Sequence record: PQ850623.1
DNA: 64,000 nt
DNA from: Escherichia phage RudolfBernhard_Bas96
Strand: one strand, 5' to 3'
Part shown: positions 1 through 64,000 of the stretch, one piece after another
How the letters are laid out: every line of letters starts with the position of its first letter
Numbering within the stretch: position 1 is the stretch's first letter
The notes under the pieces: model-generated
Told to the model about the DNA's origin: nothing
Seen by the model: the letters and a program-made list of their open reading frames with translations, nothing else
Databases searched by the model: none
Program-made: the position numbers and the translations under genes

Positions 1-690
1 ATGAGTGAGCTAACTAAGCAGCAGATCATTAATGCCTTACCTGCTAACTTCAAGAACAGTGTAAGCCAGGAGTTGGTAGACACGATTAACAACATAACCC
101 AAGACCAACTGGTTGCTGAAGCATTCCGTGAAAACTTCATCTCTTACTCTGGTGTTATGAAGGAAGGTAAGTTTAAGACACAGGACTACATGAATGCAGT
201 TCAGTATGTGACTTACAAACATATGGGCTATTCAAATAAAGAAGCCTACTTCAAAACATTCCCTAACCGACAAGCAGAACTTATAGCACGGGGAACCAGT
301 GAGAAAGATATAAGTGCTTATGTATCTGCTTATCACAGGGGTAAGTTAGTTAATCTCATCATGGAACAAAGTTTGGTTCCAGTGTGGATTGTGAACCAAG
401 ACAATTATCAGAAGGCAATCAATGTTCAGGTTGAACTGATGACTACAGCAGCAAGTGAGAAAGTAAGATGTGATGCAGCTAACTCTATCCTTACTCATTT
501 AGCTAAACCAAAAGACCAGGTAACGAATATCAATCTGGATTTGAGGGAGAACTCTGGGTTGACTGACCTCAAGGCAACGCTTGCTGCATTAGCTGAACAG
601 CAAATTAATGCAATCAATAGTGGTGTACCTACTAAAGAGATTGCTGGTTCTAAACTAGTACGTGCAGATGAGGACATTACAGATGTCTGA
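1..690 (+). CDS. Hypothetical protein immediately upstream of large terminase; possible small terminase subunit; may be 5'-truncated by the window edge
   Basis: 229-aa ORF from the track; position directly 5' of terL and 8-nt overlap with it; no diagnostic motif seen. Confidence 0.4.
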   Translation: MSELTKQQIINALPANFKNSVSQELVDTINNITQDQLVAEAFRENFISYSGVMKEGKFKTQDYMNAVQYVTYKHMGYSNKEAYFKTFPNRQAELIARGTSEKDISAYVSAYHRGKLVNLIMEQSLVPVWIVNQDNYQKAINVQVELMTTAASEKVRCDAANSILTHLAKPKDQVTNINLDLRENSGLTDLKATLAALAEQQINAINSGVPTKEIAGSKLVRADEDITDV

Positions 691-2272
691 GTTAATTAAA
701 CAGGAACTAGATGAATGGCTAGACCAGGTGGATTACTCCCACCTTAATTCATCCAATTATGTTCCTAGTCAGTTTGCTCTTACCTTTGCCAACTTTATTA
801 AGTTGGTTAATGGCAAAGAAGGAGAATCCAACAAAACACCCCCTGTTCACCTGAAGATGTTGGATAAGATGATTACCCCGAACCAGTATGTAGTTAACCT
901 GTGTTTCCGTGGTGCAGGTAAGACTGCTGTGTTCATGGAATACTTTACTTTGTTCCTAGCAGTGTTTGGACACTTACCAAGCCTGGGTAAAGTAGAGGGA
1001 ATGATTTACGTATCTGACTCAATGGATAACGGTGCTAAGTCTGCACGTAAGAACATTGAGTTCCGTTACAAGAATAGTGAGTTCCTTCAACAGTGGATAC
1101 CTGAAGCTACCTTTACGGATAACCTATTAGAGTTTCGTAATGCAGAAGGGCATCGACTGGGTGTTAAGTTATTTGGTGCTAAGACAGGTCTTCGTGGTAC
1201 GAAGATATATGGTAAACGTCCAACACTCTGTGTACTGGATGACCTGATTAGCGATGGTGATGCTAACTCTAAGACGAGCATGGAAGCTATTAAGGATACT
1301 GTCTATAAAGGTGTGAACCATGCTCTTGACCCGACACGTCGTAAAGTAATCTTCAATGGTACTCCCTTTAATAAGGAAGACATTATCATTGAAGCAGTTG
1401 AGTCCGGTGCATGGGATGTCAACGTATGGCCTGTGTGTGAGAAGTTTCCTTGTAGTAGAGAAGAGTTTCAGGGTGCATGGGATGACCGTTTCTCATATGA
1501 CTACATCAAAGCCCAATACGACATGGCAGTTAAGACCGGTAAGCTGGCTGGTTTCTACCAGGAACTTATGCTTCGTATTAGTTCAGAAGATGAACGTCTT
1601 GTTCAGGATAGTGAGATTAAGTGGTACAGCAGGCAACAACTGTTAAGGATGAAGTCCTGCTACAACTATTACATTACGACCGACTTCGCTACTTCGGAGA
1701 AACAAACAAGTGACTACAGTGTCATATCAGTTTGGGCTTATAGTTCTAATGGAGATTGGTTCTGGGTTGATGGTGTGGCTAATCGCCAGCTTATGGATAA
1801 AAACTTCGACGACTTGTTCCGTCTGGTTCAGGAATACCAGCCACAAAACGTTGGTGTCGAAATTACAGGACAACAAAATGGATTTATCTCACTCCTTCAG
1901 AAAGAAATGATTAACCGTAATGTCTTCTTTAACTTTGCATCCTCTGAGGGTGGTAAGCCAGGCATCCGTCCTGTAACCTCTAAGCTGTCACGTTTTAACC
2001 TGGTAGTTCCTTGGTTCAAGGCTGGTAAGATGTACTTCCCGGAAGAGTTGAGAGATACAACTATTATGGGTCTGTTCATGGGCCAGATTAAACTAGCTAC
2101 CATTAATGGGATCAAAGGTAAGGATGACTGTATTGATACTATCTCCATGTTGGGATATCTCAATCCTTGGAAACCACAAGCAGGTATGACTTTGGTGGAT
2201 AACAAGGGTGACCCGATGTGGGATGAGGAAGAAGAAGATAGTGTTAACCCACTACGTTCATACATTGTGTGA
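683..2272 (+). CDS. terL: Terminase large subunit (ATPase + nuclease)
   Basis: Walker A-like CFRGAGKT, Walker B-like LCVLDDLISDGD, C-terminal nuclease region (ITTDFATSEK...); start moved from track GTG at 662 to ATG at 683, which has a GAGGA RBS 8 nt upstream. Confidence 0.8.
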   Translation: MSELIKQELDEWLDQVDYSHLNSSNYVPSQFALTFANFIKLVNGKEGESNKTPPVHLKMLDKMITPNQYVVNLCFRGAGKTAVFMEYFTLFLAVFGHLPSLGKVEGMIYVSDSMDNGAKSARKNIEFRYKNSEFLQQWIPEATFTDNLLEFRNAEGHRLGVKLFGAKTGLRGTKIYGKRPTLCVLDDLISDGDANSKTSMEAIKDTVYKGVNHALDPTRRKVIFNGTPFNKEDIIIEAVESGAWDVNVWPVCEKFPCSREEFQGAWDDRFSYDYIKAQYDMAVKTGKLAGFYQELMLRISSEDERLVQDSEIKWYSRQQLLRMKSCYNYYITTDFATSEKQTSDYSVISVWAYSSNGDWFWVDGVANRQLMDKNFDDLFRLVQEYQPQNVGVEITGQQNGFISLLQKEMINRNVFFNFASSEGGKPGIRPVTSKLSRFNLVVPWFKAGKMYFPEELRDTTIMGLFMGQIKLATINGIKGKDDCIDTISMLGYLNPWKPQAGMTLVDNKGDPMWDEEEEDSVNPLRSYIV

Positions 2273-2278
2273 GGAACC

Positions 2279-2989
2279 ATGCAGAAATTATCGGAAGTAT
2301 ACCGTGGCTTGGCACTAAGTACCTTGAAGGGTACTGGTTCAGTTACGGATGACAGACTGGGTATTGAGCCAGATAGTAAGCCGGAGATATTAGCAGCTAT
2401 TAATGAAGGGCTGGTACGACTGCATAGTCGTTTTCCTCTTAAGACAAATAGCTGCATTGTGGAGATGAAGGAAGGGCGTACTGATTATCCTCTTCAATCC
2501 AAGTATGCTTACTCCAAATTTACTAAGCCTACTCTTGAGGTTCAGTATCCTTATATCATGGATGGGTTCATGAAGCCTTTCCAGGATGATGTTATTAAAA
2601 TCTTAAATGTGTTTGATAACTCTGGGAATAGACGTAGACTGAACGACGATTCAGATCCCCGAGCTATTTTCACCCCACGGCCTGATACTATTCAGTGTAT
2701 GCGACCTCGACACTTCGAGGCACTTAACGTAACGTATCAAGCTAAGCACCCAGTACTTACGGGTGATGAAGAACAGGAAGTTGATTTAGCTGATACGCTA
2801 ATGACGGCACTTCATAACTGGGTGGGTTATCGTTACCACACTGGTTTGAATACTCCTGAAGCTAACGCTAAAGCAGCAGAGTATCTGCAAACGTATGAAA
2901 GCATCTGTGGTGAGGTTGTTGATTACGACCTGGCTAATGGAAGTATTTCAATTACCGAAACTAAATTTGAACAACGAGGATGGCGATGA
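2279..2989 (+). CDS. Hypothetical virion/tail-associated protein (N4 gp67-like by position)
   Basis: 236-aa ORF with GAGGAA RBS; synteny between terminase and tailspike genes. Confidence 0.4.
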   Translation: MQKLSEVYRGLALSTLKGTGSVTDDRLGIEPDSKPEILAAINEGLVRLHSRFPLKTNSCIVEMKEGRTDYPLQSKYAYSKFTKPTLEVQYPYIMDGFMKPFQDDVIKILNVFDNSGNRRRLNDDSDPRAIFTPRPDTIQCMRPRHFEALNVTYQAKHPVLTGDEEQEVDLADTLMTALHNWVGYRYHTGLNTPEANAKAAEYLQTYESICGEVVDYDLANGSISITETKFEQRGWR

Positions 2990-5922
2990 ACGCACATACC
3001 CCCTTCGATGCAAAACAGGATTGGACCAATCCTTACTGCCAGAACAGTTCCAATGACCCAATGGTAGATGCACTACTAGGTAATGCTTATCATGTGGTTC
3101 GTACTGTCTACTGTAACTTGGGTAACCTGAAGCTTATCTACGACTTCCTGAACCAGTATGGGATGGTTCTTGGTGTACAGTCTGAAGCAGAACTTAAGGC
3201 GTTAACTACTGAAGCTAAGTATGCACGCATCTATGGTTTCTCCCGTGTAGGTGACCGTCAGGTTACAGACTACCTGTACGTGGAAGGTGATCGTACAGGC
3301 ATTCTACCCAACGACACCACTGCAACAGGCTCATGGATTACTGTTGCTACTTCTGGTGCAGGTGATGGCAGTGGTGGTATTTCCTCTGGGGGAGGTGCAT
3401 ACATTCCTTGGGTATACAGCAACGGTTCTGCTACTGGTGGGGAAACTTCCATTAACGTACCGGATGGGACAGTAGGTGTACCATTCATTATTGTTAATGG
3501 TGATATGCAGTATGTAGGACGAGGCTTTGAGTTTAACGTAGACGATCTGTCCGTAACTCTGGCTCAACCTCTGGAAGAAGGTGATGAAGTAGTATTCCTA
3601 CTGACTGGGGTTCCTGCTGTACCGGACAACCCTAATGTTAATGACTGGATTCAGATTAATTGGTTATATAACAATGGTGTTGCTGTAGGTGGTGAGCAGG
3701 TTATTGCTATTCCATACACTTTCCAGTCTATTCCAGCCGTGTATAAGAATGGGCTTCGTTTGTATAAAGGATTAACCACTGAATCATATACTGCTGACCC
3801 GGATAACCAGCGTATCCTTCTTACTGAGACACTGGCAACCAATGACCGATTGATTGTACAGCTTGGTGGTGAAGCACGGGTATTGGAAGCAGCAGACCAT
3901 ACTCTTCAGGAAGTTGCTCGTGCAGCTAACGTTAAGGATAGTGAGGTAATTCTTAGTACAGATAGTACCCAGTTCCTGAATGACAAGAGGGTTGTTTATT
4001 CTGTTAGTGAACAGAAGGCATATGGTTTGCCTGTATTACCAACAAATGTATACATTCAGTCCGTTAGTGACGGTAAGTTAACATACTCCCCCGGTAACAT
4101 TACGGTTGATTTACTTCCGTTACCAGAATCTGCTACTAGTTTAAAAAATAAATTTGCAGAAGAAAATGGTGCAGGGCTAGTTGGTACAACATCCGGCAGG
4201 ACCGTACAGGAAGAGTTTGACTACCGCAAAACTCAAGCGGAAAAAACAGAGATAAACATACTTGACTACCTTCCGGATAACGTGATCGCGGCGCTAAACG
4301 ATGTTAATGCATCAATGGCTCTAGGAAGCGTAAGGACATACATCGAACAGGCTTTGGCGGTAGCAACGAGCGAGAATATCGGTACTGGGGTTACTTTACG
4401 TTTCCCGGCTGGGTTCTTTTGGCTTGATTCTACTCTTAACCTTCCTAAAAGGACGCGTATTGTTGGAGTCTACCCAGAAACATACTTTATGGCACTCCCC
4501 AACTTTACCGGCACTAACGTAATTGCTGGCTCCACGGGACCAGCTATAGTCGCTATTGATAACTCAGGGCAAGACCCATTTTATATCGAAGGTTTTCAGA
4601 TAAACGCAGATGGTTCCCAGCCGAATGTGGTTGGGCTGCACATTGGCGGCTGCCGTAATTCCGTCGTCCGTCGGATATCTGTATCGGGGACCTTCGATGC
4701 TGCTGTTGTTATCCACCCTAAAAACGCAACATCTGGGGACGTGGAGAACCTGGAATTAAGCCACGTATGGACATTAGGTGGTGGGCTTGTGCTCAGGACT
4801 AATACAGATATCGACCGTGGAAATTTAACAGGTCTGTCATTCCGGGATTGTATGTTTTTCAGCACAATCGACAACAACCCTTCATGGGCGACGTCCGGTA
4901 ACCCATCCATCAGATTCTCATGTCATACTGACAGACAGATTTTTTCATGTACATTCGACCGCGTTGGTTGGGCTAGTCGTGCGACATACGCTATTTACTC
5001 AGAAAGTCTTGCAGGAAATAGCGAGGCAGATGTAAAAGGTTTCCGTGATATCCATTTCTCTGATTTCGCCGGAGAATCTCACAACGCTGACGGCTCGCTA
5101 ACATCAGACTGTACGTATGCCCTACTTACGAAGATGCGGAATAGCACATTTACTAACATCCAACGCTCTGGCGCCGTGACCCGTGGGGGTATCATTATGG
5201 ATGGGTGCGAATATGTGACCTTCAACTCAGTGTCTTTTGCAGATCCCAATATTAGCACTGGAACAACTGCCCCACGGTGCGTATATCAAAACTCTACTAA
5301 TAGATTTAACCGTTTTATCAATTGTGACTTAACAGATGCTACTGGTAGTATGTTTGATTTAGATGGTTGGACCATAGCTAACAGTGTGATGTACTACTTT
5401 AAGGGCCTGTTCTGGGATGACAGTGGGACTAGTATCTGGGAATGTGAACAAATGTCTAGCACTCCTGGCGTTATGTTCGCAAGAAGTACATTAAACCAAA
5501 ATAACGGGTCGGCCTTCCCTCAACAGTCTGGGGTTACAATGCTAACTTCAGGCGACGACCTTCAAGTTACTTTTGCAAGAGACACCACTACTAAAACCTT
5601 TACAATACCTATTACTACATCTTCTGGTGTATTTAATAACCATGACAGGGTGTATGTGGCATTTAGACATCAGTTCCTTAGCTATGGAACCAATACTGTA
5701 GTGAAAATAGGGATTGGAGGTAAGTATGTTACAATCAGTCCTCAATCGGGAACTGATTATTTTGCGGTGGTTAGTAGAGCACGTTCTTTGGCAACATCAT
5801 TTGATATCCAAGTCACTTATAGTGGCGCTTCGGAAGATTGCATTATTCTTATTAGAGATTTAATTGTATCAAATAAAATGCCGTGGCTCCCTAACTTCAC
5901 CAAAGTCTTACTTTGCGATTAA
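2986..5922 (+). CDS. Tailspike/tail fibre protein with N-terminal particle-binding region and C-terminal beta-helix-like region
   Basis: 978 aa; ATGA start/stop overlap with upstream gene at 2986-2989; Gly/Ser/Thr/Asn-rich C-terminal half with repeated N-x-G / S-x-G turns typical of right-handed beta-helix tailspikes. Confidence 0.5.
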   Translation: MNAHTPFDAKQDWTNPYCQNSSNDPMVDALLGNAYHVVRTVYCNLGNLKLIYDFLNQYGMVLGVQSEAELKALTTEAKYARIYGFSRVGDRQVTDYLYVEGDRTGILPNDTTATGSWITVATSGAGDGSGGISSGGGAYIPWVYSNGSATGGETSINVPDGTVGVPFIIVNGDMQYVGRGFEFNVDDLSVTLAQPLEEGDEVVFLLTGVPAVPDNPNVNDWIQINWLYNNGVAVGGEQVIAIPYTFQSIPAVYKNGLRLYKGLTTESYTADPDNQRILLTETLATNDRLIVQLGGEARVLEAADHTLQEVARAANVKDSEVILSTDSTQFLNDKRVVYSVSEQKAYGLPVLPTNVYIQSVSDGKLTYSPGNITVDLLPLPESATSLKNKFAEENGAGLVGTTSGRTVQEEFDYRKTQAEKTEINILDYLPDNVIAALNDVNASMALGSVRTYIEQALAVATSENIGTGVTLRFPAGFFWLDSTLNLPKRTRIVGVYPETYFMALPNFTGTNVIAGSTGPAIVAIDNSGQDPFYIEGFQINADGSQPNVVGLHIGGCRNSVVRRISVSGTFDAAVVIHPKNATSGDVENLELSHVWTLGGGLVLRTNTDIDRGNLTGLSFRDCMFFSTIDNNPSWATSGNPSIRFSCHTDRQIFSCTFDRVGWASRATYAIYSESLAGNSEADVKGFRDIHFSDFAGESHNADGSLTSDCTYALLTKMRNSTFTNIQRSGAVTRGGIIMDGCEYVTFNSVSFADPNISTGTTAPRCVYQNSTNRFNRFINCDLTDATGSMFDLDGWTIANSVMYYFKGLFWDDSGTSIWECEQMSSTPGVMFARSTLNQNNGSAFPQQSGVTMLTSGDDLQVTFARDTTTKTFTIPITTSSGVFNNHDRVYVAFRHQFLSYGTNTVVKIGIGGKYVTISPQSGTDYFAVVSRARSLATSFDIQVTYSGASEDCIILIRDLIVSNKMPWLPNFTKVLLCD

Positions 5923-6000
5923 AACTAAGGCCCAATTATTTAATAAAATGCCCCTCCAATCATGGAGGGGTGGTATTCCTAGAAAAACAAAGAGGTTTAT

Positions 6001-7929
6001 ATGAACGAAATGTTCTCACAAGGTGGTAAAGGTTCAACTGGAATCTTAACCAACAAACAAACAATAGCCCGTCACTTTGGAGTTAAACAATCAGAGGTTG
6101 TTTACTTCTCAGTGGGTGCTCTACTTACTGGTTACAAAGTCATTTATGACAAAGCGTCACAGAGGGCTTACTCATTACCTGCTGATATTGGTTCTGGGGT
6201 TACTGCTGTAAGCCTTAGTCCTGCCGGAGTATTGGTACACTCTGCTGGTAATGTGGACTTAGGTGCACTAGCTGTTGCTCGTGAAGAATATGTAACCTTA
6301 CCTGGCTCATTTGATACCGGTGTAACAGTTAATACTAAGAACGAACTGGTTGTTTTTACTGATGGTAAGTACCGTTGGGATGGTGCATTACCTAAAGAAG
6401 TACCTGCTGGTTCCACCCCCGCATCCACCGGTGGTGTGGTTACTGGCGCCTGGCGCCCTGTGGGGGACTTATCTCTACGGCCAAGCTTGGCAACGGCCAA
6501 TAGTGGGTATCTTGTTGATGACTCAAACATTATGGTGCAGACACCGGCCAGTGGTGTCGTGCGGACGCAGCACCTAAGAAATGCAGACTATATCAGCGTA
6601 AAAGACTTCGGCGCTATTGGTGATGGCGTTACTGATGATTCGGCCTCTTTCAGCGCTGCGATTTCGTCGCTATTAGCTCGGGGGGGTTCAATATACGTGC
6701 CTGCCGGTGTCTATAATGTCAAGAACGCTAATATAGTGGTTAACACGACTGACTTTCACGGGAATAGAATTGGATTTTATGGTGATGGACCGGCGATATC
6801 CGTACTACGTACGGCAACTGCGTCTTCAAGTGATGTGGTTATGTCGGTAACAGCAAACACAGAATCAGCAATTAACTCAGTTATTGCTGGAGTTTCATTC
6901 CATGATATTGGGTTCGAAATACTTAACAACACTGGGACTGTTTTCCGCCTTGTCAACACTGCTTACGCCAAATTTGACAACTGTTATTTCAGAGGTGGGA
7001 GACTTGGATTTGAAAGCGCTGGATCGCTGAGTAGTTCATTCATAAACTGCAAGTTTACAGAGGCGGTTAACTACGGATTTTACGCTCACAACGGCTTCAG
7101 CTATCCAAATCAACTATCATTTTTCCAGTGCGTATTCGCTAGCAACCAAGTGGCTGGAATTTATGCAATTGACCCAGGCGGCCTACGTATTTACGGAGGA
7201 AGCATAGAAGGAAATGGGTTATCAAACACGGACATGACATTTGGTGGTGGCATCGCCATCGATACAAAACCAGGCGCCGCCGGCGTAACAATCCCGTTAG
7301 TGGTATCAGGAACATACTTTGAGTTCAATAAAGGGCTGGCCGACATATATATAGCTCACACGAATAACTTTGCAAACATTTCTTTCTCAGTTGATAGTTG
7401 CAGTTTTGGGCAAGGTGGGGAATTCACTACAGTAGACCGCGTAAAGGTTATTCATAGTACAACGTCTTCGCTTAGGGGTACGGTTTCAAACTGCAACTTC
7501 CATGAGTTATCCGGCTTTGTGCCAACTGCCAGCAACAAGTATATTAACGTCAGTGGTAGTGGCGCTGGTTATCGATCAGTTGTAAACGTTAACAACTATT
7601 ACAACTCAGTAGCCTCTTCCCCAGCAGACCAAACAGTTCGTAACTCTGTTACCTCTGGATTCTCAGAGCCTCGCATAGAGAAGTATACCGCCGTTACTGG
7701 CTCCGGAATAGCAACCGCGACTATAAATTTCAATGCCTTTTCTGCGCCCCCGGCTGTTTCAGTTATTGTATCTGACGGGACACCCGACAGCGTTTTTTCA
7801 ACTAGATTGGTGGCTTTGAGCGCAACAAGCTGTACCATAGAGGTCCTCAAAACAACAACCGCTGGTGGCGCTTGGACTCCAGCTACTTCAGTTGCACTTC
7901 ACGTAACTGCGGTTGGCGCATCAAAATAA
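6001..7929 (+). CDS. Tailspike with pectate-lyase-superfamily (depolymerase-type) beta-helix domain
   Basis: Motif YISVKDFGAIGDGVTDDSASFSAAISSLLARGGSIYVPAGVYNV (~nt 6589-6720) resembles the N-terminal signature of pectate-lyase-fold tailspikes; AGAGG RBS before ATG 6001. Confidence 0.6.
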   Translation: MNEMFSQGGKGSTGILTNKQTIARHFGVKQSEVVYFSVGALLTGYKVIYDKASQRAYSLPADIGSGVTAVSLSPAGVLVHSAGNVDLGALAVAREEYVTLPGSFDTGVTVNTKNELVVFTDGKYRWDGALPKEVPAGSTPASTGGVVTGAWRPVGDLSLRPSLATANSGYLVDDSNIMVQTPASGVVRTQHLRNADYISVKDFGAIGDGVTDDSASFSAAISSLLARGGSIYVPAGVYNVKNANIVVNTTDFHGNRIGFYGDGPAISVLRTATASSSDVVMSVTANTESAINSVIAGVSFHDIGFEILNNTGTVFRLVNTAYAKFDNCYFRGGRLGFESAGSLSSSFINCKFTEAVNYGFYAHNGFSYPNQLSFFQCVFASNQVAGIYAIDPGGLRIYGGSIEGNGLSNTDMTFGGGIAIDTKPGAAGVTIPLVVSGTYFEFNKGLADIYIAHTNNFANISFSVDSCSFGQGGEFTTVDRVKVIHSTTSSLRGTVSNCNFHELSGFVPTASNKYINVSGSGAGYRSVVNVNNYYNSVASSPADQTVRNSVTSGFSEPRIEKYTAVTGSGIATATINFNAFSAPPAVSVIVSDGTPDSVFSTRLVALSATSCTIEVLKTTTAGGAWTPATSVALHVTAVGASK

Positions 7930-7930
7930 C

Positions 7931-7945
7931 AAAAAAAAAAAAAAA
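7931..7945. repeat. A15 homopolymer tract immediately after the tailspike stop codon
   Basis: 15 consecutive A residues read directly at 7931-7945. Confidence 0.9.
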
Positions 7946-8001
7946 CATCAGCTTTTTGAAGCTGGAGTGATGTAGTACACATTGCTGGCACTATTGATAA
8001 G

Positions 8002-8028
8002 CACCCCTCTTCGGAGGGGTTATTTTTA
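8002..8028 (+). terminator. Rho-independent terminator (hairpin CCCCTC-TTCG-GAGGGG followed by T-run)
   Basis: Perfect 6-bp GC stem at 8004-8019 followed by TTATTTTTAT. Confidence 0.6.
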
Positions 8029-8054
8029 TCATTAGAAAAAGTATTTAATCTTTG

Positions 8055-8083
8055 AAGCCCATTAGGAGAGGGGCTTTTTTGTT
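8055..8083 (+). terminator. Second tandem rho-independent terminator
   Basis: GC-rich hairpin (AGCCC...GGGGCT) followed by TTTTTT at 8075-8080. Confidence 0.5.
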
Positions 8084-8152
8084 GTACCCCAAACTCACCT
8101 TTATGTAGACTGTTTCAGTCAATCACGACTTAACTAACCTGAGAAAGTCCCT

Positions 8153-8485
8153 ATGGGAAATGAACCAGATAACGTAACTCTAGCCAGACTCGAAGAGAGA
8201 CTGAGAAACATTTTCGAAAACCAAACTCGTGAAGCGAGGGAAAGGGAGAAAATGGAAGAGTCTATTAAAAAGCTAAGTGAGTCTATGGGCGACCTTAGTA
8301 CCCGACTTAAACGGGTAGAGGAAAGCATCACTAAGTCTGAACCTACCATCGAAGAGTTCATCACCATTAAACATAAAGTTGCTGGTGCTGGAATTTTTGG
8401 TAAGTGGGTATGGGCTGGAGCAGGTGCAATTATTGGTGTATTGGCTGCTGCAAGACGGGAGATATTCGCATGGTTCGCAAGCTAA
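8153..8485 (+). CDS. Holin-like small membrane protein
   Basis: 110 aa; charged/coiled N-terminal half, hydrophobic C-terminal segment GIFGKWVWAGAGAIIGVLAAA; sits immediately upstream of the endolysin. Confidence 0.4.
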   Translation: MGNEPDNVTLARLEERLRNIFENQTREAREREKMEESIKKLSESMGDLSTRLKRVEESITKSEPTIEEFITIKHKVAGAGIFGKWVWAGAGAIIGVLAAARREIFAWFAS

Positions 8486-8730
8486 AAAGAAAGATAGGGC
8501 TAGTTCCTAACTGGAAGAAGTCCTGGAAGTGGGCATCTGTTCAGATTAGTGCATTTGGATTAATTCTATTTTCTGCTGTAGATATTATCCAACCAATGCT
8601 AACAGGACTACCACGTCACATCCTTGAAGATATTCCACATGGTTCCAGTATTACAATCGCACTGTTTGCTTTAAACATTGTAGGCAGACTAATACGATTC
8701 CATCCAAAGGAAGATTCTCATGAAAGCTAA
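8470..8730 (+). CDS. Small two-TM membrane protein (holin/antiholin candidate)
   Basis: Basic N-terminus then hydrophobic segments ISAFGLILFSAV and SSITIALFALNIVG; start placed at ATG 8470 with GGGAGA RBS; 16-nt overlap with the upstream gene. Confidence 0.35.
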   Translation: MVRKLKRKIGLVPNWKKSWKWASVQISAFGLILFSAVDIIQPMLTGLPRHILEDIPHGSSITIALFALNIVGRLIRFHPKEDSHES

Positions 8731-9355
8731 ACAGAAACTTGCTGCAAAAGGTGGTGCAGTGGGAGGAGTTGTCGCTGCTATTCTGGGGGCAGTGTTCTAT
8801 ATGGAAGGAGGGTACGTAAACAATCCTCACGACCCAGGTGGGGAAACTAATCATGGTATTACTCAATCAGTAGCCAAGTCTCATAAAGAAGTTCTGGCTA
8901 CTGAGTATGGTTGGGATGGTTCCATGAAGGGTTTATCAAAAGAGATGGCTGCTGAGATATACATTGATGACTACGTACTTAAGCCTAACTTCGTAGCCTT
9001 CGCTGATATATCTCCTGCTGTAACACACAAACTGGTTGATGCTGGTGTTAACACTGGTGTAACCAGACCGGCTAAATGGTTGCAGCAATCCCTTAATGAA
9101 ATGTCCCGTAATGGCAAAGACTACCCTAAAGTACAAGTTGATGGTAAAGTCGGTGCAGGTACTGTTAATGCATATAAAGCGTTACAGAAAAAACGAGGCA
9201 AAGTTGCAGCATGTCAGGTAATGATTAAGTTGCTTGATGCTAAACAACTGAACCACTACACCTCATTGAACATGCCAGACTTTACGTATGGTTGGGTAGC
9301 TAACCGAATCGGCAATGTGCCACTGGAGGCATGTAATGAAGATGCTAATCTCTAA
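8720..9355 (+). CDS. Endolysin, GH108-type N-acetylmuramidase (N4 gp61-like) with hydrophobic N-terminal SAR-like segment
   Basis: Motif EGGYVNNPHDPGGETNHGIT (~nt 8802-8862) matches the GH108 signature; N-terminal GGAVGGVVAAILGAVFY is Gly/Ala-rich and hydrophobic; AGGAAG RBS. Confidence 0.75.
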   Translation: MKAKQKLAAKGGAVGGVVAAILGAVFYMEGGYVNNPHDPGGETNHGITQSVAKSHKEVLATEYGWDGSMKGLSKEMAAEIYIDDYVLKPNFVAFADISPAVTHKLVDAGVNTGVTRPAKWLQQSLNEMSRNGKDYPKVQVDGKVGAGTVNAYKALQKKRGKVAACQVMIKLLDAKQLNHYTSLNMPDFTYGWVANRIGNVPLEACNEDANL

Positions 9356-9836
9356 AGGTTGGCCTTATCTTCTGGTGGTGGTCCTCGGGGCCACCATTTA
9401 CTTTTGGGGTAATTCCAATGGACAGTCTACTGTTCAAAAGAAGTGGGATGCCCAAAAGGTTGAAGACCTGAAGGCAACACAAAAACTACAGGACAAATAC
9501 AATGCTCTCCAAAGAAACCATAGTTATGAAGTCGGGTTACTCACTTCCCGGTTGCAGACGGCTGAGAGTAATTACGCAAGCGAGCTTGCTCGCGTTAGCA
9601 GTGATTACGACAGCCGGATGCAACAGTCTGAAAGACGAGCATCGGTATATAAACGTCAAGCCGAAGCCGGAACCCTTGAGTGCAGAAGTCTTGCAAGCCA
9701 TGCAGCCAGACTCGACAACAGTCTTGAAGAAGGCAGACGTTTGGTTGAAGAACTCCGGGCAACTGTTAGACTCCGTGACAACCAACTAATTGGGTTGGGT
9801 AAGCAAATTCAGGCTGACCGTAAACTTTTTGAATAG
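9336..9836 (+). CDS. i-spanin (Rz-like): N-terminal TM anchor plus coiled-coil periplasmic domain
   Basis: TM segment [17 protein letters not shown] followed by a charged helical region; start at ATG 9336 with GGAGG RBS at 9325-9329. Confidence 0.6.
9526..9789 (+). CDS. o-spanin (Rz1-like outer-membrane lipoprotein) embedded in another frame inside the i-spanin gene
   Basis: Signal peptide plus lipobox [12 protein letters not shown] (Cys codon at 9619-9621); entirely nested within 9336-9836. Confidence 0.6.
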   Translation: MKSGYSLPGCRRLRVITQASLLALAVITTAGCNSLKDEHRYINVKPKPEPLSAEVLQAMQPDSTTVLKKADVWLKNSGQLLDSVTTN

Positions 9837-9844
9837 GATTAACT

Positions 9845-12115
9845 ATGGAACACCAAGACACTTTTAAGCCTTTACCAGACCCGGCTCAATCAGAGAAGCT
9901 AACGGACTGGAAGAAGGAACCAAGTATCCAATTACTGAAGGGTGATTTGGAATCAGCTAAACCTGCTCACGATGCAATTATGGCCCAGATTCGTGAGTGG
10001 AATGACCTAATGGAAGTCAAAGGTAAAGCTAAACCCCCAAAGGTTAAAGGTCGTTCACAAGTCCAACCTAGACTGGTTCGCCGTCAGGCAGAGTGGCGAT
10101 ATGCTCCATTGTCCGAGCCGTTCCTCTCATCTAATAAACTCTTTAAAGTAACTCCAGTTACTTTTGAAGATGAGTTAGCTGCACGTCAGAACGAATTAGT
10201 TCTTAACTACCAATTCCGTACACAGCTTAATAAAGTAAAACTAGTGGATGATTACGTACACAGTGTCGTAGATGACGGTACTGGTATTGCTCGTATTGGT
10301 TGGGAACGTAAGACTGTTAAGATTAAAACAGAAACACCAGTCTTCCAGTTGTATCCAATTGAGAATCAGGAACAGGCAGATGTTCTTCAACAGGCTTTAC
10401 AGCTCCAGGCTGAGAATCCTCGTGAGTATGATGAAACTATGCCGGAAGATATTAAAGAAGCTGTTAACTACTTTAATGAAACTGGAGAAGCTACCTATGC
10501 AATCCAGACAGGGGTTACTGAGGTAGAAGTAGAGAAGGCACTGGTTAACAGACCTACTGTTGAAATGCTTAACCCCAATAACGTAGTTATTGACCCAAGC
10601 TGTAATGGCGATTTGGAAAAGGCTCTGTACGCAGTTATCTCGTTTGAGACATGCAAAGCAGACCTCATGAAGAATAAAGACCGTTATCACAACTTAGATA
10701 AGATTGACTGGGAAAGTTCTAGTCCTATAACTGACCCAGACCATGAGAGTAAAACCCCTAGTGACTTCCAGTTTAAGGATGCACTTCGTAAGAAGGTTGT
10801 TGCTTACGAGTACTGGGGATTTTACGACATCAATGATGATGGTTCTCTGGAACCAATTGTTGCTACCTGGATTGGTTCTACTCTTATCCGTATGGAGAAG
10901 AACCCATTTCCAGATGGTAAATTACCCTTAGTAGTTGTTCCTTACATGCCTCGTAAACGCGAACTCTTTGGTGAAGCTGACGCTGAACTGCTGGGGGATA
11001 ACCAAGCAATTCTTGGTGCAACTATGCGTGGGATGATTGACCTGTTAGGTCGAAGTGCAAATGGACAACGTGGTTATCCTAAAGGGATGTTGGATACACT
11101 GAACCGACGTCGATATGACGATGGGCAAGACTATGAATATAACCCAATGCAGGGTAATCCTAGTCAGGCCATTATGGAGCATAAGTTCCCTGAGTTACCC
11201 CAGTCGGCAATAGTAATGACTCAGATGCAAAACCAGGAAGCTGAATCACTAACTGGTGTTAAAGCATTCTCAGGTGGTGTAACTGGTTCAGCTTATGGAG
11301 ATGTGGCTGCTGGTATTCGTGGTGCACTTGATGCAGCATCCAAACGTGAGATGGCAATCCTTCGTCGATTAGCTAAGGGTATGGCAGACATTGGTACTAA
11401 GATTTGTGCAATGAATGCTGTGTTCTTATCTGAGAAAGAAGTAGTACGTATTACTAACGAGCAGTATGTAGAGATTAACCGTGAAGACCTTAAAGGTAAC
11501 TTCGACATTGAGGTTGATATTAATACTGCTGAAATTGATAACCAGAAATCCCAGGACTTGAGCTTCATGGTTCAAACATTGGGTAATACGGTTGACCAAA
11601 CTATTACGTTATCTCTTGTAGCTAAGATTGCAGAACTTAAACGTATGCCTGACCTGGCTCATGAGTTACGTACTTGGCAACCACAACCGGACCCTATGGA
11701 AGAACAGCTTAAGCAACTGGCAATTCAGAAAGCACAGCTTGAGAATGAAGAGTTACAAAGCAAGATTGCACTCAATATGGCTAAGGCTAAAGAGGCTGCT
11801 TCTGCTGGTGACCTTAAAGACCTGGATTATCTGGAACAGGAATCTGGTACTAAACATGCCCGTGATATGGAAAAACAAAAAGCACAATCTCAAGGAAACC
11901 AGAACCTTCAAATAACTAAGGCATTGACAACACCTATTAAAGAAGGGGAAACTACCCCCAACATATCTGCAGCTGTTGGATATAATACTTTGACTAACGG
12001 GAACTCTATACCAGAACGTGATTTAGCTGCTCAGCAAGACCCGGCTTATTCACTTAGTTCCCAATACTATGACCCTCGCCAAGACCCAGCATCGGCTCTT
12101 GGCATGAACCTGTAA
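9845..12115 (+). CDS. Portal protein (N4 gp59-like)
   Basis: 756 aa, size and position between lysis cassette and scaffold/capsid genes; no single diagnostic motif asserted. Confidence 0.7.
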
Positions 12116-12128
12116 GGCAGACCTTCAC

Positions 12129-12473
12129 ATGAGTAAAGAATCAACAATCGCTGGACTGGAACATCGACTGGAAGCTGCTAAAGGTGCAGTTGCACATGCA
12201 GAAGATGTACGTAAACTTCTGGAGAACCCACTGTTCCGTAAAGTAATCCTTCGCCAGTTCTGTACTGAAGATTGTGCACGTTACGTGCAAGAGTCTGGTG
12301 ACCCACTGCTTGAAGCAAATAACCGTGCAGATGCATTGAACATGGCTCAAGCTGCTGGTCACTTACGTCGTTGGCTCGACCTCGCTATTCGTATGGGCGA
12401 AAACGAAGCTGATGTTATTCTACAGGTAGAAGAAGAACTCGACGCAGTTCGTGCTGAACCTGAAGACGAATAA
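12129..12473 (+). CDS. Hypothetical protein (head-morphogenesis region)
   Basis: 114-aa ORF, tight spacing in the operon. Confidence 0.4.
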   Translation: MSKESTIAGLEHRLEAAKGAVAHAEDVRKLLENPLFRKVILRQFCTEDCARYVQESGDPLLEANNRADALNMAQAAGHLRRWLDLAIRMGENEADVILQVEEELDAVRAEPEDE

Positions 12474-12492
12474 TTAACCGGAGATATTTCCT

Positions 12493-13713
12493 ATGACTAC
12501 GGAAGCTGCAACCACAGCTTCCGACATTCTCGCAATGTCGGATGATGAGATTCTGAATATGGAAGCCCCAGCAATTATCGCTGAGGAAGATACTTCCACT
12601 CAGAACAACCCAGAAACCAACGGCGTACAGACTCCTGATGAAGAAGTTGACACCCCTGCTGTTGAAGACCTACCAACCGAAGAAACCTCCCCTGAAGCCG
12701 AACCAGATGAAGAAGATTCAGCAAATACTTTAACTTCTGATAAAGTTGATGATAAAGTTGTTGACACAGAAGTTGATAGTAACGGTGAGCCGATTACTAA
12801 AGCTGAACCTTCTACTACTGAACCAGGCCAGGAACAGGAAGAAGAAGGCAAACAGTCTGAAGGTCTGCCTGCTGACTTCAACTATAAGGAAGGTTACGAA
12901 AAGTTGATGGCTCCTTTTAAAGCTAACGGCAAAGTGATTACTCCCCGTTCACCGGAGGAGGCCATTAGCCTGATGCAGATGGGTGCTAACTATACTCGTA
13001 AGATGCAAGAACTAAAGCCTTACCGTAAGGTAATGCTGATGTTACAGAACAACGGTTTAATGGATGAGGATAAACTTTCTTTCCTTATTGACCTGGATAA
13101 AAAGAATCCAGAAGCCATTAAGAAGTTGCTCAAAGACTCTGGTACAGATCCTCTGGACTTTAACCCAGATGAGGAAATTAACTACCAGGGTGGCAATCAC
13201 CGTGTTACCGACACCGAAGCAGATTTTGCAACCGAAATTGACGACTTAAAGTCTACTCAAGAAGGACAAGCTACATTAGGTGTTATCGGCTCGACATGGG
13301 ATGCTGCCAGTAAAGATGCTCTTTACCAGAATCGTGGCCTACTCCAGACTATTCACGAACAACGTGAGAATGGTATTTATGACACCATTGCAAACGAAGT
13401 GAACCGTCTTCAGATGTTAGGCCAGATTCCGGTAGGTACTCCGTTCATTCAGGCTTATAACCACGTCGGTAACCTCCTTGCACAACAAGGGGCATTTAAC
13501 CGAGTGGCTAAGCCAGAATCGGTACAAGCAGTCAAGCCAGTGGTTCAGCCGGTAGTGCGTGTAGCACAACCTAAGCAGACTCTGGCTAACAGTGAGCAAG
13601 CTAAAGCAGCTTCCCTTAATCGGGCTGCTACACGTAAAGCAACACCTATTGTAAACCCACTCGCTATGAGTGATGAAGATTTCGCTAAACTCCCAGTACC
13701 GGGTAGTCTTTAA
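12493..13713 (+). CDS. Scaffolding-like protein with highly acidic Pro/Glu/Thr-rich N-terminal region
   Basis: 406 aa directly upstream of the major capsid gene; acidic low-complexity N-terminus; GGAGA RBS. Confidence 0.4.
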   Translation: MTTEAATTASDILAMSDDEILNMEAPAIIAEEDTSTQNNPETNGVQTPDEEVDTPAVEDLPTEETSPEAEPDEEDSANTLTSDKVDDKVVDTEVDSNGEPITKAEPSTTEPGQEQEEEGKQSEGLPADFNYKEGYEKLMAPFKANGKVITPRSPEEAISLMQMGANYTRKMQELKPYRKVMLMLQNNGLMDEDKLSFLIDLDKKNPEAIKKLLKDSGTDPLDFNPDEEINYQGGNHRVTDTEADFATEIDDLKSTQEGQATLGVIGSTWDAASKDALYQNRGLLQTIHEQRENGIYDTIANEVNRLQMLGQIPVGTPFIQAYNHVGNLLAQQGAFNRVAKPESVQAVKPVVQPVVRVAQPKQTLANSEQAKAASLNRAATRKATPIVNPLAMSDEDFAKLPVPGSL

Positions 13714-13729
13714 ACAGGAATAAGATGAT

Positions 13730-14932
13730 ATGTTAAATTATAACGCCCCAATTGACGGTCAGAAATCTAGCATTGATGGTGCTGGTTCCGACCAGATGAA
13801 TACCTATTACTGGCTGAAGAAGGCTATTATTCAGTCTCGTAAAGACCAGTACTTCATGCCTCTGGCTAACACCATTAACATGCCGAAGAACTACGGTAAA
13901 ACTGTTAAGGTGTATGAGTACGTTCCACTGCTTGACGATAAGAACATTAACGACCAGGGTATTGATGCTAATGGCGCTACCATCGTTAATGGTAACCTGT
14001 ACGGTTCTTCCAGAGACGTTGGTAACATCACTTCTAAACTGCCTCTGCTGACAGAGAACGGTGGTCGTGTTAACCGTGTGGGCTTTACTCGTCTGTCTCG
14101 TGAAGGTTCCATCCATAAGTTCGGTTTCTTCTACGAATTTACTCAAGAGTCCTTGGACTTTGATTCTGATGATCAACTGAAAGAACACCTGTCTCGTGAA
14201 CTGATGAACGGTGCTGTACAGTTGACTGAAGCTGTTCTCCAGAAAGACCTGTTGGCTGCTGCTGGTACTGTATTGTATGCAGGTGCTGCTACCTCCGATG
14301 CCACCATCACTGGTGAAGGTTCTACCCCGTCCGTAGTTTCTTATAAGAACCTGATGCGTCTTGACCAGATTCTTACTGAGAACCGTACTCCGACTCAGAC
14401 TACTATCATCACTGGTTCTAAACTTACCGATACCAAAGTACTTGGTGGTACTCGTGTAATGTACGTTGGTTCTGAACTGGTTCCAGAACTGAAAGCGATG
14501 AAAGACCTGTTCGGTAACAAAGCATTCATCGAGGTTCAGCACTATGCTGATGCCGGTACTCTGATGAATGGTGAGATTGGTTGTATCGACAAGTTCCGTA
14601 TTATTCAGGTTCCTGAGATGCTGCATTGGGCAGGTGCTGGTGCTCAGGTTACTACTAACCCGGGTTATCGCTCTTCTATGGTTAGTGGGCAAGAACACTA
14701 CGACGTATTCCCGATGCTGGTAGTTGGTGATGACTCCTTCTCTACCATTGGCTTCCAGACTGATGGTAAGTCTGTTAAGTTCTCCATCATGACTAAGATG
14801 CCTGGTCGAGAAACTGCTGACCGTAATGACCCGTATGGTGAGACTGGCTTTAGTTCCATCAAGTGGTACTACGGTATTCTGGTTAAACGTCCAGAACGTC
14901 TGGCTCTGATTAAGACTGTTGCTCCTCTGTAA
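13730..14932 (+). CDS. Major capsid protein (N4 gp56-like)
   Basis: 400 aa; position after scaffold; followed by a strong hairpin terminator, typical of the highly expressed capsid gene. Confidence 0.7.
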
Positions 14933-14947
14933 TAGTCCTAAATAAAA

Positions 14948-14976
14948 CAAGGGGGACATAAGTCCCCCTCTTAATA
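14948..14976 (+). terminator. Hairpin terminator after the major capsid gene
   Basis: GGGGGAC-ATAA-GTCCCCC perfect 7-bp stem at 14951-14968, then TCTTAAT. Confidence 0.5.
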
Positions 14977-14999
14977 AAACTAGTTGAACCACAGGAAAT

Positions 15000-15641
15000 A
15001 TGAACATGAGCATTAACGATAAACCGACCACTGACGTAGAACTGGACGTACAGGGCAACGAAGATACCGTTAACGATATTGCAATGCCTAGCGAACTTGA
15101 AGTTCTTAAGCAACGTGCAACGTTGATGAATATTAAGTTCTCTAACAACATCTCCGTTGAGAAGCTCCGTGAGAAGATTGAAGCTGCACAAGCAAAAGAC
15201 GAACCAGAAGTAAAAGAATCTGCTGTTAACCCTTTGGGTGAAAAACAGGAAGCTGGTGTTAAGAAAATGACCCTGGGTCAGAAGATTCGTGCAGAACAGA
15301 CTCGACTGATTCGTGTACGTATCCAGAACCTTGATCCCAAGAAGAAAGACCTGCCGGGTGAGATTATCACCGTAGCTAACGAATATATGGGTACTGTACG
15401 TAAGTTTGTTCCATTCGGTGAAGTCACCGACAATGGTTATCATATTCCGTACTGTATTTACGAGTTCCTTAAAGAGCGTAAGTTCATCAACATTACGACT
15501 CGTAAAGGTAAGAATGGCTTACCGGATATCCGTGCAACAGAAGCACGAGAGTTCTCCATTGAAGTATTGCCTCCGCTGACTGAAGCAGAATTGGCTCAAC
15601 TGGCTCAAGCACAGATTGCTGCTGGTAGCCTGAACGATTAA
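15000..15641 (+). CDS. Hypothetical virion-associated protein
   Basis: 213-aa ORF with ACAGGAAA RBS; structural-module synteny. Confidence 0.4.
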   Translation: MNMSINDKPTTDVELDVQGNEDTVNDIAMPSELEVLKQRATLMNIKFSNNISVEKLREKIEAAQAKDEPEVKESAVNPLGEKQEAGVKKMTLGQKIRAEQTRLIRVRIQNLDPKKKDLPGEIITVANEYMGTVRKFVPFGEVTDNGYHIPYCIYEFLKERKFINITTRKGKNGLPDIRATEAREFSIEVLPPLTEAELAQLAQAQIAAGSLND

Positions 15642-15717
15642 CGTATAAGCTACAGTTCAACACGGCTCACTGGGGTAACTCCGTGGGCCGTTTCTTTTTG
15701 AACCAAGAGGAATGATT

Positions 15718-16554
15718 ATGTCTTGTTCTGCTGAGGTAGAAGCTAACCGACTCCTAGAAGAGTTAACTAAGGGTGATGACTTTACCCTCCCTGACATTGA
15801 TATGTCTGGTCCTGAATGGGATATCCCTGGTGGTGATAATTCCCCAATCTTTGATGCTATTACTAAAGTAACAAATGAATCACTTACTACCCGTGAAGTA
15901 GGTGGTAGTGGTACGTTTGATGCATTAATGGAATCTGCACACAATCACCTTAAAGCTGAGTTTAAAGCTAATCGTATTACTGGTGGTGAATATACCAAAG
16001 CATACATTGCTATGATGGAATCGTGCATGAGTAATGCTGTTCAGTTTTTACTTGGTCGTGACCAAGCATACTGGGCTGCTGCTATGGCACAGATTCAGGC
16101 AGTTACTGCACGTGTTCAATTGGCAACCTCTAAAGCACAGTTTGTACTGGCTAAGATTCAGGCACTGTCTGCTAAGAGTGAATATGCTCTCACTAAGATG
16201 AAGATTGCTACCGAGTCTGAAACATACTGTGCTGCATTGTTTAATGCTGACCAGATGTTACCTCAACAGCTTAAACTGATTACTGAGCAGACCGAAGCAC
16301 AACGTGCACAGACACTGGATACCCGAAGTGATGGGGCTACTGTTACTGGTTCCGTAGGTAAGCAGAAAGAGTTGTACTCTCAACAGATTACTTCTTATCA
16401 ACGTGATGCAGAAGTTAAAGCATCTAAGTTGTTTACCGATGCATGGATTACACAGAAGACTATTGATGAAGGCTTGAACCCACCTAATGGTTTCACTAAC
16501 GCAAGTATTGATACCATTCTGACCAAGCTGAAGTCTAACAACGGGCTGAACTAA
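15718..16554 (+). CDS. Virion structural protein (N4 gp54-like by position)
   Basis: ORF with AGAGGAA RBS 7 nt before ATG 15718; track start 15712 lies too close to the RBS. Confidence 0.4.
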
Positions 16555-16555
16555 T

Positions 16556-19210
16556 ATGGGCTTATTCAGTGGGAAGACCAAAGTATACGTAGCATCCTCT
16601 GTCTATAACATGGCAGGGGATATACACAAACGTCCAAACTATATGAAGACTGTAGTCATCGGTAAGATTGTTGCTGATACAGGATTCACTATGGCAGACA
16701 CTATCTCTGATAGTTATCTGAATGGACCGGGTATTCGTATGCGATTGTTCTCCAGCTGGAGTAAGAATCACTATGATTCAGAAGTTGGTATGGCTGGTTC
16801 TTCATTAGGTGTACTGGCTAAGATTGACCCTACTGTTATAGAGGGTCAAATTACTCCACCTGCTGGTGAATCAGTCTATGTTCAGGCAGCAGAGATTGGC
16901 TTTGCTGACTTTGAGCAATGGTGTGACCAATATCTTTATGAGAATGCCCCAAGTCGAATCATGGAACGATTCGACGTAGACATTGATGAAGATACCAATG
17001 AAATTACTATGACCTCCCTGGATGGGGGTTCTACCATTACATTCACACCTACTAACTTTGAACCAGGTGCTTTGTATCTCTATGCTGATTACACATTCTA
17101 TAAGTCTCCATCTACCAATCCACCGGTAGTAGGACCGACTACTGTCTATGATAGTGAAGGCGACTTACCGTCTACTTTGTTATGGACCACTATCTCAAGC
17201 GATACTACAGCTAATACAACCAATCTTACTAAGACTATACAGACCCATTCTGTTTACTCTGATGGTAGACCAGATGAAGACAATACTGTCACTGAACCAA
17301 GCGTAGATAACTGGAACTCTTACGTTAAGGTTTATCGTAGAGGGTTTACTGAGAAACCCGATGATGTGACTGTAGTTGTATCTGACAGGGTAATGACTCA
17401 TAAAAAGTTTGGTGAGGTTCAGTCCAGTACTACTGTAACTACTAATGTAGTTGATATAGGTGGTGGTGTTACTCGGACTGACACAATCACCACAACTACA
17501 GAGACACTGGTTCGTAAGTATTCATCCCAGACTACCCGTACTGATACAGAGATGACTGCTGTTGGTACACCTAAGATGCTTATCTATAAGCAGAACTCAG
17601 GCAACGTTGCACTCGATTCACTGTTTGAAACTGAGGCTACTGATAACCGATTCTATCCATTCATTCCAATCAGGAATGATAAACAATGGGTAGAGAATGA
17701 TCCAATCTACCCCCACTGTAAGAAGGCACTCTATAAAGCTACTGGTGGTAAGCTTGATAAAGTAGTAACCGAGCTTAAGAAGAACGACGACATAGGTGAT
17801 ATCCAGTACATCTATGGCACATTCGGTGTATCTCTTAATACTCCAGAAGATACTGCTAAGGAATACATCTACCGTTTCTTTCAGATGGCTACTGAAGCAT
17901 TCCCACCTGACCCAACCTACCCTACATTGGAAGCAGTGATTGCAGGTTATCAGGCAGCAAATGATGCAGTCGATGCATACGTAGAATGGTGGAACAGGCA
18001 GGAAGGTCAGATTGTTGGAACACCTCCTCCCTTGCCAGAATATCCTGTCATACCTAAGCGAGAGTTTAGGGTACATAGTAATAAGCAGTACAAGTATGAC
18101 ATGACTATTGGTTGGAACTATGTGTCTGAAACTGCTCATTCTGGTGAAGCATGGTCTGGTGCTAAGCAAGGACAACTTCGAGCCAGATATGCAGGGGATA
18201 TAACTCTTACTCGTAAGAACATACGTACTGCTAGTAACTCTGGTTCGACTAAGAAGCTGGAAGTTACCACTACGTTTTATTCCATGCAGGAGTATGAGTT
18301 GCTTTGGCAGGACGGTAACAACACCTACCGTAAACTTAGAGTACTGGGTCTGAACCATAACAATAGGGTATATAAAAATAAGTCAGTGAGTATTGATGTT
18401 GCTGAAGCAATGGGCGATGCAGAAGAGAGTGGGTTCATTATCCCACTACACACTAACATCTACCGTTCAATGTCACTGACTCGTAGTACCCAACTGTCTA
18501 CTGCCTGTTCCTACTTAGTTATGAACTCGTATAAGAAGGTTAAACAGAAGTGGTATCAAACCTCTGCCTTTAAGATTGTAGTTGTTGTGGTTGCTGTCGT
18601 TGTATCCGTATTCACTATGGGTACTGGTGGTGCAGGTATTCTTGGGGCATATGGTGCAGTTGGTGCATCGCTAGGTTTTGTTGGATTGGCTGCTGTAATA
18701 GTGGGTGCTGTAGCAAACGCCATTGCTGCAATGATTCTGATATCTATTATTACTAAAGTATCCACTTCACTGTTTGGTGATAAGCTAGGTTTTATCATTG
18801 CTGCTGTTGCTTCAATGGTAGCCATGAACGTTGGTACTGCTATGTCTACTGGTACATCCTTATCTACCTTAGCTAGTGAAATGATGAATGCTCAGAACAT
18901 CATGCAACTTACCAGTTCAGTAGGTAACGGCATTAGCCAGTATATTAATGCATCTACGGCTGCTACTATTCAGAAAGCAGAGAGTGTAATGCAGCAGTAC
19001 AATACTGATATGATGGCAATCAATAAGCAGTATGAAGAAATGTTTGGTACTGCTGGGCAGGGTGTAATTGACCCCATGCAATTCGTGTCAATGGAGTCGA
19101 TGGATTCTTTCCTCTCACGTACTCTCATGACTGGTTCGGATATAGCTGACATGTCTTTAAACATGGTTGGCAGCTACTCTGATATGACTCTTAATACTGA
19201 CCTTGTTTAA
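16556..19210 (+). CDS. Large internal virion/ejection protein with strongly hydrophobic C-terminal membrane segments
   Basis: 884 aa; ~100-aa stretch VVVVVAVVVSVFTMGTGGAGILGAYGAVGASLGFVGLAAVIVGAVANAIAAMILISII... (~nt 18570-18850) predicts several TM helices. Confidence 0.45.
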   Translation: MGLFSGKTKVYVASSVYNMAGDIHKRPNYMKTVVIGKIVADTGFTMADTISDSYLNGPGIRMRLFSSWSKNHYDSEVGMAGSSLGVLAKIDPTVIEGQITPPAGESVYVQAAEIGFADFEQWCDQYLYENAPSRIMERFDVDIDEDTNEITMTSLDGGSTITFTPTNFEPGALYLYADYTFYKSPSTNPPVVGPTTVYDSEGDLPSTLLWTTISSDTTANTTNLTKTIQTHSVYSDGRPDEDNTVTEPSVDNWNSYVKVYRRGFTEKPDDVTVVVSDRVMTHKKFGEVQSSTTVTTNVVDIGGGVTRTDTITTTTETLVRKYSSQTTRTDTEMTAVGTPKMLIYKQNSGNVALDSLFETEATDNRFYPFIPIRNDKQWVENDPIYPHCKKALYKATGGKLDKVVTELKKNDDIGDIQYIYGTFGVSLNTPEDTAKEYIYRFFQMATEAFPPDPTYPTLEAVIAGYQAANDAVDAYVEWWNRQEGQIVGTPPPLPEYPVIPKREFRVHSNKQYKYDMTIGWNYVSETAHSGEAWSGAKQGQLRARYAGDITLTRKNIRTASNSGSTKKLEVTTTFYSMQEYELLWQDGNNTYRKLRVLGLNHNNRVYKNKSVSIDVAEAMGDAEESGFIIPLHTNIYRSMSLTRSTQLSTACSYLVMNSYKKVKQKWYQTSAFKIVVVVVAVVVSVFTMGTGGAGILGAYGAVGASLGFVGLAAVIVGAVANAIAAMILISIITKVSTSLFGDKLGFIIAAVASMVAMNVGTAMSTGTSLSTLASEMMNAQNIMQLTSSVGNGISQYINASTAATIQKAESVMQQYNTDMMAINKQYEEMFGTAGQGVIDPMQFVSMESMDSFLSRTLMTGSDIADMSLNMVGSYSDMTLNTDLV

Positions 19211-19223
19211 CAGGAGAATCCCC

Positions 19224-19667
19224 ATGGATTTGTCATTCTTAACAGGCAACCAAACCCCACAGCCAGCTGCTATGTCTTGGATGTCTAATAACAATCAAAA
19301 CTTTAATACCCCAGCTATGAACTACAATCCGGGTGCAACTATTGGTATGAATGCAGGTACAGGGTTAGCTACCCCTGCATCTTTCTTATCTGGTTCAGCT
19401 AATCAGTTGGGTATGAACGTACCTACCTTTCAACTAGGACTTGGTGCACTTGGTTCCTTAGCTGGTATCTATAGTGGTTTCCAGGCCAACAAACTAGCCA
19501 AAGACCAGTTGAACTTCACTAAGAGTGTTACTAACACTAACCTGAATAATCAGATTAAGTCTTATAACACTGCACTGGAAGACCGTGCTCGTAGTCGTGC
19601 TACAGCAGAGAACCGTGACCAGTCTTCGGCTGATGCTTATATTGCAGCTAATAAACTAACCCGTTAA
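19224..19667 (+). CDS. Small virion protein (N4 gp52-like by position)
   Basis: Start at ATG 19224 with AGGAGA RBS; Asn/Gln/Gly-rich. Confidence 0.4.
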   Translation: MDLSFLTGNQTPQPAAMSWMSNNNQNFNTPAMNYNPGATIGMNAGTGLATPASFLSGSANQLGMNVPTFQLGLGALGSLAGIYSGFQANKLAKDQLNFTKSVTNTNLNNQIKSYNTALEDRARSRATAENRDQSSADAYIAANKLTR

Positions 19668-19679
19668 TAGGAAACCATC

Positions 19680-21644
19680 ATGGCTCAGATAACGTGGAGA
19701 AATGTTGATGCACCTAACTTCTCTGGAGTTGGTGACAGCATTCGCACATTTGGCAACATGATTGGTAACGCCACCTCCGGCTTAAGTGATGCACTGGGTA
19801 ATTTCCAGAACGCTGCCAAGCAGGAGGCTGGCAATGCCGTCATGATGAATGCTATGCAGTACCAAGACCCTAATGAGTACCGTAATGCTTTGGCATCTGG
19901 TGCACTGTTTCAGGGAGTTGACCCTTCACTGGTAAACCAGCGTACCCTCCAAAACCTGGATGAGCGAGCAGGTACACTACTGACTCAACAAGGTCAGCAG
20001 GGAACCAATGACTACAATTCTTATGTCTTTGACCGTTTACGGAATACTAATACTGCATTAGATAATGCCTCCCCTGCTATCCGTTTACTGTCTGAGGCAT
20101 ACCAGTCTGGTGACCAGAATCGTATCAATACTGCGTTGGAACAGACACGTGATACATTGTCTGCACTCCCTGCCGACCAACAGCTTGAGCTGATGACCAG
20201 TCTCCAAGGTCAGGGTGGTCAGGCTATTAATCAGGCACAGAACCGTTTTGATTTGGGTGTTGCTCAACGTAATGATGCTGATAGTCAGGCAGCTATGGGT
20301 GTAATGTCACAGATTACTCGCGGTGCTGAGAACCCCAATGATGCCCGTCTGTTAGCAGAAGCATATAGCAAGAACCTGTCTCCGGTTGCACAGGCACGTT
20401 TGCAGGAAATGCTTGCACGAGCATATCCGGGTGTTTACGGTAATAATGTTGGTGCTACGTCTGCTCCAGGTACTGCTGGTACACGTCAGGGTTCCCCTTA
20501 CGATGTTACTTACCAGTTTGCTGGTACATCTACTCCTATTACTCAAATGAGTATTGGTGATGTAATTAAACACCAGGATGGTATGAAGTCGAAGCAGGGT
20601 GCTTCTCCTGTTGGTGCATTCCAAATTAACCAAGCTACTCTGCTAGACTTCGCTCCCAAAGTTCTTGGTTCAGATTGGCAAAGCCAGCCTCTTTCTCCTG
20701 AGAACCAGGATAAGATTGGTAAGGCTATCTTCGAGGCCCGTAAGAACGGTAACCTTAAAGATACCTGGGCTGCTCTGCCTAACTCTACCCCAGGTGCTTA
20801 TAAGGATATGACTTGGGAACAGATTAAACCTGTTATTGCCCAAGCAGAAGTGGGGGCTGACCCTCTTGCTATGGTTCAGAATAATCAAGGTAATCAGGCA
20901 GTATCTACTCTGACTCAGGGTATGATTGGTACTCGTTCTATGCAGGATAATACCGGTAGTCTTAATACTGATTTCCTTGGTACTGTCACTGATAATACCC
21001 CGGTAGGTGAGATTGCTAACCGTCTGTTGGAGGGTGATTTTAAAGGTGCTGACCGTAACTGGGTACTGAACCGACTGAACGATATTTCTCAACGTGGGAA
21101 CATGTCACCAGCTATGGCTGCTGCTGTTATGCAACGTGCACAGACTGGCGTACCAGAAGGTTATATTAGCCGTGCTATTGATGCAGTTAACCCATTCATT
21201 ACTAATGAAGCCGGTAATGGTATGCGTCTTAATGACCGTCAGGTAGAACAGTTAATTGAGGGTGTGAAACGGGGAGAGCCACTGGAAGGTAGCGTTCGTA
21301 ACCTGGGTCGTGCTCAAGCTATGCAGAATATTCAGGCAGCACAGACTGCATATGATGCTGCTGTAGCTGCACTGGCAAATACCCAGAATAAGATTAACAC
21401 CGGACAAAGTGGTCTTACTGCACTGTTACCTGCACGTCAGGAGGCTGTTACTAAAGCTGCTGCAATGCTCCAAGCTGCACTGGCACAAGTACAAGCTGAC
21501 CCGGCTAACCTGGCTCCAAGAGGTTTCCAGTCACAGACTAGTGTGGACAGGGCACGAGCCAAGGAAGATGAAGAACGTGCTGCACGATACTTACGTCAGG
21601 CACAAGGATTGCCTGAGTATATGCAACCAAGACAAAATCGGTAA
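19680..21644 (+). CDS. Virion protein (N4 gp51-like by position), Gln/Asn/Ala-rich
   Basis: 654-aa ORF with TAGGAAA RBS, immediately upstream of the vRNAP gene. Confidence 0.4.
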   Translation: MAQITWRNVDAPNFSGVGDSIRTFGNMIGNATSGLSDALGNFQNAAKQEAGNAVMMNAMQYQDPNEYRNALASGALFQGVDPSLVNQRTLQNLDERAGTLLTQQGQQGTNDYNSYVFDRLRNTNTALDNASPAIRLLSEAYQSGDQNRINTALEQTRDTLSALPADQQLELMTSLQGQGGQAINQAQNRFDLGVAQRNDADSQAAMGVMSQITRGAENPNDARLLAEAYSKNLSPVAQARLQEMLARAYPGVYGNNVGATSAPGTAGTRQGSPYDVTYQFAGTSTPITQMSIGDVIKHQDGMKSKQGASPVGAFQINQATLLDFAPKVLGSDWQSQPLSPENQDKIGKAIFEARKNGNLKDTWAALPNSTPGAYKDMTWEQIKPVIAQAEVGADPLAMVQNNQGNQAVSTLTQGMIGTRSMQDNTGSLNTDFLGTVTDNTPVGEIANRLLEGDFKGADRNWVLNRLNDISQRGNMSPAMAAAVMQRAQTGVPEGYISRAIDAVNPFITNEAGNGMRLNDRQVEQLIEGVKRGEPLEGSVRNLGRAQAMQNIQAAQTAYDAAVAALANTQNKINTGQSGLTALLPARQEAVTKAAAMLQAALAQVQADPANLAPRGFQSQTSVDRARAKEDEERAARYLRQAQGLPEYMQPRQNR

Positions 21645-21653
21645 TACTAATAA

Positions 21654-21677
21654 AAGCCCTACGGGGCTTTTTTCTTT
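21654..21677 (+). terminator. Rho-independent terminator between gp51-like gene and the vRNAP gene
   Basis: AGCCC-TACG-GGGCT hairpin followed by TTTTTT (21668-21673). Confidence 0.55.
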
Positions 21678-21738
21678 AACTGGCTTACTGTAGAGTAAGT
21701 TACCTATATACGATATAAGTTTGAACAGGAAACATGCT

Positions 21739-32874: not shown

Positions 32875-33402
32875 CTATAGAATTATCCAGTCATCTGCTA
32901 ATACATCCGATTGGGATGGAACCCAAGGCATAAACTGGTCATCAGCAGTTTTGATGCCTAACCATGGGCGAGGCTTCAGTTCATCAGCAAATCTTGGACG
33001 TTCTAGACTACTGCTGTTCCATTCTTCAGCAGCAACGTACTCAATGTACATTCCCTTACCGTTCCAGCCTTTACGGGCTAGTTTGAAGCCTGCCTTAAGA
33101 ATCTCTATGGCATGACCAAACGTGCAGCCTTTGTCCACATCGTGGTATGCAGCTTCAAATGCAGCCCTCGGTGACCAGCTAATATAACCACGGAATTGCT
33201 CATGGTTAGGTTTAGAATCCGGGTATTCTACTAAGTAACCTACTTCTAATGGATCTTCATTAGCAGGCACATCCCATCCACGAAGTTTGCAATATGTTTC
33301 CTTGTTCATCCGGAATCCATTTACACACTTGGTTCCAATGTAGTTGGTGAAGTGAACTTTAATTTCTTCTGACGTAACTACCTCAAATGATAAAGCCCTC
33401 AC
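32875..33402 (-). CDS. DUF2829-like protein (Tad2-type candidate anti-Thoeris sponge) with N-terminal extension; start uncertain (track GTG 33402 or ATG 33308)
   Basis: C-terminal region FGHAIEILKAGFKLARKGWNGKGMYI...PWVPSQSDVLADDWII resembles the DUF2829 pattern as I remember it; family assignment is from memory only. Confidence 0.4.
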   Translation of the reverse strand: MRALSFEVVTSEEIKVHFTNYIGTKCVNGFRMNKETYCKLRGWDVPANEDPLEVGYLVEYPDSKPNHEQFRGYISWSPRAAFEAAYHDVDKGCTFGHAIEILKAGFKLARKGWNGKGMYIEYVAAEEWNSSSLERPRFADELKPRPWLGIKTADDQFMPWVPSQSDVLADDWIIL

Positions 33403-33416
33403 TAGGAGGGCTTATT
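33392..33416 (-). terminator. Hairpin (AGCCCTC / GAGGGCT) with flanking T-rich sequence, possible terminator after the upstream minus-strand gene
   Basis: 7-bp GC-rich stem at 33394-33412; overlaps the track start of the DUF2829-like ORF. Confidence 0.35.
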
Positions 33417-33493
33417 TTGTTTTGGCTTCGTGAGCCTTACCACATGTCGGGTAGTTCAGTACCTTTCGGTAAAAACTACCTTACACTTGTTTA

Positions 33494-33874
33494 TTAAATG
33501 GTGCAACCACCACCATCACAGGTATTGTTTTCTGCAAAGGAAGCCAGAGCCTTAGCAGTCTCCTCTTTCTCATGCAGTGCCTGACGTAGCAGGTAACCCT
33601 CTATTTCCCAAATCTTATCGAATGCATTTTCATATGCATACTGACGGCCTTTCTGCTCATCATAGATGGCCGGGTCAACACAGGCAGATTCGCCTGTAAC
33701 TTTGAAGCCGTTTTCCAGGATGATAACACAGTAGGTTGTCAGGCCCAGGTTAGCCAAATCGTCTGCCGGAAGTGCAGAAGGGTTAACGAAGGCAGACTTT
33801 ACTGCATCAGCACCGTTGAAATAGTAGACGCTCTTAATCTTAGCTTCGATTGATTCTTTACTTACTGTTGCCAT
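33494..33874 (-). CDS. Hypothetical protein with Cys/Gly-rich C-terminus
   Basis: 126-aa ORF; GAGG RBS 8 nt upstream of ATG; no confident family assignment. Confidence 0.4.
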   Translation of the reverse strand: MATVSKESIEAKIKSVYYFNGADAVKSAFVNPSALPADDLANLGLTTYCVIILENGFKVTGESACVDPAIYDEQKGRQYAYENAFDKIWEIEGYLLRQALHEKEETAKALASFAENNTCDGGGCTI

Positions 33875-34043
33875 TATTAGCCTCGTAGAGTGGTTTGAGT
33901 TTGTATTTAAACATGACTGCGTTGTTATAGGCTACGCTACCTGCAAACACCAAAGACTTACGTCCTCGGTTATCCGTTACCTCATAGGCATACGGGGTTA
34001 AAATTAGGTCAATCATATAAATCGTCCAATGAGTAGTTCTCAA

Positions 34044-34082
34044 ATAAAAAAGTCCCCCAGAGTGACGGCTCTGAGGGACTTA
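34044..34082 (-). terminator. Strong rho-independent terminator on the minus strand closing the tRNA-like island
   Basis: Minus-strand hairpin AGTCCCTCAGAG-CCGTCA-CTCTGGGGGACT followed by TTTTTTATTT. Confidence 0.6.
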
Positions 34083-34326
34083 GTACTATTTACCCATAGC
34101 TGGGAGGCTTGTATGAACTTTATGAGTACCAGGTTCAGGTACGCTTAACTGGTGTGCTACTTGGATTGATAGTCCACTCATATCGCTCAGGCTAGGATTT
34201 AAGGAGTTCCTATTCTCCAGCGAAATTCCCGTCGAGGGGAATAACAATACATTAGCAGCCACTGGACTGTCTTACCAGTGTTGTCTTTAGAGTGCTATGC
34301 AATCAGGACTATGTTACTGCTGAATG

Positions 34327-34413
34327 GGTGTCCACTACTGGATTTGAACCAGTGACCCCAGACACCTTGTTCTCTCGAAGCTTTCCTGTGCTCTACCACT
34401 GAGCTAAGTGGAC
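34327..34413 (-). tRNA. tRNA-like gene; canonical acceptor, D and T arms but non-canonical expanded anticodon region; anticodon not assigned
   Basis: Minus-strand read: acceptor GTCCACT / AGTGGAC (7 bp), D-arm GCTC-AGTGGTA-GAGC, T-arm ACTGG-TTCAAAT-CCAGT, discriminator A; the 36 nt between D and T arms contain no 5-7-5 anticodon hairpin. Confidence 0.45.
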
Positions 34414-34912
34414 ATAATAGAATGAGCTGGGGCAGGATACCTACCCCATCCAACCAAGTTACTCTGTATCTGAAGAACTATATTAAGTAGTTCATTTTAC
34501 AGCAATAAGTAATTAGCTACTGCTTAACCAGGATGATTAGACGTGCTCATATTGGGTGAGTCATGCCAGGCTCTAACTGGCTCCTTCTTCGCAATCCTTA
34601 CATACCCCTACATAATTATTGCGTTAAGCTTTTTTGTTTAAGTTTAAGTGAAGGCGTTCTTGCTGACTCATAATTGGGTGGGCGTTTGACGAATGACTAG
34701 TTCGTTACTACCCGTTTGCCATAAGTACCTGGCGACTATGGTTTGAGATGGGAGTCCGAGTCCTGTACAGCCTTACCGTCTCCACATTGGCAGCGTATCT
34801 AGAATAGCACTTCCGGGTACGGATTTAACTGTTACATCTCAAATATGGTAGGGGCGTCCAGAGGTTTCATCTGGTACTTACGCCGTCGTATTTACGACTT
34901 ACCCCCATTGTT

Positions 34913-34990
34913 TGGTTGCAGGTGGAGGAGTTGAACCTCACTTCACATACAGATTGGGAAACCTGTAGCATAACCGTATGCTCACCCACA
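34913..34990 (-). tRNA. tRNA-like gene with encoded CCA; anticodon loop appears to be 8 nt (TTTCCCAA); possibly Gly-type; needs software confirmation
   Basis: Acceptor TGTGGGT / ACCTGCA (two G-U pairs), D-arm GCAT-ACGGTT-ATGC, T-arm TGAGG-TTCAACT-CCTCC, discriminator A + CCA; anticodon stem ACAGG / TCTGT leaves an 8-nt loop. Confidence 0.45.
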
Positions 34991-35033
34991 ATAATTCTTC
35001 CAATTCAGAGTAGCACTGTTGCAGTCGTCACTG

Positions 35034-35108
35034 CCCATAGGTGAGGACTCGAACCTCACAATACCGTATGGCTAACGTCGCTGAACCTTTTCGCGTTCTA
35101 TGCAGTGC
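35034..35108 (-). tRNA. tRNA-like element (T-arm TGAGG-TTCGAGT-CCTCA); full cloverleaf not resolved by hand
   Basis: Canonical T-arm signature (plus-strand GGACTCGAACC); acceptor pairing only partial (CATAG / CTATG). Confidence 0.3.
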
Positions 35109-35118
35109 TACTTTGAAT

Positions 35119-35200
35119 TGGTTACCAGTGAAGGATTCGAACCTCCGGTTGGAGTCTATAGCTTACCGCAGCAGCCCTCCAATCTAGCGGTGTCACACTT
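35119..35200 (-). tRNA. tRNA-like element with T-arm GGAGG-TTCGAAT-CCTTC and encoded CCA; 5' half not resolved
   Basis: Plus-strand GGATTCGAACC at 35133-35143; minus-strand 3' tail ...ACTGGTA-A-CCA; no matching 5' acceptor strand found by hand. Confidence 0.3.
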
Positions 35201-35244
35201 AGTCCAAACTTGAACATGCCAAGCCATCTCGTGCAACTGGTAAT

Positions 35245-35320
35245 TGGTTCCGGCGTCTGGACTCGAACCAGAACACTCATGCCGGGCACGACACTAGTAC
35301 CTACACCGGAATAGTTGCCA
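35245..35320 (-). tRNA. tRNA-like element with T-arm TCTGG-TTCGAGT-CCAGA, acceptor TCCGGTG / CGCCGGA and encoded CCA; D/anticodon region unusually short
   Basis: 7-bp acceptor pairing (one G-U) plus discriminator A + CCA; only ~31 nt between acceptor and T-stem, too short for canonical D and anticodon arms. Confidence 0.3.
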
Positions 35321-35371
35321 GGGATTCCACCTGGCTCTATCTGTTTTTATAGTCACTCAGATATTGTCTGG

Positions 35372-35450
35372 ACTTTGACCATCTGGGGATTCGAACCCTC
35401 ATCTCGGTGGCCAACCGTGCATTTGCCTCATGCTACTCTGGTCATAGTTG
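35372..35450 (-). tRNA. tRNA-like element (T-arm GGG-TTCGAAT-CCC); D-arm-like GCAT-GAGGCAA-ATGC present; boundaries uncertain
   Basis: Plus-strand GGGGATTCGAACCC at 35385-35398; D-arm-like hairpin on the minus-strand read; acceptor pairing incomplete. Confidence 0.3.
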
Positions 35451-36128
35451 GCCCCCGTTTCTAATACATGGACGGGGGAACTCCACGGTCGTTTGATAAT
35501 CAGGACGACTCACTCCTGACTGAGGTTACGCTGTTAGGCGACCATCAGATACGCTTCTTCGTTTGCATTTATGTTATTGGTTCGTTTCTAAAAAACCGCA
35601 TAATCGCTACGAAAACTATCGGAGAGTGTACTAACTCTGGGCCACGCTTTTGTGGACATCGGCCTACCTTCCACAGCTAATCAGCTAATACACTCACCGA
35701 TAGCCCGTAATAGGGGGGAGGGGACGAATCCTCCCTTTATACCCTATATTGCATGTAAGACCTAACAATTCGATGTTGTAGACGGATAGGCTTATGCTTA
35801 CCGGCATTAAACTCCCGCCCCCTTAGTGGGCTGGGTTAATTAGTATACTCAACATTGAGCAGTTAGTTTGATAAGGGATCTGAAGCCTTATCCCAAAGAT
35901 ACCAACCTTTGGGATATAGCCTAAGATTCAGAAATGGCCCCTATAGGAGAGGCCATTGATTAACCCGAATGTTGCTTTACATTTTCTGTGATAACCGGTT
36001 CTTAAAATAGTCTGTCTGACGGATGGGGGGCCACCCCTAGCGTCAGTGCCATACGGCAAAGATTAAGTTAAGAAAGGTTATGATAGGAGTTCCTATCTCA
36101 AAGGATTCTGACAGAACCCTTCACGATA

Positions 36129-36395
36129 TTAACTACTCTTTTTCAATGCTTCAACTTCGCCATCTTTATACCAAGCATATGGTATTAAGATTTTGCAGCC
36201 TTCTGAATCAATGTGGAATGCTTTGTTTACTTCAGCAGGTTCTCCACCCATGAAAGAACTAACCTTTCCATTGAGCCAGTGAATAGTAAATTTGTTCATA
36301 TTAACCCCGGTTGAACCAATGGACTGGGGAGAGTATTCCAATCCACTGGTTCGGTTGTTGTTATTCTGGCGGCTTGTCACCACCGTGTTTACCAC
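36129..36395 (-). CDS. Hypothetical protein
   Basis: 88-aa ORF; first minus-strand gene downstream of the RNA island. Confidence 0.35.
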   Translation of the reverse strand: MVNTVVTSRQNNNNRTSGLEYSPQSIGSTGVNMNKFTIHWLNGKVSSFMGGEPAEVNKAFHIDSEGCKILIPYAWYKDGEVEALKKSS

Positions 36396-36530
36396 TGCAT
36401 TTCCACAGGATAATGACAGTGATGATAAAAGCTATGTATGGAGCCGACACGTCTATAATCCTGACCAGTAGTAGCATCAGGACTATAAACACTACCACAC
36501 CTAGCAGCAGCTTCTGAGCCACCTACCAGA

Positions 36531-36980
36531 TTAACTACGTTTTAGGCCAGCGAACAGTGAAGGCTTCGCAGCAGGTTTCTCTGCTGGTTCTTCAGCCTTA
36601 ACTTCTTCCTGCACAACTTCTTCTTGTGCTTCTGGTTCAGCTACTGCTTCTTCAGGTTCCGGCGTAGAACTCTCGTTCGGTCCACCAGTAGAGGTCTGGA
36701 TTTCTTCTTCCTTTGCCTCTTCTTCTGCTTCATCCTCAACAACCGGTTCTGGTTCTACCGGACGGTGTTTGGCTTCTTGTGGGTTCTTACGAGGACGGCG
36801 AGTCTTCTTCTCTACCACGGGGGGGGTGTCATCACTATGACCGACCTCTTCATTGATACCAATGGTGGCAGTACCGTCTGCATTCACCAGGATATTAATG
36901 TCCCCGGCAAGATTAACTTGTTCATTTACATAAGCTTCAATAGCAGCTTCTACTTCAGACTGGTTCAGAACGATTTGCAT
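36531..36980 (-). CDS. Acidic low-complexity protein (Glu/Pro/Ala-rich C-terminal two-thirds)
   Basis: 149 aa; ...PEPVVEDEAEEEAKEEEIQ...EPEEAVAEPEAQEEVVQEEVKAEEPAEKP...; strongly negative C-terminal region. Confidence 0.4.
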   Translation of the reverse strand: MQIVLNQSEVEAAIEAYVNEQVNLAGDINILVNADGTATIGINEEVGHSDDTPPVVEKKTRRPRKNPQEAKHRPVEPEPVVEDEAEEEAKEEEIQTSTGGPNESSTPEPEEAVAEPEAQEEVVQEEVKAEEPAEKPAAKPSLFAGLKRS

Positions 36981-36981
36981 A

Positions 36982-37536
36982 TTATGCCTTTATTAATTTA
37001 ATGAGATTCTGGAAAGCTGGTAGATTTACCCCAGCGTGGATTGCACCGATTGCATCAGCTAAGTGCTCATTCTTATTCAGAAGTTTACCTTTCTTATCCG
37101 TGAGCCAGTTGGCTTCAGGATAGATGGCATGAGCAGCACGAATCATCGTGTCTTTGGATGCTGTTTTATCACCGACCAGTGCAAGTTTGTTTTCAATTGG
37201 GGATACTTCAAAGATTGGACAATCCAATGCACGGAATGCACCGATTAGTCCTACGCATACACCATAGGACTTCATTCCGTTAGCAGACTGAGAGCCTACT
37301 GGTACTTCTACGAATACTGCTTTAGCAGACCGTAACCATTCCTCACAACCAAGAAACAAATCATGGGCAGCTTGTATATCTTTGGAGTTGGTTCGAACTT
37401 GTTTGTTATGGTCAACTTCAGTTTGAACCAGTTTAAGTTCGACCTGCTCGAAGACACCGGACTCAATGTCCAGCATCCCACGAGCTAATCCCCAATTGCG
37501 GAGGCTAATGTCTGCACCGACAATTGGGATTTTCAT
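36982..37536 (-). CDS. RuvC-like Holliday-junction resolvase (RNase H-fold endonuclease)
   Basis: N-terminal IVGADISLRNWGLA (catalytic Asp context) and C-terminal HLADAIGAIHAG resembling the RuvC C-terminal catalytic motif. Confidence 0.5.
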   Translation of the reverse strand: MKIPIVGADISLRNWGLARGMLDIESGVFEQVELKLVQTEVDHNKQVRTNSKDIQAAHDLFLGCEEWLRSAKAVFVEVPVGSQSANGMKSYGVCVGLIGAFRALDCPIFEVSPIENKLALVGDKTASKDTMIRAAHAIYPEANWLTDKKGKLLNKNEHLADAIGAIHAGVNLPAFQNLIKLIKA

Positions 37537-38339
37537 TAACGCTTACCGAACAGAGATTTACCACCAGCAGGAGTAGTACCTGTGCCAGCACCTGCACCAG
37601 GTTTAGGAGGCAAGCCACCTTTACCGTTACCACCAGTAGAACCCTTGGTCTTATCACGGGTTTTACCTTTGTTCTTTTCCAGCCATGCTGCATAGAATAC
37701 AGCCAGTTCTGGAGTCAGTTCTTTCTCAGCCTTCTCTGCTTCCTGAGCCTCGACGACTGTGACCAGCAGTTCCGGGTGAAACACTTTCTGAATCTCGTTT
37801 ACTTCTCGAGTTTCACCGGAGTCAACGTAACCGTTGTCACCTTTAACCTGCTTAGCTTCCAGAACCTTTTCCAGAGCGAAGGTAACAGTCTGACCAACCA
37901 GATCAACTGGAACCATGACAGACTTGTTGGTTTCTGCTTTCAGATCGAAGTCATAGACTTTAACAATCTTCTCTTCGAAGTCTGCATCTGGCAGTTCACA
38001 ACCAGTAGCCATAAGCATCATGTCATTAATGACAGTGTAACCAGGCAGGAAGTATTCTTTACCATTCTTCTCGTAAGTCGGCTTATTGCCTTTAGCATTA
38101 CCAGAAGTAAAGTACACCTGAGCACGGAACTCACCAGCATCATTGCCGTCAGAACCTTTCAGGTTTTCGATGATTAACTGCATCCAGTCTGCACCAGAGT
38201 CAGCTTTACCTACGTAAGCTACTTTTACAGTACCGGTGTAGATATCGGATTCTTTAGCACCGAAGCCACCCCCACCAAGAGTGTCTTTTGCAGCTTCAAC
38301 GTTTTTGGTCTTTTCTTTCAAGTTACCGAACAGTGACAT
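37536..38339 (-). CDS. Single-stranded DNA-binding protein, N4 gp45-like (by size and synteny)
   Basis: 267 aa (N4 SSB is ~265 aa as I recall), Gly/Lys-rich flexible C-terminus, located between resolvase and primase region. Confidence 0.45.
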   Translation of the reverse strand: MSLFGNLKEKTKNVEAAKDTLGGGGFGAKESDIYTGTVKVAYVGKADSGADWMQLIIENLKGSDGNDAGEFRAQVYFTSGNAKGNKPTYEKNGKEYFLPGYTVINDMMLMATGCELPDADFEEKIVKVYDFDLKAETNKSVMVPVDLVGQTVTFALEKVLEAKQVKGDNGYVDSGETREVNEIQKVFHPELLVTVVEAQEAEKAEKELTPELAVFYAAWLEKNKGKTRDKTKGSTGGNGKGGLPPKPGAGAGTGTTPAGGKSLFGKR

Positions 38340-38379
38340 AATATTTTTCCTAATAAGTGATTAACAACCAGGCAAACGC

Positions 38380-38823
38380 TTAAGCGTAGTATTCAGCCAG
38401 ATGGTCTAAGAGTTTTTGGGCATCATTGTCGATATAAGTCTGAGATTTATCGAACATACCCATCGGTGAACGAAGTCGTTTACCAACAGACTTCTTGGTT
38501 GGACGAGTCTGGAATACGTGCTTATAGCCTAAGTCACGTTCTTCTTCCGTAATATCAAGCATCTTGTTGCCATACTTTTCCAGTTCTTTGATGTCTACAC
38601 GTTCTGCGTAAACCACTGTAGAGAAGTAAGCCTCAAGGCCATTGTTCTTCAGTGAACCCTTAACTGGGATGAATGTTTTCATCACACCAGCAGCTTCGTC
38701 GAGTTCATCTTTGGCATGGGCAGTAATAATTACTGGCTTACCAAACTTAACGACTTTCTGTTGCAGCAGTATTTTAAAGAACTGCGCAAAGTCTCCCCAC
38801 GATACGTTCAAGAGTGTACGCAA
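38380..38823 (-). CDS. Hypothetical protein
   Basis: 147-aa ORF. Confidence 0.35.
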   Translation of the reverse strand: MRTLLNVSWGDFAQFFKILLQQKVVKFGKPVIITAHAKDELDEAAGVMKTFIPVKGSLKNNGLEAYFSTVVYAERVDIKELEKYGNKMLDITEEERDLGYKHVFQTRPTKKSVGKRLRSPMGMFDKSQTYIDNDAQKLLDHLAEYYA

Positions 38824-38968
38824 CTACACTCCCAGCAGCATTACCTGCATCTGCATGTTTCCATGCAGTCCAGACTATATCTTCATCCTCGTTAATTACG
38901 ATAGGATGCTGACCGCTTCGAGCAGCATTAGCTTCTGCCCTACTCCATTACTGGATAGTCGTTGCACC

Positions 38969-39460
38969 TTACTTAATCTTTTGTATAGCATGGGGTAAGC
39001 CATGCTCAATGATATAGGCATTTCTCGCTTCCAGAGCTTCAACCTCGGAATCAAAATTACCTACAAAGATTCTTTCATTACCATTGCAGATTCTTGCTGA
39101 CCATTTTTTCTTAGTGGTATTTAAACCTATTCCTAAGTAGGTAGCTTTACTGGTTATTCTTTTTCTGGAATTAATGGCCTGAGTTGTTCTAGTTGCCCAT
39201 CTCAGATTTCCTGGTACATACCCCAGTGAACCATCTATTCTGTCTAAAGTAAGACCCAGCCTTTCCCTGTCTGCATAACCATCTAATGACTCTAGATAGG
39301 CAGCAAACACTTTGAAGTCAGAGAACTCTTCTGCTCTAGTTATCCCCCTAGCCCCATAGTTTTTATAACTAGCGTGCTTAGGGTTGTCACATCTCTGTTT
39401 AATGGTTAACCATGTGTAATACAGAGGATGTAATTCATTACCGAATCTTTTCTTACTCAT
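38969..39460 (-). CDS. HNH-like endonuclease with AP2-like DNA-binding domain (possibly degenerate HNH: DRID in place of DHID)
   Basis: LTLDRIDGSLGYVPGNLRWATRTTQAINSR (HNH_3-like) followed by an AP2-like segment YLGIGLNTTKKKWSARI...FVGNFDSEVEA. Confidence 0.45.
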   Translation of the reverse strand: MSKKRFGNELHPLYYTWLTIKQRCDNPKHASYKNYGARGITRAEEFSDFKVFAAYLESLDGYADRERLGLTLDRIDGSLGYVPGNLRWATRTTQAINSRKRITSKATYLGIGLNTTKKKWSARICNGNERIFVGNFDSEVEALEARNAYIIEHGLPHAIQKIK

Positions 39461-39592
39461 GTTTGTAACTCCGTTAATAAAAACCGGAGAAAGATTAAGT
39501 CTTGGCTCAGGATTGCCCTCGTCTTTACGTTAGGGGTTTCCCTGAATTCAATCAGTTATCATTAATCATTACTGACTAACGGGCCTTAGTAG

Positions 39593-39928
39593 TTAAGCCT
39601 TTTGGGTATTAGCAGATGGCAATACATATTGGGATTCCAGCATGTCCATCATAAAGGTAGCAGAGTCGATAATGATACCATCAACATCATCTGCCATTTC
39701 ACCACCAGGTGATGCAACATCAAATGCTTCCCAAATCTGGTATGGGTCTTCAATGTTGTAAGTATTGAACTTGTTACGGAAAGGCAGACGTTTACCTGCT
39801 TCAGTATTCAGATAGAGCCAGCGTTCCTGGTTCCGGATATTACGCAGTGATGCTGATTTACCACTCGCTGAGAATCCTGCGATCAGGATTAGCTGAGTGT
39901 TCATATCATTGGAGATTTCTTCGGACAT
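39593..39928 (-). CDS. Small P-loop-containing protein
   Basis: Walker A-like AGFSASGKSAS in a 111-aa ORF. Confidence 0.3.
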   Translation of the reverse strand: MSEEISNDMNTQLILIAGFSASGKSASLRNIRNQERWLYLNTEAGKRLPFRNKFNTYNIEDPYQIWEAFDVASPGGEMADDVDGIIIDSATFMMDMLESQYVLPSANTQKA

Positions 39929-39984
39929 TATTTTTCCTCGTTTAGTTTAGGAGTCCTTCAAACCAAAGAAAGACTCCTGTTTAC

Positions 39985-42138
39985 TTACTTGCCAGCGAAG
40001 CGTTTAGCCACGGTGACCATTACGGTTGAATTCAATTCATCATCCGGCAATGGATTAGCCAGTTTCTTATTGAATGAGTAGACGGCTTGCTGTACTTGAG
40101 CAAAGTCCCAACCACTGTCTACTAATGCCAGTGCGTATTTAATCATTTGATTATTACGATTACCGGAGGCAATACGACCAGCGAACCAACGCTCCAGATT
40201 GTCTAACGACTGTACTTCCTTCATCTGGTTCTGGAACTGCTCGTTCTTACTGGTACGGGGAATAAAGTCACGTACATCCAACAGATTCGCATCAAGATTG
40301 TAATGATAGGAACCAGTCTCACAGGACATCCACTTCTTGGCTCGTTGGTTAGCAGACTCATCCGTTTCGAATGGTAGCCAAGCCATAACGTTATTCATGA
40401 ACTCTTTGTATTCCTCAGTGTCGAGGTGTAGCTCATAGTTCATTGGAATAATCAGACGGAAGCGGTTCTCTTCTTCAGTATGACGCTTAGTGGTATAGGT
40501 CATGAACTTATATTCCTTCATCAGTTCATGGCACGTATGCAGTGGTACTCCTCCATCACAGTCAATAACAATCATGTTAAATCCTGGGATAACGTTCTCT
40601 TCAGAACGATGCCCATTCTTCATGTGATGGTTAACCCAGTGCATACCGGGAGCTTGGGTTAATACATGTAATTGGTCAAACGGTACTCGTTCACCAACAT
40701 AGTCATAAGCAAAGCTATCACTATATGCCACTATCATCTCATTGGTGTCAGTCTCTTTCAGAGTCTCACCACGGAAGAATTCAATACCCTCATTGAAGGT
40801 CTTCTTAATAATGATGTGCTGTTTGTAACCCCATGCTGTAGCAAGAGTCATCATCTCATTACGAGCTGCATTACCACTCTTATAGAACGGTAATGACTCC
40901 AGCAAGTCAGCATGAGTCACTTCTTTACCTACGGAGGCAATGTACTTAGCCAGCTTCACATAGGCTTTCTCACGATTGAGAATACCCTGGAATGCTGCCC
41001 CGGATTCTTCTACGAGCAGGATCGCTTGTTTAAGGTGAGACATCTCAATGAATGAACTCTGGTCAACAAACGCTAGTGCACCTGCCAGCTTAAGAGCCTT
41101 AAAGTAACGGTGGGAGATTTCAGCCTTACGAATTTCTTCGTGGTCAGCCATAGCTTCTGCTTTCTTCTCACAATCAATTTTGTAAGTAATCAGAGCAATT
41201 CCCACTGCATCTTCCACAACCATCTTAAAACCAAACAGGTTTGGGTCAGCCAGACTATGGAAGTGGTTAGCCCATTTACCAAGGGACTGTACGTTATCCT
41301 GCTTAATCAGGTTACGGTAGATTTCTTCCGGGGTCAGCGTTGCATGTGCTCGCTTGTCTAAATGCCCGATGGCAAACAGACAACGACGTGCATACCCTGT
41401 ATCAAGGAAATCATAGAACTGATCTTCAGTTTGCCCACCATCCAACAGCTTACTCGGAGTACCGAACAGCAGCAGGTTAGCAGGAGTCTTACCATCCAGT
41501 TCTTCACCACGAATACTTTCAGCAGTGTTCTTGGTTAACTTCTGTTTTACTTTCCCCTGGTCATATAACTCAAGGAACAGGTTAAGCACTTCAACGTTGG
41601 CAATGAGGTTAGAACCAATCTCATCAATCTGTAAGTTAATAGCACCACAACCAGCCATAAGCAGCTTGTGACGAAGCTGTTTTACAGCAGGTGCTGTACC
41701 AGAGTCGAATGTGAATGGGAATGCCCCAGCACGTTTATACTCTGCTTCAACTTTATCGAACTCATCATTCTGGTCAGTACCTTGACGAGCAGCACGTTCG
41801 TTAGCAATCTTCCATAAACGGTCATTTGCAATGACGGGCATGGTGTCTTCCATAAAACGTTTACGGAAGCCAGTCATGAACCCGTCTTCAATAATATTTA
41901 CCGAGTGACCTTTACCGAAACCAGATGTAGCCAACGCCATAGCGTAGATGTTTACCGGCAGGTCACCACGGTCTTTAGTTACGATGGTTGCACCCATGCA
42001 GGATGCCATTTTAGCCAAGAAGTAGGCTACTTCGACACGGAAGAATCCCCGGTCGTTATTCTGGGTTTTATTGCAGAGCACATCTACGATTTCTTCAATC
42101 GCCGGATGGTGCACTACTCCGGTAAGGTCAATACTCAT
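39985..42138 (-). CDS. Primase-like replication protein (N4 gp43-like by position); possible AEP-type motif
   Basis: ~717 aa; NMIVIDCDGG resembles the primase-polymerase hhhDxD motif; start at ATG 42136-42138 forming an ATGA overlap with the upstream nuclease stop. Confidence 0.35.
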   Translation of the reverse strand: MSIDLTGVVHHPAIEEIVDVLCNKTQNNDRGFFRVEVAYFLAKMASCMGATIVTKDRGDLPVNIYAMALATSGFGKGHSVNIIEDGFMTGFRKRFMEDTMPVIANDRLWKIANERAARQGTDQNDEFDKVEAEYKRAGAFPFTFDSGTAPAVKQLRHKLLMAGCGAINLQIDEIGSNLIANVEVLNLFLELYDQGKVKQKLTKNTAESIRGEELDGKTPANLLLFGTPSKLLDGGQTEDQFYDFLDTGYARRCLFAIGHLDKRAHATLTPEEIYRNLIKQDNVQSLGKWANHFHSLADPNLFGFKMVVEDAVGIALITYKIDCEKKAEAMADHEEIRKAEISHRYFKALKLAGALAFVDQSSFIEMSHLKQAILLVEESGAAFQGILNREKAYVKLAKYIASVGKEVTHADLLESLPFYKSGNAARNEMMTLATAWGYKQHIIIKKTFNEGIEFFRGETLKETDTNEMIVAYSDSFAYDYVGERVPFDQLHVLTQAPGMHWVNHHMKNGHRSEENVIPGFNMIVIDCDGGVPLHTCHELMKEYKFMTYTTKRHTEEENRFRLIIPMNYELHLDTEEYKEFMNNVMAWLPFETDESANQRAKKWMSCETGSYHYNLDANLLDVRDFIPRTSKNEQFQNQMKEVQSLDNLERWFAGRIASGNRNNQMIKYALALVDSGWDFAQVQQAVYSFNKKLANPLPDDELNSTVMVTVAKRFAGK

Positions 42139-43115
42139 GATGGAAAATATCTCTCTCTTTGTTTGCAAATAGATGCGACAGGGCAGTAAAGACATCTTTT
42201 AACCTGTCCCTCCACGACCTTGATAGCACCCTTGCCACCTTTTTCAGCCATGAAGATACGAGCAGATGCCATATCGTCAAAGTTTTTGGTACTTCTGGCT
42301 CCAGGTACATCTACCTTAGAAGCATCAGAGAAGTATTTGAACTGTGGCTCTGTTCGCCACAACTCCTCGTCAGTACATTCCGGGATTTCCTCTTCCGGTG
42401 CATCCCAGTACTTTTCGATTAGGTGAATCTTCTCCTCTACCCAACGCTCAGTTTTCTCGACAGACAGCAACGGAATATCCTTATGCATAATGCGATTAGC
42501 AGGATAGTTCGGATTGCTATTAGCCATGTGTTTCATGAAGTCAGTGAAGATGTAGTTAATACGGATTACATCCTCAGTAATGATGTCGTTGTGAATCCAA
42601 CGGTACAAGCTGCCTTGCATCTTGTGTTCATCATCACGGGAACCAGCAACCCAGGAATAGGTTGAGGTAGACTTGAAGTCTTGTAACAGACCTTCTGTTA
42701 CGATGTCGAATTTACCACCAATAGTCCATCCCTTAACCTGCTTGGTTCCACGCTGTTCAATGTAGATTGGGATAAGGTCAGGATTAGCAGCAAAGTCTGC
42801 TTTGGTTGGGTTAATGACTACTGCATCAATTACTCGCTGAGGATAACCTAGCTTCTTCAATGCAGTCTTATGGCCTAGCTTCCAGGCTTTCTCGATAGAA
42901 TCATGTAAGCCAGTACCCATTGATGTGGAGACGAAATCCATGACATCAATTGACTGGTCACTAAAATCTACACGATGCTTCATGACGATTTGCTTAATAG
43001 GCTTAAGCAATGTAGTAGCAGACAGGTACTTAGGATTGTCTACGTAATCGTACTCATCATGTAATAGCCATACAGCCAGAGCCAGTGAGACATCATGATT
43101 GTTGGTTACCTTCAT
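42135..43115 (-). CDS. PD-(D/E)xK family nuclease with C-terminal Cys cluster (Cas4/RecB-exonuclease-like)
   Basis: GGKFDIVTEGLLQDFK core-like motif and C-terminal ...KRCLYCPVASICK Cys cluster. Confidence 0.4.
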   Translation of the reverse strand: MKVTNNHDVSLALAVWLLHDEYDYVDNPKYLSATTLLKPIKQIVMKHRVDFSDQSIDVMDFVSTSMGTGLHDSIEKAWKLGHKTALKKLGYPQRVIDAVVINPTKADFAANPDLIPIYIEQRGTKQVKGWTIGGKFDIVTEGLLQDFKSTSTYSWVAGSRDDEHKMQGSLYRWIHNDIITEDVIRINYIFTDFMKHMANSNPNYPANRIMHKDIPLLSVEKTERWVEEKIHLIEKYWDAPEEEIPECTDEELWRTEPQFKYFSDASKVDVPGARSTKNFDDMASARIFMAEKGGKGAIKVVEGQVKRCLYCPVASICKQRERYFPS

Positions 43116-43377
43116 TGTAAGCCTTTTTCAATATTCGATTAGCATAATGCACAATCTTCTCTGAGTCGTACACCGAAGAGTTACCTGGTTTACCATTACC
43201 CATACGGGCAGCAGCATTTCGCCATAGAGCTTTAAAGGCACAACCTTCATCGAAGGTCATGCCCAGTGCTTGGATAATATCCTCACACTCTGCTTGATAT
43301 GGCTCTTGCTCTTTCCGTTGGGGATTCTTAATTAAAACTACATAGTAGTTATTAAGACCACCGGAGAGCTTAGTCAT
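43093..43377 (-). CDS. Hypothetical protein
   Basis: 94-aa ORF in replication operon. Confidence 0.3.
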   Translation of the reverse strand: MTKLSGGLNNYYVVLIKNPQRKEQEPYQAECEDIIQALGMTFDEGCAFKALWRNAAARMGNGKPGNSSVYDSEKIVHYANRILKKAYNEGNQQS

Positions 43378-43682
43378 TATTCCCCCTTGGGAATCATGTT
43401 TGCCTGGAACTCTGGTTCAGACATCAGACCCAGGTTGCTAAGAGACAGATAAACAATATCTTTCAGGTCAACTGAGGTGTCGAAACGCTGGTCCAGACTA
43501 ATCTTCAGGGAGTGATTGACACGGGCCAAATCTTTATAAGTCACATGAGGTTCGTCAGTGAGCAGCATTGTATTCATGGTAAGCAGGGAACCATCATCTG
43601 CTTTAGGAAGCTGGAAGATTACCTGTGCTGCCACCATCCAATGATACTTTTTGACGACGGTTTCTTTAGTACTTTTAGTCAT
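43377..43682 (-). CDS. Hypothetical protein
   Basis: 101-aa ORF overlapping the DNA polymerase stop by 4 nt. Confidence 0.3.
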   Translation of the reverse strand: MTKSTKETVVKKYHWMVAAQVIFQLPKADDGSLLTMNTMLLTDEPHVTYKDLARVNHSLKISLDQRFDTSVDLKDIVYLSLSNLGLMSEPEFQANMIPKGE

Positions 43683-46258
43683 GCGAATGCCTTTTGAATT
43701 ATTTGATTAACTTCTTCTGGGGTAGCGTGATTTGGAATCTCAATCTCGTTAGCCCACGTTGGGTAAAACAAGGATAGTTCCCCACCCAAACCAACTTCTG
43801 GATGAGCAATATCAGGATGGTCTTGCCAGTTAACGGCTTTAACCAAGTGCTTGTTCGTGTACTGCAAGGTATCCATGTTGTCACGAATCATGAAGTACTG
43901 AGCATCATGAATGTGAATACTAGGACGTATATCTAATCTGAACTCACTGGCTCTGACTTTACGCATAAATTCTGAACCAGCACGGTTATTCAGTAGACAC
44001 CAGCTTTGTCCCAAGGCATTACCAGCAGTTCTACCTTCAGCCTCTGCTTCATATGGAGTCTTACATGTCCCACGTAAAACCTGAGCCAGTAAAGGAGTAC
44101 GCACTCTCAAACCAAATGCAGCAGTTATATATCCAGTCTTGGCAGCTTCGTCTAGCTTAGCCTGAACCCACATATCACTAACTACATAGAGGTCGTGATA
44201 ACGTTTCTCTGTTGTTTTAGCTTTCTCTTCTGAGAAGCCACAGTTTTTCATCAAGCCCATGTACGTGCCACCATAGGTAAGCAAGAATGTTGGGGCTTTA
44301 GAATCACTACGCAAGTGCTTGTACTTCGTCTGAATAGAATTAATTGACTCAACTGTATCTACAATATCTGGCATCTGCTCACCGAAGTAAGCATACGCAC
44401 GAAGACTATGCCCATCGTAACCATCGGTATACACCTTAAGTTTCTGAGGGTCTTTCGTAGTCAATGCAGATATTCTGTCTTCCAGTGAGGCGAAGTCCAA
44501 ACCGCAAAATATCCAGCCAGGAGGGGCTTCGAAGCATTTCTTAATCTTCTTGGCATATTTAGAACCGGATGGAATTGTTTGTAGATTTGGCTCTGAAGCC
44601 GATAGCCTACCGGAGACTGTGCCTCCCAGATTGAGGTTGCCGAACAGATAGTGCCAGCCATCCGGCCCCGGTTGGGCATTCCTGAAAGCTGGTATAAAAC
44701 TAGTGATAATCTTATCCACGAGTTTATAGTCGATAAGTGCATTGAGCAGTTCCTTAACATCTTCACTCTGCGTATGTGTACGCAGTGCTTTAATAGTGTC
44801 ACCGTCAGTAGCAGGTTGCTTGCTCTTAGTAAGACTAAGAACCGGTAAACCAATGTAATCAAATAACAGTTTCTGTAATTGTGGACCGGAGTTAGGATTA
44901 AACTCGATGTCACAATCAGCCAATGTTACCTGCTTCTTCTTAAGCTTAGCATTCTTATCGTCTACCCATTCCTGACGAAGCATCAGGGTGAAATTCTTCA
45001 TGAGCTTAGACTCACGAATAGTTTTCAAAGCCTGGTTCCTGTCAGTTTCCATTTCTTCAGCCACTTGGTTAACGGTTTCCATATTCATAGGCATACCGGT
45101 TAACTGCATCTGAATAATGTCTTCACAGGCTGGTTTAAAGATGTTGTTGTAAACATCCAGTTGATCGTCAGCAATGAGAGTATCCCAGTGCTTCTCGTAG
45201 GTGTACCACGTACACAAACCATCAATGAGGTTGTAGCGTAACAGTTGCTCATTAGGAATAAGACGTATGTCTTTAATATCATCCTGAGCGTAGTTACCTG
45301 CATACTCCTGAGCCTGGTCTTTCAGACTAAGGTGATTACCAGCACAACTGTTAGTAGCCAGGTAGGTGATTAACTTAGTACAGTCCCAATTACGTAGCAT
45401 GATTTCCATGCCATGCAGTAAGCCTTCTGTATCAATCAGGTTATCCATGAATAACTGATAGATAAGTATGTACACGTCATAGCTAATGTTGTGATACATC
45501 TGCCGTTGAGTGTATTTAATGAAGAACTCACGCAATAGGTTACGAACAACATCATTCCTGTTGATACGCCCATAAGGAGCTTCAGTAGCCCCCTTAATTG
45601 GCTCGTAGTCCACATTAAAAGCTATGCCTTGTGTCTTACTCCAACAGAATGTAATCGTTCCTATGCCTGCGTTATAGTGCTTTAAACCGAAGGATTCGAT
45701 GTCTATAGCCAGAGGCTTATTCATCTCAAGCAACTGGTCTAGCCAGGCTTTAATCTTTTCGGGTGTATCTGGGTAGGCCTCAAACTCAATGATTCCCTGA
45801 CCTGGTTCAGCATACTGTCCACGAATGTGGTTAAGTAATGCATCCATACCCTGAGCAATCTTAGCTTTTACTACGGGTGGGTCGTAAAAGACCTGTCTGT
45901 AGCTGGGTGTATAGATAACCTTCTGCTTACCCCATACTGAGTCACAAACATAGCCGAGGTTAGCCTCTGCTTTAGCTTCTTTAGTCAGTATTTTGAAATA
46001 GTCAGAATCGGTACAGATAATGTACTGAGTCTCTGCATCGTCCAGTACTTGTTGCAGTTCCTGCTGTATGAACTCCTTAATCTCCCTTGCAGGAGTCTTC
46101 TTCTTGCCTGGGGCAGAATGAAGTTCAAGGAAGATGAAATCTTCCATACTTAGGTCATAAGGCAGCAGGTAGGTTTTAATCATCTCCTCCCTTCGGATTT
46201 GATGACCGAGGATAGCAATAGGATACTTGCCAGTATCCTGAGAGGTGATGTAACGCAT
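43679..46258 (-). CDS. DNA polymerase, family A (Pol I/T7-like) with 3'-5' exonuclease domain
   Basis: Exo I motif LAIDIESFGL; Pol motif A GLDFASLEDRI, motif B RSDSKAPTFLLTYGG, motif C IHIHDAQYF; AAGG RBS. Confidence 0.8.
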   Translation of the reverse strand: MRYITSQDTGKYPIAILGHQIRREEMIKTYLLPYDLSMEDFIFLELHSAPGKKKTPAREIKEFIQQELQQVLDDAETQYIICTDSDYFKILTKEAKAEANLGYVCDSVWGKQKVIYTPSYRQVFYDPPVVKAKIAQGMDALLNHIRGQYAEPGQGIIEFEAYPDTPEKIKAWLDQLLEMNKPLAIDIESFGLKHYNAGIGTITFCWSKTQGIAFNVDYEPIKGATEAPYGRINRNDVVRNLLREFFIKYTQRQMYHNISYDVYILIYQLFMDNLIDTEGLLHGMEIMLRNWDCTKLITYLATNSCAGNHLSLKDQAQEYAGNYAQDDIKDIRLIPNEQLLRYNLIDGLCTWYTYEKHWDTLIADDQLDVYNNIFKPACEDIIQMQLTGMPMNMETVNQVAEEMETDRNQALKTIRESKLMKNFTLMLRQEWVDDKNAKLKKKQVTLADCDIEFNPNSGPQLQKLLFDYIGLPVLSLTKSKQPATDGDTIKALRTHTQSEDVKELLNALIDYKLVDKIITSFIPAFRNAQPGPDGWHYLFGNLNLGGTVSGRLSASEPNLQTIPSGSKYAKKIKKCFEAPPGWIFCGLDFASLEDRISALTTKDPQKLKVYTDGYDGHSLRAYAYFGEQMPDIVDTVESINSIQTKYKHLRSDSKAPTFLLTYGGTYMGLMKNCGFSEEKAKTTEKRYHDLYVVSDMWVQAKLDEAAKTGYITAAFGLRVRTPLLAQVLRGTCKTPYEAEAEGRTAGNALGQSWCLLNNRAGSEFMRKVRASEFRLDIRPSIHIHDAQYFMIRDNMDTLQYTNKHLVKAVNWQDHPDIAHPEVGLGGELSLFYPTWANEIEIPNHATPEEVNQIIQKAFA

Positions 46259-46267
46259 AGCTTTACC

Positions 46268-46798
46268 TTAGAAGATCAGATGTGAAGCTGCATAGTACTC
46301 AATAGAAGGTAGAATCTTCTCATACTGTTTGATTGCCATAGCATCACCAGCAAGAGTCCAAGCTGCTTCACGAGTACGTGGTAGCCCTTTGTACTGACCA
46401 GTCTGGTCTTGTGCTACCAGACATTCAGGTAGAGCATCACGTACATCCTGATAGGACATACAACCACGAACCAGACGATATACAGTCTGGTTTACAAGGT
46501 GTACTTCCATAATCAGACGACTGGAGGCTTTCAGATACTTGTCCATTGCAGGCCAAAGTTCTGGATTAAGTGTTAACCGCTCACCGTAGGTTGGAGGTCT
46601 GGTAGCATTAGAACGCTGATAGAACTCCCCTTGATGAAGAAATCCAGCCGATACATCTACACCATTGATACGGTCATTCTTATCAATGATGCCATTTAAC
46701 ACACCATCAAGGCGAACCAGTTCTGCTAAGAACAGGTGCTTGACTATCTCACTACTATTGGCAACCTGACCAATAGTTGCTGAACCAATCTGAGGCAT
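46268..46798 (-). CDS. Hypothetical protein
   Basis: 176-aa ORF between helicase and polymerase. Confidence 0.35.
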   Translation of the reverse strand: MPQIGSATIGQVANSSEIVKHLFLAELVRLDGVLNGIIDKNDRINGVDVSAGFLHQGEFYQRSNATRPPTYGERLTLNPELWPAMDKYLKASSRLIMEVHLVNQTVYRLVRGCMSYQDVRDALPECLVAQDQTGQYKGLPRTREAAWTLAGDAMAIKQYEKILPSIEYYAASHLIF

Positions 46799-46808
46799 AT
46801 ACCCTCCC

Positions 46809-48119
46809 TTAGAAAGTTAGACCACCGTACTTACTGGCAAGATTGCCATAGAACACTACACGCTTACGGGCACGTGACACAGCGACGTAAAGCAGACGGG
46901 CAACCATATCAGGTTGGCGACAGCTTGAGAGGTCATTTGCATCAATGAAGATTGTGTCGTAAGTAGAGCCTTGTGATTTATGAACAGTACATGCATGAGT
47001 AGCACGCAGGTCTGGAATGGTTTCTTTAAGACGGAAGTAAGGTTCCCAGTTCTTCTCTTTACCTAACCACTTAACCAAACGGTTGAAGTAGTCTGGGTCA
47101 GTAGGAATTGGAACTTCACTAACAATACCACCATAACCAAGGTCTAGAGTACTATCACGGACTTCCAGTTCCAGGTCACCTGTAACCTTAATCATGCGAG
47201 TACTGCTATCCTGGTCAATGAGTTTTACGTCCTGCTCGATAGACAGACGGTCTTCCACGCCCAAGCGAACAGCAGAGTTAGATACCAACTGTTCACCAAT
47301 GGAGTATTCACCTACGTAGCCATTAGCTTCACGAATGTAGTTATTGTAATTAATAACCTGGTCATTGGTGTAAGCAACAATACGGCTATTGGTGGGTTGG
47401 GTGAAGTGACTGAGAACCAGTTTCTCCATCTCTTCCCCTTGCACCCAGTCAATAATGCCTGGAATACATTTAATAGGTAGGAAGCCTGTCTTACCTTCCA
47501 CCGTATCACGCAATTGCTGGTGCAATGCTTTGAGTTCTGGTGTATCGGTACGCATCTGTTCAGTCAGATAGTGTGTTGGGATATTGCCAGCATACACTGG
47601 AGACTTACTCTCTTTAACAGGTAGAAGCTGAGAAGCATCACCTACGAATACCAGTTTACACTGGTGAGTACCTTCACGAGCATACTTAAGTAACTGACGG
47701 TCAATCATGGATGCTTCGTCTACGAAGATAATTTTGTTCTTCTTAATATTGAATGATTTAGACGGTACAACATTAGCCTCACCAGTCTTAAAGTCATTCT
47801 TAACAATCAGCCCCTGAAAGGAATGATAGGTAGAGGTTGGACGCCCAGTAGCTTGAGCCAGAACTTCAGCAGCTTTGTTCGTGGTCGCAGTCATGACAAC
47901 TTCGTTATACAGGGGCTTGGTTCCCATTAGAGAACAGGTTTCCATATATGCAGGCATAGTGTCATCAATAAGGTGCGACATCAGGAATGTCTTACCAGTT
48001 CCTCCAGGTCCACTGATTCCGAACTCTGTGGCATTAGGGTCGAGCAGGAAGTCGAAGAACTCCTTCGCAACCGCTTCTTGCCCCTGGTTCAATGGGGCTT
48101 TGGTAGGTTTGGAAAACAT
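46809..48119 (-). CDS. SF1 DNA helicase (Dda/RecD-like)
   Basis: Walker A GPGGTGKTF, Walker B IFVDEASMID, C-terminal TVHKSQGSTYDTIFID; GGAGA RBS. Confidence 0.75.
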   Translation of the reverse strand: MFSKPTKAPLNQGQEAVAKEFFDFLLDPNATEFGISGPGGTGKTFLMSHLIDDTMPAYMETCSLMGTKPLYNEVVMTATTNKAAEVLAQATGRPTSTYHSFQGLIVKNDFKTGEANVVPSKSFNIKKNKIIFVDEASMIDRQLLKYAREGTHQCKLVFVGDASQLLPVKESKSPVYAGNIPTHYLTEQMRTDTPELKALHQQLRDTVEGKTGFLPIKCIPGIIDWVQGEEMEKLVLSHFTQPTNSRIVAYTNDQVINYNNYIREANGYVGEYSIGEQLVSNSAVRLGVEDRLSIEQDVKLIDQDSSTRMIKVTGDLELEVRDSTLDLGYGGIVSEVPIPTDPDYFNRLVKWLGKEKNWEPYFRLKETIPDLRATHACTVHKSQGSTYDTIFIDANDLSSCRQPDMVARLLYVAVSRARKRVVFYGNLASKYGGLTF

Positions 48120-48130
48120 TTAAATCTCCA

Positions 48131-48156
48131 GTAAAAAACCCTCCGTAGAGGGTTAG
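48131..48156 (-). terminator. Hairpin terminator (AACCCTC-TACGG-AGGGTT + T-run on minus strand) upstream of the helicase gene
   Basis: Stem at 48138-48155; minus-strand TTTTT immediately 3'. Confidence 0.45.
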
Positions 48157-48611
48157 ATGTAAGGGGTTAAATCCGGGGGAGTGTAGTCTTTCCCCTTCAT
48201 GACTTTCTTGTTCTCGTTGAAGATAGGTTCCCCATCTTCGAACTTGGAATAGTTTGAGCGATTGACTTCAGCCAATGCTCCAGGGACATTCATCCCAAGG
48301 AAAGTACCGACGCCAGTTGCTGTAACAATCTGATCTGCCAGTGCATCCAGTAGTTCTACTGAGTCTTTGATAACAATATTGTTATCCTTTTTAAGCAGGT
48401 TGCCTACATGGTCAATTGCTGCACGTAGTGCCTCGATTTGTGAGGCACGTTCCAGGTTTTTACTGGTAATAGCGTTTAGCATTTCTGCTACTTCTTCCAG
48501 ATGGCAACCAATCTGTGTATTGATGTTCTTACTCGTCGGATTCGGTACGGCTTTTAGAAACCATTGCCGTGTGTTTTCCAGCGTACAAACGGATGAACTT
48601 GTCATGCTCAC
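48153..48611 (-). CDS. Possible MazG-like all-alpha NTP pyrophosphohydrolase
   Basis: HLEEVAEMLNAI resembles the MazG EExxE metal-binding helix; weak call. Confidence 0.3.
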   Translation of the reverse strand: MSMTSSSVCTLENTRQWFLKAVPNPTSKNINTQIGCHLEEVAEMLNAITSKNLERASQIEALRAAIDHVGNLLKKDNNIVIKDSVELLDALADQIVTATGVGTFLGMNVPGALAEVNRSNYSKFEDGEPIFNENKKVMKGKDYTPPDLTPYI

Positions 48612-48954
48612 TCTCTTGGTTAAGGTGGCGATTATTATATGCCTCCAGAATCAAGTCCCTTACGTATGAACGAATCTCATAAGCAGGGCCAACTTGCTCT
48701 GATAGCCAATATACCACATGGGTTGGTAATGGACGGAGTACATTCTCCATGAACGTCCGACGTGTGTCGGCTGGTTCAATGTTTAAAGAACGCAATCGCA
48801 AAGTAACCGTAGTGGGGTGAACCCCCAACGTCTTAGCGATAGTTGCGAGGGACAGACCAACAGCATTCATACGAATGATGTCTTCATCAGTTGCTTTGCG
48901 ATTAACTCTGTAAACTTTACTCATAGTACATTTCCTCTTCAAATTTACCCTCAC
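48529..48954 (-). CDS. Helix-turn-helix DNA-binding protein
   Basis: GLSLATIAKTLGVHPTTVTLRL HTH-like segment; overlaps the downstream ORF by ~80 nt so one of the two boundaries is probably wrong. Confidence 0.35.
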   Translation of the reverse strand: MRVNLKRKCTMSKVYRVNRKATDEDIIRMNAVGLSLATIAKTLGVHPTTVTLRLRSLNIEPADTRRTFMENVLRPLPTHVVYWLSEQVGPAYEIRSYVRDLILEAYNNRHLNQESEHDKFIRLYAGKHTAMVSKSRTESDE

Positions 48955-49150
48955 TTTATTATAAGTGAGGGCATTTGAACAGGCTAGGACTGGTTCTTAT
49001 ACCATTCCCCGAACTCTTTCATTGCATCTTCTAAGGATAAGCCTTCGAAGAATTGACCAAAGTGTCCGTTGTACTTCACACAAATCCTTGTAACGGTTTG
49101 CTTTTGGGGTGTGATTACTTCCCGTATATCCACCTTATCAATGCTAACCA

Positions 49151-51202
49151 TTACTTAGCAGCCTTGACCAGCTTAGTAGCTAACTTAGCTTCTTCTTCAG
49201 TCAGTCCCATTGCAGTGAATGACTTCTTGGCATGACGCTTATAGTCTTGCAGAGCATGGCCTTTCTGATAGTCAGAGTAGGACGTATCGTTCAGGATGCT
49301 ACGCAGGTTATCAACGTGTTTACCAGACGGTGCTACCTTAGTGGCAGTAGCCGAGCGGTGAACCTTAGCTTGCTTCACTGGTTTTGGTTTGCCGATAGGT
49401 TTAGCTGTGTAAGTTGTACGTACATCTGCAATCTTAGCCACCACATCAGAACTAACACCTAAAGCAGCCCATGGCTTACGAGCCTTACCTCGCATTTCCA
49501 CAAGTAAATCAGCAGCAGCTAATTTATCTTCCGGGGAAGTAGCGTTAAGGAACTCTTTGATCAGTTCCTGAATTTGTTCTTTCACAGTAGGAGCCTTATT
49601 AACAATAGGTTTAAGGTCAGTAGCCTTCACTGGTTCAGCAGCTACAGCTTCATTTAGTGACTCTTCCATATTCAGTGCTTCTTTATTAGCAACTGTACGG
49701 AATTGTTCTACGGAACCGGATGAGAGATTGGTGTATTTGAGGTTAGTACCACGATGCCCACCAACCATAACAAGTGTGGTAGGTGAACTATGGTTCCCAA
49801 CGATGGCATCGTTAAGTAACTTCTTACCCACTTCTGTCTTAGACAGGTAGATACCATTGTTAACGTTGCAACGTTCCTCTTCCGGTAGTTCAGCAATAAT
49901 GTGATACGCAGCTACACGCATCTTATTAGTGTTGTACTCAGGAACAGCAAATACATCTTCTGGTGCTACTTTACCAAGGATAGTTACGTTACCACCGAAG
50001 GTACGGATGTAACTCATGGATGCTACGTGCAGGCCGTTGGAGCAGTCCTGACGACGGTCAGGGTCTACCAGGTCTTCTCGCACCTGTACTTTACAACCTA
50101 CCCACTGACGAATGTTGCCTGAGTGACAGTCAACGAATACACGTTTACCATTTTCTTCACCACTGAACTTAAGGCGTTTCAGGAACAGGATGGAACCATC
50201 ATCAGCAATAGGCAGTTCAGCAGTTTCCATGAACTTCATCAGGTCTTCTACTGAGTGCAGACGGTCTTTAATAACCGGAGCCAGACGTTCAAGGAACTTA
50301 GTAAAGCCCTTATAGTCTTTTAGCTGGGCAGACTGACGCAGGTGACGTTGCAGGTTCTCAACTCCAGGGATAACCCCATTGTTGGTAACAGCAACAACCA
50401 CTTCATCTTCCTTCACATCAGTGTGAAAGTAAGCATCATCGGTACTGATAGCACCTAATGCAGCCAGCTTCTCAGAAGCAGCAGCCAACTTATCCTGGTT
50501 CGTAGTTTTAGCTACTTCCACATAAGGCAGTGGTGTTTCCTCACGGTTGGTAAATACAACATGTACACCTTTGATGTTCTGGGCTTGTTTAGCAAACTCA
50601 CCCATTTCATCGTCAGATACTGCACGAATTCCAATTGGCCATTCTTGTGAAAGAGTATGGTTGGTATGGTCATAACCCCAGCCTAGTACGTCGTTAATAA
50701 AACGAACCAGTGCAGGATGGTTATGGTCTTTGCCCCAGCCAGTAACCCACATCAGATTGTCACGTTTGTCATAGTAACCATCTGCTACCGTTACTTCTGG
50801 TTCATTAGCCTGGACAGCCAGAAAAGTATCCATAGCTTTAGACACTAGCGTCTTAGTAGGATTACCTAGCTTAATATCTGAGACGGTACGGGCTGGTGAA
50901 ACACCTGTACCATCTTCGAAGAACTCTTTAAGTTTAGCTTTAGCTATCTTGAAGAAACGGACGAATCCGTTGGTGTTCTTTTCTGCTTCCAGGTATTCAG
51001 TACGTAGTTCTACTTCTGGTGCAATGTTTACTTCTATTTGGTCTTGGGTAGTACCCAGACCTTTAGTCTGTGCTTCAGATACAATGCGAGCAACCCGTGG
51101 GTCGCTCTGAGGATATACAACCGTGGAGCCATCAGGCTTCCACAGTGTGAGGTTTCGACTGTCAACTGCCAGTGCGATGATAGAAATCAATTCGATTTTC
51201 AT
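49151..51202 (-). CDS. rIIB-like protein (assigned by synteny immediately downstream of the rIIA-like gene)
   Basis: 683-aa ORF with start 5 nt after the rIIA-like stop; no independent motif. Confidence 0.35.
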   Translation of the reverse strand: MKIELISIIALAVDSRNLTLWKPDGSTVVYPQSDPRVARIVSEAQTKGLGTTQDQIEVNIAPEVELRTEYLEAEKNTNGFVRFFKIAKAKLKEFFEDGTGVSPARTVSDIKLGNPTKTLVSKAMDTFLAVQANEPEVTVADGYYDKRDNLMWVTGWGKDHNHPALVRFINDVLGWGYDHTNHTLSQEWPIGIRAVSDDEMGEFAKQAQNIKGVHVVFTNREETPLPYVEVAKTTNQDKLAAASEKLAALGAISTDDAYFHTDVKEDEVVVAVTNNGVIPGVENLQRHLRQSAQLKDYKGFTKFLERLAPVIKDRLHSVEDLMKFMETAELPIADDGSILFLKRLKFSGEENGKRVFVDCHSGNIRQWVGCKVQVREDLVDPDRRQDCSNGLHVASMSYIRTFGGNVTILGKVAPEDVFAVPEYNTNKMRVAAYHIIAELPEEERCNVNNGIYLSKTEVGKKLLNDAIVGNHSSPTTLVMVGGHRGTNLKYTNLSSGSVEQFRTVANKEALNMEESLNEAVAAEPVKATDLKPIVNKAPTVKEQIQELIKEFLNATSPEDKLAAADLLVEMRGKARKPWAALGVSSDVVAKIADVRTTYTAKPIGKPKPVKQAKVHRSATATKVAPSGKHVDNLRSILNDTSYSDYQKGHALQDYKRHAKKSFTAMGLTEEEAKLATKLVKAAK

Positions 51203-51206
51203 CAGA

Positions 51207-53768
51207 TTATTTACCTTTCAGTTTATTTAGACGATTACGGTAGAGGGACTTAAACCCAGGAATATCCTCTGGATTCTTCTTGAGATGTTTAACTAAACTA
51301 CCTAAGTCTAGGCTCTGTAGGATGTCACCAGCACTCCAGCTGTAACTGAATAGTCCTTTGTACTCGTTAAGTACTTCGAAATGCTTGTGCATACGAGGAT
51401 TAACCATCCTTACATATGGCTCTAAGACATCTACTGACTTAATGAGGCCCAGCTCAACAAGTCTCTCTTTGTTACGTGGATGGTTTCTTAGGAAGTCACA
51501 TGCCCATTCATATTCTGGTTTAAAAGTCAGACTCTGTAATGGTTTAAATGTTAGACCCAGGATGTCGAGGATTTCCCAATATTCTCTGTCATCCAGACCT
51601 ACGTATTCCAGAACACCGATACGCTGTTCAGTGGCATACTTCTTAAATCCCTTGCTGGTAATAACAGACATCAATTCATTAAGACGAATATCGTCAATGT
51701 GAATAGCACCACGGCGTTTGGCCTTGTTAACTTCGATTTGATTACGACAGACAACAGTCTCTGCTTTCATCTCATCAGATAACTCCCACCATTTCCACAT
51801 GGTTCCAATCTTGGCAGTTTCTGGTCTACCAGAAACAACCTGATTGGCTAGCACGTAGTACTTTGGCAGTTCTACTTCAACGAACCCGTATTTCTCATGA
51901 TAGATTGGATCAGCAAATTCACTCCGAATAAGTGGCTTGGATTCCCAATCACCACTCGTATTTCGTTCACGAATAGTACCTAGTACAGCATTCAATGAAA
52001 CCAGTGCATTAGTTTTACCTCCTGCTTTGGTTTTATTGGCAGCTATTGTCTTAGCACGCTTCTCAGCAGCTATCTTAGCTTGTTCTCTGCGGAAGTTAGT
52101 TGGCTTGTCCCACTCATTATACTGAGTAAGGTCAATTACCCGATAACCCATAGCAGTGAACTTAGCTACAGCTTTTTCTGCTTCCCCTTTCTTAGGACTA
52201 ACAACGTGAACAAAAGCAGTACGCTCCAGGTCACCTCGGTTGTATTCTGGGAAGTATGAGAAAGAATCTGCACAGTCAGATAAACGACGAGTAACTACAA
52301 CGTTCTTAGTAGTGAATATGCCAATACTCTGGTGGGAGTTATTGTATATCCTAAAGTAATCAGTGAGTTTACCTTTTACTAAGTCAACACGGTTACCCTG
52401 GTTCATTATGTAACCAGACCACTTAATACCTGTAGCTTTTAAAGCAGCAAGCTGAGGTAGGTGCAGATGACGGTATACTAAATCCTGGAATAAGGATGTA
52501 CCGTCTGCACGGGTATCCTTAAGAGCACTCATAGCTTTACTATACAGTTTCTTAAGACCTGCATACTCAGGGCGAGCTAATAATGCCTTATTGGATAGAT
52601 TACGCCAGTGCTTAATATGATGCTTACGTTGCTTAGCCCACAAGCTAGAGGACATATAGCGTTGAACGATTCTGTCTGTAACAGCACCCAGGAAAGACGG
52701 ATATTCCCAATAGCGAGTAGAAGATTCGGAGGCATACTCTTCAACCTGCTTAATGGCTTCAGGAATCTTAGCCTTAATCTCTTTCTCCATACGGTCTACT
52801 AAATCTACACATAGAGCAGTAATACCATCGTCGGTTAACTTCTGGTTAGATAGAGTTTCACGACTAGGGGCAATAGCTAAGGTGTCTGGTGCAGCCTGAA
52901 CTACTAAAGTCTCAGCACCAATGATATTCATAAAGTTGAGAATAAGACCTACAGCCTCTTCACTAGCTGGACTATATACTATTGGGTACATTACGTTACC
53001 GTAGCGAACGAAGATGTTACTGCTACCCATATAGCTTTGATACCAGCTATCAGACATATCATAAGAACCAGGTTCAAATGACATACCTAGTGTTTTTAGT
53101 AGAGTGTAGTCACCTTGCTGAATACTATTGCCTGTTTCTTCACGAATTAATTTGGGAAGACTAAGCTCAGCCTTAATCTCTCCGTTAAATACAATTGATG
53201 TGATGTAATGCACAAAGGTATTTACATCATGCTTACCCAGTTGGAATTTAACTTCCAGACCAGATTCCTCAGTAGGAATACCAGTAATGATAGGAACAAT
53301 ACCCGGTTTACCATCATTCTCAATTGCAGCCTTAGCTACGTTATATACCGACATCTTTCCTTGGTTCCATGAAGTAACCTGGAAGCTATCTGTATAAGCA
53401 AATGGGGATTTACAACCCAGACCAAAGCCACCAGTAACACTACTGTTGGACTTCTTAGTAGATGCACCATATACACCATAAATGGAACCAATGAGTTCAT
53501 CCGGGATACCGTTACCAAAGTCACGGAAAGTAATAAAATTGTCAGTATCAATGGTGATACGGATAGGAGTATCAGTATTACCTGCTTCAATATGAGCATC
53601 CCAACTGTTACAGATAGTCTCACGGACTACTGCCAGAGTAGGGTTGTTATATAAGGAAGTACTTAATACGTGAAAGAATGCCGGGTCATCAGAGATGCCA
53701 AAGGCGATTGCTTCTTTGCCACCCAGTGTCGCTGAAGTGGCTGATTGATTGGTATCTGCAACTAACAT
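51207..53768 (-). CDS. rIIA-like protein with N-terminal GHKL (histidine-kinase-like) ATPase domain
   Basis: GHKL motifs: N-box ETICNSWDAH, G1 RDFGNGIP, G2 GGFGLGCK; GGAGAG RBS. Confidence 0.6.
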   Translation of the reverse strand: MLVADTNQSATSATLGGKEAIAFGISDDPAFFHVLSTSLYNNPTLAVVRETICNSWDAHIEAGNTDTPIRITIDTDNFITFRDFGNGIPDELIGSIYGVYGASTKKSNSSVTGGFGLGCKSPFAYTDSFQVTSWNQGKMSVYNVAKAAIENDGKPGIVPIITGIPTEESGLEVKFQLGKHDVNTFVHYITSIVFNGEIKAELSLPKLIREETGNSIQQGDYTLLKTLGMSFEPGSYDMSDSWYQSYMGSSNIFVRYGNVMYPIVYSPASEEAVGLILNFMNIIGAETLVVQAAPDTLAIAPSRETLSNQKLTDDGITALCVDLVDRMEKEIKAKIPEAIKQVEEYASESSTRYWEYPSFLGAVTDRIVQRYMSSSLWAKQRKHHIKHWRNLSNKALLARPEYAGLKKLYSKAMSALKDTRADGTSLFQDLVYRHLHLPQLAALKATGIKWSGYIMNQGNRVDLVKGKLTDYFRIYNNSHQSIGIFTTKNVVVTRRLSDCADSFSYFPEYNRGDLERTAFVHVVSPKKGEAEKAVAKFTAMGYRVIDLTQYNEWDKPTNFRREQAKIAAEKRAKTIAANKTKAGGKTNALVSLNAVLGTIRERNTSGDWESKPLIRSEFADPIYHEKYGFVEVELPKYYVLANQVVSGRPETAKIGTMWKWWELSDEMKAETVVCRNQIEVNKAKRRGAIHIDDIRLNELMSVITSKGFKKYATEQRIGVLEYVGLDDREYWEILDILGLTFKPLQSLTFKPEYEWACDFLRNHPRNKERLVELGLIKSVDVLEPYVRMVNPRMHKHFEVLNEYKGLFSYSWSAGDILQSLDLGSLVKHLKKNPEDIPGFKSLYRNRLNKLKGK

Positions 53769-53795
53769 TTATTTACTCTCCAGTTTAAATGTTGC

Positions 53796-53987
53796 TTATA
53801 GAAGTACTTGTTTACACTTATAAAAAATAGCTTTACGTAGTTCAGCTTCTTCCAGTGGTTCATCATTAGGATGATGACCTACTGGACTGTTTTGAAAAGC
53901 ACTCATTAGGAATAAGACCTGATATTCGGTTAAGCCATTAATCTGAATGCTATACGTTTTCTCTGAGGCGATGTTTACATTAGCCAT
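53796..53987 (-). CDS. Small hypothetical protein
   Basis: Internal ATG of track ORF 53796..54107 chosen to minimise overlap with the upstream gene. Confidence 0.25.
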   Translation of the reverse strand: MANVNIASEKTYSIQINGLTEYQVLFLMSAFQNSPVGHHPNDEPLEEAELRKAIFYKCKQVLL

Positions 53988-54354
53988 TGCGTTTACCCGC
54001 CATTGCTTGAAGAACGAATACAGCCATATCTGATGCCATATCGTCAGTAATGTCATTAACCGTACCGTAAGGTAACGGACCATTATCTTCCCAGTTATCG
54101 AGTACATTCTGCACTTCAGCTAATCCAGCCTGAATCATCTCTTTGTTTGGTTCTAGCCATAATTTACGTTCCTCTGCCAGTGCAGCAATGCACATACACA
54201 AGGAAGCGATATTAGCTGGGCAAGCAGCAATATCACCGGTAACTGCAATATCACTAAGTGGAACAGCCTTACCAGTTTTACTATGAATAACTTCAGGATT
54301 AATCACGGATTTGCTCCAGGTTGTGGGCAGGAATAGGGAAACATGGATAGTCAC
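53980..54354 (-). CDS. Hypothetical protein
   Basis: 124-aa ORF. Confidence 0.3.
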   Translation of the reverse strand: MTIHVSLFLPTTWSKSVINPEVIHSKTGKAVPLSDIAVTGDIAACPANIASLCMCIAALAEERKLWLEPNKEMIQAGLAEVQNVLDNWEDNGPLPYGTVNDITDDMASDMAVFVLQAMAGKRNG

Positions 54355-54520
54355 CGGTAGGATCCAGTGTTACTGATACATGCAGTGTATTTGTCATTTG
54401 GGTTAACATCAGAGCAGCATTGAAATCGTCTTGGATACAGGCATATACAATGTCACCCTTCTCACCCTCACACATTATAGGTGTGTCTTTGATACGGTAT
54501 TTAGCAGGCATATTATTTCC

Positions 54521-54775
54521 TTATTTTTTACTAACAATGGGGTTTCTGTAATTCCAGGCTTTACTAAGTTTTTCTAACTTAAATCCTGCATACCCATATT
54601 CTTTAGACAGGATTTCTTCTGCAATATCCAATGCATTAATTTTGCATAAACGCCCGTCTATGCAGATGTTTTTAAAACTACCGACGGATTCCCTGTATAG
54701 TCCATTGGAATCTTTCTCCAACATAGTTGCATACCAACTTGCCATAAATCCTCCTGGGACAGTAATTGAAACCAA
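54521..54775 (-). CDS. Hypothetical protein
   Basis: 84-aa ORF. Confidence 0.3.
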   Translation of the reverse strand: MVSITVPGGFMASWYATMLEKDSNGLYRESVGSFKNICIDGRLCKINALDIAEEILSKEYGYAGFKLEKLSKAWNYRNPIVSKK

Positions 54776-54800
54776 AAAAAGACCTCCCGGAGGAGGTCTT
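54771..54800 (-). terminator. Rho-independent terminator (GACCTCCTCC-GG-GAGGTC + T7 on minus strand)
   Basis: Hairpin at 54781-54799; plus-strand A-run 54774-54780 gives the minus-strand T-run. Confidence 0.55.
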
Positions 54801-54804
54801 AGGT

Positions 54805-55041
54805 TTACTTACGATTCCGTCCTACGAATTGTAATAGACGTTCCTTAGCATCATCCTGTTCCTTGATAGCTACATAGTCGCGTGCATAGTAATACACACA
54901 CCATAAGCCAATAGAACATGCAGAATATCGAGCCACTACGAAGAACATCTCTTCCAGGCTCTGTGCACCATGCAGTGTAAATACAAATTCCAGAACCAGG
55001 ATGATACTTATAAACATTGCTTGAATAGCTAAACGTTTCAT
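54805..55041 (-). CDS. Small two-TM membrane protein
   Basis: Hydrophobic segments AIQAMFISIILVLEFVF and CSIGLWCVYYYA. Confidence 0.35.
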   Translation of the reverse strand: MKRLAIQAMFISIILVLEFVFTLHGAQSLEEMFFVVARYSACSIGLWCVYYYARDYVAIKEQDDAKERLLQFVGRNRK

Positions 55042-55982
55042 TCTGTAATTGTTTCTCCGGGAATTAGTTTACGGAATTGGATGAAATCCAGTAAGTTGCC
55101 TGAATATAGCTTACCTTCACGGTCCATTGAAGTAACACCCTGTTCCCAGGTTAATGGGTTCTGGTTGTTAACAAACTTGGTACTGAAGTCCATCGGGGTA
55201 GCCTGATGTTCAGTAGGTGATGCATGAATTGGCTGTTTCTCTACCAACTTAGCAAACAGAACAAGATCATCACTGATAGTAGATGGCTTGCCTTCAAAGT
55301 TGTTATAGGAGGCACGAGCACAACGAGCAGCAGAGACTTTAAGCAGTAGACCTAAAATTTCTCCATCACTTGGTTCATCACGAGTAATTCGTTGATATTT
55401 GCAATGATTGTAAGCATTAGCACAATCAGTATTGCGAATATAAGGCAGATGCCAGTCACCTTTCTTGAGCTTTTGCGGAACAGATTCTTCATGAGCCTTC
55501 TTCATGGCCTGAGCCAGTAAACGGATTTCCGGTTGGGCATCTTCATGGTCACGTAAGCCATAGAAGTTAGCCCAGCTAGTTGAAGTTACCACTACACGGA
55601 TATGTGTGAATGGTTCCAGAATACGGTTAACAATCTGCTTATGTACTTGTCCACGACGCAGTTGTTCAGCATATACAGCAGCAGCAGATGCAGCGTTATC
55701 CCAGATAAACTTAGCATCCTCAATCTCCATAGGAGTGAGTTCTTCTTCTGCTTGCATACCTTTCTGATTCTTGCCCCAGTGACTTGGCATCACTGGTTCA
55801 TTACGAACCTGCTCGATGAACTTAGACGTAGGTATAGCACGACTGCTTGAAGCATTGCGGTTGAATACACGGTGAGTCATAAACTCACTGTGAATGAATC
55901 GGGGGTAGACCAATTCAAAGGTAGTAATACGAGTACCAGTTGCATGATGAACGGAATCTGCAATGACAGTTGCCTTAATCAT
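55038..55982 (-). CDS. thyX: Flavin-dependent thymidylate synthase (ThyX-like)
   Basis: ThyX signature-like HR-x7-S-xSR (MTHRVFNRNASSSRAIP). Confidence 0.55.
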   Translation of the reverse strand: MIKATVIADSVHHATGTRITTFELVYPRFIHSEFMTHRVFNRNASSSRAIPTSKFIEQVRNEPVMPSHWGKNQKGMQAEEELTPMEIEDAKFIWDNAASAAAVYAEQLRRGQVHKQIVNRILEPFTHIRVVVTSTSWANFYGLRDHEDAQPEIRLLAQAMKKAHEESVPQKLKKGDWHLPYIRNTDCANAYNHCKYQRITRDEPSDGEILGLLLKVSAARCARASYNNFEGKPSTISDDLVLFAKLVEKQPIHASPTEHQATPMDFSTKFVNNQNPLTWEQGVTSMDREGKLYSGNLLDFIQFRKLIPGETITE

Positions 55983-56425
55983 TAGAATGACCTTAGATAG
56001 TTGGTTATACCACTACGGCTTTCTGTAATCCTCTTGGCCTGAACATACACCAGCTTAAACTCACTACGAGGCAGTTCCTGTAATATTGCTATACCTTCAG
56101 TAAGAGCCACAGAACACGCTACAGCGGTTTCTTTTTTAAAGGAGTACAAGTCTTCATACATGAGGGCTTCATACTCTTTCCGGAGCATACAGAGAGCATC
56201 TCTTGCCTTATCACTTACTTCTTGTGAACCAGCAGACATAGCTAAGCTGTATATGATAAAGACTTGTTCGAAAACAAAGTCCAGTAATCTATCAGGGGTA
56301 TTAGTCCCCATAAATAATTTTGTTGCGTAGGAACGGGCCTTACGGTTGAGTTCATACTCATCCTCTATACCTTTATTATAAAGAACAGGATTCCGTTCCC
56401 TTTTTCTTAGAAATGGGATACGCAT
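55982..56425 (-). CDS. Hypothetical protein
   Basis: 147-aa ORF. Confidence 0.3.
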   Translation of the reverse strand: MRIPFLRKRERNPVLYNKGIEDEYELNRKARSYATKLFMGTNTPDRLLDFVFEQVFIIYSLAMSAGSQEVSDKARDALCMLRKEYEALMYEDLYSFKKETAVACSVALTEGIAILQELPRSEFKLVYVQAKRITESRSGITNYLRSF

Positions 56426-56910
56426 TAGTATTTACTACCTCTTCTATACCAAGGGTAATGATGGGTAGTGCTCTTACCTTTAAACACATCCTTAGTACGA
56501 GGATTCTTTTGTATTTGAGCCAGGTAAAGATGCATTTCGTCACACGGACTAAGCCAGAACTTATCTATGATTCGGTCTACCTTAGATTTTAGATGAGGCT
56601 CAGGAGGGATGTATGGGAAAACATTAAATGATCTACTAGTCCATCCTTTCTGAATAGCAGCTTGCATTGCTGCGTAAACATCAGGACCAATTCCATTTTC
56701 TTCTACTTGGTCATGTATAGTTTTGCCTAAAGTAAGCATTGCAGTTTGTTCCAGTTTACTTAAGTCCAGTCCATATAAGATAGACTTACCATTTTGTCTG
56801 TTTGACATAAGAGTACCTGTAATTAAAAAAGCCCACGGGTTAGGTGGGCTTGGATTAGGAGATGGATAAGCAATGAGCTGGAAGTAACTTCCACAAGCAC
56901 CACTATACAA
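56425..56910 (-). CDS. Hypothetical protein
   Basis: 161-aa ORF. Confidence 0.3.
   Translation of the reverse strand: MYSGACGSYFQLIAYPSPNPSPPNPWAFLITGTLMSNRQNGKSILYGLDLSKLEQTAMLTLGKTIHDQVEENGIGPDVYAAMQAAIQKGWTSRSFNVFPYIPPEPHLKSKVDRIIDKFWLSPCDEMHLYLAQIQKNPRTKDVFKGKSTTHHYPWYRRGSKY
56822..56850 (-). terminator. Rho-independent terminator (GCCCACCTAACCCGTGGGC + T-run on minus strand)
   Basis: Hairpin at 56831-56849; plus-strand A-run 56825-56830. Confidence 0.5.
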
Positions 56911-56925
56911 TGATGCTTAGGTTAG

Positions 56926-57222
56926 TTACTTATCAGACTGGCTCGTTTGAGACACGTTGTACTGGTTCCCACTACCAACGTTAACGATTGTAGTCTGAGA
57001 CTGTCCTTTATTAGACAGTGACCAAATCAGTGCTACTACCCAGAAGACTAAAGACCAGCCTAATACGATATTGAGTACACCAATGCCCCACTTAGAGACA
57101 TGGCCCCGTGCAAAAGCAATAATGGTAGGGATAAGGTATACAGCTAGTGCAAATAAAAGAACGAGGATTGCTGCTAAAGATTCCATGATGGTTCCTATGT
57201 GGGGTTGAGTTAGTTTCTTCAC
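56926..57222 (-). CDS. Superinfection-immunity (Imm)-like small membrane protein
   Basis: YLIPTIIAFARGHVSKWGIGVLNIVLGWSLVFWVVALIWSL resembles the Imm_superinfect family pattern as I remember it; two predicted TM helices. Confidence 0.45.
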   Translation of the reverse strand: MKKLTQPHIGTIMESLAAILVLLFALAVYLIPTIIAFARGHVSKWGIGVLNIVLGWSLVFWVVALIWSLSNKGQSQTTIVNVGSGNQYNVSQTSQSDK

Positions 57223-57259
57223 AAATAGCCCAACTATGCTGGGCTATTTAGGCAGCTAC

Positions 57260-57472
57260 TTACTCATCTAAAGCTTTACGAACGTAACCACGTACTGAAC
57301 GATAGCTTTCTTTTGCAGTTACAGTTCGTCCATCAATGAGATGAATTACAGCACCAGCCGGAGTTTCATCTACATCTACTACGTTAGTTGCAACAATAGT
57401 TTTACGCTGGGTACTGTCAACAGGAGTTACTTGAAATACAGACATGTTGTTTCCTTTAGGCATTTCTGCCAT
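57260..57472 (-). CDS. Small hypothetical protein
   Basis: 70-aa ORF. Confidence 0.3.
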   Translation of the reverse strand: MAEMPKGNNMSVFQVTPVDSTQRKTIVATNVVDVDETPAGAVIHLIDGRTVTAKESYRSVRGYVRKALDE

Positions 57473-58022
57473 GGTTGGGGTTATAACCGAAAAGTATTTC
57501 GGCTTCTTTTCTTGTGGCTACTGCGTCATCTAACTCAGCAAACCATCCCAGGTGGATTTTATTCCCATTATCATAAATGGAAACATTCCATAAATTATGA
57601 CGTTTACTATAGCTTACTCCGTGGTAACCACTTGTATTATTCGAGCTTAATGCCCTATTTTTTAAGTTATCTGACCTTGACCGGCTAAATAAATTAAAAT
57701 GCCTGTTATTAGTGCGTACACCATCATCATGGTCTATATCTTCTGGCTCAGTACCATGAAGCATTTTCCAGATAATACGGTGAGCATAGTAAAACTCACC
57801 ATTTAATGTTCCGCGCAAATAACCATTTTTAGATAATGAGGCTAGTGCAGGTTTCCCTGCCCATGCAGAATTCCATACATTAGCTACATGTTCTGGACTT
57901 CTTAGTGGGTTGCTGTTAAATGTCCACTCTGGTCTTACCTTCCAGGTTAATCCCCCAGTTAGTGGGTCATAATCTAAGCAAGCTAGTAACAACAAGCGAT
58001 TTGGTAAAACCTTTGCTTTCAT
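57456..58022 (-). CDS. HNH homing endonuclease with AP2 DNA-binding domain
   Basis: HNH_3-like YAHRIIWKMLHG...IDHDDGVRTNNRHFNL and AP2-like SGYHGVSYSKRHNLWNVSIYDNGNKIHLGWFAELDDAVATRKEAE. Confidence 0.6.
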   Translation of the reverse strand: MKAKVLPNRLLLLACLDYDPLTGGLTWKVRPEWTFNSNPLRSPEHVANVWNSAWAGKPALASLSKNGYLRGTLNGEFYYAHRIIWKMLHGTEPEDIDHDDGVRTNNRHFNLFSRSRSDNLKNRALSSNNTSGYHGVSYSKRHNLWNVSIYDNGNKIHLGWFAELDDAVATRKEAEILFGYNPNHGRNA

Positions 58023-58025
58023 TTT

Positions 58026-58532
58026 TTACTTACTTTCCCTAGCCTCTACCGGCATATTCGGTTGATTATTGTACTTGCCATTGTAATTAGCAGGCTCTTG
58101 AACCAGATGAAATAATACTTGAGCTATCCCAGCACCAGCCGGGATATGCAGTTTCTTGCGACCTTGATAGACCAGTTCGAGGGTAAGATACCCTTTCCAT
58201 CCTGGTTCTATTACGGTATTGAACACTGATAATGCACGCCTTGCCCAGGTAGATTTATCGTGAACGATTGCTACACAGGAAGGGGACATGTTGAACTTCT
58301 CAATTGCTGAAGCCAATGCGAATTTACCGAAGTGGCGTTTAACAACCCCAGCATCGACAGTCTTCACCATTGGAATCAACCCAAATAAGCGATAGAAGGT
58401 GATGTCTTGTTTGATACGAATATCATAACCGGCTTCACCTAATCCATAACTTACACCATGCTCGGATACCTTACGGTCTGGTACATCCAGCAATTGAGAT
58501 GAACGGTATAGAGAATTACCATTAACAACCAT
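58026..58532 (-). CDS. dCTP deaminase / dUTPase-superfamily protein
   Basis: IEPGWKGYLTLELVYQG and GAGIAQVLFH resemble Dcd/dUTPase-fold motifs. Confidence 0.5.
   Translation of the reverse strand: MVVNGNSLYRSSQLLDVPDRKVSEHGVSYGLGEAGYDIRIKQDITFYRLFGLIPMVKTVDAGVVKRHFGKFALASAIEKFNMSPSCVAIVHDKSTWARRALSVFNTVIEPGWKGYLTLELVYQGRKKLHIPAGAGIAQVLFHLVQEPANYNGKYNNQPNMPVEARESK

Positions 58533-64000: not shown

What the first reader, a model, noticed from the sequence alone, without database searches (positions are those of the whole stretch)
2986..7929. Two consecutive tailspike-like genes suggesting a branched or dual receptor-binding apparatus
The 978-aa protein has a distinct N-terminal half followed by a beta-helix-like C-terminal half; the 642-aa protein carries a clear pectate-lyase-superfamily signature (KDFGAIGDGVTDDSA...GGSIYVPAGVYNV, ~nt 6589-6720). 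This resembles N4-like phages that attach a second enzymatic tailspike to the first, and points to polysaccharide (O-antigen or capsule) depolymerase-based host recognition.
Basis: partly seen in the sequence, partly recalled or inferred. Interest (0 to 1): 0.45.

Follow-up and report, generated by a model that had tools for sequence, protein, structure and literature searches.

The report
Known two-tailspike module of G7C-like phage
The two genes are the standard pair of receptor-binding tailspikes of a G7C-like (N4-related) coliphage, one almost certainly specific for the E. coli O16 O-antigen and one of unknown target, an arrangement already described in the literature and therefore ordinary.

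Summary

- **Source.** The window is a Gamaleyavirus (G7C-like, N4-related) genome, about 95% identical to phage F22 outside this locus. It is probably BASEL phage RudolfBernhard_Bas96.
- **ORF-B (6001-7929, 642 aa).** Residues 1-151 are the conserved gp63.1 / CBA120 TSP1 docking head. The rest lies in a swapped cassette (6454-8002) encoding a pectate-lyase-like beta-helix plus a beta-sandwich. Its nearest relative is 67% identical, and it has no DNA match in 50,697 phage records or 5,426 E. coli genomes.
- **Cassette exchange.** Metagenome contigs carry the same ORF-A paired with an SGNH-esterase ORF-B, so the two slots swap independently. GC-rich hairpins lie at or just past the right end of each cassette.
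- **Mechanism, by homology to G7C.** ORF-A binds the tail, ORF-B docks on ORF-A's XD3 domain, and each spike processes its own glycan.

Interest is low. The only open point is what ORF-B recognises.

The parts
2279..2989 (+). gp67-like 236-aa virion protein (N4 30-kDa protein / SU10-adaptor-like), immediately upstream and translationally coupled (ATGA overlap). This is context for spike attachment, not a spike itself.
   Evidence: PHROG 2125, virion structural protein, E 5e-92. Pfam PF24175 SU10_adaptor at 25.9 bits, just under the cut-off of 27. G7C gp67 is annotated as confirmed in the virion.
2986..5922 (+). ORF-A, 978 aa: the gp66-type proximal tailspike, a chimera of a Gamaleyavirus scaffold and an imported receptor-binding domain.
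2986..3345 (+). ORF-A aa 1-120: tail-anchor domain. It is followed by a Gly/Ser-rich linker (aa 121-137, nt 3346-3396).
   Evidence: Nearly invariant among six Gamaleyavirus homologues. Residues 1-74 match the N-terminus of the N4 '60 kDa protein' in PDB 9lc0 (E 9e-5) and the PHROG 29955 'appendage' family. The anchor role is inferred from G7C gp66 (PMC8825819).
3397..3885 (+). ORF-A aa ~138-300: two T4 gp10-like beta-jellyroll domains. XD2 is about aa 138-215. XD3 is about aa 220-300 and is the inferred docking site for ORF-B.
   Evidence: CBA120 TSP2 6w4q, E 9e-32, aa 139-401. TSP4-N 7rfo, E 1.6e-12, aa 128-210. XD3 is highly conserved, whereas XD2 occurs in two allelic types. The requirement of XD3 for gp63.1 binding comes from PMC8825819. 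Boundaries are approximate.
3886..4125 (+). ORF-A aa ~301-380: D1-like head domain. This is the last stretch of Gamaleyavirus backbone homology.
   Evidence: 35% identical to ORF-B aa 20-90. DNA homology to G7C, F22, PhAPEC5 and L002 ends at 4097-4125; homology to ST4 already ends at 3957.
4126..4167 (+). Left junction of the ORF-A cassette: a 42-nt linker matching neither the Gamaleyavirus relatives nor Bas81. The same junction is present in metagenome protein P0089.
4168..5933 (+). Imported receptor-binding cassette of ORF-A (aa 395-978 plus 11 nt past the stop): helical neck, right-handed beta-helix and C-terminal beta-sandwich. Inferred O16 O-antigen specificity.
5951..5970 (+). GC-rich hairpin CCCCTCCAATCATGGAGGGG between the two spike genes. 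It is conserved in position across Gamaleyavirus. It is terminator-like, but the T-tract is weak on the + strand.
   Evidence: A stem-loop between g66 and g63.1 is described in bioRxiv 10.1101/542787.
5980..6000 (+). Conserved leader TAGAAAAACAAAGAGGTTTAT with the ORF-B ribosome-binding site (AAGAGG at 5990-5995).
   Evidence: Conserved (0-3 mismatches over the 21 nt) in the five Gamaleyavirus-type sequences aligned.
6001..7929 (+). ORF-B, 642 aa: the gp63.1-type distal tailspike.
6001..6453 (+). ORF-B aa 1-151: conserved N-terminal head (D1 plus the D2/PF18668 Tail_spike_N domain). Inferred to dock on ORF-A XD3.
   Evidence: 4oj5 CBA120 TSP1 E 3.7e-79, 4qnl G7C gp63.1 E 2.5e-70, 9d84 Gp48 E 4e-65. 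PF18668 E 3.4e-25. Within the 93.8%-identical block window 1-6453 shared with L008.
6454..8002 (+). ORF-B receptor-binding cassette, 1549 nt. It encodes a pectate-lyase-like beta-helix (aa ~197-555) and a C-terminal six-stranded beta-sandwich (aa ~556-642), followed by a 3' tail with an A15 run. The target glycan is unknown.
   Evidence: Homology to L008/L009 breaks at 6453/6454 and resumes at 8003. No blastn match in the phage or E. coli collections. Nearest proteins 67-68% identical. Only 14 clusters at E<=1e-30 among 1.84 billion representatives. AF2 pLDDT 82.5. Foldseek top hit is the Sf6 tailspike, E 8e-11.
8003..8027 (+). Intrinsic terminator ACCCCTCTTCGGAGGGGT followed by TTATTTTTAT. 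It forms the right boundary of the ORF-B cassette.

Best explanation
This is the host-recognition module of a G7C-like (Gamaleyavirus, Schitoviridae) podovirus: a two-branched tailspike complex.

ORF-A is presumed to be a homotrimer. It anchors to the tail through residues 1-120 and carries two gp10-like domains. The second of these, XD3, serves as the socket for the N-terminal head (aa 1-151) of the ORF-B trimer. Each tail appendage therefore displays two different enzymatic beta-helix spikes.

ORF-A's distal half is a cassette recently exchanged with small siphoviruses. It binds and cleaves the E. coli O16 O-antigen, which is the essential receptor on the known host. ORF-B's distal half is a rare pectate-lyase-like beta-helix that probably processes a different, still unidentified surface polysaccharide and so gives an alternative host specificity.

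The two cassettes are exchanged independently by recombination between the conserved 5' scaffolds and the conserved sequence around the GC-rich hairpins that follow each gene.

Shown here: gene order, domain homologies, cassette junctions and predicted beta-helix folds. Inferred: trimerisation, ORF-A/ORF-B docking, enzymatic activity, O16 specificity and the role of ORF-B.
For: Genus and synteny:
- 95.5% nt identity to F22 over 23 kb.
- Same gene order as G7C, gp68-gp67-gp66-gp63.1.

Scaffold homology:
- ORF-A aa 1-407 matches PDB 9d80_D at E 1.2e-152, Gp49 of 9d83/9d84 at E 2.6e-136 and CBA120 TSP2 at E 9e-32.
- ORF-B aa 1-170 matches G7C gp63.1 (4qnl) at E 2.5e-70, CBA120 TSP1 at E 3.7e-79 and Gp48 of 9d84 at E 4e-65.
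- Entry 9d84 contains both partner types.
- XD3 is highly conserved across six homologues.
- The literature reports a stable gp66-gp63.1 branched complex that needs XD3 (PMC8825819).

Folds:
- ORF-B: PF12708, AF2 pLDDT 82.5, Foldseek hits to Sf6 and other tailspikes.

O16 specificity:
- 98.75% nt and 98.1% aa identity to the single tailspike of Bas81, a phage that fully depends on O16 (PMC11990801).
- The same paper says Gamaleyavirus Bas96 depends on O16 and has one tailspike RBD closely related to others in the collection and one unrelated.

Independent swapping:
- L008 and L009 carry a 97%-identical ORF-A with an SGNH-esterase ORF-B. The breakpoints are at 6453/6454 and 8002/8003.
- The hairpin motif occurs 3 times in 64 kb against 0.03 expected, and two of the three copies flank ORF-B.
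Against: - No direct evidence here for trimerisation, docking, virion incorporation or catalysis.
- The ORF-A C-terminal half has no Pfam hit at all. Its model is only moderately confident (pLDDT 72.7, built from 8 sequences).
- ORF-A lacks the PF18668 D2 domain that G7C gp66 has at aa 400-454, so its geometry may differ from G7C.
- The 86-88% identical Kagunavirus tailspikes include those of Bas74-76, which are blocked by GtrABS glucosylation of O16, whereas Bas81 is not listed among the blocked phages (PMC11990801). Fine specificity within the clade therefore varies.
- Candidate catalytic acids of ORF-B (E403, E441, D448, E502) are conserved but unassigned.
Confidence: 0.85

Rival explanations
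1. The two spikes attach to the tail independently, side by side, as in SP6 or K1-5 where an adaptor holds two spikes. ORF-B would not branch from ORF-A.
For: A gp67-like, SU10-adaptor-like protein is encoded immediately upstream. The BASEL paper compares Gamaleyavirus with SP6 for alternative use of two spikes (PMC11990801).
Against: ORF-A retains the XD3 domain that G7C gp63.1 needs for binding (PMC8825819). ORF-B's N-terminus is the TSP1/gp63.1 type, which docks on gp10-like domains of a partner spike in CBA120 and G7C. PDB 9d84 holds both homologous chains in one entry.
Confidence: 0.06
2. ORF-B acts on the same host in sequence with ORF-A rather than opening a second host range. It might remove another glycan layer such as ECA, colanic acid or a capsule, or cut a different bond of O16, on the way to the outer membrane.
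For: In G7C only one spike's target is known, and the role of the second is unresolved (PMC10743462, PMC8825819). The ORF-B cassette has no close relative of known specificity. A sister lineage pairs the same ORF-A with an esterase. In G7C such an esterase deacetylates the O-antigen (PMC10743462), which shows that a gp63.1-slot enzyme can modify the O-antigen itself.
Against: Slot B is swapped independently of slot A among otherwise 94%-identical genomes. That fits alternative specificities better than an obligatory two-step pathway. BASEL reports a narrow, O16-restricted host range for Bas96 (PMC11990801).
Confidence: 0.2
3. ORF-B is a passenger on the known host: a structurally intact spike whose receptor is absent from O16 K-12, or an inactive binder, contributing nothing to infection there.
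For: If the window is Bas96, infection depends completely on O16, which is matched by ORF-A's RBD alone (PMC11990801). In G7C the converse holds: gp63.1 is essential and gp66's target is unknown.
Against: The ORF is intact. Its family conserves acidic residues and the whole beta-helix plus beta-sandwich. The model is confident. This reading is compatible with the main explanation, in which ORF-B provides an alternative host range.
Confidence: 0.3

Closest known systems
Phage G7C gp66 / gp63.1 branched tailspike complex (Gamaleyavirus; Prokhorov et al. 2017, as cited in PMC8825819, PMC10743462 and bioRxiv 10.1101/542787)
   Same: Same genus backbone (about 94% nt) and the same gene order with the ATGA overlap. 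The same gp66 N-terminal anchor, XD2 and XD3, and the same gp63.1 N-terminal head. A conserved stem-loop lies between the genes, and the C-terminal modules are swapped.
   Different: Both receptor-binding domains differ. G7C gp63.1 is an SGNH O-antigen deacetylase specific for an O22-like antigen, whereas ORF-B is a pectate-lyase-like beta-helix. G7C gp66 carries a PF18668 D2 domain and an RBD of unknown target. ORF-A lacks D2 and carries an O16-type RBD, so here the proximal spike, not the distal one, matches the known receptor.
BASEL phage RudolfBernhard_Bas96 (Gamaleyavirus rudolfbernhard; PMC11990801)
   Same: Described as a G7C relative that depends on O16 and has two tailspikes, one with a pectin-lyase-like RBD closely related to other BASEL phages and one unrelated. 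That is exactly the pattern seen here. Its presumed accession, PQ850623, is missing from a run of five checked (PQ850622-626 and others are present). Its taxid, 3398430, sits between those of the neighbouring records.
   Different: Identity with the window could not be tested because the record is not available. The paper does not dissect junctions or docking domains, or say which slot holds the O16 RBD.
CBA120 TSP1-TSP4 branched complex (Ackermannviridae; Plattner et al. 2019, PMC8825819)
   Same: ORF-A aa 139-401 is homologous to TSP2 XD2/XD3/D1 (E 9e-32). ORF-B aa 1-223 matches the TSP1 N-terminus (E 3.7e-79). The docking logic is the same: a spike head bound to the gp10-like domains of a partner.
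   Different: CBA120 is a myovirus with four spikes and a different baseplate anchor, and its RBDs are unrelated.
O16-specific tailspikes of small siphoviruses (Skatevirus-like Bas81; Kagunavirus Bas74-76, NTEC3, 590B)
   Same: The RBD is 98% (Bas81) or 86-88% (Kagunavirus) identical across all of aa 382-978. Nucleotide identity to Bas81 is 98.75%.
   Different: [quoted passage not shown] Here it is fused after the D1 domain of a 380-aa gp66 scaffold.
Sf6 / P22-type endoglycosidase tailspikes and PF12708 pectate-lyase-like proteins
   Same: ORF-B has the N-terminal cap motif DFGAxGDGxTDD (PF12708). Its best Foldseek hit is the Sf6 tailspike.
   Different: Only 15-16% identity. Catalytic residues could not be mapped, so hydrolase, lyase or binder remains undecided.

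Membership tests
G7C-type gp66/gp63.1 branched tailspike module (Gamaleyavirus) | Locus between the large terminase/gp67 and the gp63-holin-endolysin block, with two consecutive co-oriented spike genes | tested here: met
   Window ORF map against the G7C annotation. Flanks are 85-96% identical to Gamaleyavirus genomes.
G7C-type gp66/gp63.1 branched tailspike module (Gamaleyavirus) | First spike carries the gp66 N-terminal anchor followed by gp10-like XD2 and XD3 domains | tested here: met
   9d80_D E 1.2e-152 (aa 1-407), 6w4q E 9e-32, 7rfo E 1.6e-12. PHROG 12242 E 1.6e-278. Alignment with five homologues.
G7C-type gp66/gp63.1 branched tailspike module (Gamaleyavirus) | Second spike carries the gp63.1/TSP1-type N-terminal head, including Tail_spike_N | tested here: met
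   4qnl E 2.5e-70, 4oj5 E 3.7e-79. PF18668 E 3.4e-25.
G7C-type gp66/gp63.1 branched tailspike module (Gamaleyavirus) | Physical binding of the second spike to XD3 of the first, with both present in virions | not testable with these tools
   Inferred only, from conservation of XD3, the published G7C deletion mapping (PMC8825819) and the presence of both homologous chains in PDB 9d84.
Right-handed parallel beta-helix tailspike depolymerases (pectate-lyase-like superfamily) | Sequence signature of the superfamily | tested here: met
   For ORF-B: PF12708 at 43.2 bits against a cut-off of 27. For the ORF-A C-terminus this feature is NOT met, with 0 Pfam families even at E<=1.
Right-handed parallel beta-helix tailspike depolymerases (pectate-lyase-like superfamily) | Beta-helix fold of the central domain | tested here: met
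Right-handed parallel beta-helix tailspike depolymerases (pectate-lyase-like superfamily) | Homotrimer with a catalytic acidic pair, and polysaccharide cleavage | not testable with these tools
   Monomer models only. Conserved acids are listed (ORF-B E403, E441, D448, E502; many invariant D/E in ORF-A) but not mapped to an active site.
O16-specific tailspike RBD clade (BASEL Fig 11A group) | Full-length RBD homology to tailspikes of phages whose only RBP is that spike and which require O16 | tested here: met
   98.1% aa and 98.75% nt identity to Bas81, 87-88% aa to Bas74-76. Phenotypes from PMC11990801.
O16-specific tailspike RBD clade (BASEL Fig 11A group) | O16-dependent adsorption or cleavage by this protein | not testable with these tools
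   Would need LPS-ladder or plating assays. Reported at the whole-phage level for Bas96 (PMC11990801), which is probably, but not provably, this genome.

The most novel reading that the evidence does not exclude
ORF-B's receptor-binding cassette (6454-8002) may define a new glycan specificity. Its nearest relative is 67% identical, it falls among only 14 related 50%-identity clusters at E<=1e-30 in 1.84 billion representatives, and it has no DNA match in 50,697 phage records or 5,426 E. coli genomes. It could target a non-O16 polysaccharide and give this otherwise O16-restricted phage a hidden second host range. In this phage the spike matching the known receptor is the proximal gp66-type one, the reverse of G7C. 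That would show that either branch of the complex can trigger infection.
Probability: 0.4. Interest if true: 0.3.

Novelty: already known. Interest (0 to 1): 0.15.

Why it matters
For annotation, the locus can be labelled with confidence as a proximal gp66-type tailspike with an O16-type RBD and a distal gp63.1-type tailspike with a pectate-lyase-like RBD.

For phage engineering, the mapped breakpoints (about 4126-4167 to 5933, and 6454 to 8002) and the sister contigs carrying a different slot-B enzyme give ready-made swap points for retargeting G7C-like phages.

It does not open a new biological question. The only unknown is the glycan recognised by ORF-B.

Tried and rejected
- **PDB paper search.** I searched papers for the PDB ids 9D80/9D84 to find the structure paper. 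Only irrelevant hits came back.
- **Bas81 by name.** Searching for 'TanjaMuster' found nothing. The BASEL paper was reached through the 'Bas74' term instead.
- **Kagunavirus host serotypes.** Papers on NTEC3, 590B and SCS92 gave no O-serotype information for the Kagunavirus homologues from their titles and abstracts; I did not open them.
- **ORF-B cassette origin.** blastn ('distant' mode) of 6454-8002 found no match in either the phage or the E. coli collection, so neither a prophage origin nor a serotype could be proposed.
- **Pfam on the ORF-A C-terminus.** It gave nothing even at E<=1, so the fold call rests on predicted structure.
- **Exact protein look-up.** Neither window protein is in the 15-billion-protein collection. 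That look-up did, however, surface the 97%-identical P0089.
- **Sigma-70 promoters.** I rejected promoter calls in the locus: 12 were found against 12.3 expected.
- **Overlapping ORFs.** I treated the small ORFs overlapping the spike genes on either strand (for example 4596-4910 and 6168-6530) as probably spurious. I did not test them.
- **Fetching Bas96.** PQ850623 is not in the collection, so identity with the window remains circumstantial.
Full report
**1. What is there**

The + strand carries two long consecutive ORFs.

ORF-A is listed mechanically as 2980-5922. The ATG at 2986 is the likely start and gives 978 aa:
- it overlaps the TGA of the upstream 236-aa gene as ATGA and follows a GAGGA motif;
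- G7C has the same 4-nt overlap between gp67 and gp66;
- solved homologues align from this Met.

ORF-B is 6001-7929 (642 aa). The quoted motif KDFGAIGDGVTDDSA...GGSIYVPAGVYNV sits at aa 197-240, which is nt 6589-6720. It lies inside a Pfam PF12708 match (E 5.3e-11, 43.2 bits against a cut-off of 27).

**2. Whose genome**

Megablast of the flanks and of 23 kb downstream identifies a Gamaleyavirus (G7C-like, Schitoviridae):
- identity is 95.5% to vB_Eco_F22, 95.2% to E20 and 93.8% to G7C;
- the window also holds the 3605-aa virion RNA polymerase ORF typical of N4-like phages;
- gene order is the same as in G7C: terminase gp68, virion protein gp67, tail fibre gp66, tail fibre gp63.1, then gp63, holin and endolysin.

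No phage record covers more than 48% of 2000-9000, because the distal halves of both spike genes differ.

**3. ORF-A is a chimera**

The N-terminal scaffold:
- Residues 1-407 match the 1086-aa 'tail fiber protein' of PDB 9d80 (E 1.2e-152).
- Residues 14-381 match Gp49 of 9d83/9d84 (E 2.6e-136).
- Residues 139-401 match CBA120 TSP2, residues 128-210 match CBA120 TSP4-N, and residues 1-74 match the N-terminus of the N4 60-kDa appendage protein (PHROGs).
- An alignment with five Gamaleyavirus homologues shows a nearly invariant anchor (aa 1-120) and a Gly-rich linker. It also shows an XD2 domain with two allelic types, a highly conserved XD3 and a D1-like head. All similarity is lost after about aa 376-380.

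The junctions at DNA level:
- Backbone homology ends at 4097-4125 in G7C, F22, PhAPEC5 and L002, and at 3957 in ST4.
- From 4168 to 5933, which is 11 nt past the stop, the window is 98.75% identical to the tail fibre gene of siphovirus TanjaMuster_Bas81.
- Backbone homology resumes at 5937-5980.

The imported module:
- The protein is 98.1% identical to Bas81 over aa 385-978. It is 86-88% identical to the Kagunavirus tailspikes (NTEC3, 590B, Bas74-76).
- The family is small: seven clusters in 5.8 billion proteins.
- This half has no Pfam hit.
- An AF2 model (pLDDT 72.7) gives Foldseek hits to K2-2 TSP, Depo32 and CBA120 TSP4 (E 2e-10 to 8e-8).
- Unlike G7C gp66, ORF-A lacks the PF18668 D2 domain. 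In Bas81 that domain lies just upstream of the shared module.

**4. ORF-B**

The N-terminal head:
- Residues 1-170 are the gp63.1/TSP1-type head: CBA120 TSP1 E 3.7e-79, G7C gp63.1 E 2.5e-70, Gp48 of 9d84 E 4e-65.
- The PF18668 match has E 3.4e-25.

The receptor-binding part is rare:
- tblastn finds at best 44% identity in phages.
- The closest proteins anywhere are 67-68% identical. P0001 lies in another Gamaleyavirus-like contig with the same gene order. P0002 and P0003 are 478-aa proteins, and P0003 lies in a T7-like contig.
- An exhaustive HMMER scan of 1.84 billion representatives gives only 14 clusters at E<=1e-30. It gives 8821 at E<=0.001, which is the broad superfamily.
- blastn of 6454-8002 finds nothing in 50,697 phage records or 5,426 E. 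coli genomes.

The fold:
- The AF2 model (pLDDT 82.5) is a beta-helix followed by a six-stranded beta-sandwich.
- Its best Foldseek matches are the Sf6 endorhamnosidase and other tailspikes.
- Acidic residues conserved in the family are E403, E441, D448 and E502. I could not assign a catalytic pair.

**5. Independent cassette exchange**

A cluster look-up surfaced P0089, a 976-aa metagenome protein 97% identical to ORF-A along its whole length, including the junction.
- Its contigs, L008 and L009, are 93-94% identical to window 1-6453. They diverge completely from 6454 to 8002 and resume at 8003.
- Their slot-B protein has the same head fused to an SGNH/GDSL esterase, the G7C gp63.1 type of enzyme.

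So slot B is swapped while slot A is kept.

The right end of cassette A lies 17 nt upstream of a GC-rich hairpin (5951-5970). The right end of cassette B abuts a second hairpin (8003-8020, a canonical terminator). The motif CCCCTC-N-GAGGGG occurs three times in 64 kb against 0.03 expected. The third copy follows the vRNAP gene.

This matches the stem-loop that bioRxiv 10.1101/542787 reported as a recombination landmark between g66 and g63.1.

**6. Mechanism**

Published work on G7C shows a stable two-branched gp66-gp63.1 complex in which gp63.1 binding needs gp66 XD3 (PMC8825819). Both scaffolds are conserved here, and both partner types sit together in PDB 9d84. The most likely mechanism is therefore:
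- the ORF-A trimer sits on the tail;
- the ORF-B trimer docks on ORF-A's XD3;
- each spike processes its own glycan.

For ORF-A the glycan is very likely O16. Bas70-82 have a single tailspike and depend completely on O16 (PMC11990801). ORF-B's glycan is unknown.

Docking, trimerisation and catalysis are inferred, not shown.

**7. Probable source**

PMC11990801 describes Gamaleyavirus RudolfBernhard (Bas96) as a G7C relative that depends on O16. It has two tailspikes, one closely related to others in the collection and one unrelated. That is exactly this pattern.
- BASEL accessions run alphabetically by phage name. PQ850622 (OliverMaurmann, taxid 3398429) and PQ850624 (RuthEpting, taxid 3398431) are in the collection.
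- PQ850623 is absent.
- Taxid 3398430 is RudolfBernhard_Bas96.

This is circumstantial, but it makes it likely that the window is that published genome.

**8. Verdict**

The system is the documented norm for the genus and was probably already described for this very phage.

The residual interest is modest: an uncharacterised slot-B specificity, and the point that here the proximal spike, not the distal one as in G7C, matches the known receptor.

Noticed in passing
window 7931-7945: An uninterrupted run of 15 A starts two bases after the ORF-B stop codon (TAA C A15 C). It lies inside the non-homologous cassette tail, upstream of the terminator. It could be a recombination scar or a slippage-prone tract.
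   Followed up: no
window 8003-8027 and 8055-8082: Two hairpin-plus-T-tract elements in tandem downstream of ORF-B: ACCCCTCTTCGGAGGGGT + TTATTTTTAT, then GAAGCCC..GGGGCTTTTTTTG. Only the first was picked up by the terminator scan; the second was read by eye. Backbone homology to different relatives resumes at 8003/8004 (L008, L009, G7C) or at 8070-8076 (F22, PhAPEC5, ST4).
   Followed up: partly
window 32549-32564: Third copy of the CCCCTC-loop-GAGGGG hairpin family, 11 nt after the stop of the 3605-aa virion RNA polymerase ORF. There are 3 copies in 64 kb against 0.03 expected.
   Followed up: partly
window 3397-3630 (ORF-A aa ~138-215): The XD2 domain exists in two clearly different allelic types among Gamaleyaviruses. 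The window, PhAPEC5 and L002 share one type; G7C, F22 and ST4 share the other. The flanking anchor and XD3 are much better conserved. The partner of XD2 is unknown even in G7C (PMC8825819).
   Followed up: partly
L008 6122-8218 and L009 3737-5833: Metagenome Gamaleyavirus contigs with a 97%-identical ORF-A carry a 698-aa slot-B spike with a GDSL/SGNH esterase domain instead of the beta-helix. An esterase paired with an O16-type depolymerase hints at O-acetyl removal, but this was not examined.
   Followed up: partly
L003 8001-9437: A 478-aa homologue of the ORF-B RBD (68% identical) lies in a T7-like contig downstream of the holin and lysozyme genes, with almost no N-terminal anchor. This resembles the short docking-peptide second RBPs of KP32-type phages.
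   Followed up: no
phage collection, accession PQ850623: Of five consecutive BASEL accessions checked (PQ850622-626), this is the only one missing from the collection. The taxid between those of its neighbours is RudolfBernhard_Bas96, so the window is probably that held-out genome.
   Followed up: yes
P0006 (Asaia sp. VD9, 449 aa): A bacterial (Acetobacteraceae) protein on a 139-kb contig is 46% identical to the ORF-B RBD and has no phage-type N-terminus. It may be a prophage remnant or a cellular glycosidase relative.
   Followed up: no
window 8153-8485: The gp63-like 110-aa ORF is annotated 'tail length tape-measure protein T' in several related records. It gives only weak coiled-coil-type Pfam hits below the cut-offs, so that annotation looks unreliable.
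   Followed up: no

Follow-up and report, generated by a model that had tools for sequence, protein, structure and literature searches.

Introduction

A lysis cassette of the kind described here is already known: it has been annotated in near relatives, and its counterpart in phage N4 has been dissected by experiment. Within the N4 module, which is arranged gp63-gp62-gp61-gp60/gp60a, gp63 was identified as a pinholin, expression of which alone kills >99% of cells; it complements S21 and not S105, and deletion of gp63 delays lysis (Awuah et al., bioRxiv 10.1101/2025.11.12.688109). The same work described gp62 as a late-triggering holin whose deletion leaves lysis by the cassette unchanged, gp61 as a membrane-associated SAR endolysin that complements together with the pinholin, and gp60/gp60a as a pair able to complement lambda RzRz1 (Awuah et al., bioRxiv 10.1101/2025.11.12.688109). 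Muramidase activity of N4 gp61 on peptidoglycan is known from the literature, and the N4 cassette was also studied by Stojkovic and Rothman-Denes (2007), as cited in Awuah et al. N4 shows lysis inhibition, whereas phages of the G7C type reportedly do not.

The record of phage G7C (NC_015933), with the gene order gp63-gp62-gp61-gp60/gp60', already annotates gp62 as holin, gp61 as endolysin, gp60 as Rz and the embedded gp60' as Rz1. Kongari et al. (2018) place G7C, PhAPEC5 and PhAPEC7 among the N4 families of embedded spanins. Two further systems offer parallels in design. S21/R21 of phage 21 share the logic of a pinholin that triggers the release of a membrane-tethered endolysin, and in lambda Rz/Rz1 the i-spanin gene likewise contains a lipoprotein gene in its +1 frame. 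The lysis proteins of phage 21 and lambda nevertheless bear no sequence relationship to the cassette reported below: R21 is a T4-lysozyme-type enzyme whereas the present endolysin belongs to GH108, and S21 has two TMDs whereas proteins of the gp63 type combine a long coiled coil in the cytoplasm with a single TMD at the C-terminus.

Results

The window analysed here is a stretch of 64,000 nucleotides from Escherichia phage RudolfBernhard_Bas96 (PQ850623.1). Its source is a Gamaleyavirus, that is, a G7C-like coliphage of the N4 family, with a nucleotide identity to vB_EcoP_G7C of 96.5% across window positions 8004–10100; the window also contains an ORF of 3605 aa, the size of a vRNAP, which is typical of N4-like phages. 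An ORF scan showed five closely packed genes on the + strand at 8153–9836, in the order gp63-like, gp62-like, gp61-like, gp60-like i-spanin and embedded o-spanin, and all of the features that the original prediction had ascribed to a lysis cassette in this interval were found there. The short overlaps between the genes, together with their SD motifs, fit coupled translation. Membrane and lipoprotein signals were judged by hydropathy, composition and regex, plus orthology. The genes, their domains, the membrane and lipoprotein signals, the orthology and the conservation of both overlapping frames were observed directly, and the 1.7-kb region very probably represents the usual set of five host-lysis genes of a G7C-like coliphage of the N4 family.

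G7C has the genes in the same order, with the same overlaps and sizes, protein identities of 96–98% and a mature o-spanin that is 100% identical. The comparison with N4 gp61 and its neighbours that had been proposed at the outset yielded five orthologues in identical order, with the same embedded architecture, at identities of 54–80% (54–67% for the proteins and 80% for the mature o-spanin); the SAR segment, the EGGY motif, the LIN segment and TMD of gp63 and a mature o-spanin of 56 aa are all shared. A scan of IMG/VR with the endolysin alignment recovered mainly GH108 endolysins that are unrelated; of 83 loci, 74 matched gp61 only, and the cassette comparison in IMG/VR used six loci (L004, L005, L006, L008, L009 and L011). 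A tblastn search of deposited phages was more informative.

The cassette is flanked upstream by a tailspike gene (6001–7929; Tail_spike_N and a pectate-lyase-like domain) and downstream by the portal gene (9845–12115; SU10_portal, E 8e-151). The lysis region of G7C likewise lies between tailspike genes and the portal gene, although its upstream tailspike genes differ from that of the window, and similarity to G7C starts at 8004, within the first of two terminator-like hairpins on the + strand downstream of the tailspike gene. This first hairpin, ACCCCTC-TTCG-GAGGGGT (8003–8020), is followed by a T-run to 8029 and was detected by both the consensus scan and RNA folding. The second, GAAGCCC...GGGCTTT (8054–8077, with a T-run to 8083), was seen upon folding of 7930–8152; it lies 70 nt upstream of the cassette, and its loop exceeds the length that the consensus scan allows. 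The cassette had been placed inside the structural operon between tailspike and portal genes. Gene order and strand agree with that placement, which, given the two terminator-like hairpins in between, need not imply a single transcript shared with the tailspike gene. A sigma-70 promoter scan revealed none on the + strand in the vicinity of the cassette, a result that is uninformative because the late promoters of N4 are weak and depend on an activator.

The gp61-like protein (211 aa; 8720–9355, + strand) was assigned as a GH108 N-acetylmuramidase from Pfam matches, PDB relatives and orthology to N4 gp61, to which it is 67% identical. The GH108 family (PF05838) scored 72.3 bits over residues 24–113 against a cutoff of 21.2, and a C-terminal PG_binding_3 domain scored 33.7 bits over residues 117–196 (cutoff 24.6); in NCBIfam nothing in this region exceeded the curated cutoffs, the best being 'holin-associated N-acetylmuramidase' at 59.6 bits versus 240. 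Its predicted GH108-type fold is settled by matches to solved structures, namely 6v3z (E 2e-27) and 6v40. Residues E29 to G46, which align to PDB 6v3z, do not vary between the window, G7C and N4 except at N35 and H37, and contain the conserved motifs E29-G30-G31-Y32 and D38-P39-G40-G41-E42-T43-N44-H45-G46. The codon of the putative catalytic Glu29 is at 8804–8806. The muramidase signature noticed in the original prediction is thus confirmed by the Pfam score and the EGGY motif.

Directly before EGGY, residues 11–28 (8750–8803, GGAVGGVVAAILGAVFYM) form an uncharged hydrophobic segment of the SAR type that is 50% Gly+Ala and follows the sequence MKAKQKLAAK, with four Lys among the first 10 residues; the N-terminus is 3 residues longer than that of N4 gp61. 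Gly+Ala accounts for 47–58% of the SAR segment versus 14–24% of the spanin and gp62 TMDs. The SAR domains of P1 Lyz and phage 21 R, with 41–53% Gly+Ala, are similar in this respect. On an unweighted Hessa-scale sum the segment was not distinguished from ordinary TMDs, and the description 'weakly hydrophobic' is drawn from composition alone. The N4 pinholin gp63 has its orthologue encoded 235 nt upstream of the gp61-like gene. In N4 gp61, a Gly to Glu change at G12 results in rapid lysis (Awuah et al., bioRxiv 10.1101/2025.11.12.688109), and this residue is conserved as G15 in the window.

It is quite improbable that this N-terminus is instead a cleavable Sec signal, producing a soluble muramidase, or a permanent anchor. 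The segment did not come out as less hydrophobic than the i-spanin TMD on the Hessa-scale sum and contains small residues (VAA, LGA), as such readings would have it, yet neither a polar c-region nor an AXA motif follows the hydrophobic core, and EGGY begins one residue past the segment, so that cleavage or permanent anchoring would be awkward for catalysis. The likeness in composition to known SAR domains argues in the same direction, as do the membrane association of the N4 orthologue, its function together with a pinholin and the effect of Gly to Glu changes. The possible SAR N-terminus of the original prediction thus stands on a Lys-flanked, Gly/Ala-rich segment and on N4 gp61 orthology, and by analogy with N4 the gp61-like protein would be a SAR endolysin, uncleaved, Sec-exported and released by depolarisation.

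The first gene of the cassette (8153–8485, + strand) encodes a 110-aa protein that matches phrog_5211 (E 6e-49) and is orthologous to gp63 of N4 and G7C, with identities of 61% and 96%, respectively. It displays an N-terminal coiled coil that is presumably cytoplasmic, a LIN segment at residues ~62–75 and a Gly/Ala-rich C-terminal TMD at ~76–100. Conservation is unevenly distributed along the protein: the C-terminal half is almost invariant among relatives, residues 62–110 differ from N4 at just 5 positions, the part comprising TMD and LIN segment has ~90% identity to its N4 counterpart, and the positions of LIN mutations (S62, T65, I70, T71 and I72) are kept. The N-terminal coiled-coil half, on the other hand, is a highly variable and exchangeable module, with a mosaic boundary within the gene at ~8303–8315. 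The window protein is without Met13 and Met17 of N4 gp63, the proposed alternative start, Met17 being replaced by Leu. The LIN segment is intact although G7C is reportedly without lysis inhibition; regulation may differ from that in N4.

The second gene (8470–8730, + strand) overlaps the first by 16 nt and specifies an 86-aa protein with 54% identity to N4 gp62, preceded by a GGAG located 8 nt upstream of its ATG at 8470. It matched Pfam DUF7940 (54.2 bits, cutoff 27) and phrog_1356 'holin' (E 3e-30), and hydropathy revealed two TMDs at about residues 21–40 and 57–75. The frame is open from 8404, and in-frame starts at GTG 8404 or ATG 8410 would add 20–22 residues. As a conserved product this longer form was rejected: a stop closes the extension in relative L006, and the extension overlies the conserved gp63 TMD in the other frame and has a W/C/Y-rich, off-frame-like composition. 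It may be a minor isoform.

Both small membrane proteins had been proposed as holin candidates, and the proposal holds for each, the 110-aa protein as an orthologue of the N4 pinholin gp63 and the 86-aa protein as a two-TMD orthologue of the late holin gp62. A different division of labour, in which the gp62-like protein is the main holin and the gp63-like protein a regulator (an antiholin or endolysin activator) and not the hole-forming trigger, would agree with the G7C and PHROG annotations, which label gp62 'holin' and gp63 'hypothetical', and with an older thesis, cited by Awuah et al., in which gp63 activates gp61. A long cytoplasmic coiled coil followed by a single C-terminal TMD is also atypical of holins, and the roles of gp62 and gp63 may be split differently in G7C, which is without lysis inhibition. 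We regard this assignment as unlikely, since N4 gp63 alone is lethal and complements S21 while deletion of gp62 is without effect, and the gp63 proteins of N4 and the window are nearly the same across TMD and LIN segment. We infer from this orthology that the gp63-like protein is a pinholin and the trigger of lysis.

The fourth gene (9336–9836, + strand, within an open frame of 9315–9836) overlaps the gp61-like gene by 20 nt and encodes a 166-aa i-spanin, the equivalent of Rz, which matched phrog_6197 'Rz-like spanin' (E 1e-76) and is 54.5% identical to N4 gp60. The protein has an N-terminal TMD with a signal for type II topology, here MKMLISK followed by 18 uncharged residues, and then a helical periplasmic domain. 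Its single Cys, predicted to be periplasmic and a candidate for intermolecular disulfide bonding, is encoded at 9681–9683 (TLECRSL) and is conserved in N4 (TTQCLNL). The start is most likely ATG 9336, because it alone has a well-spaced GGAGG, 6 nt upstream. For ATG 9342, the equivalent of the start annotated in G7C, the GGAGG is 12 nt away, and ATG 9315 has no SD motif before it; neither was retained.

Wholly inside the i-spanin gene, in its +1 frame, lies the gene of a 95-aa o-spanin (9502–9789, + strand), the equivalent of gp60a and Rz1. Together the two genes make up a spanin pair of the embedded 'N4 family' (Kongari et al., 2018). The reading of an embedded lipoprotein gene in the original prediction, with its lipobox Cys at 9619–9621, is supported. 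Counted from ATG 9502, which has an AGGA 8 nt upstream, the signal peptide is unusually long at 39 aa and consists of a basic RRLR n-region, a 17-residue h-region and the lipobox T-A-G-C, in which TGC at 9619–9621 is the Cys codon. ATG 9526, which lacks an SD motif and is replaced by ACG in relative L004, was dismissed as a start. The lipobox is non-canonical in having Thr at −3, where the strict consensus is L/V/I, and deviating yet functional lipoboxes are reported in the spanin literature. Compared with that of N4, the signal peptide is longer and unrelated in sequence, with TAGC as opposed to IVGC. The G7C annotation carries the embedded ORF further in the 5' direction, an extension that a stop at 9469–9471 closes in the window. 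The predicted mature protein of 56 aa has Asn at +2 (no Asp), in keeping with sorting to the outer membrane, a Pro-rich KPKPEP stretch and no Cys besides the putatively lipid-modified one. The mature part is also 100% identical to that of PhAPEC5.

An overlapping frame of this size might be open by chance, in which case the outer membrane would be disrupted without a two-component spanin; many deposited records do leave the embedded ORF unannotated. Nulls were generated by resampling codons with the gp60 protein fixed (5000 trials) and by codon permutation. An alternative frame stayed open over 288 nt or more in 5–10% of the randomisations, whereas a lipoprotein-like ORF arose in 0.2% of the 5000 resamplings and in 0% of the codon permutations. 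In deposited phages, tblastn showed the embedded frame to be conserved in 158 phage records from about a dozen host genera, and in the IMG/VR relatives the frame, the Cys position and the mature motifs are kept even where the i-spanins are only 30–47% identical. The overlap encoding the mature o-spanin shares 84.5% of its nucleotides with N4, versus 50% for the signal-peptide part, and substitutions in the overlap are even over codon positions (9/8/9), a signature of dual coding. On this sequence evidence, the embedded frame is more than chance and is under apparent dual-coding constraint; with a functional homologue in N4, the chance-frame reading of 9502–9789 is effectively refuted, and a two-component spanin is the reading retained here.

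Discussion

Taken by analogy with N4 experiments and with knowledge of the family, which guide the roles, topology and order of events suggested here, the cassette would be a late-expressed multigene unit working like gp63-gp62-gp61-gp60/gp60a of N4. The GH108 muramidase would be exported by Sec and tethered in an inactive form in the inner membrane by its Gly/Ala-rich SAR helix, which would keep the putative catalytic Glu29 at the surface of the membrane. Meanwhile the gp63-like protein would accumulate in the inner membrane through its C-terminal, glycine-zipper-like helix and, at a set time, trigger as a pinholin and collapse the proton-motive force, upon which the muramidase would be released, become active and degrade the peptidoglycan. 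The two-TMD gp62-like holin may act as an accessory hole former that triggers later. After loss of the cell wall, the i-spanin of the inner membrane and the embedded o-spanin, an outer-membrane lipoprotein, would constitute a periplasm-spanning complex that disrupts or fuses the outer membrane. These functional assignments derive from N4 orthologues at 54–67% identity and largely from one preprint that used heterologous expression.

Beyond correct annotation, the significance of the module is modest: a complete set of pinholin/holin, SAR endolysin and embedded spanins in a G7C-like phage. Homologues of gp63 are mostly labelled 'hypothetical', and even 'tape measure', in deposited records, and a label of pinholin-type holin is warranted; the embedded o-spanin, which is frequently unannotated, ought to be called. 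The allele differences between G7C and N4 offer a convenient starting point for comparisons in studies of lysis inhibition. It is conceivable, though doubtful, that the G7C-type cassette is a natural variant of the N4 cassette with 'no lysis inhibition'. If the variable half of gp63, or its dual start, is what receives the LIN signal, a comparison of gp63 alleles would map the choice of N4-like phages between rapid lysis and a delayed burst of ~3000 virions.

Gene content and genomic context

The 1,684 bases at 8153–9836 of the window hold five plus-strand genes, bearing out the original prediction of a 1.7-kb lysis gene cluster. Named after their counterparts in coliphage N4, these are the gp63-like ORF (8153–8485, 110 aa), the gp62-like ORF (8470–8730, 86 aa, overlapping the gp63-like gene by 16 nt), the gp61-like ORF (8720–9355, 211 aa, overlapping the gp62-like gene by 11 nt), the open frame of the gp60-like i-spanin (9315–9836; PHROG "Rz-like spanin" match, E 1e-76) and, in the +1 frame within the i-spanin gene, the gp60a-like o-spanin ORF (9502–9789). 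The region from 8004 on shares 96.5% identity with Escherichia phage vB_EcoP_G7C (G7C) and 90–97% with many other Gamaleyavirus genomes; an ORF of 3,605 aa at 21721–32538 is as large as the virion-encapsidated RNA polymerase of N4-type phages and is consistent with an N4-family identity. The cassette proteins are 96–98% identical to those of G7C (100% for the mature o-spanin), and comparison with N4 gp61 and its neighbors revealed orthologs at 54–67% identity (gp63, 61%; gp62, 54%; gp61, 67%; gp60, 54.5%), with 80% for mature gp60a. An NCBIfam search returned nothing above threshold, and most GH108 loci found in the IMG/VR scan were not N4-like.

The G7C RefSeq annotation lists gp63 as hypothetical, gp62 as holin, gp61 as endolysin, gp60 as Rz-like spanin and gp60' as embedded Rz/Rz1 spanin, and the record of phage Mimir124 carries a manual note on the embedded spanin. 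Deposited relatives are annotated inconsistently here: their gp63 homolog goes by "hypothetical" in some records and by "tail length tape-measure protein" in others, the label "RIIA/RIIB lysis inhibitor" is given to the region in one Klebsiella phage record, and the embedded o-spanin is usually uncalled.

The predicted position between tailspike and portal genes was confirmed by the flanking domains, namely Tail_spike_N with a pectate-lyase-like domain upstream (6001–7929) and SU10_portal (E 8e-151) downstream (9845–12115). The stretch from the tailspike stop to the cassette contains two terminator-like hairpins with T-runs, at 8003–8020 and 8054–8077, and the portal ATG is only 8 nt past the i-spanin stop. 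Therefore, the proposed location "inside the structural operon" holds in that the cassette belongs to the late structural gene block, but a transcript shared with the tailspike genes is not required. A sigma-70 scan found no plus-strand promoter near the cassette.

Directly after the tailspike stop there is a run of 15 A (7933–7947), followed by a small hairpin (7949–7964) and then the two terminator-like hairpins. The two upstream tailspike genes (980 and 642 aa; 2980–7929) are unlike those of G7C. Positions 4168–5933, the distal two-thirds of the first, are 98.8% identical to a tail fiber gene of TanjaMuster_Bas81 (PQ850630), an unrelated 47.6-kb coliphage, which points to a receptor-binding module exchanged recently across phage families. 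A similarity search with 2980–8152 gave no record covering even 35%, and the matches listed over 6001–7929 were partial and only ~81% identical.

Candidate holins and endolysin

Both small membrane proteins that had been predicted were recognizable. The first ~70 residues of the gp63-like protein, the pinholin candidate, are charged and resemble a coiled coil (weak Pfam matches to coiled-coil families), and its C-terminal end consists of the Gly/Ala-rich hydrophobic VAGAGIFGKWVWAGAGAIIGVLAAA followed by RREIFAWFAS. The transmembrane segment (TMD) is nearly identical to that of N4 gp63, and S62, T65, I70, T71, and I72, all the positions hit by N4 rapid-lysis mutations, are kept. What chiefly sets it apart from N4 gp63 is the variable coiled coil at the N-terminus and the lack of Met13/Met17, the proposed alternative start in N4; both positions are Leu in the window, G7C, Mimir124, and the IMG/VR relative L004. 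Sequence varies strongly over the N-terminal ~55 residues (overall identity is 68–71% for Mimir124 and L004), and the half comprising the lysis-inhibition (LIN) segment (residues ~62–75) and the TMD is invariant across the relatives compared. DNA similarity to many Gamaleyavirus relatives begins only at ~8303–8315, inside this gene, so a mosaic boundary lies mid-pinholin gene. Lysis inhibition is reportedly absent in G7C despite the intact LIN segment of its pinholin.

In the gp62-like protein a basic N-terminus precedes two hydropathy peaks, at residues ~21–40 and ~57–75. In-frame upstream starts (GTG 8404, ATG 8410) would add an extension (8404–8469) similar to that of the 109-aa form suggested as an alternative for N4 gp62. 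The extension stays open in phages of the N4 and G7C types and is closed in the distant relative L006; because it also runs, in a different frame, across the conserved gp63 TMD, we rejected the longer form as a conserved product in favor of the 86-aa protein.

The gp61-like protein agrees with the predicted GH108 muramidase bearing a Gly/Ala-rich hydrophobic N-terminus, with Pfam matches to GH108 (72.3 bits; cutoff 21.2) and PG_binding_3 (33.7 bits; cutoff 24.6) and to solved GH108-type structures (6v3z, E 2e-27). Its N-terminus, MKAKQKLAAK-GGAVGGVVAAILGAVFYM-EGGY, comprises four lysines, an 18-residue uncharged segment of 50% Gly+Ala and, abutting it, the invariant EGGY. This putative signal-anchor-release (SAR) segment lacks acidic residues and keeps the glycine (G15) equivalent to G12 of N4 gp61; a crude insertion-energy scale did not separate it from ordinary TMDs.

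The nested spanin genes

The i-spanin has one hydrophobic segment near its N-terminus, a long helical remainder and a Cys conserved with N4 gp60. ATG 9336 (MKMLISKG...), with GGAGG 6 nt upstream, is the best-placed start and parallels that of N4 gp60 (MKTSLIK); ATG 9315 was rejected for want of a Shine–Dalgarno (SD) motif, and ATG 9342, annotated in G7C, is disfavored by its 12-nt SD spacing.

The embedded o-spanin lipoprotein was found as predicted, with the lipobox Cys codon at exactly 9619–9621. The ORF encodes 40 residues ending at this Cys and 55 more, giving a mature protein of 56 residues, as in N4. Judged by its AGGA at 8-nt spacing, ATG 9502 is the best-placed start, resulting in an unusually long signal peptide of 39 residues. 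ATG 9526 was rejected (no SD motif; ACG in L004), and the longer form annotated in G7C is ruled out in the window by a stop at 9469–9471. The lipobox is TAGC, as opposed to IVGC in N4, and its −3 Thr falls outside the strict consensus [LVI][ASTVI][GAS]C; deviating spanin lipoboxes are documented.

The embedded ORF is more than a chance occurrence. When the i-spanin protein was held and synonymous codons were resampled, an alternative-frame ORF with a start, basic n-region, hydrophobic h-region, lipobox Cys and mature part of 25–120 aa arose in 0.2% of 5,000 trials, and codon permutation never produced one (0%). In a tblastn search, the product of the embedded frame matched 158 phage records, whose hosts include Escherichia, Klebsiella, Erwinia, Achromobacter, Pseudomonas, Stenotrophomonas, Burkholderia, and Xanthomonas. 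An o-spanin is annotated at this frame in several of them, and the PhAPEC5 product is 100% identical. IMG/VR relatives with i-spanins of only 30–47% identity retain in this frame the signal peptide, one of the lipoboxes LAAC, LTGC, TVGC, or LIGC, and the motif INV(K/R)P...PL...QP(D/N)ST...WL(K/E)NS. Nucleotide identity to N4 is 84.5% over the mature o-spanin overlap and 50% over the signal-peptide part, and the 26 differences are spread 9/8/9 over the three codon positions, as expected if both frames are constrained, which represents a dual-coding signature.

Relationship to the N4 lysis mechanism

Every component of the cassette has already been described, in the G7C annotation, in the N4 experiments and in the families of Kongari et al. 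(2018; PMC6139136), where N4, vB_EcoP_G7C, PhAPEC5, PhAPEC7, Bp4, and EC1-UPM share a single family of embedded i-spanins and a single family of o-spanins; sequences nearly identical to those in the window have been deposited. The cassette is real but already known, and therefore of low interest.

The cloned N4 gp60–63 cassette lyses E. coli in ~25 min (Awuah et al., bioRxiv 10.1101/2025.11.12.688109). In the same study, gp63 was lethal alone and could replace the pinholin of phage 21, though not lambda S105, in complementation, which makes it the pinholin and master timer; gp62 was a late-triggering, non-essential large-hole holin; gp61 was a membrane-associated N-acetylmuramidase that functions with a pinholin and yields rapid-lysis alleles when Glu is put into its N-terminal segment, hence a SAR endolysin; and gp60/gp60a fully complemented lambda RzRz1. 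Since the decisive N4 features are kept in the window, we assign this mechanism to its cassette, which very probably uses it; gene content, signals and conservation were observed directly, and topology and timing we infer. The muramidase would be exported via Sec and tethered, depolarization triggered by the pinholin would release it, and the spanins would then disrupt the outer membrane, with gp62 serving as the accessory holin.

What the first reader, a model, noticed from the sequence alone, without database searches (positions are those of the whole stretch)
16556..19210. Internal virion protein with ~100-aa polytopic hydrophobic stretch
The C-terminal quarter (~nt 18570-18850) is almost entirely Val/Ala/Gly/Ile and predicts several TM helices inside an otherwise soluble 884-aa structural-module protein. 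This fits an ejection protein that inserts into the host envelope to form a channel for the genome and the giant vRNAP.
Basis: partly seen in the sequence, partly recalled or inferred. Interest (0 to 1): 0.35.

Follow-up and report, generated by a model that had tools for sequence, protein, structure and literature searches.

The report
N4-type phage tail plug gene
The 884-residue protein is this N4-like phage's copy of gp53, the single-copy plug that seals the tail tube, and its greasy stretch matches the "hydrophobic knot" that corks the tube in the solved N4 structure, so it is real but already explained.

Summary
**Observation: confirmed.** ORF 16556-19210 (+) encodes 884 aa. Residues ~671-768 (nt 18566-18859) form the only strongly hydrophobic block. 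It is far beyond chance and conserved across the family.

**Interpretation: only partly right.**
- The window is a G7C-like (Gamaleyavirus) member of the N4 family.
- The protein aligns end to end with N4 gp53 (PDB 9YFT, E=0, 54% identity). It sits between the tail-tube gene (gp54) and the ejection cassette gp52-gp51-vRNAP.
- A 2026 cryo-EM study shows N4 gp53 is the monomeric tail plug, mostly outside the tube. N4 residues 29-56 and 670-716 (here 29-56 and 674-720) weave into a "hydrophobic knot" that corks the 12-mer tube. The last ~160 residues are disordered in the lumen.
- That study demonstrated channel formation for gp51 and gp52. It reports no such test of gp53.
- So this is a virion protein, but a tail-tip plug rather than an internal ejection or channel protein.

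**Still open**
- Whether the released hydrophobic segment later touches the outer membrane.
- What holds the plug in this phage, which lacks homologues of the N4 sheath proteins gp64/gp65 that anchor the plug in N4.

Low interest; already known.

The parts
16556..19210 (+). CDS of the gp53-type tail plug protein (884 aa plus stop)
   Evidence: ORF. Aligns 1-883 to N4 Gp53, PDB 9YFT chain FA (E=0, 1054 bits). 54% identity by tblastn. PHROG 2220 full length. 98% identical to PhAPEC5_57, annotated "similar to N4 gp53".
16640..16723 (+). aa 29-56, the N-terminal segment equivalent to the first half of the N4 hydrophobic knot
   Evidence: Numbering is identical to N4 29-56 in the alignment. The knot is described in PMC13434306. 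The first 40 residues are among the most conserved in the family. AF2 predicts helices 29-40 and 46-55.
17186..17557 (+). aa 211-334, four long beta-strands, taken to be the N4-type "beta-feather" protrusion
   Evidence: AF2 strands 211-234, 241-266, 272-300 and 306-334 at high pLDDT. [quoted passage not shown] Many 728-840 aa family members lack profile positions ~190-335. Assigning this stretch to the feather is an inference.
18575..18715 (+). aa 674-720, first half of the hydrophobic block, equivalent to N4 residues 670-716 that form the knot corking the tail tube
   Evidence: There is a +4 offset in the alignment. It is a 47-aa run free of charged or strongly polar residues. Mean family hydropathy is 2.02. 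G703, G707 and A713 are invariant; G694, G697 and G717 are nearly invariant.
18716..18859 (+). aa 721-768, second half of the hydrophobic block. The N4 model stops at residue 724 (query ~728), so this half is mostly unresolved in the N4 map
   Evidence: N721 is invariant and the FGDK-like turn is conserved. The N4 model covers residues 9-724 only.
18860..19207 (+). aa 769-884, polar helical C-terminal tail, presumed to lie in the tail lumen
   Evidence: [quoted passage not shown] AF2 gives low-confidence helices. E847, R855, T856 and G860 are invariant.
15718..16554 (+). gp54-type tail tube gene. Its product forms the 12-mer tube that the plug seals. Its stop lies 1 nt before the plug's ATG
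   Evidence: PDB matches: Moo19 tail protein 9D80_C (E 9e-150) and N4 Gp54 in 9YFT/9YF4/9LC0 (E 2e-124). 67% identical to N4 gp54. Sequence at the junction. The ORF list starts at 15712, but the alignments start at residue 3.
19224..19667 (+). gp52-type ejection protein gene. In N4 its product lies in the tail lumen above the plug and forms channels
   Evidence: PDB 9YF4 "16.5 kDa protein" (E 1e-43). 58% identical to N4 gp52. AGGAG followed by ATG at 19224. Bilayer data for N4 gp52.
19680..21644 (+). gp51-type ejection protein gene
   Evidence: 49% identical to N4 gp51. PHROG 6126, virion structural protein. Terminator-like hairpin at 21652-21671.
21721..32538 (+). Giant virion RNA polymerase gene (gp50 type). 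Coordinates are the ORF extent; an in-frame Met lies 7 codons in, and which start codon is used was not determined
   Evidence: 3605-aa ORF. Annotated vRNAP in PhAPEC5 and G7C.

Best explanation
The gene encodes the phage's tail plug, the orthologue of coliphage N4 gp53.

**Inferred by homology to the solved N4 tail-gating complex**
- One copy caps the distal end of the 12-subunit tail tube made by the gene immediately upstream.
- A large beta-rich body and a long beta "feather" sit outside the tube.
- The N-terminal segment 29-56 and the first half of the hydrophobic block (674-720) fold together into a compact knot of short helices. This knot is pushed into the tube mouth like a cork and keeps DNA and the luminal ejection protein gp52 in.
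- The rest of the block and the polar C-terminal ~160 residues run up into the lumen.

**Proposed in the N4 and DEV papers, not shown**
- On receptor engagement the plug is displaced sideways.
- The C-terminus is pulled out, which may act as a "ripcord" for gp52.
- gp52, gp51 and the vRNAP then leave and build the trans-envelope channel.

**Shown here:** homology, synteny, and conservation of the block.

**Inferred:** the location, stoichiometry and cork role in this particular phage.
For: - **Homology.** End-to-end alignment to N4 Gp53 in PDB 9YFT (E=0), 54% identity. The C-terminal part, including the hydrophobic block, also aligns to DEV gp74 in 9ZE4 (E 1e-16).
- **Fold.** The AF2 model has a confident body (residues 7-667). 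Its only significant PDB fold match is the DEV tail-gating complex chain 9ZE4_M (E 1e-15, probability 1.0).
- **Synteny.** The order gp54 tube, gp53, gp52, gp51, gp50 is the same as in N4, G7C and PhAPEC5. There is a 1-nt gap between the tube stop and the plug start.
- **Published structure and role.** PMC13434306 and PMC12892993.
- **Virion presence in relatives.** MS data.
- **Conservation pattern.** The most conserved parts of the family are residues 1-40 and 601-760, which are the knot segments and their flanks. The block is present in every one of 260 relatives at a fixed distance from the C-terminus, with or without the feather. This fits a contact with the conserved tube rather than with variable host envelopes.
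- **Helix length.** Conserved glycines (G694, G697, G703, G707, G717) break 689-720 into short helices.
Against: - No structure exists for a G7C-type plug. Moo19 showed only weak, unmodelled density at the tube tip.
- AF2 gives the whole 668-884 region low confidence and draws long helices rather than a knot.
- The N4 anchor for the plug, gp65 domains D9-D10, has no homologue in this window, so the gating partner must differ.
- Only about half of the hydrophobic block (674-720) is accounted for by the N4 knot. Residues 721-768 are unresolved in N4, so their role is open.
gp53 does not.
Confidence: 0.85

Rival explanations
1. Dual-use segment (compatible with the plug role). The hydrophobic block corks the tube in the free virion. 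After receptor-triggered unplugging it inserts into the outer membrane. There it would anchor the tail tip or prime insertion of the gp52 channel, as the lumen-blocking hydrophobic L loops of phi29 tail-knob protein gp9 are reported to do.
For: - Two segments have membrane-insertion energies near or below zero.
- The block is ~98 aa, about twice what the N4 knot uses. Residues 721-768 and the C-terminal tail are unresolved in N4.
- An invariant Asn (N721) sits inside the most hydrophobic segment, and there are many small-xxx-small motifs. From general knowledge, both are common in self-associating membrane helices.
- There is a precedent for a lumen-plugging, pore-forming segment: phi29 gp9, as cited in PMC6542822.
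- The N4 authors suggest the plug C-terminus acts as a ripcord for gp52.
Against: - In N4 the plug is still on the tail in emptied particles and appears to reseal the tube. Those particles emptied in vitro, however.
- Channel activity is already accounted for by gp52 and gp51.
- There is a single copy per virion, so it cannot form an oligomeric pore by itself.
- No fold or sequence relation to phi29 gp9 was found.
- No experiment on gp53 and membranes was found in the papers read.
Confidence: 0.2
2. An internal virion (ejection) protein that leaves the particle and uses several TM helices to build the envelope-spanning channel for the genome and the vRNAP.
For: - The TM-like block.
- The gene lies next to the ejection cassette.
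- Relatives are annotated as membrane or TM-helix proteins.
Against: - The orthologue in N4 is modelled at the tail tip, mostly outside the tube. It is a monomer and is retained in empty particles.
- The N4 study assigns the outer-membrane channel and the periplasmic tunnel to gp52 and gp51, and proposes that gp51 and the vRNAP N-terminal domain form the inner-membrane part.
- One copy cannot line a ~35 A channel.
Confidence: 0.05
3. Assembly anchor. The hydrophobic block tethers newly made gp53 to the inner membrane of the infected cell, or needs a chaperone, and is buried only when the tail tube closes on it.
For: - A ~98-aa hydrophobic block cannot stay exposed in the cytoplasm (inference).
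- The 1-nt gap between the gp54 stop and the gp53 start is compatible with translational coupling to the tail-tube gene, which would suit co-assembly.
Against: No data were found either way. This would add to the plug role rather than replace it. The knot with residues 29-56 could form within the one molecule.
Confidence: 0.05

Closest known systems
Coliphage N4 gp53 tail plug (PDB 9YFT; Bellis et al., Nat Commun 2026, PMC13434306)
   Same: - Same length (884 vs 885 aa), collinear over the full length, 54% identity.
- Same gene position between gp54 and gp52.
- Both knot segments, the feather-length beta region and the C-terminal tail are conserved.
   Different: - The genus differs: Gamaleyavirus rather than Enquatrovirus.
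- This window has no homologue of the sheath proteins gp64 and gp65. In N4, gp65 domains D9-D10 hold the plug.
- The tail carries G7C-type tailspikes instead.
- How the plug is retained and released is therefore unknown here.
Pseudomonas phage DEV gp74 tail plug (PDB 9ZE4; PMC12892993)
   Same: - It is the only significant solved-structure fold match.
- The C-terminal region, including the hydrophobic block, aligns.
[quoted passage not shown]
   Different: - DEV gp74 is 740 aa and lacks the beta-feather.
- About 12% identity in the structural alignment.
- It is held by the gp56-gp55-gp54 receptor-binding fibre.
Shigella phage Moo19 gp70 ("similar to N4 gp53", 96 kDa)
   Same: - Same subfamily, with G7C-like tailspikes and no sheath.
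- Found in purified virions by MS.
- Its tail tube is the closest solved relative of the tube encoded here.
   Different: The plug density was too weak to model, so there is no structural information on the plug itself. Sequence identity to the protein here was not measured.
phi29 tail-knob gp9 hydrophobic L loop (functional analogy only)
   Same: gp9 carries a hydrophobic pore-forming loop for breaching the host membrane. That the loops also block the tube lumen in the mature virion (Xu et al., Nature 2016) is from my own knowledge.
   Different: - No sequence or fold relation.
- It is a hexameric tube protein rather than a monomeric cap.
- Its host is Gram-positive.
Schitovirus ejection proteins gp52, gp51 and gp50 (DEV gp73, gp72, gp71)
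   Same: They are encoded immediately downstream. They are hydrophobic or detergent-dependent and virion-borne.
   Different: - They sit inside the tail lumen or capsid and are lost on ejection.
- N4 gp52 and gp51 have demonstrated channel activity.
- gp53 stays on the emptied particle, and no channel data for gp53 appear in the papers read.

Membership tests
N4 gp53-type tail plug of Schitoviridae | Full-length sequence homology to N4 gp53 or DEV gp74 | tested here: met
   phmmer against PDB: 9YFT_FA with E=0 over 1-883; 9ZE4_M with E 1e-16. tblastn gives 54% identity. PHROG 2220 full length.
N4 gp53-type tail plug of Schitoviridae | [quoted passage not shown] | tested here: met
   Window order is gp54 (15718-16554), gp53, gp52 (19224-19667), gp51, gp50. 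The same order holds in N4, G7C and PhAPEC5.
N4 gp53-type tail plug of Schitoviridae | Bipartite hydrophobic knot segments (N4 29-56 plus 670-716) | tested here: met
   Both segments align without gaps. 674-720 has mean family hydropathy 2.02 with invariant Gly and Ala positions. The knotted fold itself was not reproduced by AF2.
N4 gp53-type tail plug of Schitoviridae | Fold of the globular body shared with a solved plug | tested here: met
   Foldseek top hit is 9ZE4_M, DEV tail-gating complex: E 1e-15, probability 1.0, TM 0.50 on the target. 9YFT is newer than the fold library, so it could not be compared by structure.
N4 gp53-type tail plug of Schitoviridae | Single copy sealing the distal end of the 12-mer tail tube in the virion | not testable with these tools
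   Needs cryo-EM or proteomics of this phage. Supported for N4 and DEV, and by MS only for Moo19.
N4-style tail-gating complex (plug held by sheath protein gp65) | Presence of the gp64/gp65 sheath heterodimer whose D9-D10 domains bind the plug | tested here: not met
   tblastn of N4 gp64 and gp65 against the 64-kb window gives no hit at E<=1e-3. gp66 matches only its first 72 aa. G7C has no gp64 or gp65 genes.
Podovirus ejection (internal virion) proteins that form the trans-envelope channel | Hydrophobic or TM-like segments | tested here: met
Podovirus ejection (internal virion) proteins that form the trans-envelope channel | Stored inside the capsid or tail lumen and lost from emptied particles | not testable with these tools
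   The literature on the N4 orthologue argues against this. Most of gp53 is outside the tube, and it is present in both full and empty particles.
Podovirus ejection (internal virion) proteins that form the trans-envelope channel | Channel activity in membranes | not testable with these tools
   Shown for N4 gp52 and gp51. No data on gp53 were found.
phi29 gp9-type pore-forming tube loop | Homology to the tail-knob tube protein | tested here: not met
   No phi29 gp9 among the PDB fold matches. No Pfam hit. The resemblance is functional only.

The most novel reading that the evidence does not exclude
The conserved ~98-aa hydrophobic block may be a two-state element. It is a soluble-fold cork in the free virion. 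After receptor-triggered unplugging it becomes a membrane-inserted anchor or primer that starts outer-membrane insertion of gp52. In sheath-less G7C-type phages the plug would then be held and released by a so far unidentified partner, such as the gp66-like or gp63.1-like tailspike branch.
Probability: 0.15. Interest if true: 0.5.

Novelty: already known. Interest (0 to 1): 0.15.

Why it matters
**For annotation.** Many database records call this protein \"hypothetical\", \"membrane protein\" or \"TM-helix protein\". It can be renamed \"tail plug protein (N4 gp53 family)\". Its TM-like stretch should not be read as evidence for an ejection or channel protein.

**For biology.**
- The family is large: 2418 clusters at 50% identity in the profile search.
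- The hydrophobic block is its most constant feature.
- G7C-type phages lack the N4 sheath that holds the plug. They are therefore a natural test case for how plug release is coupled to receptor binding.

Nothing here changes current understanding.

Tried and rejected
- **Pfam.** No family for gp53, gp54, gp52, gp51 or gp55. PHROG 2220 carries no function.
- **Pore-forming toxin resemblance.** Foldseek PDB hits after DEV gp74 were aerolysin, epsilon-toxin, CDTb, perforin and secretin-type beta proteins. E-values were 5e-4 to 0.1, most probabilities were below 0.2 (a few partial matches reached 0.77-0.84), and TM-scores on the query were below 0.1. They reflect the long beta-hairpins of the feather. 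I rejected them as evidence for a beta-pore-forming function.
- **ssRNA-phage maturation proteins.** BFVD hits at probability of about 0.6 or lower, rejected likewise. All confident BFVD hits are uncharacterised podovirus proteins, several from known N4-like phages (pSb-1, Bp4, VCO139).
- **AF2 on the C-terminal region.** It did not give a confident model of 668-884 or reproduce the knot. The knot assignment therefore rests on sequence alignment to the published N4 model.
- **Direct structural comparison with 9YFT.** Impossible, because the fold library ends on 2026-04-08.
- **TM prediction.** No dedicated predictor was available. I used Kyte-Doolittle and Hessa-scale sums with shuffles instead.
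- **gp52 start.** I considered a start at TTG 19203 overlapping the gp53 end. I rejected it in favour of ATG 19224, which has an AGGAG in front and agrees with the intergenic gap annotated in PhAPEC5 and G7C.
- **Minus-strand ORFs under the gene** (for example 17618-18358 and 18556-18825). I treated them as shadows of the coding frame. All homology is on the + strand.
Full report
**1. What is there**

The window is a G7C-like (Gamaleyavirus, Schitoviridae) phage genome. The first 25 kb are 94-95% identical at the DNA level to phages F22, E20, G7C, PhAPEC5 and PhAPEC7. The protein in question is 98% identical to PhAPEC5_57, annotated "similar to gp53 from phage N4".

ORF 16556-19210 (+) encodes 884 aa. 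The local gene order is:

| Gene | Product | Window coordinates |
|---|---|---|
| gp56 | major capsid protein | 13730-14932 |
| gp55 | unknown | 15000-15641 |
| gp54 | tail tube | about 15718-16554 |
| gp53 | this ORF | 16556-19210 |
| gp52 | ejection protein | 19224-19667 |
| gp51 | ejection protein | 19680-21644 |
| gp50 | 3605-aa virion RNA polymerase | 21721-32538 |

All are on the + strand. The tube gene's stop codon is 1 nt from the gp53 ATG. gp53's stop is followed by AGGAG and the gp52 ATG. A terminator-like hairpin follows gp51.

**2.

- Hydropathy identifies one strongly hydrophobic block, aa ~671-768 (nt 18566-18859), and nothing comparable elsewhere.
- It is far outside chance. The best 99-aa mean hydropathy is 1.66, against 0.42 +/- 0.14 (maximum 1.17) in 2000 shuffles. 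A 47-aa run has no charged or strongly polar residue, against a shuffle maximum of 36.
- On the Hessa membrane-insertion scale, two 19-mers (674-692 and 714-732) are near or below zero and a third (744-762) is marginal. Software would call several TM helices, as some database annotations of relatives already do.
- The block is conserved in position and character in 46 aligned homologues down to 33% identity. G703, G707, A713 and N721 are invariant.
- In all 260 family proteins retrieved, the block is always 117-145 residues from the C-terminus.
- Together with residues 1-40 and 601-672, it is the most conserved part of the protein.

**3. What it is**

*Sequence homology*
- The protein aligns end to end (1-883) with N4 Gp53, chain FA of PDB 9YFT (E=0).
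- Its C-terminal third, including the hydrophobic block, aligns with the "N4 gp53-like protein" of phage DEV in PDB 9ZE4 (E 1e-16).
- tblastn with the N4 proteins gives these identities against the window:

| N4 protein | Identity |
|---|---|
| gp53 | 54% |
| gp54 | 67% |
| gp52 | 58% |
| gp51 | 49% |
| gp67 | 52% |

*Predicted structure*
- An AlphaFold2 model built on the 46-sequence alignment is confident for residues 7-667.
- It shows a beta-rich body and four ~25-30-residue strands (211-334), which I take to be the "feather".
- It is low-confidence and helical for 668-884.
- Its only significant solved-structure match is the DEV tail-gating complex chain 9ZE4_M (E 1e-15, probability 1.0). 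The fold library predates the release of 9YFT.

*Published structure (PMC13434306)*
- N4 gp53 is the tail plug: a single copy closes the gp54 dodecamer, giving a 12:6:1 mismatch with the sheath.
- Most of it lies outside the tube.
[quoted passage not shown] - The plug is present on both full and emptied particles.

With the +4 offset in this part of the alignment, the N4 knot corresponds to residues 29-56 and 674-720 here.

*Support from relatives*
- DEV gp74 is the homologous plug. It lacks the feather and is held by a different receptor-binding fibre.
- Moo19, a sheath-less relative with G7C-type tailspikes, carries its gp53 homologue in purified virions. It shows weak unmodelled density at the tube tip.

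**4. How it most likely works**

By homology, one copy of this protein caps the tail tube. The N-terminal segment and the first half of the hydrophobic block fold together into a greasy cork inside the tube mouth. This retains the DNA and the luminal copies of gp52. The rest of the block and the polar C-terminal tail extend up the lumen.

Receptor engagement displaces the plug sideways. The N4 authors propose that withdrawal of its C-terminus acts as a ripcord for gp52. After that, gp52, gp51 and the vRNAP build the channel.

Basis for each step:
- Shown here: homology, synteny and the conservation pattern.
- Inferred: the location and the cork role in this particular phage.
- Model only, even for N4: the release steps.

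**5.

- Right: it is a structural-module virion protein with a conserved TM-like block.
- Wrong, on present evidence: it is neither "internal" nor an ejection or channel protein.
  - The channel activities were measured for gp52 and gp51 in planar bilayers.
  - The plug is a monomer that stays with the emptied particle.
  - In the solved state the hydrophobic residues are buried in a knot of short helices, not in membrane-spanning helices.

**6. What remains open**

(a) Only about half of the block is explained by the N4 knot. Residues 721-768, with the invariant N721, and the conserved C-terminal tail (E847, R855, T856, G860) are unresolved.

(b) A later membrane contact of the released segment cannot be excluded. 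There is a functional precedent in the hydrophobic pore-forming L loop of phi29 gp9 (Xu et al. 2016, from my own knowledge). I put this at roughly 0.15-0.2.

(c) This phage has no homologue of N4 gp64 or gp65; G7C also lacks both genes. In N4, gp65's C-terminal domains anchor the plug. Here the tail carries a 980-aa gp66-like protein, which shares only the first 72 aa with N4 gp66, and a 642-aa tailspike with Tail_spike_N and pectate-lyase-like domains. What holds and releases the plug in G7C-type phages is therefore unknown.

**7. Family size and variants**

A profile search of 1.84 billion cluster representatives finds 2418 clusters at E<=1e-3 and 1116 at E<=1e-30. Many are 728-840 aa and lack profile positions ~190-335, the feather, as in DEV. 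They keep the hydrophobic block. The confident hits in the viral predicted-structure library are all uncharacterised podovirus proteins, several of them from known N4-like phages.

**8. Verdict**

The feature is real and well conserved, but it is a close homologue of a protein whose structure and role were published in 2026. Novelty: already known. Interest: low (0.15). The most useful outputs are a corrected annotation (tail plug, not membrane or ejection protein) and the pointer to the missing plug anchor in sheath-less relatives.

Noticed in passing
window 2980-7929 (and the whole window for the negative result): N4 sheath genes gp64 and gp65 have no homologue in the 64-kb window. Instead there is a 980-aa gp66-like protein matching N4 gp66 only in its first 72 aa, and a 642-aa tailspike with Tail_spike_N and pectate-lyase-like domains. 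In N4, gp65 both binds the receptor NfrA and anchors the plug, so the partner that gates the plug here is unknown.
   Followed up: partly
relatives Bp4 (KJ135004.2), Uz-1 (OP312987.1) and pSb-1 (NC_023589.1); equivalent to window 16556-19210: In these three records the gp53 gene is annotated as two ORFs and matches in two pieces. BFVD holds fragments of 653 and 246 aa for pSb-1 and 441 aa for Bp4. The fragment lengths suggest the breaks lie at different positions, so these are probably frameshift sequencing errors or pseudogenes rather than a programmed event. I did not check this.
   Followed up: no
window 17186-17557 (aa 211-334): The long four-stranded beta "feather" is an optional insertion. 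Many family members of 728-840 aa lack it, as DEV gp74 does. Its function is not stated in the papers read. Weak Foldseek hits to aerolysin-type toxins are not significant.
   Followed up: partly
window 18716-19207 (aa 721-884): There is an invariant Asn (N721) in the middle of the most hydrophobic segment, and invariant E847, R855, T856 and G860 in the C-terminal tail. This region is unresolved in the N4 map, so its strong conservation has no structural explanation yet.
   Followed up: no
window 19203-19224 and 15712-15718: The mechanical ORF starts are probably too early. gp52 most likely starts at ATG 19224, after an AGGAG, not at TTG 19203. gp54 most likely starts at ATG 15718, because PDB alignments begin at residue 3.
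   Followed up: partly
window 12493-13713: The gp57 homologue (406 aa) is labelled "tail length tape measure protein" in the RefSeq records of N4 and G7C. That is an odd name for a short-tailed phage. It has no Pfam hit.
   Followed up: no
window ~32000-32600: GC skew changes sign right after the end of the vRNAP gene, from positive up to ~32 kb to negative afterwards. This is consistent with a switch of coding strand there.
   Followed up: no

Follow-up and report, generated by a model that had tools for sequence, protein, structure and literature searches.

What does a phage keep in 2 kb of DNA that encode no protein? The question is raised by positions 34090 to 36128 of a 64,000-nucleotide (nt) stretch of Escherichia phage RudolfBernhard_Bas96 (PQ850623.1), here called the window. 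A preliminary description of this region reported no credible open reading frame (ORF), six clustered T-arm signatures, and a strong minus-strand terminator, and all three reports held up. The longest six-frame translations in 34090-36128 were 70 amino acids (aa) (35468-35680, plus strand), 58 aa, and 55 aa; small protein genes were rejected for want of a credible ORF. The T-arm motif GGAYTYGAACC occurs exactly at 34340, 35045, 35133, 35259, and 35387 (the last previously given as 35386) and with one mismatch at 34927, all six on the same (minus) strand. The whole window has 10 matches, a number reached by none of 100 shuffles, versus 2.65 expected. The genes bordering the region, 33858-34043 and 36129-36395, are both on the minus strand, and the terminator is as described (Table 1).

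We found that the island contains six tRNA-shaped modules that do not decode, several further conserved structured modules, and one RNA derived from tmRNA (35620-35452, minus strand). The last was overlooked in the preliminary description and explains most of the stretch that had been called structured-looking. That the region is a leftward-transcribed RNA gene island of a G7C-like (Gamaleyavirus) N4-type coliphage and that its tmRNA-derived RNA acts by the mechanism proposed below is a joint claim that we regard as evenly balanced.

Table 1. Features of the RNA island, in leftward order
Feature	Positions	Strand	Description
Upstream conserved noncoding module	35700..35838	-	Common to phiEco32-like kuraviruses
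Module A	35621..35698	-	Long hairpin with internal pseudoknot-like insert (predicted fold); immediately adjoins 5′ arm
5′ arm	35578..35620	-	43 nt (GAUAGUUUUCGUAGCGAUUAUGCGGUUUUUUAGAAACGAACCA); antisense to E. coli tmRNA nt 57-107
Linker	35567..35577	-	AUAACAUAAAU; 11 nt, single-stranded; U at -5 and A at -4 before resume codon
Tag frame	35534..35566	-	ANEEAYLMVA*, 10 codons, start-less; GCA AAC GAA GAA GCG UAU CUG AUG GUC GCC UAA
H-type pseudoknot PK2	35488..35520	-	GUCAGG..GUCG..CCUGAU..CGAC; compensatory variants in both stems, 57 sequences
H-type pseudoknot PK3	35452..35486	-	GUGGA..CCCCCG..UCCAU..ACGGGGG; compensatory variants in both stems, 57 sequences
tRNA-like module 1	35376..35444	-	Cloverleaf-like; 5-nt "anticodon" loop, weak T stem, no CCA
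Two-hairpin module	35313..35375	-	~60 nt; common to many unrelated phages
tRNA-like module 2	35245..35311	-	7-bp acceptor stem, T-arm, ACCA; anticodon arm absent
tRNA-like module 3	35119..35243	-	125 nt; acceptor stem UACCAGU/ACUGGUA, T-arm, ACCA, extra arms
tRNA-like module 4	35009..35112	-	Long closing stem enclosing T-arm
tRNA-like module 5	34913..34991	-	tRNA-Sec-shaped; 9-bp acceptor stem, 6-bp D stem, CCA
102-nt module	34742..34843	-	Closed by UUUGAGAUG/CAUCUCAAA (predicted fold); common to phage N4
tRNA-like module 6	34326..34413	-	Acceptor stem and T-arm of relatives' tRNA-Ile
Intrinsic terminator	34042..34081	-	Closes island; 13-bp stem, then TTTTTATTT, at 34081-34050

The six T-arms do not represent six tRNAs. 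With default settings ARAGORN found no tRNA in the whole window, and its intron, low-threshold, and mitochondrial settings gave only low-scoring or odd calls for canonical tRNAs. Rfam, run in gathering and permissive modes, gave one tRNA plus subthreshold tmRNA and tRNA-Sec matches. The one tRNA (RF00005) at the gathering level was 34329-34413, with 54.4 bits and a 24-nt insert replacing the 11-nt anticodon region; the other five T-arm modules were not reported as tRNA even at E ≤ 10. These five fold into tRNA shapes in which the "anticodon" loops have 4 to 5 nt or are absent, and modules without 7-nt anticodon loops are unable to decode. Module 1 was called by neither default ARAGORN nor Rfam. 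An N4-like homologue of module 2 is annotated tRNA-Undet, and in Klebsiella phage KP8 a homologue of module 3, a portion of which is annotated tRNA-OTHER, lies immediately 3′ of PK3. In the predicted fold of module 5 the "anticodon" stem has 7 bp and ends in a loop of 4 nt; the module scored 31.7 bits against Rfam tRNA-Sec, under the gathering score of 47. Compared with its counterparts in E20, PBM-3, and ST4, module 6 has an arm with a 13-nt extension in place of the D and anticodon arms; it was also compared with an HK620-type module. Descent of the modules from host tRNAs was rejected because blastn showed no similarity to E. coli tRNA genes.

In their T-arms, acceptor stems, and CCA ends the modules resemble the tRNA clusters of phages (N4-like, T5-like, and others), and the N4-like cluster has the same genomic position and strand as the island, but the modules differ in lacking 7-nt anticodon loops. 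Tyings of tRNA-like T-arms into long-stem-closed modules next to phage tRNA genes are also known from the bacterial Y RNAs (YrlA), GOLLD, and ROOL. Within 33800-36500, Rfam gave no match at E ≤ 10 to Y RNA, GOLLD, ROOL, group I introns, or other families; introns had been suggested for the non-tRNA parts, but no intron family was detected.

The RNA at 35620-35452 is an unannotated RNA derived from tmRNA, with the template half kept. Its linker has the same length as the E. coli linker (AAAAAAUAGUC), and its A at -4 is the counterpart of A86, which sets the reading frame in E. coli tmRNA, where PK1 lies 11 nt from the resume codon (PMC2481249). The pre-resume signal is UAAAU-GCA, and AAAU (-4 to -1) is invariant across 57 aligned sequences. 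Weak Rfam matches to tmRNA_permuted (23.5 bits versus a gathering score of 47) and beta_tmRNA (16.7 versus 84) align exactly on AUAAAUGCAAACGA...GCCUAA, which is the template part only; the copy in an O26 prophage gives an equivalent match. The stop codon of the tag frame sits in a helix that covaries in the family, and stem 2 of PK3 takes ~19 different forms. In siphoviral copies a sigma-70-like promoter lies immediately 5′ of GAUAGUUUUCG, abutting the 5′ arm.

Compared with one-piece tmRNA (SsrA; RF00023, clan CL00001), the phage RNA shares the -4 A of the pre-resume signal, a start-less tag of 10 codons with Ala-Asn-Asp/Glu at the front and Ala at the end, the stop-codon helix, the downstream pseudoknots, and the 11-nt spacing from structure to resume codon. 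In contrast, it has no acceptor stem, T-arm, CCA, or P2 helix, it falls under every Rfam tmRNA threshold, its tags end in LMVA, LAVA, or LMAA rather than ALAA, and the position of PK1 is filled by antisense to host tmRNA. A tRNA-like domain formed from both RNA ends (G3-U70 acceptor stem, T-arm, and CCA) is absent from the tmRNA-derived RNA, and the ARAGORN tmRNA search found none in the window or in 12 family loci. ARAGORN did report permuted tmRNAs in other viral contigs (IMG/VR loci L022 and L123); these have an upstream acceptor piece and a coding piece starting GGGG..GAUUCGAC, both absent from the window and the family loci. Neither module A nor the HK620-type "module B" was accepted as a hidden tRNA-like domain: they are not universal, G3-U70 is absent, and CCA is inconsistent. 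An internal PK1 in the 5′ region was also rejected, its self-pairing being no better than that of shuffles and its variants having no in-register compensation.

The window's RNA belongs to an unannotated family of ~90 homologues in otherwise unrelated enterobacterial phages and prophages, and a search of the literature found no description of such an RNA. Carriers are N4-like phages, HK620 and other lambdoids, siphoviruses, 86- to 89-kb phages of E. coli, Salmonella, and Shigella, and Ackermannviridae. The element occurs in tRNA clusters; in lambdoids it is located between Q and the holin gene, and in HK620 (tag ANEEMYLAVA) it is within the pR′ leader, 5′ of the terminator tQ. An nhmmer profile of the family matched the window at 35618-35452 (E = 6e-34). 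Across unrelated phage families the element is 75 to 90% conserved in noncoding DNA. The search pattern used to gather the IMG/VR set prescribes GCAAACGA and codon 7 (CTG), and consequently these positions are uninformative on conservation; a pattern scan of genome contigs gave chance matches only.

The family has ~20 different tags of the form A-N-[DE]-x-x-[YFV]-L-[AM]-[AV]-A, encoded by 26 nucleotide versions of the frame. Ala codon 10 varies among GCC, GCG, and GCT, and the stop codon varies among TAA, TAG, and TGA. The ratio of synonymous to nonsynonymous counts is 432:346 in the tag frame versus 9:907 and 188:645 in the other two frames. The synonymous bias is limited to the tag frame, and these comparative counts show selection on the short frame. 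Of 68 variants, 63 carry an upstream stop in the same frame and lack a start codon (ATG, GTG, or TTG). An AUG frame inside the tag (MQTKKRI*) was rejected as a gene because it is not conserved.

The 5′ arm is complementary to host tmRNA beyond chance, and its predicted pairing is kept across homologues; the window's own copy is weaker. RNAduplex predicts that the window arm pairs with host nt 57-66, 68-79, 85-91, and 97-107 through 37 bp, 2 of them G-U, with an energy of -40.2 kcal/mol. This target, nt 57-107, runs from the 3′ half of PK1 across the resume codon and through tag codons 1 to 6, and nt 79-107 are unpaired in the accepted structure of host tmRNA. Across arm variants the prediction is 37 to 41 bp with the same nucleotides, and variants such as GCGACUUUGCGG, GCGAUUAUGCGG, GCGUCUAUUUU, and GCGAUUAUUUU are predicted to pair with one host stretch in different registers. 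The arm stretch UAGUUUUCGU has its predicted pairing counterpart in ssrA nt 97-106. The reverse complement of the arm is colinear with ssrA 67-106, with scores up to 36 versus 14.7 ± 2.1 for shuffles. For 63 family variants the arm score was -32.1 with the host, -16.1 with the arm's own RNA, and -15.0 for shuffled arms, and host pairing was stronger than self-pairing in 62 of the 63. From the end of the arm to the phage resume codon there are 11 nt, the spacing found in tmRNA.

Of all arms in the family, that of the window is the weakest: it aligns with a score of 21, which was equalled by 155 of 12,792 random 43-mers from the window, and in a sliding RNAduplex scan of the window it came second, not first, among 15,990. 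Duplex energy was rejected as a stand-alone statistic because GC-rich segments elsewhere in the phage score equal to the arm. By RNAcofold the net gain of the window RNA was -5.8 kcal/mol versus -3.0 ± 1.6 for shuffled arms, and the gain was clear only for HK620 (-11.8) and one other copy, L018 (-16.0). For possible covariation between arm and host a single variant, L073, is informative: one U is missing, and its arm fits natural ANDETY-encoding tmRNAs. A search for a host tmRNA with the exact 18-mer predicted from the L073 arm gave 11 chance matches in metagenomes, none of them a tmRNA, and a gapped pattern found no tmRNA in IMG/VR. Pairing with host nt 57-80 demands the melting of PK1. An alternative pairing, of the 5′ motif with the extended arm of tRNA-like module 6, was unconvincing when inspected by eye.

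Trans-translation is the main ribosome-rescue and quality-control pathway of bacteria, and several phages depend on it. We propose that the 43-nt arm would pair with host tmRNA over the target described above, from PK1 to tag codon 6. The pairing would silence the host tag template and at the same time keep the phage template attached to the tRNA-like domain of the host, which is charged with alanine and bound by SmpB. In this arrangement the phage resume codon would lie 11 nt past the intermolecular helix, where PK1 normally positions G90, so that rescued ribosomes would add the phage-specified tag (ANEEAYLMVA here) in place of ANDENYALAA. The net result would be a two-piece tmRNA with one piece from the host and one from the phage. 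tmRNA function is known to survive replacement of PK1 and of the tag template (PMC2481249). Docking on host tmRNA, masking of its template, and supply of a phage tag together form the inferred part of our best explanation, which as a whole we judge to have even chances. The broader proposal, that many phages and prophages of enterobacteria carry a "tag-swap" RNA that would block the host template and add a phage C-terminal peptide via the host tRNA-like domain, is more tentative; we think it possible but less than even. The long arm-host duplex could alternatively be cleaved by RNase III.

If true, the proposal would be a new mode of viral takeover, in which a ribozyme-like host RNA is reprogrammed in trans. 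As a natural tmRNA derivative with only the template, and as a natural antisense partner of tmRNA, the phage RNA would be without precedent, and the complex would be a natural case of a tmRNA whose parts come from two genomes. During infection, every trans-translated protein would meet an altered fate, and in lambdoid lysogens the tag swap could be constitutive, from pR′. It would also account for "junk" that is conserved in hundreds of sequenced phages (in their tRNA islands) and in HK620-type prophages (in the late-operon leader), the latter present in ~2% of complete E. coli genomes. Even if tags are not swapped, this phage RNA is widespread, structured, and unannotated, and its short frame is under selection.

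Other explanations fit parts of these data. The RNA could be purely an anti-tmRNA that inhibits or sponges host tmRNA by antisense pairing or acts as a decoy for factors binding the template region, with the tag frame untranslated. In favor of this, RNase III could plausibly cut a 40-bp duplex, the arm complements host tmRNA, and base-pairing near the resume codon inactivates tmRNA (PMC2481249). However, an antisense arm alone has no need of a conserved tag peptide amid turnover of synonymous codons and stop codons, of the conserved -4 A and 11-nt spacing, or of two covarying downstream pseudoknots, and we consider this explanation unlikely. Still less probable is a two-piece tmRNA wholly of the phage, in which an adjacent tRNA-like module would be charged and act as the acceptor piece. 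Natural two-piece tmRNAs exist, in phages as well, and modules with T-arms and CCA adjoin the template RNA, examples being 35444-35376 and 34991-34913, the latter with an acceptor stem that has a G-U pair close to its top. Yet the sequence after PK3 varies between close relatives, no tRNA-like module consistently accompanies the template RNA, modules A and B are missing from about one-third of copies, and no complementarity was found between the template RNA and any module. The match of the arm to host tmRNA would also be left unexplained.

The island could instead be a functionless graveyard of tRNA and tmRNA fragments whose resemblance to tmRNA is historical. That gene finders miss nearly every module and that modules are shuffled between relatives would agree with decay, but decay is hard to reconcile with the conservation of the element among unrelated phage families, the compensatory changes in both pseudoknots, the codon-level selection, and an arm complementarity that is kept toward the host and lost toward its own sequence; we regard it as very unlikely. 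Least credible, and in our view nearly dismissible, is an ordinary tRNA cluster with spacer. It is suggested by the canonical tRNAs in the same island of N4-like relatives (Asn, Ser, Thr, and Pro in SPSP; Ile in E20, PBM-3, and ST4). The preliminary description had named canonical tRNAs plus unconserved spacer as the finding that would count against a special RNA island, and the data contradict that case: no canonical tRNA was found in the window, and the remaining sequence is conserved and structured.

Returning to the proposed docking on host tmRNA, one of its closest known parallels is the two-piece permuted tmRNA of alpha- and betaproteobacteria, cyanobacteria, and some phages, in which, as we propose here, function is split over two base-paired chains. 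The phage template (..UAAAUGCAAACGA..) is most similar to two-piece and betaproteobacterial tmRNAs. In known two-piece tmRNAs both pieces come from a single gene, with the 5′ acceptor strand on the coding piece, whereas the phage encodes no acceptor piece and its proposed partner is intact host tmRNA, reached by antisense pairing. Phage-encoded tmRNAs have been described in the mycobacteriophage Bxz1 group and Bacillus phage G, and phage DS6A has a gene for a tRNA-like domain only (PMC4131195). A 2014 exhaustive survey reported no enterobacterial phage. DS6A is a precedent for a phage carrying one half of the trans-translation RNA alone, but it keeps the tRNA-like half and the family described here keeps the template half. 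The predicted imperfect, extended duplex with a host RNA and the single-stranded seed also resemble those of trans-encoded antisense small RNAs (sRNAs) and prophage anti-sRNAs or sponges; the difference is that the arm is fused to a translatable template and pseudoknots. We know of no report of tmRNA as a target of such RNAs.

The rest of the island is also conserved. The "500-nt gap" and the 670-nt upstream part, which could have been unconserved spacer, have 93 to 99% identity across Gamaleyavirus, and parts of both reappear in unrelated phages. The suggestion that the non-tRNA parts encode structured RNAs was borne out by the conserved structured RNAs found there. Module A is not universal in the family; its copies from lambdoids and siphoviruses have GGUAAGAGCAUU/AGUGCUCUUUCC as the covarying counterpart of the helix GGUGAGUGUAUU/AGUACACUCUCC, with a U-U mismatch retained. 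blastn with the two-hairpin module gave matches, all noncoding, in kuraviruses, 40- to 60-kb Klebsiella phages, Shigella phage DS8, and 11 E. coli genomes. The 102-nt module has 91% identity to N4 33226-33324 and 79 to 82% to 150-kb phages of Enterobacter, Pantoea, and Pectobacterium, and the module at 35700..35838 has 76 to 81% identity to an intergenic region of phiEco32 and its relatives.

The RNA island at 34090-36128 contains a widespread, unannotated phage RNA that is derived from tmRNA, lacks a tRNA-like domain, and combines a tag frame under selection with an arm complementary to enterobacterial tmRNA. A permissive Rfam search placed two weak matches on AUAAAUGCAAACGAAGAAGCGUAUCUGAUGGUCGCCUAA, one to tmRNA_permuted (E = 0.037) and one to beta_tmRNA (E = 0.018). 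From GCA this sequence reads ANEEAYLMVA*; the E. coli tag, ANDENYALAA, likewise has ten codons. blastn with 35370-35720 as the query found the core (~35612-35452) in 248 phage records, nearly all of which leave it unannotated: N4-like phages of E. coli and Klebsiella, Serratia Ackermannviridae, Salmonella and Klebsiella siphoviruses, Aeromonas and Vibrio phages, and HK620. The core is also present in 99 of 5426 complete E. coli genomes, between the Q antiterminator and holin genes. The HK620 copy is flanked by pR'/qut and the annotated late terminator tQ and is thus part of the ~650-nt late leader; elsewhere its setting is tRNA clusters. The nhmmer profile of the family (the homologues of this RNA) had a single match in the window, 35618-35452 (E = 6e-34), and none in N4, SPSP, or phiEco32.

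Several siphoviral copies have a TTGACA-17-TAnnnT promoter whose 3' end is 6 to 9 nt upstream of GAUAGUUUUCG, which therefore marks the RNA start. The sequence 3' of PK3 varies even among close relatives, and two accessory modules, A and B, are absent from about one third of copies. Given the promoter site, the variable 3' flank, and the patchy accessory modules, the conserved unit consists of the 5' arm, linker, tag, stop helix, and pseudoknots PK2 and PK3 (~170 nt).

About 90 copies were gathered by a pattern scan of IMG/VR plus GenBank loci; GCAAACGA and codon 7 were part of the scan pattern itself and thus carry no weight for conservation. The commonest tags were ANDDVVLMAA, ANEEMYLAVA, ANDEQFLAVA, ANDNVFLAVA, ANEEAYLMVA, ANDDQFLAVA, ANEEVYLAVA, and ANDTQYLAVA. 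All 25 distinct 10-codon versions end in Ala (GCC, GCG, or GCT), followed by TAA, TAG, or TGA. The ratio of synonymous to nonsynonymous single-nt codon differences was 432:346 in the tag frame versus 9:907 and 188:645 in the other two frames. An in-frame upstream stop, usually UAG eight codons 5', occurs with no intervening start codon in 63 of 68 variants, and AAAU is invariant at −4 to −1 before the resume codon. In E. coli tmRNA, A86 (the A at −4) is the main reading-frame determinant (PMC2481249). The codon-level bias, the start-less frame, and the invariant AAAU are comparative evidence that the tag frame is decoded.

Two H-type pseudoknots follow the tag. RNAalifold recovered their first stems with compensatory pairs (columns 155/174 are GC in 29 sequences, AU in 21, and CG in 6). 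The second stems also take compensatory forms, in PK2 CCGA/UCGG, CCAG/CUGG, CCAA/UUGG, GUCG/CGAC, and CUCCA/UGGAG, and in PK3 GCCCG/UGGGC, GCCCUGA/UCAGGGC, CCCCC/GGGGG, GCGGGAGG/UCUCCCGC, and others. A covarying helix, CUGAU..GUCAG or CUGG..CCAG, surrounds the stop codon. ARAGORN called no tmRNA at 12 family loci, although it called permuted tmRNAs in two other viral contigs. These contigs, L022 (IMGVR_UViG_3300049182_000044, 281 kb; tag ANDSHFLQAANA) and L123 (tag ANDSTYLKAA), have canonical circularly permuted (two-piece) tmRNA genes; no other canonical template regions are as closely related to the family. An exhaustive 2014 survey of ssrA listed tmRNAs of phages in mycobacteriophages and Bacillus phage G only, and literature searches for the tags, phage "tmRNA-like" RNAs, and antisense-to-tmRNA RNAs gave no match.

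Features of the RNA island and pairing blocks between the 5' arm and host tmRNA (RNAduplex)
Feature	Position (strand)	Description
5' arm	35620-35578 (-)	Predicted to pair with host nt 57-66, 68-79, 85-91, and 97-107
Pairing block		UAGUUUUCGU with ACGAAAACUA; host tag codons 3-6
Pairing block		GCGAUUAU with AUAGUCGC; -6 to +2 around resume codon G90
Pairing block		GCGGUUUUUUA with UAAAAAGCCGC; PK1 3' strand
Module A	35621-35698 (-)	Long hairpin
Kuravirus-like module	35700-35838 (-)	Noncoding; hairpin GGGAGG-AUUCGUC-CCCUCCC
Two-hairpin module	35313-35375 (-)	60 nt; ..CAGACAAUAUCUG..GCCAGGUGGAAUCCCUGGC..
102-nt module	34742-34843 (-)	9-bp closing helix
tRNA-like module 1	35376-35444 (-)	
tRNA-like module 2	35245-35311 (-)	CCA end
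tRNA-like module 3	35119-35243 (-)	CCA end
tRNA-like module 4	35009-35112 (-)	
tRNA-like module 5	34913-34991 (-)	CCA end; tRNA-Sec-shaped
tRNA-like module 6	34326-34413 (-)	Rfam tRNA match at 34329-34413
Terminator	34081-34050 (-)	13-bp stem and T-run

The arm of the window is predicted to form 37 bp with host tmRNA (E. coli K-12 ssrA) at −40.2 kcal/mol. Among 63 distinct family variants, the mean energy was −32.1 kcal/mol with host nt 56-118 versus −16.1 with the RNA's own homologous region; shuffled arms paired with the host at a mean of −15.0 kcal/mol. The host was the better partner in 62 of the 63, and therefore an internal PK1 does not account for the complementarity. Read as its reverse complement, the arm is colinear with ssrA 67-106, with alignment scores of 36 for the ANDEQFLAVA group, then 31, 28, 28, and 26, 23 for HK620, and 21 for the window, versus 14 to 15 ± 2.1 for shuffles. 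The predicted register of pairing with this host stretch differs among arm versions. Phage codons 3-6 never match the host's GAC GAA AAC UAC, so self-pairing is avoided. Exactly as PK1 and G90 are in E. coli tmRNA (AAAAAAUAGUC), the arm and the phage resume codon are separated by 11 nt.

No arm in the family is weaker than that of the window. It ranked second of 15,990 when 43-nt segments along the whole window were scored by duplex energy, and thus energy alone is not unique to the arm; its alignment score was equalled or exceeded by 1.2% of random window 43-mers. Its net RNAcofold gain, −5.8 versus −3.0 ± 1.6, was not significant; the gain was clear for HK620 (−11.8) and one other locus, L018 (−16.0). 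MFE folding also allows weak pairing of the arm with the RNA's own tag. A divergent member, L073, related to Alteromonas phage P24, has the arm GUAAGUUUCGU, the complement of gAC GAA ACU UAC. Natural tmRNAs with the tags ANDETYALAA and ANDETYAVAA exist, and with these the L073 arm gave −28.6 and −30.5 kcal/mol versus −23.5 with E. coli tmRNA.

Previous work found that PK1 and the tag can be replaced with function retained and that pairing around the resume codon inactivates tmRNA (PMC2481249). We propose that the phage RNA may dock on host tmRNA and mask the host template; the phage resume codon would then be presented at the canonical distance, and the host's charged tRNA-like domain would deliver ribosomes to the phage tag. 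That tag ends in LMVA, LAVA, or LMAA, unlike the LAA recognised by ClpX. The RNA might instead be purely an antisense inhibitor, or a two-piece tmRNA built of phage parts only, or a decaying relic. Each of these fits the features taken together less well than docking does. The most interesting content of the island is this new kind of tmRNA-related element, which is worth experimental testing.

By blastn the window belongs to Gamaleyavirus (G7C-like N4-type coliphages, Schitoviridae), and the records nearest to the region are E20, KKP 3715, PhAPEC5/7, and PBM-3 (89 to 94% identity). Every flanking gene is on the minus strand, so the island was read on that strand. The preliminary description of an ORF-free island with six T-arm signatures and a terminator is confirmed: the longest ORF is 70 aa at most, GGAYTYGAACC occurs on a single strand at 34340, 34927 (1 mismatch), 35045, 35133, 35259, and 35387, and the terminator was found. 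The RNA island is real. In the complete 64-kb window the motif has 10 matches versus 2.65 expected. Phage N4 has the same island, a 1.5-kb gap between gp47 and gp48. Annotated tRNAs are Asn, Ser, Thr, "Undet," and Pro in the SPSP island and Ile, Thr/"OTHER," and Cys in those of PBM-3, E20, and ST4. Klebsiella phage vB_Kpl_K57alpha1.2 (OY979416.1) is 92 to 96% identical to the island at 71184-73023, which is labelled "tail spike protein" and "virion structural protein"; these labels are probably mis-annotations.

That the T-arms belong to tRNAs was not borne out by a default ARAGORN run, which called 0 tRNAs and 0 tmRNAs across the whole window. At gathering thresholds, Rfam did accept one, in module 6 (54.4 bits), with 24 nt in the anticodon region versus 11 in the model. 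Its acceptor stem and T-arm are as in the normal tRNA-Ile(AAU) of E20, PBM-3, and ST4, whereas CAGGAAAGCUUCGAGAGAACAAGGUGUCUG stands in for the D and anticodon arms; a near-identical counterpart of this arm is found in a tRNA-shaped module of HK620-type prophages. The other five T-arms each lie inside a predicted multi-branched fold with an acceptor-like closing stem and an "anticodon" loop of 4 to 5 nt or none, and two of the three CCA ends are ACCA. No module resembled an E. coli tRNA gene by blastn. We speculate that the T-arm modules are processing signals or decoys for enzymes working on acceptor/CCA ends.

Module 5 scored 31.7 bits (Rfam threshold, 47) and has a 9-bp acceptor stem, a 6-bp D stem, and a 4-nt "anticodon" loop. 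Processing to a 7-bp stem would give it an acceptor with G1-C72, U2-G71, and G3-U70, a form that AlaRS might conceivably charge. It occurs only in E20 and one Klebsiella phage record. In E20, PBM-3, and ST4 (L001-L003, ~1897-1978), a tRNA absent from the window adjoins tRNA-Ile; it has an 8- to 9-nt anticodon loop, is "tRNA-???" with anticodon "ac" to ARAGORN, and is annotated as Thr or OTHER.

Module A, also in L004-L006, L010, L016, and L018, lies 5' and/or 3' of the tmRNA-derived RNA in N4-like, lambdoid, and siphoviral copies. Covariation is seen in its 12-bp helix (GGUGAGUGUAUU/AGUACACUCUCC versus GGUAAGAGCAUU/AGUGCUCUUUCC), where a U-U mismatch is kept; its insert varies, and in one copy (L018) includes a T-arm. 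The tRNA-shaped module B, ~215 to 310 nt after the tag in the HK620-type loci L004/L006 and also in L010, has the acceptor-like stem UGUGGUG/CACCACA and, in HK620, shares an extended central arm with module 6. The loops of its D-like and T-like hairpins complement each other (GCUGAU with AUCAGC; with GUUAGC in L010), hinting at a loop-loop kiss that would mimic the tRNA elbow.

Gamaleyavirus and phiEco32-like kuraviruses share the kuravirus-like module at 76 to 81% identity; in the kuraviruses it falls within a 290-nt intergenic gap (64804-64930 in phiEco32, L132). The two-hairpin module is also found in kuraviruses, Klebsiella 40-60-kb phages, Shigella phage DS8, and 11 E. coli genomes, and is noncoding everywhere. 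For the 102-nt module, identity is 91% with phage N4 33226-33324 and 79 to 82% with 150-kb Enterobacter, Pantoea, and Pectobacterium myoviruses, in one record of which its counterpart is annotated as a hypothetical protein.

Follow-up and report, generated by a model that had tools for sequence, protein, structure and literature searches.

Two genes on the minus strand of the window (the whole 64,000-nucleotide stretch analysed here, an N4-like Gamaleyavirus genome) have the outline of tRNAs around an anticodon region that fits no canonical tRNA, and they raise the question of whether they are broken tRNAs, tRNAs that decode in an unusual way, or RNAs with a different job. A preliminary description, made by folding the sequence by hand, placed them at 34327-34413 (element 1) and 34913-34990 (element 2) and allowed that software might yet fold them into ordinary tRNAs. 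Reading the sequence directly, we find both elements at these positions and on this strand, and neither is folded by software into a canonical cloverleaf with a 7-nt loop.

Results

Both elements lie within a ~1.9-kb, ORF-poor, mosaic 'RNA island' that appears as a patchwork of presence and absence when close relatives are compared, in a window where ARAGORN at its default settings detects no canonical tRNA (0 tRNAs). Other tRNA-like folds that end in CCA adjoin them in a tight head-to-tail array. One member of this non-canonical cluster, RNA 'Y' (35119-35243, minus strand), is predicted to have an acceptor of 7-8 bp, the T-arm GGAGG-UUCGAAU-CCUUC and an encoded ACCA, with ~88 nt of extra hairpins replacing the D- and anticodon arms; ARAGORN in relaxed mode renders it as 'Thr(ggt)' with a 45-nt intron, and it is carried by E20, PBM-3, PhAPEC7, K57alpha1.2 and NAN33P5 and is missing from the short pSb-1 locus. 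Another, RNA 'X' (35245-35312, minus strand; predicted fold, z = -2.3), would form a three-way junction, one arm short, from the acceptor UCCGGUG/CGCCGGA, one hairpin and a T-arm, again with an encoded ACCA, and degenerate pieces comprising a minihelix and a poor T-stem lie at ~35378-35452. A tmRNA-like tag template is a further neighbour of the elements, beside these odd tRNA-like genes.

Element 1 (34329-34413, minus strand) consists of a chassis derived from tRNA-Arg(UCU) in which a 30-nt arm replaces the anticodon arm. The perfect 7-bp acceptor stem and standard D- and T-arms of the preliminary description are borne out by the sequence: the acceptor GTCCACT/AGTGGAC (34413-34407 and 34336-34330) forms seven perfect pairs, the D-arm GCTC-AGTGGTA-GAGC occupies 34404-34390, the T-arm ACTGG-TTCAAAT-CCAGT occupies 34353-34337, and the discriminator A at 34329 is followed by CCC, not CCA, so that the gene ends in ACCC. 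With its acceptor, the D-arm GG (G18G19) and a T-loop of the UUCRANY type (UUCAAAU), the element is like a tRNA far above chance; it scores 54.4 bits on the Rfam tRNA model (RF00005), whose gathering score is 29 (E=6e-9 in a search of the whole window). This pass needs the arm to be read as an insertion, with 24 nt taking the place of 11 in the model, an excess of 13 nt. The 36 nt between the D- and T-arms (A26, the 30-nt arm and a 5-nt variable loop) contain, as had been described, no 5-7-5 hairpin, and the stem CAGG/TCTG proposed in its place is present with a loop of 22 nt, where ~20 had been estimated. Element 1 thus lacks a 5-bp stem with a 7-nt loop, U33 and a 3-base anticodon, and its arm exceeds the 17 nt of a normal anticodon arm.

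An intron does not explain this arm. ARAGORN in intron mode forces element 1 into 'Pro(agg)' with a 14-nt intron, yet in the window, Vi01 and HK620-type variants none of the 18 possible 13-nt excisions yields a 5-bp stem with U33 and R37; because such an excision never rebuilds a normal arm, we conclude that element 1 does not bear an intron. The excess of 13 nt compares with ~200 nt or more for a group I core, no intron family matched element 1 in the Rfam search, and the bulge-helix-bulge endonuclease is an archaeal and eukaryotic enzyme.

The arm itself (34359-34388, minus strand) is a conserved module, which two chassis carry across a set of 18 distinct sequences. In the window it comprises the outer stem CAGG/UCUG, a 5' internal loop AAA, G-(C)-UUC, the tetraloop GAGA, GAA-C and a 3' loop AAGGUG; the consensus, CAGG-ANA-GYUUC-GNRA-GAAC-AAGGUG-YCUG, is near-invariant, and element 1 agrees at every position with the definition of the family as a tRNA-like chassis bearing a CAGG-ANA-GYUUC-GNRA-GAAC-AAGGUR-YCUG arm. 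Where the search pattern left the two central tetraloop bases free, only GAGA, GGAA, GAAA and GGGA were recovered, and where it left the 3' internal loop free, all sequences but one had AAGGUG. The restriction to GNRA counts as moderate evidence, because transitions are enough to convert any of the four tetraloops into the others, and the arm is too conserved to give compensatory support to its inner fold. Two candidate inner folds have nearly equal energies, and for most variants RNAalifold favours the GCUU/AGGU pairing and not the GNRA hairpin; for the Kuttervirus variant the GNRA model alone is stable. In our model of the arm, a short GNRA-capped hairpin and a purine-rich internal loop (ANA opposite AAGGUG) stand above a 4-bp stem.

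Known RNA motifs did not account for the arm. A UUCG tetraloop fits the GGAA and GGGA variants only and leaves a C-A closing pair in 8 of the 18 sequences (GAGA, GAAA). The arm's UUC-GAGA-GAAC resembles the sarcin-ricin sequence of 23S rRNA, UAC-GAGA-GGAC; as a mimic of that loop it was rejected, since other variants have GGAA, GAAA or GGGA as their tetraloop and the arm contains no AGUA/GAA bulged-G motif. Of the other motifs considered, namely SRP 4.5S domain IV, the kink-turn, 5S loop E, 16S positions 1499-1506 ('AACAAGGU'), CsrA- or Shine-Dalgarno-like motifs and the ATP aptamer loop, none appears to fit all variants, and their short matches are at chance level.

The nearest canonical relative of the element 1 chassis is tRNA-Arg(tct) of the Serratia/Klebsiella phage KpSz_1 (1504-1578 of its locus), which shares the acceptor (GTCC-CT), the D-arm, the variable loop and a corresponding stem (CAGG/CCUG), together with a T-arm called identical (ACTGG-TTCGAAT-CCAGT). 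It differs in having the 7-nt loop CUUCUAA where element 1 has 22 nt and no anticodon, and A20, a D-loop base that serves as an ArgRS identity element, is U in element 1. Gene 194 of Det7, the last gene of its tRNA cluster, and the Kuttervirus genes annotated 'tRNA-OTHER' (SFP10, PhaxI, GG32 and others) belong to the same family as element 1. Identity to element 1 is 91.5% over the D-arm, arm module and T-arm; these members differ in their acceptor (TGCTTCA/TGAAGCA) and in a bulged U in place of C. Their records label the gene a pseudo-tRNA, in Det7 as 'pseudo tRNA... possible 15 bp intron', and we found no functional description of it or of the Kuttervirus genes in the literature.

Judged by its sequences, element 1 is a member of a conserved, horizontally spread phage RNA family that appears not to have been described previously. 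The chassis derived from tRNA-Arg(UCU) occurs in Kuttervirus, in N4-like phages and in large-phage contigs, EP_H11 among them, and BLAST places the odd arm in ~138 Kuttervirus-type records, the Gamaleyaviruses HK2 and pSb-1, and phage EP_H11. Much of the family's distribution falls within closely related genomes. A second chassis, with a 9-nt 'T-loop' and without the UUC elbow motif, bears the same arm in HK620 and related prophages and in Klebsiella siphophages; of 5,426 E. coli genomes, 99 contain a match over its full length (~2% of complete genomes). In HK620 the gene is situated within the leader of the late promoter, flanked by pR'/qut and the annotated late terminator. In Taipeivirus K751, a different arm sits on this second chassis.

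The family also carries the marks of selection on its structure. Across the 18 distinct sequences, covariation is seen at every one of the seven acceptor pairs, each of which occurs as 3-4 pair types, and 0 of 126 cells are unpaired; positions of the D- and T-stems switch compensatorily between the two chassis; these pair counts come from a hand-segmented alignment, MAFFT having misaligned the 3' halves of the two chassis. G-U pairs fix the transcribed strand. In sampled Kuttervirus genomes the 86-nt gene varies at a single D-loop base only, whereas the bases immediately 3' of the gene are variable. Canonical tRNAs lie 2-8 nt from a family member in Vi01, Det7, EP_H11, ZCKP8 and L195. Sister Gamaleyaviruses have in its place a tRNA-Ile(aat) with a 7-nt loop on the identical acceptor and T-arm, the exchange being confined to the D and anticodon part.

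Wider searches returned the family as already defined. At meaningful scores, both elements match only tRNA-clan models among the 4,227 of Rfam 15, with Tymo_tRNA-like and Plastid-ycf2 as sub-threshold, chance-level overlaps, and the HK620-type member matches no Rfam family at E<=1. Scans of IMG/VR with half-patterns for further divergent members gave chance coding hits and known members only, GTDB (one genome per species) gave only three chance coding hits, and the metagenome scan gave no new variants. Literature searches found no description of a tRNA-like RNA family with a GNRA arm; a preprint on the Pas sRNA and a paper on an anti-sRNA deal with other prophage RNAs.

Element 2 (34913-34990, minus strand) is an atypical tRNA-like gene whose 8-nt loop UUUCCCAA lies at 34961-34954 and whose CCA is encoded at 34915-34913. 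The acceptor, D-arm, CCA and 8-nt loop of the preliminary description all hold, with the qualification that the T-stem is imperfect. The acceptor TGTGGGT/ACCTGCA has seven pairs, two of them G-U; the D-arm is GCAT-ACGGTT-ATGC, the T-loop TTCAACT and the discriminator A, and the stem ACAGG/TCTGT encloses the loop (TTTCCCAA). The body has defects, namely a U-C mismatch in the T-stem (or four pairs only), G8 in place of U8 and a variable region of 8-9 nt; the sequence can also be drawn with 8/4 geometry and a D-stem of 6 bp. Element 2 falls below Rfam gathering thresholds, its best score being 31.7 bits to tRNA-Sec (gathering 47; E=0.0011 in 2.8 kb); an identity as tRNA-Sec or allo-tRNA was rejected on this score and for want of a variable-arm helix and of UCA. 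ARAGORN finds it in mitochondrial mode only, with the 4-base anticodon 'tccc'.

The carriers of element 2 are four closely related phages among ~180 related phages, and the loop has 8 nt in all four, the other three (E20, NAN33P5 and K57alpha1.2) having CTTCCACA. Each of the two loops, UUUCCCAA and, in these three relatives, CUUCCACA, equals YUUCCAA plus one C, which follows C36 in the window's copy and A37 in those of the relatives, and thus reads as a Gly(UCC)-type loop with an extra C; global alignment of the body with phage tRNA-Gly(UCC) genes gave no clear homology. The suppressor tRNAs sufD, sufA6, sufB2 and sufJ have an 8-nt anticodon loop through one extra base by the anticodon, and element 2 has the one-extra-base loop of such +1 frameshift suppressors. 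In all other respects these suppressors are canonical tRNAs that can be charged and that read a defined set of four bases, whereas element 2 has body defects, a sub-threshold Rfam score and implied quadruplet anticodons that differ among homologues (UCCC and UCCA). All four differences from K57alpha1.2 and NAN33P5, and four of the five from E20, fall within 9 nt comprising the loop and its closing base, against a background divergence of 3.1% over 693 nt (Poisson estimate for the clustering ~2e-4). A loop that evolves fast at a fixed 8 nt suggests selection on the loop itself. This pattern does not point to a particular factor, and we saw no link of either element to PrrC, RloC or another named nuclease in this analysis.

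Discussion

The structures of the elements, the family of element 1, its distribution and covariation, and the failure of intron and canonical-tRNA models are established directly. Because this family is conserved and spread across many enterobacterial phages, element 1 is probably a working RNA and not a broken tRNA, and we hold with considerable confidence that it is a functional, non-decoding RNA, neither pseudogene nor decoding tRNA. From its architecture we infer how it may be processed, stabilised and put to use. The gene would be co-transcribed with its tRNA-like neighbours, and the acceptor/T-arm chassis would allow RNase P and the 3'-end/CCA machinery to excise a stable small RNA, which would read no codons because the 7-nt loop and U33 are absent. 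The invariant arm would be the working part, binding an Enterobacteriaceae-wide factor that recognises tRNA anticodon arms or the arm's hairpin; during conflict with the host, or its takeover, it would serve as a decoy or as a ligand that titrates this factor. Of the readings first offered for element 1, pseudo-tRNA and accidental insertion are contradicted by a near-invariant arm on two chassis and compensatory stems, and a decoy or ligand fits best; that the arm is a decoy or ligand for a putative host factor is nonetheless a tentative proposal, to which we give somewhat less than an even chance. Element 2 is another tRNA-like RNA of the island and far less widespread. It could be a decaying gene, given its four close carriers, sub-threshold score and body defects, and we see the prospects of its being functional as evenly balanced. 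The explanation as a whole, in which both elements are non-decoding, tRNA-processed stable RNAs and the arm of element 1 a decoy or ligand, we likewise place at the midpoint between belief and doubt.

Were the island instead an ancestral N4-like tRNA cluster in the course of erosion, the odd loops would be neutral damage and both elements decaying pseudogenes. The label pseudo-tRNA that the Det7 annotators gave to the homologue of element 1 would suit this reading, and erosion could account for the patchwork among close relatives, the minihelix and poor T-stem nearby, a window devoid of canonical tRNAs, and the T-stem mismatch, G8, odd variable region and four carriers of element 2. It does not account for a 30-nt arm that is near-invariant on two chassis in several phage groups, for an acceptor with no unpaired cell, or for a Kuttervirus gene that differs at one D-loop base while the bases 3' of it vary, nor is a loop in element 2 that stays at 8 nt despite four changed positions, in an unchanged body, what neutral decay would lead one to expect; we regard such decay as unlikely. 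Still less probable, in our judgement, is that these are special translational tRNAs, element 2 a +1 frameshifting or nuclease-resistant tRNA-Gly(UCC) with an expanded loop and element 1 a tRNA-Arg that loses its insert or works in spite of it. The Gly-type loop plus C in both variants of element 2, its encoded CCA, the one-base loop expansions of just this kind in sufD, sufA6 and sufB2, and the tRNA-Arg-type body kept by element 1 (G18G19 and UUCAAAU) speak for decoding. In element 1, however, no excision restores an anticodon arm and U33 is absent, 13 nt is far below the size of a self-splicing intron, and the same arm is borne by a chassis without the UUC elbow motif. The quadruplets of element 2 disagree between carriers, its discriminator and first pairs do not fit E. 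coli glycine identity, and its presence in so few of the related phages means that core genes cannot depend on it.

The elements might also act in cis as tRNA punctuation, with RNase P and RNase Z cuts that mature or stabilise flanking transcripts and leave the excised RNA without a job. Their head-to-tail packing with other CCA-ending folds would suit this role, as would the position of the HK620 member in a late-promoter leader, where processing could matter; an acceptor and T-arm would suffice for it, though, so that it leaves unexplained both the near-invariant arm with its conserved single-stranded loops and the fact that the conserved unit is the arm, not the chassis. We consider punctuation the least probable of these alternatives.

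A non-decoding RNA in a phage tRNA cluster would have company in T4, whose cluster holds stable RNAs that are not tRNAs and whose roles are still unknown (PMC3014915). The elements resemble these RNAs, as described, in kind and setting, and the T4 RNAs are longer. The latter are not known to be cloverleafs with a replaced anticodon arm. Phage tRNAs are also known to defeat tRNA-cleaving immunity, as with T5 tRNA-Lys against PARIS, tRNA-Tyr against Retron-Eco7 and point variants of the anticodon loop (PMC11464382, PMC11555353, PMC10264068); the words insertion, non-canonical, pseudo, loop size and decoy are absent from the last of these (PMC10264068). Both elements are likewise phage-borne and tRNA-shaped, and in the known cases it is differences in the anticodon arm that matter against host nucleases. 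Those tRNAs, however, are canonical decoding molecules; they have 7-nt loops and stand in for the host tRNA that has been cleaved, whereas neither element has a canonical anticodon loop; since they cannot decode, they would have to be decoys or inhibitors. The closest design may be a laboratory one: Ponchon and Dardel reportedly engineered 'tRNA scaffolds' for recombinant RNA in E. coli by replacing the anticodon arm with a foreign structured RNA. There, as is proposed for the element 1 family, the chassis gives processing and stability, and we know of no natural phage counterpart described so far.

We offer, as a speculation that is more likely wrong than right, that enterobacterial phages possess natural tRNA scaffolds, in which host-matured chassis display interchangeable structured arms as trans-acting inhibitors, and that the GNRA arm neutralises either an immune nuclease that attacks tRNAs or a factor of translation, common to Escherichia, Salmonella, Shigella and Klebsiella. 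Two arms have so far been seen on tRNA-like chassis, the GNRA arm and that of Taipeivirus K751. A shared factor, if real, would account for the GNRA arm in lytic phages of several families and for the placement of HK620-type members in the pR' leader, upstream of the late terminator.

Present annotation practice overlooks genes of this family, records them as pseudo-tRNAs bearing introns, or over-calls them as proteins or tRNA-Pro, and standard tRNA finders can pass over an entire cluster of such non-canonical genes, as in this region. The family should be easy to test, since ~2% of complete E. coli genomes contain it, as do Kuttervirus phages that are isolated and characterised as candidates for biocontrol or therapy. 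The known role of phage tRNAs against tRNA-cleaving defences is confined to that of decodable substitutes for host tRNAs that have been cut. A conserved, non-decoding, tRNA-shaped RNA, with a fixed structured module as its 'anticodon arm' that has moved between chassis and phage families, would, if our reading is true, represent a different strategy.

Elements 1 and 2 lack a normal anticodon

Both elements are tRNA-shaped and cannot present a normal anticodon. The preliminary description had reported tRNA-like genes with non-canonical anticodon regions here, and we confirm this observation as a 30-nt arm in element 1 (34413-34329, minus strand) and an 8-nt loop in element 2 (34990-34913, minus strand); its hand folds and coordinates for both proved correct when read from the sequence. 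Element 1 joins a perfect 7-bp acceptor stem to standard D- and T-arms and carries the 30-nt arm, CAGG-AAAGCUUCGAGAGAACAAGGUG-UCUG, where a 17-nt anticodon arm is expected. It scores 54.4 bits against the Rfam tRNA model (gathering score 29; E=6e-9), with 24 nt fitted where the model has 11. A 52-aa ORF (34295-34453, minus strand) overlaps it.

Default ARAGORN found 0 tRNAs in the whole 64-kb window, and its intron mode, a check proposed in the preliminary description, forced element 1 into a Pro(agg) tRNA with a 14-nt intron. We reject an intron-containing tRNA, as excising 13 nt at any of the 18 possible positions fails to yield a 5-bp stem together with U33 and R37, and a self-splicing intron is ruled out, 13 nt being too short. 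At the same site the sister phages E20, PBM-3 and PhAPEC7 carry a normal-length tRNA-Ile(aat) with the unusual anticodon AAU, identical to element 1 in acceptor stem and T-arm and differing only in the D-arm and anticodon arm; the homology break with these phages falls within the gene, at 34357/34358. The closest canonical relative is the tRNA-Arg(tct) of phage KpSz_1, which has the acceptor, D-arm and stem CAGG/CCUG in common with element 1 and an identical T-arm, indicating that the chassis (the acceptor/D/T body) is a tRNA-Arg(UCU) whose loop has been replaced.

Element 2 encodes an acceptor stem, D-arm, T-loop UUCAACU, discriminator A and CCA, with an anticodon stem ACAGG/UCUGU around the 8-nt loop UUUCCCAA. 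Its irregularities (G8, a variable region of 8-9 nt and a T-stem mismatch) accompany scores below Rfam gathering thresholds, the best being tRNA-Sec at 31.7 bits, and its body has no clear homologue among phage tRNA-Gly genes. Beyond the window, its only carriers are the Gamaleyaviruses E20, NAN33P5 and Klebsiella phage K57alpha1.2, whose 8-nt loop CUUCCACA is closed by G-C, whereas the window's is closed by G-U. Each loop corresponds to a Gly(UCC)-type YUUCCAA with a single added C, placed differently in the two; they imply different four-base anticodons (UCCC versus UCCA). Differences fall almost entirely within the 9 nt of loop and closing base at 34953-34961 (4 of 4 against K57alpha1.2 and NAN33P5, 4 of 5 against E20), against a background divergence of 3.1% over 693 nt (Poisson estimate for the clustering, ~2e-4), which makes the loop a hot spot that has nonetheless kept its length. 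We regard element 2 as an atypical tRNA-like gene, rare and of uncertain status.

The arm of element 1 defines a widespread RNA family

A BLAST search with a 101-nt element 1 query recovered the odd arm in the Gamaleyaviruses HK2 and pSb-1, in the 111-kb phage EP_H11 and in ~138 Kuttervirus-type (Ackermannviridae) records, including Vi01, Det7, SFP10 and PhaxI. These lytic-phage members are unlabeled or called 'tRNA-OTHER', and that of Det7 is described as 'pseudo tRNA undetermined specificity; contains a possible 15 bp intron'. Pattern scans of IMG/VR found the same arm on a second tRNA-like chassis that is unrelated to the first, with acceptor TGTGGTG/CACCACA or TTGGATG/CATCCAA, D-arm GCGC-AGGCUGAU-GCGC, and a 'T' stem of 5 bp closing a 9-nt loop. 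HK620 and its lambdoid prophage relatives carry this form within the Q antiterminator/holin interval, with full-length matches in 99 of the 5,426 complete E. coli genomes, and it is also found in Klebsiella siphophages such as ZCKP8, where tRNA-Arg(tct) and then tRNA-Met directly follow it. In HK620 (L233 972-1679) the annotated pR'/qut and late terminator flank it, placing it in the late-promoter leader. Element 1 homologues lie amid phage tRNA genes or within a promoter-proximal leader. In the Klebsiella phage K751, a Taipeivirus, the second chassis (L232 1201-1299) bears another long arm, ACGUU-AAAUUGGACAAACCUUUCGCG-AACGU, in place of the GNRA arm, and is therefore able to carry alternative arms.

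About 850 other E. coli genomes match this chassis in its 5' acceptor and D-arm part alone; strain B1S11, the one example retrieved, has unrelated sequence thereafter. Upstream of the HK620-type member in locus L008 lie a terminator-like hairpin and a hammerhead type III-like motif (4214-4368; 30.5 bits against a gathering score of 48.5, E=2.6e-4). Short ORFs that overlap family members are annotated 'hypothetical protein' in pSb-1, ZCKP8 and SopranoGao, a 'tRNA-Pro' feature in SP-9-14 overlaps a 34-nt stretch matching the arm module, and the element 2 region of K57alpha1.2 carries the label of a 'tail spike protein' pseudogene; these labels are probably annotation artefacts. A scan in which a single genome stood for each bacterial species returned chance coding matches only and no family member. 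Rfam 15 holds no model for the family apart from tRNA, and our literature searches found no published description of it.

Across 18 distinct family sequences spanning both chassis, all 7 acceptor pairs show 3-4 pair types each with non-pairs in 0 of 126 cells, one D-stem and two T-stem pairs switch in compensation between chassis, and the G-U pairs are compatible only with RNA of the strand as read. The arm itself is almost invariant: the tetraloops are GAGA, GGAA, GAAA or GGGA, all GNRA although the pattern left the two middle bases free; the 5' internal loop is AAA, AGA or AUA; and the 3' internal loop, also left free, is AAGGUG in all sequences but one (AAGGUA). The conserved unit of element 1 is the arm, not the chassis. 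The hairpin UUC-GNRA-GAA is predicted to be stable in all arm variants, whereas RNAalifold and energy calculations favor GCUU/AGGU pairing instead in variants with the C bulge, an alternative that fails in the Kuttervirus U variant; both are candidates for the inner fold.

Further tRNA-like genes and a tmRNA-like segment occupy the RNA island

The window phage is an N4-like Gamaleyavirus (Schitoviridae) with a 3,605-aa ORF (21721-32538) whose length fits the N4-type virion RNA polymerase. Both elements lie on the minus strand of the RNA island, a ~1.9-kb stretch (34263-36130) that lacks long ORFs on this strand, and a strong intrinsic terminator (34081 to 34050) lies downstream of them. A 3-kb query around the elements matches Escherichia phages E20, KKP 3715, PhAPEC5/7 and Bp4 and ~180 other records at 90-96% identity. 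Compared over 34200-36200 with loci L001, L002, L003, L214 and L215, the island is a mosaic, with blocks at 34414-34547, 34909-35098, 35252-35444 and 35445-35690 present in some close relatives and absent from others. The ~500 nt separating the elements (34414-34912, minus strand) contain no minus-strand ORF of at least 50 aa and no Rfam match, despite which 34548-34908 is 95-98% conserved in most relatives.

The island also holds CCA-ending tRNA-like RNAs with arms missing or added, all on the minus strand. Arranged head-to-tail are X (35245-35312), whose 68 nt form an acceptor, a single hairpin and a T-arm, and Y (35119-35243), whose 125 nt comprise several additional hairpins besides an acceptor and a T-arm; both end in ACCA and escape default ARAGORN and Rfam, and relaxed ARAGORN reads Y as Thr(ggt) with a 45-nt intron. 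Some relatives have a tRNA-Thr annotated in the region of Y, a correspondence to region only. A degenerate tRNA-like piece (~35378-35452) bears the T-loop motif GAGGGUUCGAAUCCCC and, by estimated coordinates, corresponds to the 'tRNA-Cys' annotated in PBM-3; a degenerate acceptor/T-arm minihelix without D or anticodon arms (CCAUACGG...GUGAGGUUCGAGUCCUCAC...CUAUGG) lies at ~35030-35075. E20 (L001 1401-1473, 1314-1392) and PBM-3 (L002 1405-1480) carry, along with the tRNA-Ile of anticodon AAU, a perfect cloverleaf whose anticodon loop measures 6 nt (z = -3.3), reported by ARAGORN as 'tRNA-??? (ac)'. Given these genes and the relative's 6-nt loop, non-canonical anticodon regions recur among the tRNA-like genes of this genus and are not two isolated accidents.

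A tmRNA-like segment (35487-35697, minus strand) matches Rfam weakly (tmRNA_permuted 23.5 bits, beta_tmRNA 16.7 bits, both below gathering scores) and contains a candidate tag template, AUAAAU-GCA AAC GAA GAA GCG UAU CUG AUG GUC GCC UAA, encoding ANEEAYLMVA*; the matching frame in PBM-3 reads ANDDVVLMAA*. Substitutions between the two phages concentrate in the tag, with 0 indels, the stop codon kept and nearly identical flanks, so that the frame is preserved while the codons diverge, and a long helix upstream shows a compensatory G-C to A-U change. ARAGORN found no tmRNA, and no alanine-type (G3-U70) acceptor was identified.

Discussion

Element 1 belongs to a widespread, undescribed phage RNA family among tRNA-like phage RNAs. 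The earlier interpretation is partly supported, and the mechanism is one we infer. The chassis would confer stability and recruit RNase P along with the 3'-end and CCA machinery, the arm may bind a host factor common to Escherichia, Salmonella, Shigella and Klebsiella, and the RNA could thereby act as a decoy or titrating ligand. Such a scheme would resemble the 'tRNA scaffold', a laboratory trick. The closest natural precedents for a non-tRNA stable RNA within a phage tRNA cluster are RNA C and RNA D of T4, whose roles are still unknown (PMC3014915). Phage tRNAs are known to counter tRNA-cleaving defences (PMC10264068, PMC11464382, PMC11555353), but those tRNAs are decodable, in contrast to elements 1 and 2, which lack a normal anticodon. 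A decoy role for element 1 would extend the finding that phage tRNAs counter such defences.
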